Source of the DNA: a virus
Lineage: Duplodnaviria > Heunggongvirae > Uroviricota > Caudoviricetes
Virus record (IMG/VR): IMGVR_UViG_2703718850_000007
Direction: 5' to 3' (one strand)
Length of the DNA: 26,295 nucleotides
The translations under genes were made by a program, and so were the position numbers. How positions within the stretch are numbered: position 1 is the stretch's first letter; every line of letters starts with the position of its first letter. Positions 1 to 26,295 of the stretch are shown in pieces. Under the pieces are notes generated by a model. That model made no database searches, was not told where the DNA came from, and saw only the letters and a list, made by a program, of their open reading frames with translations.

Positions 1-1284
1 TTACAGACTTCTGGAAGGTTGCGCAGCTCTTACAACACGCGGTTGATCTTCCGCAGCGTCTTCCAGCGCACTTAAATCACGGTCTTTCACCTCTGGCATT
101 TTCAGCGCAGAGATTAAACCAATCACTGAATATGCCATGATCATAATGGCGATCGGATACCAGGATTCCGTCATGGTGCAGAAAATACCCGCCAGGATAG
201 GACCAAAACCGGAAGCGATAAGACCACCAATTTCTTTAGAAATAGCCATCCGGGTAAAGCGGTTTTTACAGCCGAACATTTCTGCCATGGTAATGTTTTC
301 CAGAGCAAATAATCCCAGCACCGCACAGTTATGAATCACAATCAGTGCAACCATAATGGTGCTCGGGGCATAGCTTTTATCTACAATGATAGAAAGCATT
401 GGCCATGCCAGCACAATCGCGGAGGTATTCATAATAATATACGGGATCCGGCGACCAATTTTATCGGATAACCAACCAAGGAACGGAATGGTCATAAAGC
501 CGAGAATCGAACTGATCATCAATGCATCTGTTGGAATTGCTTTGTTAAACAATAACGTCTGCACTAAATAGCCTGCAAGGAAAGTCTGAATTAACCCGGA
601 GTTACCCGCCTGACCAAAACGCAGCCCTGTTGCCAGCCAGAAGGATTTGCTCTGGAACATGCTACCAGCAGGTGCAGGTTTTGCTGTCGGTTGGTTACTG
701 TCGTTAACCTTCTCAAAGACCGGGCTTTCTTTCAGATTCATACGCAACCAGATAGCAAAGACCATCACGACAACACTCGCCAGGAACGGTATACGCCATC
801 CCCACGCCAGCAGTTCCTCTTTACTGAGAATGAAGAACATAAAGGCCCAGATTGCCGTTGCGCTCAAGGTTCCGCAGTTAGTTCCCATAGCCACAAATGA
901 GGAGATAATTCCGCGCTTACCTTTTGGCGCATATTCCGCCAGCATCGTACCGGCACCGGAAATTTCCGCACCTGCACCCAACCCCTGAATAATACGCAAC
1001 GTCACCAGCAAGATGGGTGCAAAAACACCAATCTGTGCATAGGTCGGTAACACACCAATTAAGGTGGTACAGATCCCCATCATGGTGATGGTAATAAAGA
1101 GCACTTTTTTACGCCCTATTCTGTCGCCCATTTTGCCGAAAATAAATGCTCCGACAATACGCGCCACATAACCTGCACCGTAGGTTCCCATTGCCAGAAT
1201 TAACGCCATTGCCGTTGATGATTCAGGAAAAAATATTTCATGAAACACTAACGCTGCGCCGAGCGAATATAACTGGAAATCCAT
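1..1284 (-). CDS. ydfJ: MFS (MHS-family) metabolite:H+ symporter, N-terminally truncated by the prophage insertion
   Basis: 427-aa ORF on the minus strand with ProP/KgtP-like motifs (GDRIGRKK, multiple TM segments). It begins inside the conserved TM1 region (MDFQLYSLG, equivalent to EWFDF.VY in paralogs), so about 25-30 N-terminal residues appear to be missing. Stop codon complement at 1-3. Confidence 0.85.
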   Translation of the reverse strand: MDFQLYSLGAALVFHEIFFPESSTAMALILAMGTYGAGYVARIVGAFIFGKMGDRIGRKKVLFITITMMGICTTLIGVLPTYAQIGVFAPILLVTLRIIQGLGAGAEISGAGTMLAEYAPKGKRGIISSFVAMGTNCGTLSATAIWAFMFFILSKEELLAWGWRIPFLASVVVMVFAIWLRMNLKESPVFEKVNDSNQPTAKPAPAGSMFQSKSFWLATGLRFGQAGNSGLIQTFLAGYLVQTLLFNKAIPTDALMISSILGFMTIPFLGWLSDKIGRRIPYIIMNTSAIVLAWPMLSIIVDKSYAPSTIMVALIVIHNCAVLGLFALENITMAEMFGCKNRFTRMAISKEIGGLIASGFGPILAGIFCTMTESWYPIAIMIMAYSVIGLISALKMPEVKDRDLSALEDAAEDQPRVVRAAQPSRSL

Positions 1285-2070
1285 AATTCACAGGTGTTTT
1301 TTCCCATCCTGTGGTTTCCTTGGCGTTTTCTAGGTTTTTTCAGATAGTTGCATTTTTTTAAAAAGCATCCTAAGTTCGATCTCAGTGTCTATCTGGGGCC
1401 TATTTCTGTCCCATATATGCCCCAAAAAAACTCCCCAACAGATAAGTAGTTTTTTCATGGATTTATGCGTAAAATCAAGAACGGCTGGAAATCATTCAAT
1501 ACTCACACTATCGAAAAATTTACCAGCCAATCGCAGCACGTTCTTGCATAAGGCGTGTCTGCGGTTTTTCAACTATTCAGATACATCACTCCCATCACAT
1601 TCATTCCTCCGCATCAAAGGCATATAGGCTATATCACCTTGATATTTTTCTTTTTCAGATAAAAACTGTTATCTATGTATACTTTTAAACCCAATCCGTG
1701 TAGAGTCTCTGCATAAGATAGTTTGCAGTTGCCGCTTCAGCTTGCGCCATAAACCGCCTGATTTTTGCTGCCACCTGTTAGCATTCCTGTATACCTGAAA
1801 CGACAATGTTTATCTACGAACTTTAAGAACACCCAAGATAAAAATTGTCAACTATATCATATATAACACATTACTAATTCGAGGCTATATGAACAGCATA
1901 CTGATAATCACATCTCTCCTTATCATATTCAGCATTTTTAGTCATGCCCTAATAAAATTAGGGATTGGCATATCCAATAACCCAGACAAAACCGATGTAT
2001 AAGTCAACATATCCTGAATCAGACATACAATATCGCAATGAAAATCAATAATATTTTAAGGAATATCTTC

Positions 2071-2304
2071 ATGAAATCAAAAGACACCCTAAAGTGGTTC
2101 CCTGCGCAGCTTCCTGAAGTAAGAATTATCCTAGGGGATGCTGTAGTGGAAGTAGCAAAACAGGGAAGACCTATCAATACCAGAACATTGCTTGATTACA
2201 TTGAAGGAAACATAAAGAAAAAATCATGGCTGGATAACAAAGAATTATTACAAACAGCGATATCAGTTCTTAAAGACAACCAAAATTTAAATGGTAAAAT
2301 GTAA
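2071..2304 (+). CDS. ydfK: Cold-shock-associated small protein YdfK (paralog of Rac YnaE)
   Basis: 77-aa product MKSKDTLKWFPAQLPEVRIILGDAVVEV... with AAGGA about 10 nt upstream of the ATG at 2071. The ORF-track start at 2038 has no Shine-Dalgarno sequence. Confidence 0.8.
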   Translation: MKSKDTLKWFPAQLPEVRIILGDAVVEVAKQGRPINTRTLLDYIEGNIKKKSWLDNKELLQTAISVLKDNQNLNGKM

Positions 2305-2620
2305 TATAATAAACTTACTTTTTTATCATTTTTCCACTTTAACAACATTTTGCTCCACTTTTCCACGACCAAACAACTTGAAATCTGGTTAAAATAACAC
2401 GCAACACTATTCTTCTTCCTTGAGTCCGCCCGGAACTCGAAAAACAAACCGAGTTAAAGCCATTTTTCACAAAATCGATTTTGGGTCTCACCAAAATTAC
2501 GGGGTTGCATACGCATTCGTTTATTTTCGAACGTGTACATACAAATATGCACAAAAATAATCATAATTATTTTCTGAGATGCATTATGATATGAACACCA
2601 ATTTCGTATAGAGTCTCACT

Positions 2621-3211
2621 ATGTCTCAAATTTTTGCTTACTGTCGGATATCAACGCTGGATCAGACCACCGAAAATCAACGCCGGGAAATCGAAAGTGC
2701 AGGTTTTAAAATCAAACCTCAGCAAATAATCGAAGAACACATTAGCGGCTCAGCAGCAACCAGTGAGCGTCCTGGTTTTAACCGGTTGCTTGCTCGCCTG
2801 AAATGTGGTGATCAATTGATTGTGACAAAACTGGATCGCCTTGGTTGTAATGCAATGGATATCAGGAAAACAGTGGAACAACTGACCGAAACAGGTATCA
2901 GAGTGCATTGCTTGGCATTGGGGGGCATTGACCTGACCAGTCCAACAGGAAAAATGATGATGCAAGTAATTTCAGCAGTCGCTGAATTTGAACGAGACCT
3001 TTTACTTGAACGCACTCATTCCGGGATAGTAAGAGCCCGCGGCGCAGGGAAACGTTTTGGTCGACCACCTGTGTTAAATGAAGAACAGAAACAGGCGGTA
3101 TTCGAACGAATTAAGTCAGGTGTAAGTATAAGTGCCATTGCCCGGGAATTCAAAACCTCGCGGCAAACCATTTTAAGAGCCAAAGCAAAACTTCAGACAC
3201 CTGACATATAA
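2621..3211 (+). CDS. pinQ: Serine recombinase, DNA invertase of the Pin/Gin/Hin/Cin family
   Basis: 196 aa; N-terminal catalytic motif YCRISTLDQ (Ser nucleophile), resolvase fold and C-terminal HTH ([18 protein letters not shown]). Confidence 0.95.
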
Positions 3212-3308
3212 AAAATAATCTCGGTGTGAGATGCTTTACGTCTTCCAAGCCCCCTTCCTTGCCGTAAATGGAAAGATACATCTAATTATAGAATTTATAT
3301 GTTTTACC

Positions 3309-3884
3309 CTACGGCAGTGCTGGCCATTCAATATCCTGTGCAGTTGACGTATCAACACGGTTCAGCAATACCCGATACTTTTTCCATGCTTCCAGCAACG
3401 AGATTTCTTCCTCCGTTGCAATTTCCAGATCTGCAGCATCCTGAAGCGGCGCAATATGCTCACTGGCTACCTGCATCAGGTTGTTTTTTGTTTCTTCCGC
3501 CTCCCGGATCCGGAACAGTTTTTCTGCTTCCGTATCCTTCACCCAGGCTGTGCCGTTCCACTTCTGAAACTCCCCTTCCGGCGATAACCAGGTAACATTT
3601 TCCGGTAACAGACCGAGTTCAGAAATAAATAACGCGTCGCCGGAAGCCACGTCATAAACCGTTTTACCCCGATGATCTTCAACGAGATGCCACGATGACT
3701 CATCACTGTTGAAAACAGCCACGAAGCCAGCCGGAATATCTGGCGGTGCAATATCGGTACTGTTTGCTGGCAGACCTGTATGAGGCGGAATATATGCATC
3801 ACCTTCACCAATAAATTCATTAGTTCCGGCCAGCAGATTATAAATTTTTATGGTCCGTGGTTGTTCACTCATTCTGAATGCCAT
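3309..3884 (-). CDS. tfaQ: Tail fibre assembly protein (Tfa)
   Basis: 191-aa ORF; start ATG overlaps the stop of the upstream stf fragment (TAATG); Tfa-like sequence. Confidence 0.85.
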
Positions 3885-4440
3885 TATGCAAGCCTCACAA
3901 TATAGTTAAATGCGATGTTTTTGACGGTGTTTTCCGCGTTACCAGCAGCGTTAACGGTGATGGTGTGTCCATGTGAACCAATCGCAACGGAGTGCGTATG
4001 AGCACCAATACCGACAGTATGTGCATGTGCGCCTGCGCTTGCAGCAGTGCCGGACAGCGAGTGGGTATGAGCACCATCTGATGATGTCTTCCCTGCATTA
4101 CGAGTCTGGCCACTACCGCTTGTTGTGCTCATAATCCCCGCGCTTAGATTTGAAATCGCGGTATAACCATTAGGGAAAATGCTCGTGTTCGTGCCACCAA
4201 ATGCACCGGAACTCTTGTGTTGGTGCGCACCGGCACTATTTGCGGTCCCGCTAATACTATGGGTATGCGCCCCGGTGTTATTCGTGGATTTGGTTCCGTA
4301 ATCAAACGACGATGTGGTTTTCGTCCCCAAATCCGTACTGGATGCGCTGGCGCTGTGGGTGTGCGATTTAATGCCGTCCTGTTCCTGAGATAATACGGCC
4401 CGACCACTGGCGGGCTTGCCCTTAATCGTCCAGCCACGCA
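3884..4440 (-). pseudogene. stfQ: Side tail fibre Stf, C-terminal fragment only
   Basis: Gly/Ser/Thr-rich repeats with HTHS motifs, ending ...[14 protein letters not shown] as in lambda Stf. There is no real start: the apparent N-terminus is the reverse complement of terminase codons; junction at 4440/4441. Confidence 0.8.
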
Positions 4441-6665
<2,225 letters not shown>

Positions 6666-6685
<20 letters not shown>

Positions 6686-6996
6686 TCTCCCGCATATTGC
6701 CAGCATGGCTTTTAATGAGCCGCTGATGCTTGAACCCGCCTATGCGCGGGTTTTCTTTTGTGCGCTTGCAGGCCAGCTTGGGATCAGCCGCCTGACGGAT
6801 GCGGTGTCCGGCGACAGCCTGACTGCCCAGGAGGCACTCGCGACGCTGGCATTATCCGGTGATGATGACGGACCACGACAGGCCCGCAGTTATCAGGTCA
6901 TGAACGGCATCGCCGTGCTGCCGGTGTCCGGCACGCTGGTCAGCCGGACGCGGGCGCTGCAGCCGTACTCGGGGATGACCGGTTACAACGGCATTA
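6666..6996 (+). pseudogene. Head protease/scaffold (lambda gpC-like), N-terminal about 110 codons only
   Basis: GTG-initiated VTAELRNLPHIASMAFNEPLMLEPAYARVFF... matches the gpC N-terminus; identity ends at ...GYNGI, where the sequence becomes the reverse complement of the gpA N-terminal fragment. Confidence 0.85.
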
Positions 6997-8478
6997 GACG
7001 GATGCCCCTTTAATGGGGATCACCCGGAACAGCCCATGTTTTTTCGAGCGTTCATACACAATGGTCGGGTCAATCCCGCCAGTATCCCAGCAGATACGGG
7101 ATACCGACATTTCTGCACCATTCCGGCGGGTATAGGTTTTATTGATGGCCTCATCCACACGCAGCAGCGTCTGTTCATCGTCGTGGCGACCCATAATAAT
7201 CTGCCGGTCAATCAGCCAGCTTTCCTCACCCGGCCCCCATCCCCATACGCGCATTTCGTAGCGGTCCAGCTGGGAGTCGATACCGGCGGTCAGGTAAGCC
7301 ACACGGTCAGGAACGGGCGCTGAATAATGCTCTTTCCGCTCCGCCATCACCTCAGCATCCGGACGTTCGCCGATTTTCGCTTCCCATGTCTCACCGAGCG
7401 TGGTGTTCACGAAGGTTTTACGTTTTCCCGTATCCCCTTTCGTCTTCATCCAGTCTTTGACAATCTGCACCCAGGTGGTGAACGGGCTGTACGCCGTCCA
7501 GATGTGAAAGGTCACACTGTCCGGCGGCTCAATCTCTTCACCGGATGACGAAAACCAGAGAATGCCATCACGGGTCCAGATCCCGGTCTTTTCGCAGATA
7601 TAACGGGCATCAGTAAAGTCCAGCTCCTGCTGGCGGATGACGCAGGCATTATGCTCGCAGAGATAAAACACGCTGGAGGGGTCATCCGGCGTCCATTTGA
7701 GGCCAAACGGCGTCTCTTTGTCGCCAAATTTAAGATACTGCTCCTCCCCGCAGTGCGGGCAGGCAACATGAAAACGCATAAAATGCAGGGATTCACTGGC
7801 TGCACGCTCAATCTGGCAGGTGCCTCTCACTTTGGGCGTGGAGCCACGGATGGACTTTGGCCAGACCGAGCCTTCAATACGTTTGTCGCCAAGGAACGTC
7901 GGAGAGCCTTCCTGTTCAATATCCTCATCAAAGGCAGCAAGTTCATCATAACCCGCCACATCCACCGACTTTTCACGGTAGTTTTTTGCCGCTTTACCGC
8001 CCAGGCACCAGAAGCCACGACCATTGGAAAAACGCTTCATAGTGAGCGTGTTATCCCGGTGCTTTTTGCCATACCACGGAGCCAGCGCCAGCAGCGACGG
8101 AATATCGCGGATGGTCGGCTCAACGTGGGTTTTCATAAAGTTCTCGGCATCACCATCCGTCGGCAACCAGATAAGGGTGTTGCGCTGCTTATGCTCTATA
8201 AAGTAGGCATAAACACCCAGCAGCATTTTGGAATAACCGACACGGGCAGACTTCACCACATTCACCTCACGGATGTAGTCGCTGCCCATCGCATTCATGA
8301 TGGCCCGCTGAAAGGGCAGTGTTTCCCAGCGCCCTTCCTGGTATGCGGATTCTTTCGGGAGATAGTAATTAGCATCCGCCCATTCAACGGCGGTCTGTGG
8401 CTCCGGCCTGAACAGTGAGCGAAGCCCGGCGCGGACAAAATGCCGCAGCCTGTTAACCTGACTGTTCGATATATTCAC
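6994..8478 (-). pseudogene. Terminase large subunit (lambda gpA), N-terminal 494 codons, truncated
   Basis: MNISNSQVNRLRHFVRAGLRSLFRPEPQTAVEWADANYYLPKESAYQEGRW... ends at ...IPIKGASV followed by a stop created at the rearrangement junction; it overlaps the Nu1 3' end as in lambda. Confidence 0.9.
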
Positions 8479-8998
8479 TCAGCAACCCCGGTATCAGTTC
8501 ATCCAGCGCGGCTGCTTTGTTCATGGCTTTGATGATATCCCGTTTCAGGAAATCAACATGTCGGTTTTCCAGTTCCGGAAAACGCCGCTGCACCGACAGG
8601 GGGATCCCGTCGAGAATACTGGCAATTTCACCTGCGATCCGCGACAGCACGAAAGTACAGAATGCGGTTTCCACCACTTCAGCGGAGTCTCTGGCATTTT
8701 TCAGCTCCTGTGCGTCGGCCTGCGCACGCGTAAGTCGATGGCGTTCGTACTCAATAGTCCCTGGCTGGAGATCTGTCTCGCTGGCCTGCCGCAGTTCTTC
8801 AACTTCCCGGCGCAGCTTTTCGTTCTCAATTTCAGCATCCCTTTCGGCATACCATCTTATAACGGCGGCAGAGTCATAAAGCACCTCATTACCCTTGCCA
8901 CCGCCTCGCAGAACGGGCATTCCCTGTTCCTGCCAGTTCTGAATGGTACGGATACTCGCACCGAAAATGTCAGCCAGCTGCTTTTTGTTGACTTCCAT
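8453..8998 (-). CDS. nohA: Terminase small subunit (lambda Nu1-like)
   Basis: 181 aa, MEVNKKQLADIFGASIRTIQNWQEQGMPVLRGGGKGNEVLYDSAAVIRWYAERD... with a winged-HTH N-terminus. Confidence 0.95.
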   Translation of the reverse strand: MEVNKKQLADIFGASIRTIQNWQEQGMPVLRGGGKGNEVLYDSAAVIRWYAERDAEIENEKLRREVEELRQASETDLQPGTIEYERHRLTRAQADAQELKNARDSAEVVETAFCTFVLSRIAGEIASILDGIPLSVQRRFPELENRHVDFLKRDIIKAMNKAAALDELIPGLLSEYIEQSG

Positions 8999-8999
8999 T

Positions 9000-9187
9000 G
9001 TTCATTCCACGGCCAAAAACAGAGAAAGGAAACGACAGAGGCCCAAAAGCTCGTTTTCAGCACCTGTCGTTTCCTTTCTTTTCAGGGGGTATTTTAAATA
9101 AAAACATTAAGTTACGACGAAGAAGAACGGAAATGCCTTAAACCGGAAAATTTTCATAAATAGCGAAAACCCGCGAGGTCGCCGCCC
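9000..9187 (-). other. cos packaging site: cosB (Nu1 R-sites) plus cosN
   Basis: The reverse complement of 9176-9187 is GGGCGGCGACCT, the lambda 12-nt cohesive end, about 180 bp upstream of the Nu1 start. Inverted GGAAACGACAG elements at about 9030 and 9066 resemble Nu1-binding R sites. Confidence 0.8.
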
Positions 9188-9386
9188 CGTAACCTGTCGG
9201 ATCGCCGGAAAGGACCCGCAAAATGATAATAATTATCATCTGCATGTCACAACGTGCATCTACGCCATCAAACCACGTCAAATAATCAATTATGACGCAG
9301 GTATCATATTAATTGATCTGCATCAACTTAACGTAAAAACAACTTCAGACAATACAAATCAGCGACACTGAATACGGGGCAACCTC

Positions 9387-9620
9387 ATGTCAACGAAGAA
9401 CAGAACCCGCAGAACAACAACCCGCAACATCCGCTTTCCTAACCAAATGATTGAACAAATTAACATCGCTCTTGAGCAAAAAGGGTCCGGGAATTTCTCA
9501 GCCTGGGTCATTGAAGCCTGCCGCCGGAGACTGTGCTCAGAAAAAAGAGTTTCTTCTGAAGCAAACAAAGAAAAGAGTGACATTACTGAATTGCTCAGAA
9601 AACAGGTCAGACCAGATTGA
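9387..9620 (+). CDS. ynfO: Small basic prophage protein (YnfO-like)
   Basis: 77-aa ORF between cos and ydfO; assigned by position and size from remembered K-12 Qin gene order; Arg/Thr-rich N-terminus. Confidence 0.5.
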   Translation: MSTKNRTRRTTTRNIRFPNQMIEQINIALEQKGSGNFSAWVIEACRRRLCSEKRVSSEANKEKSDITELLRKQVRPD

Positions 9621-9677
9621 AGCAATTTAGATAATCGTGCAGACTACGCCCCCTCATATCACATGGAAGGTTTATCT

Positions 9678-10088
9678 ATGGATCAGGTAGTCATTTTTAA
9701 ACAAATATTTGATAAAGTTCGAAACGATTTAAACTATCAATGGTTTTATTCTGAGCTAAAACGTCACAATGTCTCACATTACATTTACTATTTAGCCACA
9801 GAGAATGTTCATATTGTATTAAAAAATGATAATACAGTGTTATTAAAGGGCCTAAAAAACATTGTGTCTGTCAAATTTTCAAAGGATAGGCATCTTATAG
9901 AAACGACCTCTAATAAGCTGAAATCCAGAGAGATCACATTTCAGGAATACAGAAGAAACCTTGCTAAAGCAGGAGTTTTTCGGTGGGTTACAAATATCCA
10001 CGAACAAAAAAGATATTACTATACCTTTGATAATTCATTACTATTTACTGAAAGCATCCAGAAAACTACACAGATCTTACCACGCTAA
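9678..10088 (+). CDS. ydfO: DUF1398-family prophage protein YdfO
   Basis: 136 aa from the ATG at 9678 (GGAAGG upstream); [38 protein letters not shown]... Confidence 0.75.
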
Positions 10089-10239
10089 ACCATAACGTCC
10101 GGCTTCTCTCACTCCTGAGCCGGACTGCATTGGTTTAATAAAAACCATCAACAATTGTGATTTAGATATTCGGAACCATTCAAATATAACAAAACCCCGT
10201 AAAAACGAGGTTTATGGATAAATTTTATTATTGAATACA

Positions 10240-10413
10240 TCAGATTAAATTAATCTTGACATCATAGCTTTCAAGACCCGTCATTTTTTCCCGTGCGGTA
10301 AACTGAATACTGGTAACTTCTTTCCCGGTCTTTTTCTTAAGTTCAATAATTTTTTTTGTTATATATTCAGAAATATCTGCTTCTGCTTTTGTTTTTAAGT
10401 TTTCAATATTCAT
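10240..10413 (-). CDS. gnsB: GnsB, Gns-family small protein (suppressor of secG null, fatty-acid unsaturation)
   Basis: Hand-translated 57 aa, MNIENLKTKAEADISEYITKKIIELKKKTGKEVTSIQFTAREKMTGLESYDVKINLI; not in the ORF track because it is under 60 aa. Confidence 0.85.
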   Translation of the reverse strand: MNIENLKTKAEADISEYITKKIIELKKKTGKEVTSIQFTAREKMTGLESYDVKINLI

Positions 10414-10584
10414 CATTTCCTCTTTTAGTCTGTTATGACTTTCCAGTTACACAGTAAGTCGATTATATGGTGCAAACGTGTAAAAGATAAGATGAAACAT
10501 CGCAATAATCAACATACGATAGTCTAAATTTTACACAAACAGACAAAGAGAATTTTCCTGAATTATCAATGCAATAGCATCAAA

Positions 10585-10815
10585 TCAACTCAAGAGCCTT
10601 ATTGCTGCTTCCAGAATTTCTTCTGAAGTAACATGTCGATCCGCGGCTACATAAATGACTTTATGATCTCCGGTCAGAGATGGAAACCCTGCGGCCATTA
10701 CAGTAAGGTGTGTTTTTTCGCCATTTGGATATTCACGCATGATGGTGTTAACTCCAGTCATCGCTGGCACTACCACTGCTGGTTCAGAGTTAAAAAAAAC
10801 TATGATTTTTTTCAT
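10585..10815 (-). CDS. ynfN: Small prophage protein at the ynfN position; start ambiguous
   Basis: ORF between gnsB and cspI on the same strand; MKKIIVFFNSEPAVVVPAMTGVNTIMREYPNGEK... (76 aa from the first ATG; internal ATGs give 58- or 51-aa products). Assigned by position only. Confidence 0.35.
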   Translation of the reverse strand: MKKIIVFFNSEPAVVVPAMTGVNTIMREYPNGEKTHLTVMAAGFPSLTGDHKVIYVAADRHVTSEEILEAAIRLLS

Positions 10816-11086
10816 GATGTTACCGTAGTATGTGAGTATCCATCGAATAGACACCAAGCAAAAAAGCTCCCGAAGGAGCCTTCATTTTCACTTTTTTAAA
10901 TCCAACGACAGACGGCTGGCATTTAAGTATTGTGAAATATTATCAAATGTAATCATCATTGATTTACAAAAGATACATTTTGCCCCGAAAGGATTCATGT
11001 CAGAAACATCAAAAGATGATGTTCTATACTGGGAACCATGACAACACGGGCATCTAAAGTGAATATGGTTTGTAATATTGTCTACC

Positions 11087-11299
11087 TCAAAGCGCCACTA
11101 CATGAACAGCGGCAGGACCTTTAGGTCCGTTCTCAATACCAAATTCAACTTCCTGATTCTCAGTTAATGTTTTGAAATCGTTGCTCTGAATTGCTGAGAA
11201 ATGGACAAACACATCTTTGCTGCCATCTTTCGGCGTGATGAAACCAAAACCTTTTTCAGGGTTAAACCATTTCACTAAACCAGTCATTTTGTTAGACAT
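11087..11299 (-). CDS. cspI: Cold shock protein CspI (CspA family)
   Basis: 70 aa, [38 protein letters not shown]... with RNP1/RNP2 motifs. Confidence 0.95.
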
Positions 11300-11661
11300 A
11301 ATTATTACCTTTTGAAGAAATTAGCCCTTGGGCAGAATGGTCCGAAAAAAAATATCAGAGAGAAAAACCAACAAGGAAATCTCAAGAGGTACAAATAATA
11401 AAATTATAACAATGACTGCTTCAGATAAATTTGTAACAAACCAGAACACCATTAACGCATGATTAACCACCCATAGCAAGGATTACTTTTGTAAAGAAAA
11501 ACACAGCAATGAAAGAATAGCTTTATTTATTAATAAAACGTGTCATTCTGATTAAGACCTTTTATCTTACCCTTAAGATTTCAGGAATTTTGGCTCATGG
11601 AAGAGTCCTTTTTATTTAAATTTTACATTCCGCGATGTAAATGTTCCGATTTAATATTACC

Positions 11662-12685
<1,024 letters not shown>

Positions 12686-12689
<4 letters not shown>

Positions 12690-12997
12690 AGATATTTATG
12701 ATGAGGACGCTCGTGCTTATTGGCAGGATTTTCAATCTTAAAGGAGTACTGATGCTGCAGATAAGACTCAACTTTTTCTGACAATTTTTCTGCTACTTCC
12801 AGGAAGACTTGCCGGACGCTCCTTCTGGCTGCTGCCTCATAAAACTCCAGCGCAGCTCCTTCAACACGGTCCATGGCGACATCCAGGTCAAAAATTTCAC
12901 CGTCAAAGCGTTCTTTGTCCTGTAAGGCTACAGTTACCGTAACTTTATTCTCAAAATTACGGACTCCTTTCACAACCAGTTCATAGTCTTGAGTCAT
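12686..12997 (-). CDS. ydfR: YdfR (DUF1327) prophage protein
   Basis: 103-aa ORF between the holin and endolysin genes, overlapping the endolysin start. Confidence 0.65.
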
Positions 12998-13001
12998 TGG
13001 A

Positions 13002-13217
13002 TTACTCTCCTCTCGCAGCCTTACGCCTGTCTTCTTTAATCTTGAAATAAAGATTTGTCAGATACGTCAGCAGGCCAAAAACCAGGCTACCCAGCACACC
13101 GATTGCAGCCCACTGTGACGGAGTTACTTTATCGAGTAACTGCAATGCCCAGAAACCAGCATTACCCGCCGATGTGCCATAGGCAACACCTGTTGTTAAC
13201 TTATCCATTGATTTCAT
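13002..13217 (-). CDS. essQ: Pinholin (phage 21 S-like holin)
   Basis: 71 aa, [53 protein letters not shown]...[11 protein letters not shown], with dual-start motif (M1/M4), two TM segments and GGTGAGGA RBS. Confidence 0.9.
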
Positions 13218-13436
13218 ATCCTCACCCCGATGTACACGGATGGTGCAATATGTTTGAAAAGATCGGAGTCTACGGGGTAGTTTTGACAGCACACGTTGTT
13301 CTCAACGGCGCTAAAAAAACATACACATTAAAAATGTGGGTAATTATTTTGAAAGAAAGTCATATATAAAATAATAATACGAGAAATGTTTTCATATTTA
13401 GTGTACTGTATACGGCCATTTATACAGGAAAAGCCT

Positions 13437-13607
13437 ATGTCAGAACGTAAAAACTCAAAATCACGCCGTAATTATCTCGTTAAATGTTCCTGCCCAAACT
13501 GCACCCAAGAGTCAGAACACAGTTTTTCAAGAGTACAAAAAGGTGCCCTTTTGATCTGCCCTCATTGCAACAAAGTATTCCAGACAAATCTTAAAGCTGT
13601 AGCCTGA
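13437..13607 (+). CDS. Small CxxC...CxxC zinc-ribbon protein (possibly the YnfU-type Qin small protein)
   Basis: 56 aa, MSERKNSKSRRNYLVKCSCPNCTQESEHSFSRVQKGALLICPHCNKVFQTNLKAVA; AGGAAAAG RBS 6 nt upstream. Confidence 0.45.
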   Translation: MSERKNSKSRRNYLVKCSCPNCTQESEHSFSRVQKGALLICPHCNKVFQTNLKAVA

Positions 13608-13664
13608 TTGATTTTATTAGTAACAAGTATTTTTTATATTTTAATAATATATTTAAAGCAGATA

Positions 13665-13690
13665 ATAAAAAACCCGCCTGAGCGGGTTTG
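13665..13690 (-). terminator. Intrinsic terminator (minus strand)
   Basis: Stem AACCCGC/GCGGGTT (13671-13688) with 4-nt loop, followed on the minus strand by a T-tract (complement of AAAAA at 13666-13670). Confidence 0.5.
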
Positions 13691-13970
13691 AGATTGTGGT
13701 GCTTTTTGTGGGAGTCATCCACTTACGCACTTTGTTTTGCCATGCCAGCAGTTAGCTTCTGCTGTAAAACTATTCATGCAGCAAACCTGCACTTCACCAC
13801 AATGGTTAGCATACTTTTCCTGATTAAGATTTTGCCAAATATGCTAGCCATTGTTTCATGTATTGGACCTCCTTACTTTTTATTAAAGAGATCCAATATT
13901 CACTACTCTGTCCGTATCTCTACTCAGGCATCAGCCTTCTTCGTTATCGTATACAGACGAGCGATGAATT

Positions 13971-14186
13971 TTAATCAGTAATGATGACATTTGCTGCTGC
14001 AGGACCTTTAGCACCACTCTCTATAGAGAAGGTAACCTTTTGACCTTCAAATAAGGTTCGATAATTATCATTCTGAATCGCAGAAAAATGCACAAACACA
14101 TCTTTACTACCATCAACAGGAGAAATAAAGCCGAAACCTTTATCAGCGTTAAACCATTTTACTAAACCAGTCATTTTATTTGACAT
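13971..14186 (-). CDS. cspB: Cold shock protein CspB
   Basis: 71 aa, [51 protein letters not shown]...; the upstream leader contains the GCCGAAAGGC box seen in cspA-type 5'UTRs. Confidence 0.95.
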
Positions 14187-14486
14187 TCTACATTCCTTAA
14201 CTTGAGCCTTTCGGCATAAATGGTTTGCATAACAGAAACGACTTCGTACTTAATTGGAGAGACTCAAAGAAGGAATAAGTGAATAACACCTGAAATGAGA
14301 ACTGCTTTAGTAAACTACTTCGTATATCGTCTGTTCTTCAAACCGACGCAATCATTAACGCATAGTTGAACATATGAAGCAATGTTTATTTTAGACATCC
14401 AGCCATCTTCAACCCCATCAAAAAACTATAGCTTTCTTCAGGAACGTGTGTATAGTGCGCCAAGTTATCAGTATTAAGGAATTTTT

Positions 14487-14699
14487 TTGTCCCGTAAAAT
14501 GACAGGAATTGTCAAAACCTTTGACGGCAAAAGCGGCAAGGGTCTTATCACCCCATCCGATGGTCGTATCGATGTCCAGCTTCATGTTTCAGCGCTCAAT
14601 CTCCGCGATGCAGAAGAAATTACCACCGGATTACGCGTGGAATTTTGCCGGATAAATGGTCTGCGTGGCCCTTCAGCTGCCAATGTTTACCTTTCATGA
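14487..14699 (+). CDS. cspF: Cold shock protein family member CspF
   Basis: 70 aa, [39 protein letters not shown]...; apparent TTG start at 14487 with AAGGA upstream (the in-frame ATG at 14499 lacks an SD). Confidence 0.85.
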
Positions 14700-14991
14700 G
14701 CTATATTAAAGCTTTAATTTCAGGCCCCATCGGATCACACATGGAGAGTTTTTATGAATAACCCCGTCTGTCTTGATGACTGGTTGATTGGCTTTAAAAG
14801 CTTATGCTGTACTTTGGCCGTAATAGCTCTGCTAATAATATAATAAGCAGACTCATTGTGTTTAGGGACATTGTACTGGAAGAAAACATTTTAAACATCA
14901 GGCAAATAACCAAGTCACCAGCTAAATAATAAGTTAACAGACATGAGTCCCGGGATGAGATTCAACATTACCATTGCCCCATTTAAAGCAC

Positions 14992-15027
14992 AAAACCCGC
15001 TCATCAGCGGGTTTTCTACTTTTTCTT
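14992..15027. terminator. Bidirectional intrinsic terminator; on the minus strand the tR'-like terminator of the late promoter
   Basis: Perfect 10-bp stem AAAACCCGCT/AGCGGGTTTT (14992-15015), loop CATC, flanked by T-runs in both reading directions. Confidence 0.7.
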
Positions 15028-15060
15028 AACGTCGGGTATACAAAGCCCATCGTTGAAAAA

Positions 15061-15089
15061 ATTTTATCCATATTTTTTGAAAAATGCAA
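15061..15089 (-). promoter_or_regulatory. PR'-like late promoter immediately downstream of Q (sigma70 -35 TTGCAT, 17 bp, -10 TAAAAT)
   Basis: On the minus strand, TTGCAT (complement of 15084-15089), a 17-bp spacer, then TAAAAT (complement of 15061-15066). Position between the Q stop (15121) and the terminator hairpin matches lambda PR'/qut/tR' architecture. Confidence 0.6.
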
Positions 15090-15120
15090 ACATCATGTCG
15101 CCATCTTCAGCAAAAATCAT

Positions 15121-15837
15121 TTATCTCGTCACCTTCCTCAATTGCGCTTCCGCGTATGCTTCTTCCTGCCAGCACTTTGTTACCAGTTTACCAATGACGT
15201 CCGCATACCCCTTATACCACTGATAATCGGTCAGGTCTGGTACCAGCTTCTGGACATGACGTCGTGCCAGCGTGGTCGGTAAACGACTAAACCGGTTTCC
15301 ATTACAACGCCCACAAATCTTATATACCGGTACGCCATGAAACCGGGTTCTTTTTTCATCCAGAACAATCCCTTTACCCTTACACCCTCTGCACGCTGTG
15401 CTGGCTTCGCCCTTACCATGGCAATGCTGACATAGTTCCTTCACCCATTCTTCCTTGATTACAGATTCCCCGCGTCTGTAGTGTTTCACCACTTCGCGCA
15501 ATACATTATAAAATCCCGTACCTGAACAATGCTCACAGCGAGCCTTACTTGCCGCAGACCTGGAGTAATCAGCAAAGGCAAAACTCACGAGGTAAGGAAT
15601 AATCTGTAACCGGATTTCTTCACTCAATTTGTTCAATGTCGGGTTATCCAGTGCCATCGCGTAATTTAGCAGGCCTTCAATCGCAAACTGAGGGTCCTGA
15701 ACACCAACTTTTGCCAGAAATAAGGCCAACCCAAGTGGTGCTTTCGACTTCACCATCCCCTGCGCTGCCATTTCAACGCACACAGCATAGAGGCCATCTT
15801 CACAAAAAATTTTACGCAGTTCTTCGATGTTCATCAT
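15121..15837 (-). CDS. quuQ: Late-gene antiterminator Q (Q82-like, zinc-binding)
   Basis: 238 aa with a Cys-rich zinc-finger region (CEHCSGTGFY...CQHCHGKGEASTACRGCKGKG...CGRCNGN) typical of Q-family antiterminators, directly upstream of the PR'-like promoter. Confidence 0.8.
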   Translation of the reverse strand: MMNIEELRKIFCEDGLYAVCVEMAAQGMVKSKAPLGLALFLAKVGVQDPQFAIEGLLNYAMALDNPTLNKLSEEIRLQIIPYLVSFAFADYSRSAASKARCEHCSGTGFYNVLREVVKHYRRGESVIKEEWVKELCQHCHGKGEASTACRGCKGKGIVLDEKRTRFHGVPVYKICGRCNGNRFSRLPTTLARRHVQKLVPDLTDYQWYKGYADVIGKLVTKCWQEEAYAEAQLRKVTR

Positions 15838-15957
15838 CAGAATCCTTCCGGATAATTAGCTCTCCCCTTTAAGGGACCATCCCTCTTATCCCTGCGCGCT
15901 ACTTAAGTATTTTTGATTCTATTCCGGCACCGTCCAGAACTTCAAACGCGTTGAAAA

Positions 15958-15985
15958 TAAAAACAAAAACCCGCCGAAGCGGGTT
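15958..15985 (-). terminator. Intrinsic terminator downstream of hokD (minus strand)
   Basis: Stem AACCCGC/GCGGGTT with 4-nt loop, followed on the minus strand by TTTTTGTTTTTATTTT. Confidence 0.7.
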
Positions 15986-16053
15986 AAGTGCGGGTGCGTT
16001 GAGGATGCCTGCCACATCAGAGGTGGCGAGGGATTTCTCCCCCGCCGGGTCTC

Positions 16054-16209
16054 TTACTCCTCAGGTTCGTAAGCTGTGAAGACAGCGACCTCCGTCTGGC
16101 CGGTTCGGATTCGTACCTCGCAGAGGTCTTTCCTCGTTACCAGTGCCGTCACTATGACGGTTAAACAGATGACGATCAGGGCGATTAACATCGCCTTTTG
16201 CTGCTTCAT
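16054..16209 (-). CDS. hokD: Hok-family type I toxin (RelF)
   Basis: Hand-translated 51 aa, MKQQKAMLIALIVICLTVIVTALVTRKDLCEVRIRTGQTEVAVFTAYEPEE; below the ORF-track length cut-off. Confidence 0.9.
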   Translation of the reverse strand: MKQQKAMLIALIVICLTVIVTALVTRKDLCEVRIRTGQTEVAVFTAYEPEE

Positions 16210-16280
16210 AGCCTGCTTCTCCTGTCAACGCAAAGCAGAAGTGTCACCTTCGGTGCGAAACAGAGATGTCATGCTTTGGT

Positions 16281-16568
16281 TCAGAGAATGCGTTTGACCG
16301 CCTCGCTATATACTTCCGAGCGTTCTCTTTTCCCAACAGAAATCACGAAAACGACAACTTTCTCGTCTATAACCTGGTATACAAGGCGATAGCCTGAAGA
16401 CCGGAGCTTAATCTTGTAACAATCAGGCATACCACGGAGCTTGTTTGCTTCAATCCGGGGTGACTCAAGTACTTCAACCAGCTTCTTTTTCAACTGTTCA
16501 CGTACCGTCGAGCCCAGCTTTCGCCATTCCTTTAGTGCCCGCTCGTCAAAATCCAGAAAATACGCCAT
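16281..16568 (-). CDS. relE: RelE mRNA interferase toxin
   Basis: 95 aa, MAYFLDFDERALKEWRKLGSTVREQLKKKLVEVLESPRIEANKLRGMPDCYKIKLRSSGYRLVYQVIDEKVVVFVISVGKRE... Confidence 0.95.
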   Translation of the reverse strand: MAYFLDFDERALKEWRKLGSTVREQLKKKLVEVLESPRIEANKLRGMPDCYKIKLRSSGYRLVYQVIDEKVVVFVISVGKRERSEVYSEAVKRIL

Positions 16569-16807
16569 CAGAGTTCATCCAGCGTCACACGTACTGGCTT
16601 AGGATTACGAAGCCGTTCTTTCACTATCTCCACAAGTTCAGCATCTTCATCACTCAGGAGTGTCTGTTTGAACGGCAAGCGTTCATTGTCAGCGATATAC
16701 TCGAGCATGAGACGAAGCGCTTCAGAAGGAGTTACACCCATTTTTTCAAGCGCGGCGTAAGAACGCGCTTTAAGTTCATCGTCAATACGCAGGTTAATGC
16801 TACCCAT
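16568..16807 (-). CDS. relB: RelB antitoxin
   Basis: 79 aa, MGSINLRIDDELKARSYAALEKMGVTPSEALRLMLEYIADNERLPF...; stop overlaps the relE start. Confidence 0.95.
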   Translation of the reverse strand: MGSINLRIDDELKARSYAALEKMGVTPSEALRLMLEYIADNERLPFKQTLLSDEDAELVEIVKERLRNPKPVRVTLDEL

Positions 16808-16870
16808 GTCTTACACCTCTTGTAATTACAAATGTCATTACAAGTATCGCACTACAACATGCTTAGGGCA
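16808..16870 (-). promoter_or_regulatory. relBE promoter/operator region (relO-like inverted hexad repeats)
   Basis: TTGTAATTACAAATGTCATTACAAG, inverted TTGTAAT/ATTACAA repeats directly upstream of the relB RBS. Confidence 0.6.
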
Positions 16871-17137
16871 AGTCACGAAGGAAGTCAGAAAGTAGTCGTA
16901 AGAACGGTGATCACTGTCCGCTTTGTGCCAGGAGCAGCCATTGCTAAGTCCATCCTGTATTGTGCAGGTCAGCTCGTTTTTAAAGAGTCCGGCCATCATC
17001 TTACTGGTACAGACACCATATACTTTGTGACGGTCAGGCTACATATGCACAACTCAACTTATTCATCTATTTTTTGCTTTAGCATGTCAGTGTTGCTTTC
17101 TCGTCGGCGGGTGAGCGGTGACCTGACCTGTCGATAA
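16832..17137 (+). CDS. Hypothetical 101-aa ORF divergent from relB (same position and length as I recall for annotated ydfV); coding status doubtful
   Basis: The ATG lies inside the relO operator, there is no clear SD, and the composition is low-complexity. Listed only because position and length match an annotated Qin ORF from memory. Confidence 0.25.
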   Translation: MSLQVSHYNMLRASHEGSQKVVVRTVITVRFVPGAAIAKSILYCAGQLVFKESGHHLTGTDTIYFVTVRLHMHNSTYSSIFCFSMSVLLSRRRVSGDLTCR

Positions 17138-17289
17138 AGGAACGTAACACGTTTTATGCAACACCCGCATGCGGCAGAAAATTATTGCCGAACGTTTACC
17201 CCTGTCAACAAGCTTTACTTTCTGAGGCGCGCCAGCCCGCGAGGAAAACAATCTGAACATCAAACAATTAATGACACAAGAAATACGAT

Positions 17290-17316
17290 TAAAGATTTTT
17301 TTGTGCATGCCGATAG
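17290..17316 (+). promoter_or_regulatory. Sigma-28 (FliA) class 3 flagellar promoter of flxA
   Basis: TAAAGATT, 11 bp, GCCGATAG, against consensus TAAAGTTT-N11-GCCGATAA; 24 bp upstream of the flxA ATG, which has AGGAG as RBS. Confidence 0.8.
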
Positions 17317-17339
17317 TGCTTTTTTAAAAGGAGAAATCT

Positions 17340-17672
17340 ATGTCTGTCACAATTCAGGGAAATACCTCAACCGTTATTTCAAACAACTCCGCCCCGGAAG
17401 GAACATCAGAAATAGCCAAAATCACAAGACAAATTCAGGTGCTGACTGAAAAGCTTGGGAAAATCTCATCGGAAGAGGGGATGACGACACAGCAGAAAAA
17501 AGAAATGGCTGCATTGGTACAGAAGCAAATTGAAAGCCTCTGGGCTCAACTGGAGCAGTTGTTAAGGCAGCAGGCAGAGAAAAAGAATGAAGACGCGACA
17601 GTTCAGCCTGATAAAAAAGAAGAGAAAAAAGACGATACAAATACCGCTGGCACCATTGATATTTACGTCTAA
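17340..17672 (+). CDS. flxA: FlxA, FliA-regulated protein
   Basis: 110 aa, MSVTIQGNTSTVISNNSAPEGTSEIAKITRQIQVLTEKLGKISSEEGMTTQQKKEMAALVQKQIESLWAQLEQLL... Confidence 0.9.
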   Translation: MSVTIQGNTSTVISNNSAPEGTSEIAKITRQIQVLTEKLGKISSEEGMTTQQKKEMAALVQKQIESLWAQLEQLLRQQAEKKNEDATVQPDKKEEKKDDTNTAGTIDIYV

Positions 17673-17686
17673 GTGACAGCCGTATT

Positions 17687-17718
17687 GTGGCCCTCATCGG
17701 GCCACTTTTCGCCATCAG
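17687..17718 (+). terminator. Probable flxA terminator (hairpin GTGGCCC/GGGCCAT with downstream T-run)
   Basis: GC-rich stem 17687-17705 followed after a short gap by CTTTTCTTT; the gap makes it weaker than a canonical terminator. Confidence 0.4.
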
Positions 17719-17749
17719 CCTTTTCTTTAAAGACATATTATCTTTGTAT

Positions 17750-19608
17750 CATTTCTGATAGTTAACATTACAAGATATAAGTAATGGACGCACTCCCAAT
17801 TAGTCTATTTAAATCGCCACGAGTTTAACTGACAACCCATGATCAATTATGAATTGCAACTATTTCTGTAGTCACTTTTGTGGGGACAGTCCACAAAACT
17901 GCCAACTTCCGCTTCTTGCTCTTAGCGGACATTAGCATAGGCTATTTACCATAACGCCTCATTACGCGCACCGCCCAGACTGACTCAGCGCGTTTCTGGC
18001 ATATCCCCGGTAAAACAAGTAACAAACCACCCGAAAATGAACACCAGAAACGCGACTTAAGAATCTACCCTATGAATGGATATGCACTCAACCGAATCGA
18101 TCTTGGTTTCAATCTTTTTTATCGGGATCAGGCTTCTTTTTAGGTAACTTCGGGGGCTTAACTTGCTGATGACTTTGCGTTCGGCGCGTAAGCCAGGGAT
18201 GGTCAGCTTTAGGTTTAACATAGTATTTTGAGCGTAAATCAATACGGGCATTATCCACTCGTTCATGGACACTCTTTTCATCATCCAGTGGTATAGGCTC
18301 CGGGCCATCAACATACTTTTCCCAGCCCAGCGCTTTCCCGTCATACAGAACGTTAATTTCACCGTCAAAGTTCTCGCATACAGTAACAACAGAATGCCTA
18401 AGTCGATATCCCCGGCCCTCACTGCGTACCTGAAACGCACTGCTTTTGTACTGGAAAGTGAGATTTTTAGACAGAACGCGCTTCGCCTGTAGGCTGAAGA
18501 TATAACCCAGTTCCTCTTCAGAATGGTGCACATCAAGATGAGCATTATCAGTAGTACGAGGCGACGTAGCGAACCGGTTGTTATAGGCTTCAATAAAGGT
18601 CGGCAACCATGCATTTGCTGTTTCAATATCACTGATATTCTGAAGCCGCATTTCTTTGACCAGCCTGTCCTGTAGTGTCTGATTGGCGCGCTCTACCCGC
18701 CCTTTTGCCTGCGGGCTGTTGGCATGGATTGGCTCGATGCCCAGTGTCTTTATCGCACGAGTGAACTGGGTCAGCTCACCTTCCCGCTCTGGGTTATTTA
18801 CCCTGAATATACTGTGTCTATCAGAGTAGAGAGCGAGCGGTACGCCATGATCATTAAGGTAACCCCGGAGGGTTTCCATGTAAGCCCGGGTTGTTTCAGC
18901 AGGCACAAAACGCAACGCCATCAACGCACTGGTGGCATCATCAATGAAAACGATCAGTGTACATCTGGGGCCTCGATTTTCAAACCAGTCATGAGGTGAG
19001 CCATCAATCTGGATCAGTTCACCGTAAGATGGTCGTCGCATGCGGCGTTGATATATACGGGCAATTTTACGACGGCGTTCACGCCATAACCCCTCTTCTA
19101 TCATCCACTTTCTGAGAGTTTCAACGGATAAAGATAAACCGTGTATCTCGCGCAATTTTTCGCACGCAAACGTAGGTCCAAAATCAGCGTAACGGCCTTT
19201 GAGGAGTGAAATTACTGTTGCTCTGAATTCAGTAGAAAAGGAATTATTAGGACGCTTTCCACGTCGGTGGGAAACCAGACCAGAAGGCCCTTCATTTCTA
19301 TACCGTTGCACCAGACGTTTAACCTGCCGAATAGAAATGCCAATGCGTGCCGCAGCTTGTTCCTGAATAATCTGAAGTCGGTGGAGTTCCTTATGACTCA
19401 TCGTAACAGTCTCTTTGATCATGAAAAATCCCCCAGAGAATTGTCTGGGGACATTTTAGAATGGTTCAAAGGGGACATTACAGCTTGGTGTTAACAATAG
19501 CCTGCTTCTCCGTGCCTTTCGGCACGTAAGAGGCTAACCTACATGTGTCTAGCATGAAATTGGCCTCAGATTAATGTTAAGCGTCTTGCAGGACGCGTAA
19601 TGTTAACT
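17750..19608. mobile_element. Insertion sequence carrying the single transposase gene; ends approximate
   Basis: A 12-bp perfect inverted repeat, AGTTAACATTAC (17750-17761) against GTAATGTTAACT (19597-19608), brackets the transposase gene. No target-site duplication was recognised, so the true termini are uncertain. Confidence 0.3.
18109..19422 (-). CDS. DDE transposase (rve integrase-core type, single-ORF IS; IS481/ISNCY-like, family not resolved)
   Basis: 437 aa; N-terminal HTH; DDE triad context IQIDGSPHDWF / LIVFIDDATS / PQAKGRVERANQTLQDRL; Lys/Pro-rich C-terminal tail. A 7-bp stem-loop (19431-19450) sits immediately upstream of the start codon. Confidence 0.85.
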   Translation of the reverse strand: MIKETVTMSHKELHRLQIIQEQAAARIGISIRQVKRLVQRYRNEGPSGLVSHRRGKRPNNSFSTEFRATVISLLKGRYADFGPTFACEKLREIHGLSLSVETLRKWMIEEGLWRERRRKIARIYQRRMRRPSYGELIQIDGSPHDWFENRGPRCTLIVFIDDATSALMALRFVPAETTRAYMETLRGYLNDHGVPLALYSDRHSIFRVNNPEREGELTQFTRAIKTLGIEPIHANSPQAKGRVERANQTLQDRLVKEMRLQNISDIETANAWLPTFIEAYNNRFATSPRTTDNAHLDVHHSEEELGYIFSLQAKRVLSKNLTFQYKSSAFQVRSEGRGYRLRHSVVTVCENFDGEINVLYDGKALGWEKYVDGPEPIPLDDEKSVHERVDNARIDLRSKYYVKPKADHPWLTRRTQSHQQVKPPKLPKKKPDPDKKD

Positions 19609-19756
19609 GGGGCTTTTCTCTATCTGCCGTTGGTGTCCATGCCCGAGGCAGATAGCCTCAAGCACCCGCAGTCATTCTACTTAACTAAGATTTCCCCGCA
19701 AACCGTTTTTGTCCAGCACAGTAAATATCCAACTAAACCAATGGAGTTCGCTGTAT

Positions 19757-19936
19757 TTACCGCCAGTATTCAATGCACATGACCGCCATGAACACCCCTA
19801 AAAAAAGGGCATTTATATATCCAAATATTAATATCAAAACATCAACTTTTTCCATATACCTTGCTGTGAAGATGATGGGCATACATGATGCGAACAACCA
19901 GAACGCAACAAACAAAAACTGCAATGCGTTTTTCAT
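19757..19936 (-). CDS. Hypothetical small two-TM membrane protein (59 aa)
   Basis: MKNALQFLFVAFWLFASCMPIIFTARYMEKVDVLILIFGYINALFLGVFMAVMCIEYWR; near-consensus RBS AGGAGG 5 nt upstream of the ATG; no family recognised. Confidence 0.5.
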   Translation of the reverse strand: MKNALQFLFVAFWLFASCMPIIFTARYMEKVDVLILIFGYINALFLGVFMAVMCIEYWR

Positions 19937-20190
19937 TATTCCTCCTACAATCAATGTGCAATTACATTTAAACACACCTCAATTTGGCCGGACATATAAA
20001 TATCTAAACCAGAAAAAATCACTTACATAGCGTTACAAACTCTTTAGTCTAAAGGTTCATCGTAAAACATTCCCCATACTTATCAGTCCGTTCCGCGCCA
20101 GGTAGCTCATTGCCTTATCTGGCAACCTGTAATCAGGTTTCCGCTTTTTCAGTTGGCTGGTCGTTTAACCGACATAGTTAATCCATTAAT

Positions 20191-20478
20191 CTAGTTGCCG
20201 GATGTTGGTGGATTTTCGCGTTTTAGTTGTTCATAAAAGTGCACAGCTTTAACCAGTTCTTCTGATGTAACTGGGACTGGTGAGGCAGTGAATAAGGCCT
20301 GAATTTGATAGTTCGGCCTGTCGTTACAATCCTCTTTTTTCGGTACATATTTCCAGTCACCAGACCACTACTTCCCCTGAAAGTCCGTAACGCCTTTTTT
20401 CACGTAGCGATATCGCCATGCCACTGGTTTTGCTTGCCCCGCCGTTTCATGCCCTTCCTGATAATTAATCTCGCTCAT
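20191..20478 (-). pseudogene. Hypothetical protein gene interrupted by an in-frame amber (TAG) codon at 20368-20370
   Basis: Hand-translation of the minus strand gives MSEINYQEGHETAGQAKPVAWRYRYVKKGVTDFQGK-TAG-WSGDWKYVPKKEDCNDRPNYQIQALFTASPVPVTSEELVKAVHFYEQLKRENPPTSGN, protein-like on both sides of the stop; it is transcribed divergently from ydfA. Confidence 0.45.
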
Positions 20479-20614
20479 TCATCGCCCCACTCATCACAAT
20501 ATGCTTCGACCGGAGTTTTTCCCGCTTCATAGTCATCACGCTAGGATTCGACATCAGCAGCACTTCCACCGCGTAACTCACCATACCCCAGCGTTAAGGG
20601 GAAATGAGGTCAGC

Positions 20615-20770
20615 ATGGATACTATCGATCTTGGCAACAACGAATCTCTGGTGTACGGCGTGTTTCCAAACCAGGACGGCACGTTCACCGCAATGACGTA
20701 TACCAAAAGCAAAACGTTTAAAACCGAAAATGGTGCCCGTCGCTGGCTGGAAAGAAACTCAGGTGAGTGA
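20615..20770 (+). CDS. ydfA: YdfA, first gene of the dicB operon
   Basis: 51 aa, MDTIDLGNNESLVYGVFPNQDGTFTAMTYTKSKTFKTENGARRWLERNSGE; GAGGT RBS. Confidence 0.8.
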   Translation: MDTIDLGNNESLVYGVFPNQDGTFTAMTYTKSKTFKTENGARRWLERNSGE

Positions 20771-20771
20771 T

Positions 20772-20900
20772 ATGGATTTCGACACAATCATGGAAAAGGC
20801 TTACGAAGAATACTTCGAAGGCCTTGCCGAAGGCGAAGAAGCTCTCAGCTTCAGTGAGTTTAAACAGGCGCTTTCCAGTTCGGCAAAATCTAACGGCTGA
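20772..20900 (+). CDS. ydfB: YdfB small acidic protein
   Basis: Hand-translated 42 aa, MDFDTIMEKAYEEYFEGLAEGEEALSFSEFKQALSSSAKSNG, starting 1 nt after the ydfA stop. Confidence 0.75.
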   Translation: MDFDTIMEKAYEEYFEGLAEGEEALSFSEFKQALSSSAKSNG

Positions 20901-20929
20901 TAAGCGAAACAGCACCGCGAGGAATCAGT

Positions 20930-21148
20930 ATGCAGAAACGAGAACCCGTCATCATCGCGCCAGACTATACCGATGATGAACTTTATGAGTGGATGCGCCA
21001 GAAAATTAATGCAGCGCAGGATCTGAAATGGGCTAATGAAGCCAGGGCTAAGCAGGCTGAAAATCTGTCCGCTCTGGAGCAGGATATCACCAATCTGGAA
21101 AAAGCAGCGGCATTAAGCATTGCCAGAATGATTACATACCCGCGTTAG
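20930..21148 (+). CDS. ydfC: YdfC
   Basis: 72 aa, MQKREPVIIAPDYTDDELYEWMRQKINAAQDLKWANEARAKQAENLSALEQDITNLEKAAA...; GAGG RBS. Confidence 0.75.
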   Translation: MQKREPVIIAPDYTDDELYEWMRQKINAAQDLKWANEARAKQAENLSALEQDITNLEKAAALSIARMITYPR

Positions 21149-21488
21149 TAGCTAATCAACAAAGCTAAGGTTAGTAATTAAGGAGTTCTCCACGGGTGAG
21201 GTGGAGTGCGTGCGCCGGACACGGGTGCGCATCCGGAACTGACAGTTTACTGAAAGGATATTTCCCTGAAAAGTCAGACCATAACGCGAAAGCGCACGGC
21301 GAGGTAGCTGGTTCATAGATAGCCTGTCGTTAAATTTTCGTCGACCGTGCGCTTCCGGTTGTGGCAACCCGCGAAATGGCGCGGCGGTAAGTATGGCGGG
21401 GTTATTCCTTCCCCGTTGAGGACACCGGGTTGTCAGGTTGACCATACGCTTAAGTGACAACCCCGCTGCAACGCCCTCTGTTATCAAT

Positions 21489-21541
21489 TTTCTGGTGACG
21501 TTTGGCGGTATCAGTTTTACTCCGTGACTGCTCTGCCGCCC
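21489..21541 (+). ncRNA. dicF: DicF small RNA (Hfq-dependent; targets ftsZ, xylR, pykA and manX mRNAs)
   Basis: TTTCTGGTGACGTTTGGCGGTATCAGTTTTACTCCGTGACTGCTCTGCCGCCC followed by TTTTT matches the 53-nt DicF sequence as I remember it; a long structured precursor region (21150-21488) precedes it. Confidence 0.9.
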
Positions 21542-21715
21542 TTTTTAAAGTGAATTTTGTGATGTGGTGAATGCGGCTGAGCGCACGCGGAACAGTTAAA
21601 ACCAAAAACAGTGTTATGGGTGGATTCTCTGTATCCGGCGTTAATTGTTAACTGGTTAACGTCACCTGGAGGCACCAGGCACTGCATCACAAAATTCATT
21701 GTTGAGGACGCGATA

Positions 21716-21904
21716 ATGAAAACGTTATTACCAAACGTTAATACGTCTGAAGGTTGTTTTGAAATTGGTGTCACTATCAGTAACCCAGTATTTACTGAAG
21801 ATGCCATTAACAAGAGAAAACAAGAACGGGAGCTATTAAATAAAATATGCATTGTTTCAATGCTGGCTCGTTTACGTCTGATGCCAAAAGGATGTGCACA
21901 ATGA
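21716..21904 (+). CDS. dicB: DicB cell-division inhibitor (MinC-dependent FtsZ-ring inhibitor)
   Basis: 62 aa, MKTLLPNVNTSEGCFEIGVTISNPVFTEDAINKRKQERELLNKICIVSMLARLRLMPKGCAQ; GAGGA RBS. Confidence 0.85.
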   Translation: MKTLLPNVNTSEGCFEIGVTISNPVFTEDAINKRKQERELLNKICIVSMLARLRLMPKGCAQ

Positions 21905-22092
21905 ATTCAGCATTTGTGCTTGTTCTGACAGTTTTTCTTGTTTCCGGAGAGCCAGTTGATATTGCAGTCAGTGTTCACAGGACAATGCAGGAGTGTATGA
22001 CTGCAGCAACCGAACAGAAAATTCCCGGTAACTGTTACCCGGTCGATAAAGTTATTCACCAGGATAATATCGAAATCCCGGCAGGTCTTTAA
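21901..22092 (+). CDS. ydfD: YdfD small membrane/lysis protein
   Basis: 63 aa, MNSAFVLVLTVFLVSGEPVDIAVSVHRTMQECMTAATEQKIPGNCYPVDKV...; start overlaps the dicB stop (ATGA); N-terminal hydrophobic segment. Confidence 0.7.
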   Translation: MNSAFVLVLTVFLVSGEPVDIAVSVHRTMQECMTAATEQKIPGNCYPVDKVIHQDNIEIPAGL

Positions 22093-22184
22093 AACAGTTC
22101 CGTAATAAATATCCGGTTTCATTCTTATATGCCAGCAATGGCAGGGATTTGTTCATCCTTAAATCTGTCATGAGGTTAAAACAA

Positions 22185-24656
22185 ATGAGTAAAGTCTTTA
22201 TTTGCGCCGCTATTCCTGACGAACTGGCAACAAGGGAAGAAGGCGCTGTGGCTGTAGCCACAGCCATTGAAGCTGGCGACGAACGCCGTGCTCGAGCAAA
22301 ATTTCACTGGCAATTCCTGGAACATTATCCGGCTGCTCAGGACTGCGCTTATAAATTTATTGTCTGCGAGGATAAACCTGGCATACCCCGCCCTGCCCTC
22401 GATTCATGGGATGCTGAATATATGCAGGAAAACCGCTGGGATGAGGAGTCTGCTTCTTTTGTCCCGGTTGAGACTGAATCCGATCCGATGAACGTCACTT
22501 TTGACAAGCTGGCCCCTGAAGTACAGAACGCTGTCATGGTTAAGTTCGACACATGTGAAAACATCACCGTTGATATGGTTATTAGCGCACAGGAATTGTT
22601 GCAGGAAGACATGGCAACATTCGACGGACATATCGTTGAAGCGTTGATGAAAATGCCAGAAGTTAACGCCATGTATCCGGAGCTTAAGTTGCACGCCATT
22701 GGGTGGGTTAAGCATAAATGTATTCCTGGTGCTAAATGGCCCGAAATTCAGGCAGAGATGCGCATCTGGAAAAAACGTCGCGAAGGTGAACGCAAGGAAA
22801 CCGGAAAATACACGTCTGTTGTTGATCTCGCCCGCGCCAGAGCCAATCAACAGTACACTGAAAATTCAACAGGAAAAATCAGCCCGGTCATTGCTGCCAT
22901 TCATCGCGAATACAAGCAGACATGGAAAACACTGGATGACGAACTGGCCTACGCTCTCTGGCCTAGTGATGTGGATGCCGGAAACATTGACGGCAGCATC
23001 CATCGCTGGGCAAAAAAAGAAGTTATCGACAACGACCGCGAAGACTGGAAGCGTATCTCGGCATCAATGCGCAAACAGCCTGATGCCCTTCGCTACGACC
23101 GCCAAACTATTTTTGGCCTTGTCCGTGAGCGTCCGATCGACATTCACAAAGATCCCGTAGCACTGAACAAATATATCTGCGAATACCTGACGACAAAGGG
23201 CGTGTTTGAGAATGAAGAAACAGACCTGGGCACTGTTGATGTTCTCCAGTCATCAGAAACACAAACTGATGCAGTGGAAACTGAGGTATCTGATATCCCA
23301 AAAAATGAAACCGCGCCGGAAGCTGAACCATCTGTAGAGCGTGAGGGGCCGTTCTATTTCCTCTTCGCAGATAAGGACGGAGAAAAATACGGTCGCGCAA
23401 ACAAACTCTCTGGTCTGGATAAGGCACTGGCTGCTGGCGCCACTGAAATCACAAAAGAAGAATATTTTGCCCGAAAAAATGGCACATACACGGGCTTACC
23501 GCAAAATGTAGATACCGCTGAAGATTCAGAACAACCAGAGCCGATAAAAGTTACCGCTGACGAAGTAAACAAAATTATGCAGGCAGCCAATATCAGCCAG
23601 CCTGACGCCGATAAGTTGCTTGCTGCATCACGTGGTGAATTTGTTGAAGGGATTAGTGACCCGAATGATCCGAAATGGGTTAAGGGGCTCCAGACCCGCG
23701 ATTCTGTGAACCAGAACCAGCATGAACCGGAACGGAACTACCAAAAAGCGGAACAAAACAGTCCAAATGCGTTACAAAACGAGCCAGAAACGAAACAGCC
23801 TGAACCAGTAGCGCAACAGGAAGTGGAAAAAGTCTGCACCGCCTGCGGTCAGACCGGCGGCGGCAACTGCCCTGATTGTGGCGCGGTGATGGGCGACGCA
23901 ACATACCAAGAAACATTCGATGAAGAGTATCAGGTTGAAGTTCAGGAAGATGATCCGGAGGAAATGGAAGGCGCTGAACATCCACACAAGGAGAACACTG
24001 GCGGCAATCAGCATCACAATAGCGATAATGAAACTGGCGAGACGGCAGATCACCCAATTAAGGTGAACGGTCATCACGAAATCACATCCACCAGCAGGAC
24101 GTGTGACCATCTAATGATCGACCTTGAAACCATGGGAAAAAATCCTGATGCCCCGATCATCTCAATAGGTGCAATATTTTTCGATCCGCAAACCGGAGAT
24201 ATGGGACCGGAATTTAGTAAGACTATCGATCTGGAAACTGCTGGCGGAGTCATTGATCGGGACACCATTAAATGGTGGCTTAAGCAATCACGCGAAGCGC
24301 AATCTGCCATTATGACCGATGAAATCCCGTTAGATGATGCACTGTTACAATTGCGAGAATTTATCGACGAAAACTCCGGTGAATTTTTTGTTCAGGTTTG
24401 GGGAAATGGAGCCAACTTCGACAACACGATTTTGCGCCGTTCATACGAACGGCAGGGGATCCCCTGCCCGTGGCGTTACTACAACGATCGCGATGTACGC
24501 ACAATCGTTGAGCTGGGGAAAGCCATAGACTTCGATGCCAGAACGGCTATTCCATTCGAAGGTGAGCGCCATAATGCACTTGATGACGCCCGTTACCAGG
24601 CAAAATACGTTTCAGTTATCTGGCAAAAACTGATCCCGAGTCAGGCTGATTCTTAA
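22185..24656 (+). CDS. RecE-like exodeoxyribonuclease VIII homolog with a C-terminal DnaQ-like (DEDDh) 3'-5' exonuclease domain
   Basis: 823 aa from the ATG at 22185 (GAGGT RBS). Its central region matches the RecE linker including the zinc ribbon CTACGQTGGGNCPDCGAVMGDATYQETF; the C-terminus carries DEDDh motifs MIDLET / NGANFD / HNALDDA. Confidence 0.85.
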   Translation: MSKVFICAAIPDELATREEGAVAVATAIEAGDERRARAKFHWQFLEHYPAAQDCAYKFIVCEDKPGIPRPALDSWDAEYMQENRWDEESASFVPVETESDPMNVTFDKLAPEVQNAVMVKFDTCENITVDMVISAQELLQEDMATFDGHIVEALMKMPEVNAMYPELKLHAIGWVKHKCIPGAKWPEIQAEMRIWKKRREGERKETGKYTSVVDLARARANQQYTENSTGKISPVIAAIHREYKQTWKTLDDELAYALWPSDVDAGNIDGSIHRWAKKEVIDNDREDWKRISASMRKQPDALRYDRQTIFGLVRERPIDIHKDPVALNKYICEYLTTKGVFENEETDLGTVDVLQSSETQTDAVETEVSDIPKNETAPEAEPSVEREGPFYFLFADKDGEKYGRANKLSGLDKALAAGATEITKEEYFARKNGTYTGLPQNVDTAEDSEQPEPIKVTADEVNKIMQAANISQPDADKLLAASRGEFVEGISDPNDPKWVKGLQTRDSVNQNQHEPERNYQKAEQNSPNALQNEPETKQPEPVAQQEVEKVCTACGQTGGGNCPDCGAVMGDATYQETFDEEYQVEVQEDDPEEMEGAEHPHKENTGGNQHHNSDNETGETADHPIKVNGHHEITSTSRTCDHLMIDLETMGKNPDAPIISIGAIFFDPQTGDMGPEFSKTIDLETAGGVIDRDTIKWWLKQSREAQSAIMTDEIPLDDALLQLREFIDENSGEFFVQVWGNGANFDNTILRRSYERQGIPCPWRYYNDRDVRTIVELGKAIDFDARTAIPFEGERHNALDDARYQAKYVSVIWQKLIPSQADS

Positions 24657-24728
24657 TGTTCAACTGTCGCCGGTTGTGACTGGTATTCTGCAACCGGCGC
24701 TCGTCTGATGTAAGAGATAAAGAAATCG

Positions 24729-24980
24729 ATGAGCGAAGTAATCATGATTGTCTCTCCCGGCAAATGGGTATCCGAAGAGCAGTTAATTGCGCTGAAAGGA
24801 ATAAAAAAAGGTACGTTAAAAAAGGCCCGGGAAAAATCGTTTATGGAAGGAAGGGAATATAAGCATGTCGCTCATGACGGTATGCCATGGGATAACAGTC
24901 CATGCTTTTACAACCTGGAAGAAATTGATCGCTGGATTGAGCGCCAGGCATCAGCGAGACCAAGACGTCATCTTACTTGA
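24729..24980 (+). CDS. Excisionase-like small DNA-binding protein (putative Xis)
   Basis: 83-aa ORF immediately upstream of the integrase on the same strand; function assigned by context only. Confidence 0.55.
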   Translation: MSEVIMIVSPGKWVSEEQLIALKGIKKGTLKKAREKSFMEGREYKHVAHDGMPWDNSPCFYNLEEIDRWIERQASARPRRHLT

Positions 24981-25014
24981 CTAAAAGCCACACTAACTAA
25001 TGAGAGAAGTTGAA

Positions 25015-26295
25015 ATGAAATATCCGACAGGCGTGGAAAACCATGGAGGGAAATTACGTATCTGGTTTGTTTATAAAGACGTAAGAGTCAGGGAAAATCT
25101 GGGGGTTCCTGACACAGCAAAAAACAGGCGCGTTGCAGGTGAACTACGCTCCTCTGTTTGTTACGCAATAAAAACTGGTGTTTTCGACTATGCAAAACAG
25201 TTTCCCTCCTCACGCAATCTGGAAAAATTTGGTGAGGCCCGACAAGATTTAACCATAAAAGAACTGGCTGAAAAATTTCTGGCACTGAAAGAAACTGAAG
25301 TCGCCAAAACATCACTCAACACATACCGTGCCGTCATCAAAAATATCCTGAGCATAATCGGTGAAAAAAATCTTGCCTCATCGATTAATAAAGAAAAATT
25401 ACTGGAGGTTCGTAAAGAGTTACTGACTGGATACCAGATCCCCAAAAGTAACTATATTGTTACACAACCAGGGAGATCGGCTGTAACTGTAAATAATTAC
25501 ATGACAAATCTTAACGCCGTGTTCCAGTTTGGTGTTGATAACGGTTACCTGGCAGATAATCCGTTTAAGGGGATCTCGCCATTAAAGGAATCAAGAACCA
25601 TTCCGGATCCTCTTTCGCGGGAAGAATTTATCCGTCTTATCGATGCGTGCAGAAATCAGCAAGCAAAAAATTTATGGTGTGTTTCTGTTTATACTGGAGT
25701 TCGCCCTGGTGAGCTGTGTGCACTTGGATGGGAGGACATAGATCTGAAAAATGGAACAATGATGATCAGGAGAAATTTAGCAAAAGACCGTTTCACGGTA
25801 CCAAAAACACAGGCGGGAACCAATCGGGTCATTCATCTTATTAAGCCAGCAATCGACGCTCTCCGGAGTCAGATGACATTAACGAGACTGAGCAAAGAGC
25901 ATATCATTGATGTTCACCTCAGAGAGTATGGCAGAACAGAAAAACAAAAATGCACCTTTGTTTTTCAACCTGAAGTGTCAGCGAGAGTAAAAAATTATGG
26001 TGACCATTTTACCGTTGACTCAATAAGGCAGATGTGGGACGCAGCGATAAAACGTGCCGGACTCCGCCATCGAAAATCATATCAGTCGAGACATACTTAT
26101 GCCTGCTGGTCGCTGACAGCTGGTGCTAACCCGGCATTTATAGCAAACCAGATGGGCCATGCAGATGCGCAAATGGTATTTCAGGTATACGGAAAATGGA
26201 TGTCTGAAAACAATAATGCACAGGTAGCTTTGTTAAATACACAGTTAAGCGAGTTTGCCCCAACCATGCCCCATAACGAAGCAATGAAAAATTAA
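25015..26295 (+). CDS. intQ: Tyrosine recombinase, phage integrase
   Basis: About 426 aa from the ATG at 25015 (alternative ATG at 25000); SAM-like N-domain and catalytic-domain motifs (RPGELCAL, ...SRHTYACW..., GHADAQMVFQVYGKW). The stop codon is the last triplet of the window. Confidence 0.9.
   Translation: MKYPTGVENHGGKLRIWFVYKDVRVRENLGVPDTAKNRRVAGELRSSVCYAIKTGVFDYAKQFPSSRNLEKFGEARQDLTIKELAEKFLALKETEVAKTSLNTYRAVIKNILSIIGEKNLASSINKEKLLEVRKELLTGYQIPKSNYIVTQPGRSAVTVNNYMTNLNAVFQFGVDNGYLADNPFKGISPLKESRTIPDPLSREEFIRLIDACRNQQAKNLWCVSVYTGVRPGELCALGWEDIDLKNGTMMIRRNLAKDRFTVPKTQAGTNRVIHLIKPAIDALRSQMTLTRLSKEHIIDVHLREYGRTEKQKCTFVFQPEVSARVKNYGDHFTVDSIRQMWDAAIKRAGLRHRKSYQSRHTYACWSLTAGANPAFIANQMGHADAQMVFQVYGKWMSENNNAQVALLNTQLSEFAPTMPHNEAMKN

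What the first reader, a model, noticed from the sequence alone, without database searches (positions are those of the whole stretch)
17700..20614. The dicB operon has lost its dicA/dicC immunity region, which is replaced by an IS and two unrecognised ORFs
The ydfA-ydfB-ydfC-dicF-dicB-ydfD operon is intact (20615-22092), but the region directly upstream does not encode the DicA repressor or DicC. Between flxA and ydfA I instead find a DDE transposase, a 59-aa membrane protein with an AGGAGG RBS, and a divergent ORF with an in-frame amber codon. In K-12, dicA loss is lethal because DicB and DicF block division, so either the native promoter went with the repressor, a trans-acting repressor exists elsewhere, or expression is controlled differently here. 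This is the part of the window whose content is least explained by known Qin biology.
Basis: partly seen in the sequence, partly recalled or inferred. Interest (0 to 1): 0.65.

Follow-up and report, generated by a model that had tools for sequence, protein, structure and literature searches.

The report
Qin prophage deletion removed dicA, dicC, dicBp
A single clean deletion in this E. coli Qin-type cryptic prophage removed the DicA/DicC repressor switch together with the promoter it controls, so the toxic dicF/dicB division-inhibitor genes are left intact but without their promoter; this is ordinary prophage decay, not a new control system.

Summary
The absence of dicA and dicC is real. tblastn finds neither in the window, and the same query sequences match strain N61 at 100% identity.

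They were not replaced by the IS and the two ORFs. The ISNCY element, the 59-aa ORF and the amber-containing pseudogene are normal Qin-type backbone. They sit at the same place in relatives that keep dicA/dicC (E. coli C, N61, phage PhiR42_1). K-12 is the strain that lost them.

The window carries one deletion with a 2-bp TA microhomology (junction 20585|20586). It is 1,375 bp relative to E. coli C, 3,264 bp relative to N61 and 3,629 bp relative to PhiR42_1. It removed ydaT', dicC, dicA, and dicBp with its operator-like sites. Only 29 nt remain upstream of ydfA.

The ydfA-to-ydfD stretch differs from K-12 by one SNP. No DicA operator survives in the window. No second dicA/dicC-like DNA exists on the chromosomes of the only two complete genomes (of 5,426) that share this junction.

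Silence of the operon is inferred, not measured.

One side observation is only partly explained. At least three other independent dicA-less alleles share this right-hand breakpoint.

The parts
17340..17672 (+). flxA, the left landmark, followed by a hairpin (GTGGCCC-TCAT-CGGGCCAC TTTT) at about 17681-17707
   Evidence: Pfam PF14282 E=2.3e-14. Annotated as flxA in all relatives. The hairpin was read from the sequence.
18109..19422 (-). ISNCY-family transposase ORF of 437 aa. Its last 49 codons (18109-18258) are what K-12 annotates as 'ydfW'. The element extends roughly 17761-19495; its ends are only inferred.
   Evidence: NCBIfam NF033594 gives 456 bits (cut-off 250) covering profile positions 7-365 of 368. 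phrog_8463 E=3e-137. PGAP lists ydfW at the same stop codon. K-12 homology ends at 18293, inside this ORF. No clean terminal inverted repeats were found.
19496..19667 (-). Orphan hok mRNA leader / sok region of a type I toxin-antitoxin locus, cut off exactly where the hok AUG should be, at the IS boundary
   Evidence: Rfam RF01794 gives 104.1 bits (gathering score 59) over model positions 1-157 of 157. No Hok-like ORF follows in any frame.
19757..19936 (-). 59-aa hydrophobic ORF with an AGGAGG ribosome-binding site. It matches no family and is a resident of Qin-type prophages.
   Evidence: ORF list. No hit in Pfam, PHROGs or NCBIfam. It is 98-100% identical in three E. coli phage records. The exact protein is listed in about 25,000 blocks of the assembly collection; in the 8 contexts shown it lies upstream of the same transposase gene (7 of 8 reach flxA; in one another element is inserted between).
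20057..20478 (-). Decayed phage gene (phrog_660 family, function unknown) with an amber codon at 20368-20370 and a frameshift
   Evidence: phrog_660 E=8.8e-29. PGAP calls it 'hypothetical protein; frameshifted; internal stop' in every relative. Six-frame translation.
20584..20586 (.). Deletion junction ...CACCATA|CCCCAGCG..., with a TA microhomology at 20584-20585
   Evidence: BLAST piece coordinates against E. coli C, ABW_A32, K_EC180, N61 and PhiR42_1. Junction sequences.
20586..20614 (+). The 29 nt of the native dicBF 5' leader that survive, including the ydfA ribosome-binding site (AAATGAGG)
   Evidence: Identical to K-12 from 20584 onward.
20615..22092 (+). Intact ydfA-ydfB-ydfC-dicF-dicB-ydfD without its native promoter
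   Evidence: One SNP against K-12 over 20586-22092. DicF RF00039. Pfam DUF1391 for YdfA.

Best explanation
The window is a complete Qin-type cryptic prophage (ydfJ' to int). In it, one illegitimate-recombination deletion with a 2-bp TA microhomology joined the spacer upstream of the phrog_660 pseudogene to a point 29 nt upstream of ydfA.

The deleted block held the truncated ydaT (cII-position) gene, dicC (cro-like), dicA (cI-like), and the dicA-ydfA spacer with the PL-equivalent promoter dicBp and its DicA operator-like repeats. Measured against fuller relatives, it also held the O-like replication gene, DUF977, a methyltransferase and DUF7167'.

Because repressor and promoter were lost in the same event, the cell never passed through a dicA-minus, dicBp-plus state, which is the toxic one. 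The dicF/dicB cassette remains sequence-intact but has no native promoter, no operator, no repressor and, in this lineage, no Rem antirepressor (rem is truncated). It is most likely silent or expressed only at background level.

Shown: the anatomy, the extent of the deletion, the loss of promoter and operators, and the absence of a second dicA. Inferred: transcriptional silence.
For: Deletion mapping:
- Window 17300-20585 and 20584-21000 align to two places in each relative. The separation is 1,375 bp in E. coli C, 3,264 bp in N61 and 3,629 bp in phage PhiR42_1.
- Annotated genes in the missing block: YdaT', dicC, dicA; also MTase, DUF977 and an O-like gene.

Promoter and operators:
- The native spacer carries TTGACC-17-TAATCT at about -107/-84 from the ydfA ATG, overlapped by TGTTAGTCAT, which is the exact left half of the DicA operator Oc. 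All of this lies inside the deletion.
- The literature places dicBp between dicA and ydfA, found no other promoter in the operon, measured a 22-fold rise on dicA deletion, and could study dicA deletion only in a dicBF-deleted background (PMC10448788).
- Oc has no match with up to 3 mismatches in the window and a perfect match in N61.

What is left upstream:
- No sigma-70-like site scoring 9 of 12 or better on the + strand in 17600-20700. All ORFs between flxA and ydfA are on the - strand. A terminator-like hairpin lies at 20124-20139(+).

No second repressor:
- A chimeric query (junction plus reverse-complemented dicC-dicA, blastn word size 11) gives a single place in both chromosomes that carry the junction, so no second dicA/dicC-like DNA is there.
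- tblastn finds nothing in the first 50 kb of one plasmid record from each strain.

Consistency with other strains:
- Every other dicA-less allele seen (MB06232, GF31, CT02, Res13 strains, PCP06173) also lacks dicBp.
- rem is truncated in N61, and the window is collinear with N61 there.
Against: - There are no expression data.
- A permissive scan finds four weak + strand promoter-like sites scoring 8 of 12. One is TCGACC-16-CATAGT at 20506-20533, 80 bp upstream of ydfA. Its raw score equals that of native dicBp, so low-level transcription cannot be excluded.
- The window's own genome is not in the complete-genome set. Its closest relative, N61, has 7 SNPs and retains dicA. The search for a trans-acting repressor therefore used surrogates (SCU-118, CPE35), and only the first 50 kb of one plasmid record from each was read.
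- The same junction occurs in two Qin backgrounds: rem intact in SCU-118/CPE35, and rem'-Q' fused in the window. N61 has the fusion but keeps dicA. This requires either inter-strain recombination or recurrence of the deletion.
Confidence: 0.8

Rival explanations
1. The operon is still expressed, at a low and tolerated level, from a fortuitous promoter in the newly juxtaposed DNA or by read-through. In that case it is 'controlled differently' and may still give DicB/DicF phenotypes.
For: Weak promoter-like hexamers score 8 of 12 on the + strand at 20506-20533, 20305-20333 and 20323-20351. The ydfA ribosome-binding site and all coding and RNA sequences are intact.
Against: Nothing reaches 9 of 12, and such 8-of-12 matches are at chance density. 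The candidate sites also exist in dicA-plus relatives, with no known activity. A terminator-like hairpin lies at 20124-20139(+). The deletion looks recent (3 known carriers, flanks identical), so intactness of the cassette says nothing about selection.
Confidence: 0.15
2. A DicA-type repressor encoded elsewhere in the genome keeps the operon off in trans.
For: E. coli genomes often carry several lambdoid prophages. The ten contexts returned for the exact YdfA protein include several different HTH repressor types.
Against: The target is gone. No Oc-like operator remains in the window, and dicBp itself is deleted. The SCU-118 and CPE35 chromosomes show no second dicA/dicC-like DNA at blastn sensitivity.
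Confidence: 0.03
3. The junction is an assembly artefact, or the dicA-less arrangement is ancestral and dicA-dicC were inserted in the other strains.
For: None specific.
Against: The identical junction is present in two independently assembled complete genomes from different hosts and continents. The missing block is the canonical cI-cro-cII-O module of a 48.7-kb record deposited as the complete genome of phage PhiR42_1, and it is flanked by collinear sequence. All 10 contexts returned for the exact YdfA protein have a repressor gene upstream.
Confidence: 0.02

Closest known systems
Qin (Kim) cryptic prophage of E. coli K-12: dicC-dicA-dicBp-ydfABC-dicF-dicB-ydfD
   Same: The same prophage at the same chromosomal site (ydfJ...rspB side). 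relBE-hokD-ydfV-flxA and the whole ydfA-ydfD stretch are identical apart from one SNP.
   Different: The window lacks ydfX, dicC, dicA and dicBp. K-12 in turn lacks window 18294-20583: most of the ISNCY transposase gene, the hok leader, the 59-aa ORF and the phrog_660 pseudogene.
Qin-type prophage of E. coli N61 (NZ_AP028880), and Escherichia phage PhiR42_1 from ECOR13 (PV340562)
   Same: N61 is collinear over the whole 26.3-kb window with 7 SNPs. PhiR42_1 carries window 17300-20585 at 99.9% identity and the same ydfA side.
   Different: Both retain the immunity and replication block that is missing here (3,264 bp and 3,629 bp).
Other natural dicA-less Qin alleles: MB06232, GF31, CT02, the Res13 strains and PCP06173
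   Same: All lost dicA together with dicBp. MB06232, GF31 and CT02 share the window's right breakpoint TA|CCCCAGCG.
   Different: Their left breakpoints differ (inside the O-like gene, or inside ydfU). Some also lost ydfABC or dicF-dicB.
Lambda/P22 immunity region (cI/c2-cro with PL and OL)
   Same: The literature describes dicA/dicC/dicBp as the cI/cro/PL equivalents (PMC10448788). Here the imm region and PL were lost together.
   Different: This is an analogy of layout only. Nothing of the switch remains in the window to test.

Membership tests
Qin-type dicBF operon | ydfA-ydfB-ydfC-dicF-dicB-ydfD in order, with near-identity to K-12 | tested here: met
   One mismatch in 1,507 bp. DicF RF00039 scores 76.7 bits.
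Qin-type dicBF operon | dicA (cI-like) and dicC (cro-like) immediately upstream | tested here: not met
   tblastn is negative on the window and positive on N61 as a control. The deletion is mapped.
Qin-type dicBF operon | dicBp promoter with DicA operators in the dicA-ydfA spacer | tested here: not met
   Only 29 nt of the spacer remain. Oc has no match with up to 3 mismatches.
Qin-type dicBF operon | Transcription of the operon and processing to DicF | not testable with these tools
   This needs RNA data from a strain that carries the junction.
ISNCY-family insertion sequence | Full-length family transposase | tested here: met
   NF033594 scores 456 bits and covers profile positions 7-365 of 368. 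PGAP nevertheless labels it 'missing C-terminus'.
ISNCY-family insertion sequence | Terminal inverted repeats and a target-site duplication | tested here: inconclusive
   Only a degenerate GTTAACA...TAATG resemblance at about 17761 and 19495.
hok/sok type I toxin-antitoxin | hok mRNA leader / sok region | tested here: met
   RF01794 scores 104 bits with the full model matched.
hok/sok type I toxin-antitoxin | Hok toxin ORF downstream of the leader | tested here: not met
   The leader ends at the IS boundary, and no Hok-like ORF follows in any frame.
phrog_660 (phage protein, function unknown) | Profile match with an open reading frame | tested here: not met
   The profile matches (E=8.8e-29), but the frame carries a TAG and a frameshift. 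It is a pseudogene.

The most novel reading that the evidence does not exclude
The point 30 bp upstream of ydfA (TA|CCCCAGCGTTAAGGGG) is a genuine recombination hot spot. Through it, E. coli lineages repeatedly shed the DicA/DicC switch together with dicBp. The resulting promoterless but intact dicF-dicB cassette would then be kept because background expression is useful, for example through DicB-dependent phage exclusion.
Probability: 0.08. Interest if true: 0.45.

Novelty: already known. Interest (0 to 1): 0.18.

Why it matters
The value is mainly for annotation. A K-12-centred reading mistakes ancestral Qin backbone for an insertion, and a simple deletion for a regulatory puzzle.

It also gives a natural example of a known rule. 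A repressor that is needed only because it silences a toxic prophage operon can be lost safely only together with that operon's promoter. Every dicA-less allele seen here obeys the rule.

SCU-118 and CPE35 would be convenient natural dicA/dicC/dicBp-deleted, dicBF-plus strains for anyone studying DicB or DicF.

Tried and rejected
- Hairpin-driven breakpoint: folding the 74 nt around the junction as DNA gives z = -0.4 and +0.1 for the two strands. Rejected.
- Mosaic-module boundary: in 94 viral contigs the flank left of CCCCAGCG reads ...GTTCCGCTA in 93 and ...GTTCCGCCA in one, even where the sequence further left differs. Phage mosaic joints therefore lie further left than the deletion breakpoint. 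Rejected.
- IS66-mediated deletion: the IS66 remnant in ABW_A32 sits 34 bp beyond the window's left breakpoint. Not the cause.
- Pin/Gin-type site: a resemblance to gix half-sites noted by eye would put the crossover at a central AG, not at the observed TA. Dropped.
- Pattern scans for non-native flanks (DTACCCCAGCG...) found nothing in viral, metagenome or species-representative genome collections.
- A full census of dicA-less alleles in the 5,426 genomes was not possible, because the tool lists at most 60 rows.
- The heavy protein-database search for the 59-aa ORF was not run, because the main conclusion does not depend on it.
- Searches failed on input format and were repeated.
Full report
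**1. What is in the interval**

- A 437-aa transposase ORF lies at 18109-19422(-).
- A 59-aa hydrophobic ORF lies at 19757-19936(-), preceded by AGGAGGAATAATG.
- A divergent ORF at 20223-20478(-) is interrupted by TAG at 20368-20370.
- ydfA starts at 20615.
- The stretch 20586-22092 (ydfA, ydfB, ydfC, dicF, dicB, ydfD) differs from K-12 MG1655 at one base, 21297.
- DicF is recognised by Rfam at 21490-21541.

tblastn with DicA and DicC finds nothing in the whole window (best E=1.8). The queries are exact copies of the E. coli C proteins. They hit N61 at 100% identity as a positive control. The loss of dicA and dicC is therefore real.

**2. It is a deletion, not a replacement**

Megablast of 17300-21000 against 5,426 complete E. 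coli genomes gives single-piece matches (one SNP each) only in SCU-118 and CPE35. Other near-identical strains match in two or three pieces with extra DNA in between. Piece coordinates and annotation show the following.
- Window 17300-20585 is collinear with E. coli C, ABW_A32 and K_EC180. This stretch holds flxA, ydfW, the ISNCY transposase, the 59-aa ORF region and the pseudogene.
- In those strains the sequence then continues into YdaT', dicC, dicA and the dicA-ydfA spacer before reaching ydfA.
- The window jumps from ...CACCATA (20585) straight to CCCCAGCGTTAAGGGGAAATGAGGTCAGCATG (20586 onward). A TA is shared by both parental sequences.

The missing block is 1,375 bp relative to E. coli C.

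The whole window is a complete Qin-type prophage. Its closest complete genome is N61, with 7 SNPs in 26.3 kb, and the window lacks 3,264 bp relative to it. Relative to PhiR42_1 from ECOR13, a 48.7-kb record deposited as a complete phage genome, the window lacks 3,629 bp. That block holds cI (DicA), cro (DicC), cII (YdaT), O, DUF977/LygF, a methyltransferase and two small ORFs.

K-12 has a different deletion that removes window 18294-20583. That is why a K-12-based expectation made the resident DNA look foreign.

**3. What went with the repressor**

The native dicA-ydfA spacer contains TTGACC-17-TAATCT at about -107/-84 from the ydfA ATG. It is overlapped by TGTTAGTCAT. That 10-mer is the exact left half of the 20-bp DicA operator Oc, TTGTTAGTCATAACTAACAA, defined by Yun et al. 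(PMC3441716).

Ragunathan et al. (PMC10448788) report the following.
- dicBp lies in this spacer, with lambda-PL-like operators.
- No other promoter was found in the operon.
- Promoter activity rose 22-fold on dicA deletion.
- dicA deletion had to be studied in a dicBF-deleted background because derepression is toxic.

The deletion leaves only 29 nt upstream of ydfA, so the promoter and operators are gone. Oc has no match with up to 3 mismatches in the window and a perfect match in N61.

**4. What could still drive or control the operon**
- The consensus scan finds no + strand promoter scoring 9 of 12 or better between 17600 and 20700. It finds a terminator-like hairpin at 20124-20139(+).
- All ORFs between flxA and ydfA are on the opposite strand.
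- A permissive scan finds four sites scoring 8 of 12, including TCGACC-16-CATAGT at 20506-20533. This is the same raw score as native dicBp, so weak transcription cannot be excluded.

To test for a trans-acting repressor I built a chimeric query. It combined 800 bp across the junction with the reverse complement of dicC-dicA, searched with blastn at word size 11. This ranks junction carriers first and reports how many places each record matches. SCU-118 and CPE35 each have exactly one place. No second dicA/dicC-like DNA is therefore on those chromosomes. The first 50 kb of one plasmid record from each strain is also negative.

In N61 the antirepressor gene rem is truncated and fused to a Q' remnant. 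The window is collinear with N61 there. In this lineage DicA, DicC, dicBp, its operators and Rem are all gone, while the effectors are intact.

**5. Identity of the 'IS and two ORFs'**
- **Transposase.** It matches the NCBIfam ISNCY model essentially end to end (456 bits). The K-12 'gene' ydfW is simply its last 49 codons. The window's private SNP at 18391 is synonymous.
- **hok leader.** Immediately beside the IS, Rfam finds a full-length hok mRNA leader / sok region at 19496-19667(-) (104 bits). It stops exactly where the hok AUG should be, at the IS edge, and no Hok ORF follows. It is an orphaned type I toxin-antitoxin leader, separate from hokD at 16054-16209.
- **59-aa ORF.** It has no family in Pfam, PHROGs or NCBIfam. 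Its exact sequence is listed in about 25,000 blocks of the assembly collection. In all 8 contexts shown it lies upstream of the same transposase gene, and 7 of the 8 reach flxA. It also occurs in three phage records.
- **Amber-containing ORF.** It is a decayed member of phrog_660, function unknown.

All of these are standard Qin-type backbone.

**6. Frequency and a recurrent breakpoint**

The exact junction occurs in 2 of 5,426 complete genomes.

Other dicA-less alleles exist.
- MB06232.
- GF31.
- CT02.
- Six Res13 strains among the rows listed.
- PCP06173.

All of them also lack dicBp. That is expected if losing dicA alone is lethal.

MB06232, GF31 and CT02 have different left breakpoints but the same right breakpoint as the window, TA|CCCC(A/G)GCG. 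Part of this is explained. In N61, the 84 bp between the -10 element and the ydfA ATG share their two longest exact repeats with the 5.6 kb left of dicA. These are CCCCAGCGTT (10 bp) and GCTACCCCA (9 bp), and both lie at this spot. GF31 used the 9-mer. CT02 used an 8-of-9 match. The Res13 allele looks like a second deletion between this site and a near-repeat at the end of ydfC, TACCCGCGTTA.

The window's own junction has only TA in common. MB06232 has an 8-of-11 imperfect match. A hairpin explanation fails, and the site is not a phage mosaic boundary. My sampling was biased toward alleles that share this endpoint, so I record the observation as only partly explained.

The junction also occurs in two Qin backgrounds: rem intact in SCU-118/CPE35, and rem'-Q' fused in the window. 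N61 has the fusion but keeps dicA. This implies either recombination between strains or recurrence of the deletion.

**7. Verdict**

The anatomy is settled. One microhomology deletion removed the immunity switch and its target promoter together. This explains viability without invoking any new control. Silence of the dicF/dicB cassette is an inference, to which I give about 0.7-0.8, and it needs RNA data.

The finding is a correct observation with an ordinary explanation. All components belong to known families, and the allele already sits in public genomes. Interest is low. The only open thread is the shared breakpoint.

Noticed in passing
window 20584-20586; L006 6355, L116 3805, L007 4004, L114 3700, L115 3700: At least four independent dicA-less Qin alleles (the window type, MB06232, GF31, CT02) share the right breakpoint TA|CCCCAGCG, 30 bp upstream of ydfA. 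MB06232's left breakpoint is also joined to two other right partners (Res13 strains, PCP06173). Short homologies at this spot, plus the need to remove dicBp, explain part of this but not all.
   Followed up: partly
window 19496-19667 (-): A full-length hok mRNA leader / sok region (Rfam RF01794, 104 bits) ends exactly at the edge of the ISNCY element, with no hok ORF after it. It is an orphaned second hok/sok locus in Qin-type prophages. It carries a 16-nt insertion in one hairpin relative to the model.
   Followed up: partly
window 18109-18258 (-): The K-12 'gene' ydfW (49 aa) is the in-frame C-terminal end of the 437-aa ISNCY-family transposase ORF. K-12 keeps only the last 185 nt of that gene. 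PGAP annotates the two separately and calls the transposase C-terminally truncated, although it covers the NCBIfam model almost completely.
   Followed up: yes
window about 15121-15837 (-): rem (the DicA antirepressor) is cut to about 22 codons and fused to a truncated Q antiterminator gene, as in N61. ydfU and a small ORF are missing relative to SCU-118 and E. coli C. The antirepressor is therefore lost in this lineage as well.
   Followed up: partly
window 19757-19936 (-): A 59-aa two-helix hydrophobic ORF with a strong ribosome-binding site. PGAP does not annotate it and no family matches it. Yet the exact sequence is listed in about 25,000 blocks of the assembly collection, and it lies upstream of the same transposase gene in the 8 contexts shown. 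Whether it is expressed is unknown.
   Followed up: partly
window about 4441-8478: By collinearity with the N61 annotation, the prophage's morphogenesis region is a patchwork of truncated and inverted terminase, portal and protease fragments. This fits a long-dead prophage.
   Followed up: no
L113 (PV340562, phage PhiR42_1 from ECOR13): A 48.7-kb record deposited as a complete phage genome carries the Qin-type relBE-hokD-flxA-IS backbone together with intact cI/cro/cII/O. Some Qin-type elements may therefore still be complete phages.
   Followed up: no

Follow-up and report, generated by a model that had tools for sequence, protein, structure and literature searches.

A very probable pseudogene of a small lambdoid accessory gene, placed beside ydfA by a deletion in the cryptic prophage Qin

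The minus-strand reading frame that lies beside ydfA in the stretch of DNA analysed here (26,295 nucleotides; hereafter, the window) is very probably the remains of a small lambdoid accessory gene, a pseudogene at 20057-20478 (minus strand) that no longer functions in the cryptic prophage Qin. Two in-frame amber codons (TAG37 and TAG96) and a 4-nt deletion deprive this copy of the uninterrupted frame of about 119-157 codons, and for this reason we regard it as a pseudogene derived from the protein family PHROG 660, and not as a functional member of that family. Its extent follows from the PGAP annotation of its counterparts, from alignment to an intact relative of 141 aa (protein P0005, DNA record L007) and from the match to PHROG 660. 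Namely, PGAP labels the counterpart of 20057-20478 a pseudogene in strains SCU-118 and ATCC 8739 ('hypothetical protein; frameshifted; internal stop'), meaning that it was already on record, and the annotated feature reaches 134 bases past the interval, 20191-20478, to which an earlier note on this DNA had drawn attention. Over the 701 bases around the pseudogene, strains SCU-118 and CPE35 match the window with 100% identity; in the remainder of the window, SCU-118 departs from it through structural changes. As for its surroundings, the window represents Qin, a cryptic lambdoid prophage of E. coli, with the order ydfJ/ydfI, tail, lysis and csp genes, Q, hokD-relBE, flxA and an ISNCY remnant, after which come ydfA-ydfB-ydfC-dicF-dicB-ydfD, an exonuclease gene, xis and int.

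Lesions of the remnant and its protein family

Translated on the minus strand from 20478 to 20191, the interval reads MSEINYQEGHETAGQAKPVAWRYRYVKKGVTDFQGK, a stop, WSGDWKYVPKKEDCNDRPNYQIQALFTASPVPVTSEELVKAVHFYEQLKRENPPTSGN and a further stop; 36 codons precede the TAG at 20368-20370, and 58 more follow it up to the TAG at 20191-20193, exactly as the earlier note had described it. We placed the lesions by aligning the window with P0005 and its DNA, as well as with L008 (132 aa) and phage 689R5 (L004). At codon 37 (20368..20370, minus strand), the window has GAAG-TAG-TGG as against GAAG-CAG-TGG in L007 and L004, the ancestral codon being CAG (Gln), and L008 has ATG, so that each of these orthologous positions holds a sense codon. 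Homologues in general vary here (Q, M, L, P or S), and the residue that follows is a nearly invariant Trp. In an alignment of 51 sequences, TAG37 splits the conserved core of the family into two halves, and the structural model discussed below would put it at the predicted start of the second beta-strand of that core. At codon 96 (20191..20193, minus strand), the window has AAC-TAG-ATT as against AAT-CAG-GTT in L007 and L008, and the proteins P0002 and P0005 read SGNQ at this site, the ancestral codon again being CAG (Gln). What had been taken for the natural stop of the frame is, in other words, another acquired amber codon, beyond which the ancestral frame runs on to a TGA at 20057-20059 (minus strand), where ...GNVLR and its stop align with ...EDVLR and the stop of P0005. 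On the way there, the window lacks four nucleotides at 20149..20152 (minus strand; between 20151 and 20150, with a few bases of alignment ambiguity), reading GCCAACT, a four-base gap and GAAAAAGC as against GCCAGCCAACTGGAAAAAGC in L007. This deletion shifts the frame into a new TGA at 20149-20151; read in the shifted frame, the 32 C-terminal residues reappear as QLKKRKPDYRLPDKAMSYLARNGLISMGNVLR before the stop, compared with QLEKAKPDCKLPEKAMDYLKRNELISAEDVLR before the stop in the relative. The lengths agree as well, in that 426 − 4 = 422 nt is the exact extent of the PGAP pseudogene. The view that a single TAG interrupts the frame and that no frameshift is needed thus holds inside 20191-20478, but not for the gene overall, where TAG96 and the 4-nt deletion come in addition.

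With Gln restored, the translation matches PHROG 660 with E=5.7e-29 over residues 2-93 (the same profile gives intact relatives E=2.9e-45 and 4.1e-48) and has 240 protein matches in a large protein collection, the top one being 97% identical with E=2e-56; consequently, the frame is far beyond what chance would produce. This homology of the joined sequence runs across both TAGs and, with the frame shifted, up to the ancestral stop. The intact relatives, collected by tblastn against phage records and by protein search, are 119-157 aa long and are common in lambdoid prophages of E. coli and Salmonella, occurring also in E. albertii; among the named ones are those of vB_EcoS-689R5 (URC08893.1, 119 aa) and mEp460 (VUD37832.1, 155 aa). 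All of them are labelled hypothetical, and the database class of PHROG 660 itself is 'unknown function'. The 51-sequence alignment shows a variable N-terminal extension, an invariant core (P.AWRYRYV ... DWKY ... E.CNDRP.Y.I..LF) and two alternative C-terminal modules. The invariant residues are P18, A20, W21, R22, Y23, R24, Y25 and V26, then D41, W42, K43 and Y44, and finally E49, C51, N52, D53, R54, P55, Y57, I59, L62 and F63. The window copy keeps every one of these invariant columns and has the core AWRYRYVKKG...W.GDWKYVP.KEDCNDRP.Y.IQALF in common with the proteins of 689R5, mEp460 and phage N15 (gp45); within this family of mosaic N-termini and two C-terminal modules, it comes from the long form ending in ...LISAEDVLR. 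Where the relatives are intact, however, the window copy has two amber codons and a 4-nt deletion.

The window copy differs from the family in 4 of the 59 columns whose conservation reaches 90% or more (T47K, E58Q, G74E, W103S), as compared with a median of 1 for intact members, some of which, having a divergent C-terminal module, depart at more of these columns than the window copy does. Such modest departures are consistent with relaxed constraint, although, taken alone, they are no strong evidence of it. The order of the mutations may be glimpsed from P0002, a protein of 109 aa that has Gln at both TAG positions and ends in ...KRPAN, exactly where the 4-nt deletion makes the stop in the window. 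This sequence comparison suggests that the frameshift came first and is older than the two amber mutations. As to how the amber codons arose, deamination of 5-methylcytosine at a Dcm site (CCWGG) was considered and rejected for TAG37, whose context, GCAGT, holds no such site; TAG96, to judge by its context, might or might not have come about in this way.

Searches for a function of the ancestral protein were negative throughout. Pfam gave no match to the homologues at E≤1, whether to a helix-turn-helix (HTH_3, P22_Cro), an anti-repressor or any other domain, and the NCBIfam models (likewise without an HTH or anti-repressor hit) and PADLOC models gave none either. An AlphaFold2 model of the intact 141-aa P0005, computed with the 51-sequence alignment as input, has a mean pLDDT of only 65.7 and shows, with modest confidence, three beta-strands (21-31, 37-45 and 58-64) forming a sheet, followed by helices. 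Foldseek searches of this model against BFVD and the PDB returned no match at E≤0.001, the best match being a sequence relative, N15 gp45, over 57 columns at 53% identity. Sequence-profile matches in the PDB were confined to designed helical repeats at E≈0.01, and we rejected them as spurious. These negative family and structure searches thus give no lead to what the ancestral protein did.

Ancestral gene order and the deletion beside ydfA

The less deleted Qin copies of ATCC 8739 and PhiR42_1 have, in order, dicA, dicC, a YdaT/cII-like gene, an O-like gene, DUF977, a methyltransferase gene, DUF7167 (a pseudogene there too), a gene of 58 aa and the PHROG 660 gene, and, further on, hok/sok, IS and flxA. 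The records L008-L010, whose PHROG 660 genes are intact, have the same order and continue with P63C, hok, rem, DUF968 (ydfU), rusA and Q. In all of these, about 3.7 kb separates ydfA from the PHROG 660 gene, with dicA, dicC and the replication genes in between, and the placement of the PHROG 660 gene in the relatives, 3' of the replication genes and after the DUF7167 and 58-aa genes, is that of the window gene. This conserved order identifies it as an accessory gene in the rightward early (PR-like) operon, where it stands between the replication genes and Q, outside the immunity region. What is more, the ATG of the pseudogene overlaps the stop codon of the upstream 58-aa gene (ATGA), an arrangement typical of translationally coupled strings of phage genes. 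The 58-aa neighbour (PHROG 519) is intact in L007-L010; in the window, its 3' remnant occupies 20475..20585 (minus strand), the 5' part having been truncated by a deletion. This remnant has an in-frame amber codon of its own, TGG→TAG at 20541-20543 (minus strand), where relatives have CCTGG, a Dcm methylation site. Since such sites are classic hotspots of 5-methylcytosine deamination, this route is plausible for that particular change.

Taken together, the comparisons, which directly show the homology, the lesions, the allele frequencies, the ancestral gene order and the deletion, lead to the following history. The ancestral gene encoded a PHROG 660 protein of about 141 aa within a long rightward early transcript coming from the dicC (cro-like) side. 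The order along this transcript was cro/dicC, YdaT-like, O-like, DUF977 and so on to DUF7167, the 58-aa gene and the PHROG 660 gene, the latter two probably coupled in translation through the ATGA overlap, with P63C, hok/sok, rem, ydfU, rusA and Q on the 3' side. The Qin lineage then gained the 4-nt deletion and two CAG→TAG transitions, at codons 37 and 96, all of which subsequently became fixed. As a result, translation begun at the ATG at 20478 would yield 36 residues and break off midway through the conserved core, that is, after AWRYRYV... and ahead of W.GDWKYVP.KEDCNDRP.Y.IQALF. Finally, in the window strain, a later deletion of 3.6 kb took away the upstream genes and the immunity region with dicA, dicC and their promoters, such that the dead gene lost its native promoter as well.

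The deletion was located by comparing the window base by base with ATCC 8739. Its junction, at 20584..20585, shows 2 nt of microhomology, and the missing segment of 3,629 bp corresponds to 4637-8265 of the ATCC 8739 record (L002). The losses comprise the 5' end of the 58-aa gene, the DUF7167 pseudogene, the methyltransferase, DUF977, O-like and YdaT-like genes, dicC, dicA and nearly all of the intergenic region between dicA and ydfA, while ydfABC-dicF-dicB-ydfD was left intact. The ATG of ydfA (20615, plus strand) stands only 30 nt from the junction, and the dead gene and ydfA are now divergent and 136 bp apart, the divergence being as the earlier note had it. A 45-mer across the junction is found in only 2 of 5426 genomes (SCU-118 and CPE35) and is absent from the other genomes, more than 900, with the same pseudogene allele. 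The pseudogene therefore adjoins ydfA only because a rare deletion removed dicA and dicC. In MG1655, by contrast, the segment with the PHROG 660 pseudogene has been lost entirely, ydfW-ydfX-dicC being contiguous, and this is why the pseudogene has no K-12 gene name. The decayed Qin genes that K-12 does have (ydfE, intQ and the ISNCY/ydfW remnant) are likewise non-functional, vertically inherited lambdoid leftovers, and they are annotated as pseudogenes or fragments.

Weighing other readings of the interrupted frame

Could the TAG be an error of base-calling or assembly in an otherwise intact gene? We compared alleles using 45-mers centred on the variant base in a megablast search with a 28-base word, under which only the matching allele can give a hit. 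The TAG37 45-mer is present exactly in 914 of 5426 complete E. coli genomes, all independently sequenced, and the CAG version with the same flanks in none of the 5426. The TAG96 45-mer follows the same pattern, being exact in 463 genomes of this collection (571 including near matches), again with no CAG version, and phage record PV340562 carries the same TAG-bearing sequence. It follows from these counts and from PV340562 that the lesions are fixed in the Qin lineage and that TAG37, identical in 914 genomes, is neither a sequencing error nor a recent event. Nothing was found in favour of an error, and its probability is, for practical purposes, nil; of the earlier description as a recent nonsense pseudogene, 'pseudogene' stands and 'recent' does not. 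The same stability, in more than 900 genomes, might be cited in favour of a functional gene expressed by amber suppression or by programmed read-through of TAG37, the more so because both in-frame TAGs stand for ancestral Gln codons, and a Gln-inserting suppressor (a supE-type tRNA-Gln) would give back the ancestral residues. However, read-through of TAG37 would only reach TAG96 and then the frameshift, both of which the TAG-bearing copies carry too, and this makes expression by suppression very unlikely. At codon 37, homologues have ordinary and variable sense codons, which argues that it is not a conserved recoding site, and a scan of the 26-kb window found no tRNA gene, suppressor or other. 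No single transition leads to an amber codon more commonly than CAG→TAG, upkeep in many genomes is what one expects of neutral DNA in a vertically inherited cryptic prophage, and in the window strain the native promoter and upstream operon of the pseudogene are deleted.

The remaining proposal is one of position: lying upstream of the dicB operon and divergent from it, the frame had been thought to sit where a repressor or anti-repressor would be. In the window, it is indeed close to ydfA, and the 36-codon ORF retains its ATG, so that the frame, or its 36-aa N-terminal fragment, might be imagined as a regulator of the ydfA-dicB operon or as a co-opted small protein. Yet the adjacency was born of a deletion seen in two genomes, and in the ancestral arrangement it is dicA and dicC that hold the ydfA side. 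Regulators of just this class are, moreover, already known in the same prophage. Experiments have shown the dicB operon to be controlled by DicA as repressor, DicC as Cro analogue and Rem as anti-repressor, and the stretch from dicA to ydfA contains dicBp with its operators (PMC10448788). DicA and DicC are HTH_3 and P22_Cro proteins, encoded between dicC and ydfA, and Rem is encoded near hokD; the PHROG 660 remnant, unlike these, has no HTH or other Pfam or NCBIfam domain and belongs to a different operon segment. The positional argument therefore fails, both on the origin of the adjacency and on the known roles of DicA, DicC and Rem. What is more, the 36-aa fragment is only half of the conserved core, and a scan of 19900-20700 on both strands found no sigma-70-like promoter. 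A regulatory or co-opted role is accordingly most improbable, and we come back to a pseudogene that probably gives no functional product, as the lack of a promoter-like site and the deletion of the upstream operon suggest. That said, the 36-codon N-terminal ORF may still be transcribed or translated at some residual level. One can also think of the TAG allele as having been kept in more than 900 genomes through low-level read-through or some activity of the 36-aa peptide, and of the remnant or its antisense strand as then affecting, in the rare lineage deleted for dicA and dicC, a ydfA-dicF-dicB operon that is now without regulators, but we give these ideas only a slender chance.

Further features of this Qin copy and what they mean

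Several other features of the window may be recorded here. At 15121-15837 (minus strand), there is an in-frame fusion ORF of 238 aa that joins the first 22 codons of rem, the gene of the DicA anti-repressor, to ydfT, a Q-type antiterminator gene, from about codon 35 onwards. It stems from a deletion of about 1.7 kb in which a hypothetical gene and ydfU were also lost, and its junction is found in only one complete genome, N61. Since N61 has this junction but not that of the dicA/dicC deletion, the window strain combines two rare deletions, and through the two of them its Qin has lost DicA, DicC and most of Rem while keeping ydfABC-dicF-dicB-ydfD. In the late-gene remnants, the stretches 4442-7909 and 9436-10094 (tail/terminase remnant) have, by BLAST comparison, no counterpart in the Qin of SCU-118; the window strain is therefore structurally unlike its closest complete-genome relative in this part.

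The region between the ISNCY remnant and the pseudogene holds features of its own. A sok antitoxin RNA (Rfam RF01794) scores 104 bits at 19496-19667 (minus strand), the gathering score being 59; it marks a hok/sok-type locus that has no PGAP annotation, borders on the ISNCY element where that element ends, near 19478, and was apparently truncated by it. At 18109-19422 (minus strand), a continuous ORF of 437 codons matches the transposase family PHROG 8463 at full length; PGAP splits this ORF, in the near-identical SCU-118, into a 'partial ISNCY transposase, missing C-terminus' and a 49-aa 'protein YdfW'. At 19757-19936 (minus strand) lies an unannotated ORF of 59 codons (MKNALQFLFVAFWLFASCMPIIF...EYWR), which has a strong Shine-Dalgarno sequence (AGGAGG) and encodes two hydrophobic segments. 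This ORF has no match in PHROG, is 98-100% conserved in three phage records, once under the label 'hornerin', and may be a genuine gene for a small membrane protein.

As for the pseudogene, it is a case of routine gene decay in a cryptic prophage, one that the standard NCBI pipeline had already flagged, and in itself it matters little. It does illustrate how the neighbours of a gene can be a false guide in a degraded prophage, what looked like a repressor's place having been made by a rare deletion. More interesting than the pseudogene are the incidental points, in that DicA, DicC, most of Rem and the promoter region of dicB are gone from this Qin. Losing these while ydfABC-dicF-dicB-ydfD is kept is one way in which a host can neutralise a toxic prophage operon.

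Follow-up and report, generated by a model that had tools for sequence, protein, structure and literature searches.

The window analysed here, a 26,295-nt stretch of Caudoviricetes DNA (IMG/VR record IMGVR_UViG_2703718850_000007), covers the left end of a prophage, where a complete exonuclease gene lies between the early-left (dicBF) operon and the excisionase and integrase genes. The upstream operon was placed by alignment with the annotations of N61 and cq9, and the downstream pair by annotation together with Pfam matches to DUF1233, Arm-DNA-bind_2 and Phage_integrase, giving the following arrangement:

20615..22092, plus strand, upstream early-left (dicBF) operon with ydfA, ydfB, ydfC, DicF, dicB and ydfD
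21490-21541, DicF sRNA (Rfam, 76.7 bits)
21716-21904, plus strand, dicB (annotation transfer)
21901-22092, plus strand, ydfD (annotation transfer)
22185..24656, plus strand, exonuclease gene, complete CDS of 823 aa plus stop (open reading frame and ribosome-binding site)
24729..26295, plus strand, downstream excisionase and tyrosine integrase genes
24729-24980, plus strand, excisionase
25000/25015 to the window end, plus strand, tyrosine integrase

Identity, prevalence and context of the gene

The ATG at 22185 is preceded by a GAGG at 22172-22175, 9 nt upstream, and the gene coincides exactly in position with the PGAP CDS WP_000048342.1, whose product is identical and is named 'exonuclease' or '3'-5' exonuclease' in the cq9 and N61 annotation. 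PHROG 2082 matches the protein at full length (1-822 of 823 positions, 1825 bits). A longer open reading frame beginning at TTG 22149 was dropped in favour of the ATG with its GAGG and PGAP usage. An internal start that would release a stand-alone exonuclease was also rejected because M644, the only methionine nearby, falls within the first beta-strand.

The gene corresponds to the E. coli K-12 pseudogene ydfE (b1577, Qin prophage) in undisrupted form: over the first 255 residues the two are 100% identical, and both have dicB-ydfD upstream and int downstream. The K-12 copy differs in being interrupted by IS2E and thereby lacks everything beyond approximately residue 255-306, the exonuclease included. 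A literature search found nothing on Qin ydfE as an exonuclease. The initial homologue search gave E. coli alleles only (88-94% identity), and family diversity was taken from a representative search. The gene proved to be a very common early gene of Qin-type prophages, present at full length in 76 of 80 viral contigs. Of 5426 complete E. coli genomes, 4800 contain a match and 3489 contain at least 80% of its length, and it also occurs in the complete phage genome record PhiR42_1. Chi sites numbered six in the 48.7-kb PhiR42_1 genome and two in the window, counts that say nothing on reliance on RecBCD.

The gene is under purifying selection, with dN/dS values of 0.1-0.3 in the folded modules and 0-0.28 in the exonuclease domain, and the reading frame and active site are intact across alleles. 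The window prophage itself is defective (truncated terminase and protease genes, an IS element, and deletion of dicA and the operon promoter region), and together with the K-12 pseudogene this could mean that the gene is a non-functional remnant in a cryptic prophage undergoing decay. Such an interpretation appears very improbable in view of the dN/dS values, the preserved frame and active site, and the occurrence of the gene in PhiR42_1 and in thousands of genomes.

A terminator search ahead of the exonuclease gene found none that was convincing. The initial annotation had described xis and int as the next genes, with no annealase, and this arrangement holds beyond the window, as no annealase was found near the gene in about 80 related IMG/VR viral loci or beside the DEDDh-type fusions of four further lineages. 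The same annotation had raised the possibility of a RecT homologue immediately downstream; no RecT or other annealase was found in the window or downstream in complete genomes, where the host gene rspB follows int.

Modules of the protein and their relation to RecE

The protein combines a multi-module scaffold with a C-terminal nuclease, an architecture that is real and already catalogued, and its parts were delimited as follows:

22185..22799, plus strand, N-terminal module of the YdfE_N type (residues 1-205), an alpha/beta subdomain followed by a helical subdomain, unrelated to the RecE N-terminus
22902..23219, plus strand, middle helical module of the YdfE_C type (residues 240-345; AF2 pLDDT >93, BLAST module map, Pfam PF27432 YdfE_C)
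23337..23489, plus strand, small beta-hairpin/helix domain (residues 385-435; GPFYF...GRANK...EITKEEY; AF2 pLDDT 92-96)
23631..23678, plus strand, motif RGEFVEGISDPNDPKW (residues 483-498), the most conserved stretch of the scaffold, also found in RecE
23835..23879, plus strand, four-cysteine zinc ribbon CTACGQTGGGNCPDC (residues 551-565; CxxC at 551-554 and 562-565), the same motif as in RecE
23883..24107, plus strand, acidic linker, predicted to be disordered (residues 567-641; pLDDT <50, composition, end of the RecE alignment)
24108..24623, plus strand, DEDDh 3'-5' exonuclease domain of the Rv2179c-like/T4 DexA family (residues 642-813; Pfam, 8KEL match, alignment with DexA and epsilon34 gp34)

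Assignment to Pfam PF27430 (YdfE_N) and PF27432 (YdfE_C) was made via precomputed hits for P0001, a representative with 94% identity, and for 119 further relatives. The middle helical module is a distant relative of RecE 271-400 (~25% identity), and the small domain at residues 385-435 is an optional module of the family that is 42-69% identical in many relatives bearing other effector domains. The motif at residues 483-498 retains 75-90% identity in relatives whose remaining modules share 25-35% and is a candidate docking motif. All four zinc-ribbon cysteines are kept in every relative carrying this module, and AF2 confidence here is moderate only. A fold search with the N-terminal modules gave no match indicating DNA or partner binding.

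Both the N-terminal and the central regions had initially been likened to RecE, a description that survives for the central region with its zinc ribbon and fails for the N-terminus. Residues 262-627 align with K-12 RecE 278-592 (BLASTP, E 6e-61) and reach ~85% identity over 465-600, whereas residues 1-235 are of the YdfE_N type and showed neither BLAST similarity to RecE 1-270 nor a match to Pfam PF06630 (Exonuc_VIII). The NCBIfam RecE equivalog model NF007259 matches residues 246-623 only, at 280.3 bits, and its cut-off of 1269 is not reached (K-12 RecE scores 1830 bits). Similarity breaks off within the linker at approximately residue 627, where the PD-(D/E)XK nuclease domain of RecE starts. 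A natural chimera (P0128) joins the N-terminus of Rac RecE to a DEDDh domain of the present type, and the nuclease swap therefore occurs at the linker.

To our knowledge, the role of the N-terminal ~590 residues of RecE has been unknown for decades. Full-length RecE, and not its nuclease domain alone, boosts linear-linear recombination and underlies linear-linear recombineering (PMC11611040), indicating that the scaffold matters for DNA-end reactions.

The C-terminal exonuclease domain and its probable substrate

The C-terminus is a DEDDh exonuclease rather than a PD-(D/E)XK nuclease, in agreement with the initial annotation. Pfam PF16473 (Rv2179c-like) matches residues 642-813 with 226.5 bits against a cut-off of 27 (E 2.4e-67; profile 2-177 of 177), and the three motifs first noted by eye were located as DLET at 646-649, NGANFD at 741-746 and HNALDDA (H-x-ALDDA) at 796-802. 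All five DEDDh catalytic residues are present, D646 and E648 in motif I, D746 in motif II, and H796 and D801 in motif III (H-x4-D), and these align with D7, E9, D119, H186 and D191 of T4 DexA, a DEDDh family member with 28% identity in the alignment. A Pfam search of the protein gave no match to a PD-(D/E)XK family such as DUF3799/PDDEXK, while the PD-(D/E)XK relatives P0131 and P0240 do match PF12684. The sole solved relative found by PDB sequence search was 8KEL ('Exodeoxyribonuclease', 227 aa, E 1.5e-6). This search did not retrieve M. tuberculosis Rv2179c, the founding member of PF16473, which shares the DEDDh fold family and differs in being a stand-alone cellular protein described as an exoribonuclease; the literature search found nothing linking Rv2179c to prophages.

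The Pfam family name ('3'-5' exoribonuclease Rv2179c-like domain'), the naming of many members as '3'-5' exoribonuclease' by NCBI and co-transcription with a processed sRNA, DicF, would suit an enzyme that trims the dicBF transcript or DicF 3' ends, or one that degrades host RNAs. We regard an RNA substrate as quite improbable, as T4 DexA and E. coli EcD (HREX), which among characterised relatives are nearest in sequence, are both DNases (PMC12153337), phage homologues adjoin SSB, annealase and Abc2 genes, and DicF of K-12 matures despite the ydfE pseudogene. A DNA substrate is the probable one.

Membership of the DexA family also raises the main rival to a role in recombination, namely an anti-phage defence nuclease of the HREX type that would leave unmodified host DNA untouched while degrading the 5hmC DNA of invading T-even phages. 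Defence genes are common in prophages. When carried on a plasmid, EcD (HAK9828821.1) gives E. coli protection against T4; the enzyme digests T4 DNA, but not unmodified dsDNA, and Escherichia is the commonest genus among bacterial DexA homologues (PMC12153337). This literature, with EcD acting against T4, points the opposite way from the counter-defence role that the initial annotation had thought plausible and that gained no support here.

The residues to which 5hmC recognition is assigned in DexA, W152 and D169 (PMC12153337), are not kept in the present protein, where they correspond to Y766 and T787 in the MAFFT alignment (28% identity), whereas epsilon34 gp34 retains W and D at both positions. 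Asp717 is kept at the position of DexA D90, the tetramer-forming Asp, where EcD has A78, and loss of this residue makes EcD dimeric (PMC12153337). DexA and EcD are short, stand-alone proteins of about 180-227 aa, unlike the present protein with its 640-aa scaffold common to recombination proteins. The gene occupies a repressed early-left operon rather than a lysogen-expressed moron position, and PADLOC returned just a weak, generic match to a CRISPR-associated DEDDh protein (E 2e-5). On this evidence, a defence nuclease of the HREX type is rather unlikely.

Scavenging of host DNA is the classical, documented role of T4 DexA (PMC12153337) and suggests an offensive or housekeeping nuclease apart from recombination, which would degrade host DNA to nucleotides or eliminate a nucleic acid or signal used in host defence, for example retron msDNA, oligonucleotide messengers or primers. 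The position of the gene in one operon with the host-takeover genes dicB, DicF and ydfD would be consistent with such a function. DEDDh enzymes accept a wide variety of small nucleic-acid substrates, yet the sequence points to no specific defence target, and we know of no degradation of the host chromosome by temperate lambdoid phages. Moreover, the scaffold is common to an annealase and to RecT-partnered nucleases, which favours an activity on intermediates of recombination or replication, and a nuclease acting outside these processes is considered unlikely.

Effector exchange, proposed role and comparison with known systems

In a module map of 48 family representatives, each of the two N-terminal types occurs together with every one of the four C-terminal types (DEDDh, PD-(D/E)XK, T3 and a short domain); effectors are swapped modularly on one scaffold. 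The T3 C-terminal domain has a Rad52 fold (AF2 pLDDT 83; Foldseek RAD52 E 4e-7, probability 1.0). By sequence, this domain had no Pfam match and yielded only noise in PDB sequence and profile searches, and hhalign against epsilon34 gp36 gave a probability of 0.09 with the signature helix aligned. T3-type genes have Gam and Sipho_Gp157 as neighbours, and the PD-(D/E)XK-type scaffold gene is followed by a RecT-family gene. The scaffold-annealase fusions (PHROG 2489, annotated 'exonuclease') share with the present protein the YdfE_N and YdfE_C scaffold and the same slot before xis-int, and differ in carrying the Rad52-fold domain instead of a nuclease at the C-terminus.

The initial annotation had considered a recombination role doubtful on the grounds that a 3'-5' exonuclease cannot generate 3' overhangs for annealing, an objection that was not upheld. 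Overhangs with 5' ends anneal too: in E. coli iVEC, those produced by 3'-5' resection by XthA anneal independently of recA and recET (PMC6379578), and the vaccinia polymerase exonuclease provides a second precedent for 3'-5' exonuclease-driven recombination without an annealase (PMC1802553). The occurrence of the same scaffold in fusion with a Rad52-fold annealase and with a RecT-partnered PD-(D/E)XK nuclease also speaks against this objection, as does the fact that P22-like recombination modules encode stand-alone relatives of the exonuclease, located between SSB and Abc2.

These P22-like DnaQ-like exonucleases (epsilon34 gp34 and Bas106_0031) are 56-58% identical to residues 641-816, match PF16473 at E 2e-73 and are likewise encoded in a lambdoid early-left operon, but they are stand-alone proteins of 182 aa that lie beside a Rad52-family annealase, where the fusion protein is never found. 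Exonucleases of this type have been termed legitimate Rec-module members (PMC12315714); this context does not transfer directly to the present protein because the fusion-type DEDDh genes, unlike the stand-alone homologues, all lack an annealase.

The reading that we prefer, to which we give about an even chance, is that of an early phage enzyme for the processing of DNA ends, a 3'-5' exonuclease that the RecE/YdfE scaffold delivers. Its operon would be of the PL type and DicA-repressed, with expression upon prophage derepression. The non-catalytic scaffold of ~640 residues (YdfE_N, YdfE_C, small beta domain, ISDPNDPKW motif, zinc ribbon and disordered acidic linker) would carry a DexA/Rv2179c-type DEDDh exonuclease in the place of the RecE PD-(D/E)XK nuclease, and may take this effector to the site or partner that RecE and the scaffold-Rad52 fusions also use, possibly the ends of linear DNA or intermediates of replication and recombination. 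There, the exonuclease would strip nucleotides off 3' ends, either exposing 5' overhangs that could be annealed and filled in by host polymerase or trimming 3' tails and flaps, and a phage annealase would be unneeded in either outcome.

Against this end-processing role, the usual effect of 3'-5' ssDNA exonucleases in E. coli is to lower recombination, and DnaQ-type genes beside int have not been counted as Rec-module genes (PMC12315714). A defence phenotype has been demonstrated for EcD, a stand-alone homologue from E. coli (PMC12153337), and the exoribonuclease description of the Pfam founder Rv2179c and the fold search result for the N-terminal modules also weigh against it.

That one scaffold is found joined to a 5'-3' nuclease, a 3'-5' nuclease or an annealase makes its role testable separately from that of its effectors. 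The gene is among the commonest E. coli prophage genes, and the model strain K-12 happens to have only a pseudogene. Should the enzyme support annealase-free end joining, it might provide a compact recombineering tool; should it instead be a defence nuclease, HREX would be extended to a very widespread protein.

In comparison with known systems, RecE (exonuclease VIII) of the K-12 Rac prophage is a large protein that likewise has the RGEFV.GISDPNDPKW motif and the four-cysteine zinc ribbon in its central region and a disordered acidic linker ahead of its nuclease, and whose gene also lies near xis-int in an early-left operon. The two differ at both ends, as the RecE N-terminus is Exonuc_VIII where the first 235 aa of the present protein are YdfE_N, and RecE ends in a PD-(D/E)XK 5'-3' nuclease with a recT partner whereas the present protein ends in a DEDDh 3'-5' exonuclease without recT. 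As a speculative and rather unlikely extension, the YdfE/RecE scaffold may be a general delivery platform that docks on a conserved host or DNA-end partner, perhaps via the near-invariant ISDPNDPKW, with interchangeable effectors (5'-3' nuclease, 3'-5' nuclease or Rad52-type annealase). The DEDDh version would then be a single-protein, annealase-independent counterpart of RecET with reverse polarity, joining or repairing linear phage DNA via 5' overhangs in the manner of XthA and the poxvirus polymerase.

The exonuclease domain and its RecE/YdfE scaffold

The open reading frame at 22185-24656 (+) was intact, with GAGG 9 nt 5' of its ATG, and its 823-aa product corresponded to PGAP protein WP_000048342.1 ('exonuclease' / '3'-5' exonuclease'). 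The initial annotation had assigned the C-terminus to a DEDDh 3'-5' exonuclease, and this was borne out by residues 642-813, which matched the whole Pfam Rv2179c-like 3'-5' exonuclease profile (E 2.4e-67); the Pfam search gave no match to any PD-(D/E)XK family. The motifs named earlier were also recovered (DLET, 646-649; NGANFD, 741-746; HNALDDA, 796-802), as were the zinc-ribbon CxxC pairs (551-554 and 562-565). The sole solved relative found by sequence search was 8KEL, a 227-aa exodeoxyribonuclease, and the T4 dexA product is 227 aa in length. T4 DexA, whose family was identified in a 2025 NAR paper (PMC12153337), aligned its D7, E9, D119, H186 and D191 with D646, E648, D746, H796 and D801, and the predicted active site is intact.

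EcD, a stand-alone E. coli DexA homologue, digests T4 DNA, spares unmodified DNA and protects from T4 (PMC12153337), but a similar anti-T4 defence role is unlikely here, as the proposed 5hmC-recognition residues are not kept in the alignment (DexA W152 corresponds to Y766 and D169 to T787), an Asp lost in EcD is still present, the early operon that holds the gene is a repressed one and the only PADLOC match was weak and generic.

The proposed resemblance to RecE of both the N-terminal and central regions held for the latter, where residues 262-627 aligned with K-12 RecE 278-592 (BLASTP, E 6e-61), but not for residues 1-235, which had no similarity to RecE and form a YdfE_N module where the RecE N-terminus is a Pfam Exonuc_VIII module. 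Identity to RecE reached ~85% over residues 465-600, spanning the four-Cys ribbon, and similarity stopped within the acidic linker, immediately before the RecE nuclease domain. The protein scored 280 bits against the NCBIfam RecE equivalog, below its 1269-bit cut-off. The K-12 pseudogene ydfE, interrupted by IS2E, is the same gene, with the first 255 residues 100% identical.

A modular family

Residues 1-640, used as query against 1.84 billion cluster representatives, retrieved just 247 matches, and exact-pattern scans of species-representative genomes limited close relatives to Escherichia/Shigella records and two metagenome bins assigned elsewhere. A module map built on 48 long representatives shows free recombination of parts across the family, which has one middle module, three optional short modules and the following alternative ends, all four C-termini being found with both N-terminal types:

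N-terminus, YdfE_N type
N-terminus, Rac Exonuc_VIII type
C-terminus 1, DEDDh exonuclease
C-terminus 2, PD-(D/E)XK nuclease (Pfam DUF3799)
C-terminus 3, T3 domain (relatives P0129, P0134, P0136, P0154, P0168, P0186 and others; loci L092 5650-7986 and L093 7001-9148)
C-terminus 4, short tail that is not an enzyme; proteins of this type are probably the 'RecE-2' of PMC12315714

The T3 domain had no sequence-level annotation, and T3-type proteins are predicted to be scaffold-annealase fusions because the AlphaFold2 model of T3 (pLDDT 83) matched human RAD52 (Foldseek E 4e-7, probability 1.0). These proteins are ~700-800 aa in length, carry the YdfE_N/YdfE_C scaffold and are annotated 'exonuclease' under PHROG 2489; given the Rad52 fold and the flanking Gam and Sipho_Gp157 genes, they are probably mis-annotated single-strand annealing proteins.

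One relative, P0128 (L007 8001-10418), is a recent natural chimera: residues 1-400 were 94-99% identical to Rac RecE, and its DEDDh domain, attached via the shared linker, was 98% identical to that of the window. Its gene neighbourhood was Rac-like (sieB-kilR-ydaE), followed by xis-int with recT gone. P0128 is direct evidence of a nuclease swap by recombination in the shared linker. The motif RGEFVEGISDPNDPKW (23631-23678; residues 483-498), also present in RecE, was 75-90% identical in relatives whose adjoining modules reach only 25-35% identity, and looks like a candidate docking motif for a conserved partner.

Pairwise dN/dS values against diverged alleles were 0.1-0.3 for the folded modules and 0-0.28 for the exonuclease domain, and the reading frame was intact in the alleles examined; a functionless relic is hardly credible. 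Segment-wise dS ranged ~30-fold along the gene, from 0.02 to 0.5, and this variation among alleles indicates frequent intragenic recombination and recent spread of the exonuclease-xis-int end. In comparisons of the window gene with the alleles of L078, L082, L086 and L087, dS was ~0.02 in the exonuclease domain versus ~0.5 in residues 351-464, a mark of mosaic exchange. Among 5426 complete E. coli genomes, 4800 matched the gene, with at least 80% of it present in 3489.

Prophage and operon context

The DNA of the window is an E. coli prophage of the Qin-type lambdoid kind and shares 99.97-99.98% identity with the one beside rspB in strain N61, except for one 3262-bp deletion. The exonuclease gene belongs to the DicA-controlled early-left operon, as in K-12, with the order ydfA-ydfB-ydfC-DicF-dicB-ydfD-[exonuclease gene]-xis-int. 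The surrounding features were as follows:

4450-8480 and 18109-19422, regions in which the prophage is defective
19496-19667 (-), sok-like antitoxin RNA (Rfam 104 bits)
19757-19975 (-), 72-aa ORF adjoining the sok-like RNA
20584/20585, site of the 3262 bp missing relative to N61 (L006 22287-25548)
21490-21541 (+), DicF sRNA (Rfam 76.7 bits), between ydfC and dicB

The missing segment encodes the replication genes and dicC, together with dicA, whose product represses the dicBF operon. With dicA gone and only ~30 bp left 5' of ydfA, the operon that contains the exonuclease gene has lost its repressor in this strain and probably its promoter too. DicF and the exonuclease gene lie in one transcription unit. 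In the corresponding annotation of N61, the genes for terminase, S49 protease and tail fibre are cut short or rearranged beside pinQ, and the window holds a 437-aa ISNCY-family transposase ORF that PGAP gives merely as partial in N61. The sok-like RNA lies just right of this element and is distinct from the annotated hokD locus.

All types share one genomic slot, the last gene(s) of the early-left operon before xis-int. An overlapping RecT-family gene follows the PD-(D/E)XK type, and Gam and Sipho_Gp157 flank the Rad52-fusion type. The DEDDh type occurred without annealase, Gam or Abc2 in the window, in complete genomes, in PhiR42_1 (a phage record with a complete genome of 48.7 kb), in 80 IMG/VR contigs and in four divergent lineages, which upholds the earlier observation that a RecT partner is missing.

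Proposed function and comparison with known systems

A recombination role had been doubted on the grounds that a 3'-5' exonuclease cannot generate 3' overhangs. That premise is sound, but the conclusion does not follow, as E. coli XthA resects 3' ends, leading to annealing and filled-in 5' overhangs independently of recA and recET (PMC6379578), and the vaccinia polymerase proofreading exonuclease likewise joins duplexes (PMC1802553). Given these precedents and the shared scaffold and slot, the most economical reading, in which we place even confidence, is that the RecE/YdfE scaffold delivers an early phage 3'-5' exonuclease, which processes DNA ends and needs no phage annealase. This end-processing reading starts from the domain identity, active site, modular family, selection and context described here; the gene would be expressed on derepression, the scaffold would target the exonuclease to a DNA substrate, and action without a phage annealase may result in recombination or repair. 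A part in scavenging host DNA or in attacking a defence molecule is quite improbable, and an RNase role very improbable.

The architecture is already in databases (Pfam YdfE_N, YdfE_C and Rv2179c-like; PHROG 2082; NCBI protein names) and DnaQ-type nucleases of lambdoid phages are published. We found no description of this very common protein as a RecE-scaffold chimera, of a Rad52-type annealase on the RecE/YdfE scaffold, or of the DEDDh version as consistently annealase-free. 'Sporadic' DnaQ-type genes adjoining int were left unassigned in PMC12315714. The fused DEDDh type, with no annealase, differs from the stand-alone homologues of the P22-like epsilon34 and Bas106, 56-58% identical to the exonuclease domain, which lie between SSB and Abc2 beside a Rad52-family annealase; PMC12315714 counts these stand-alone homologues as Rec-module nucleases.
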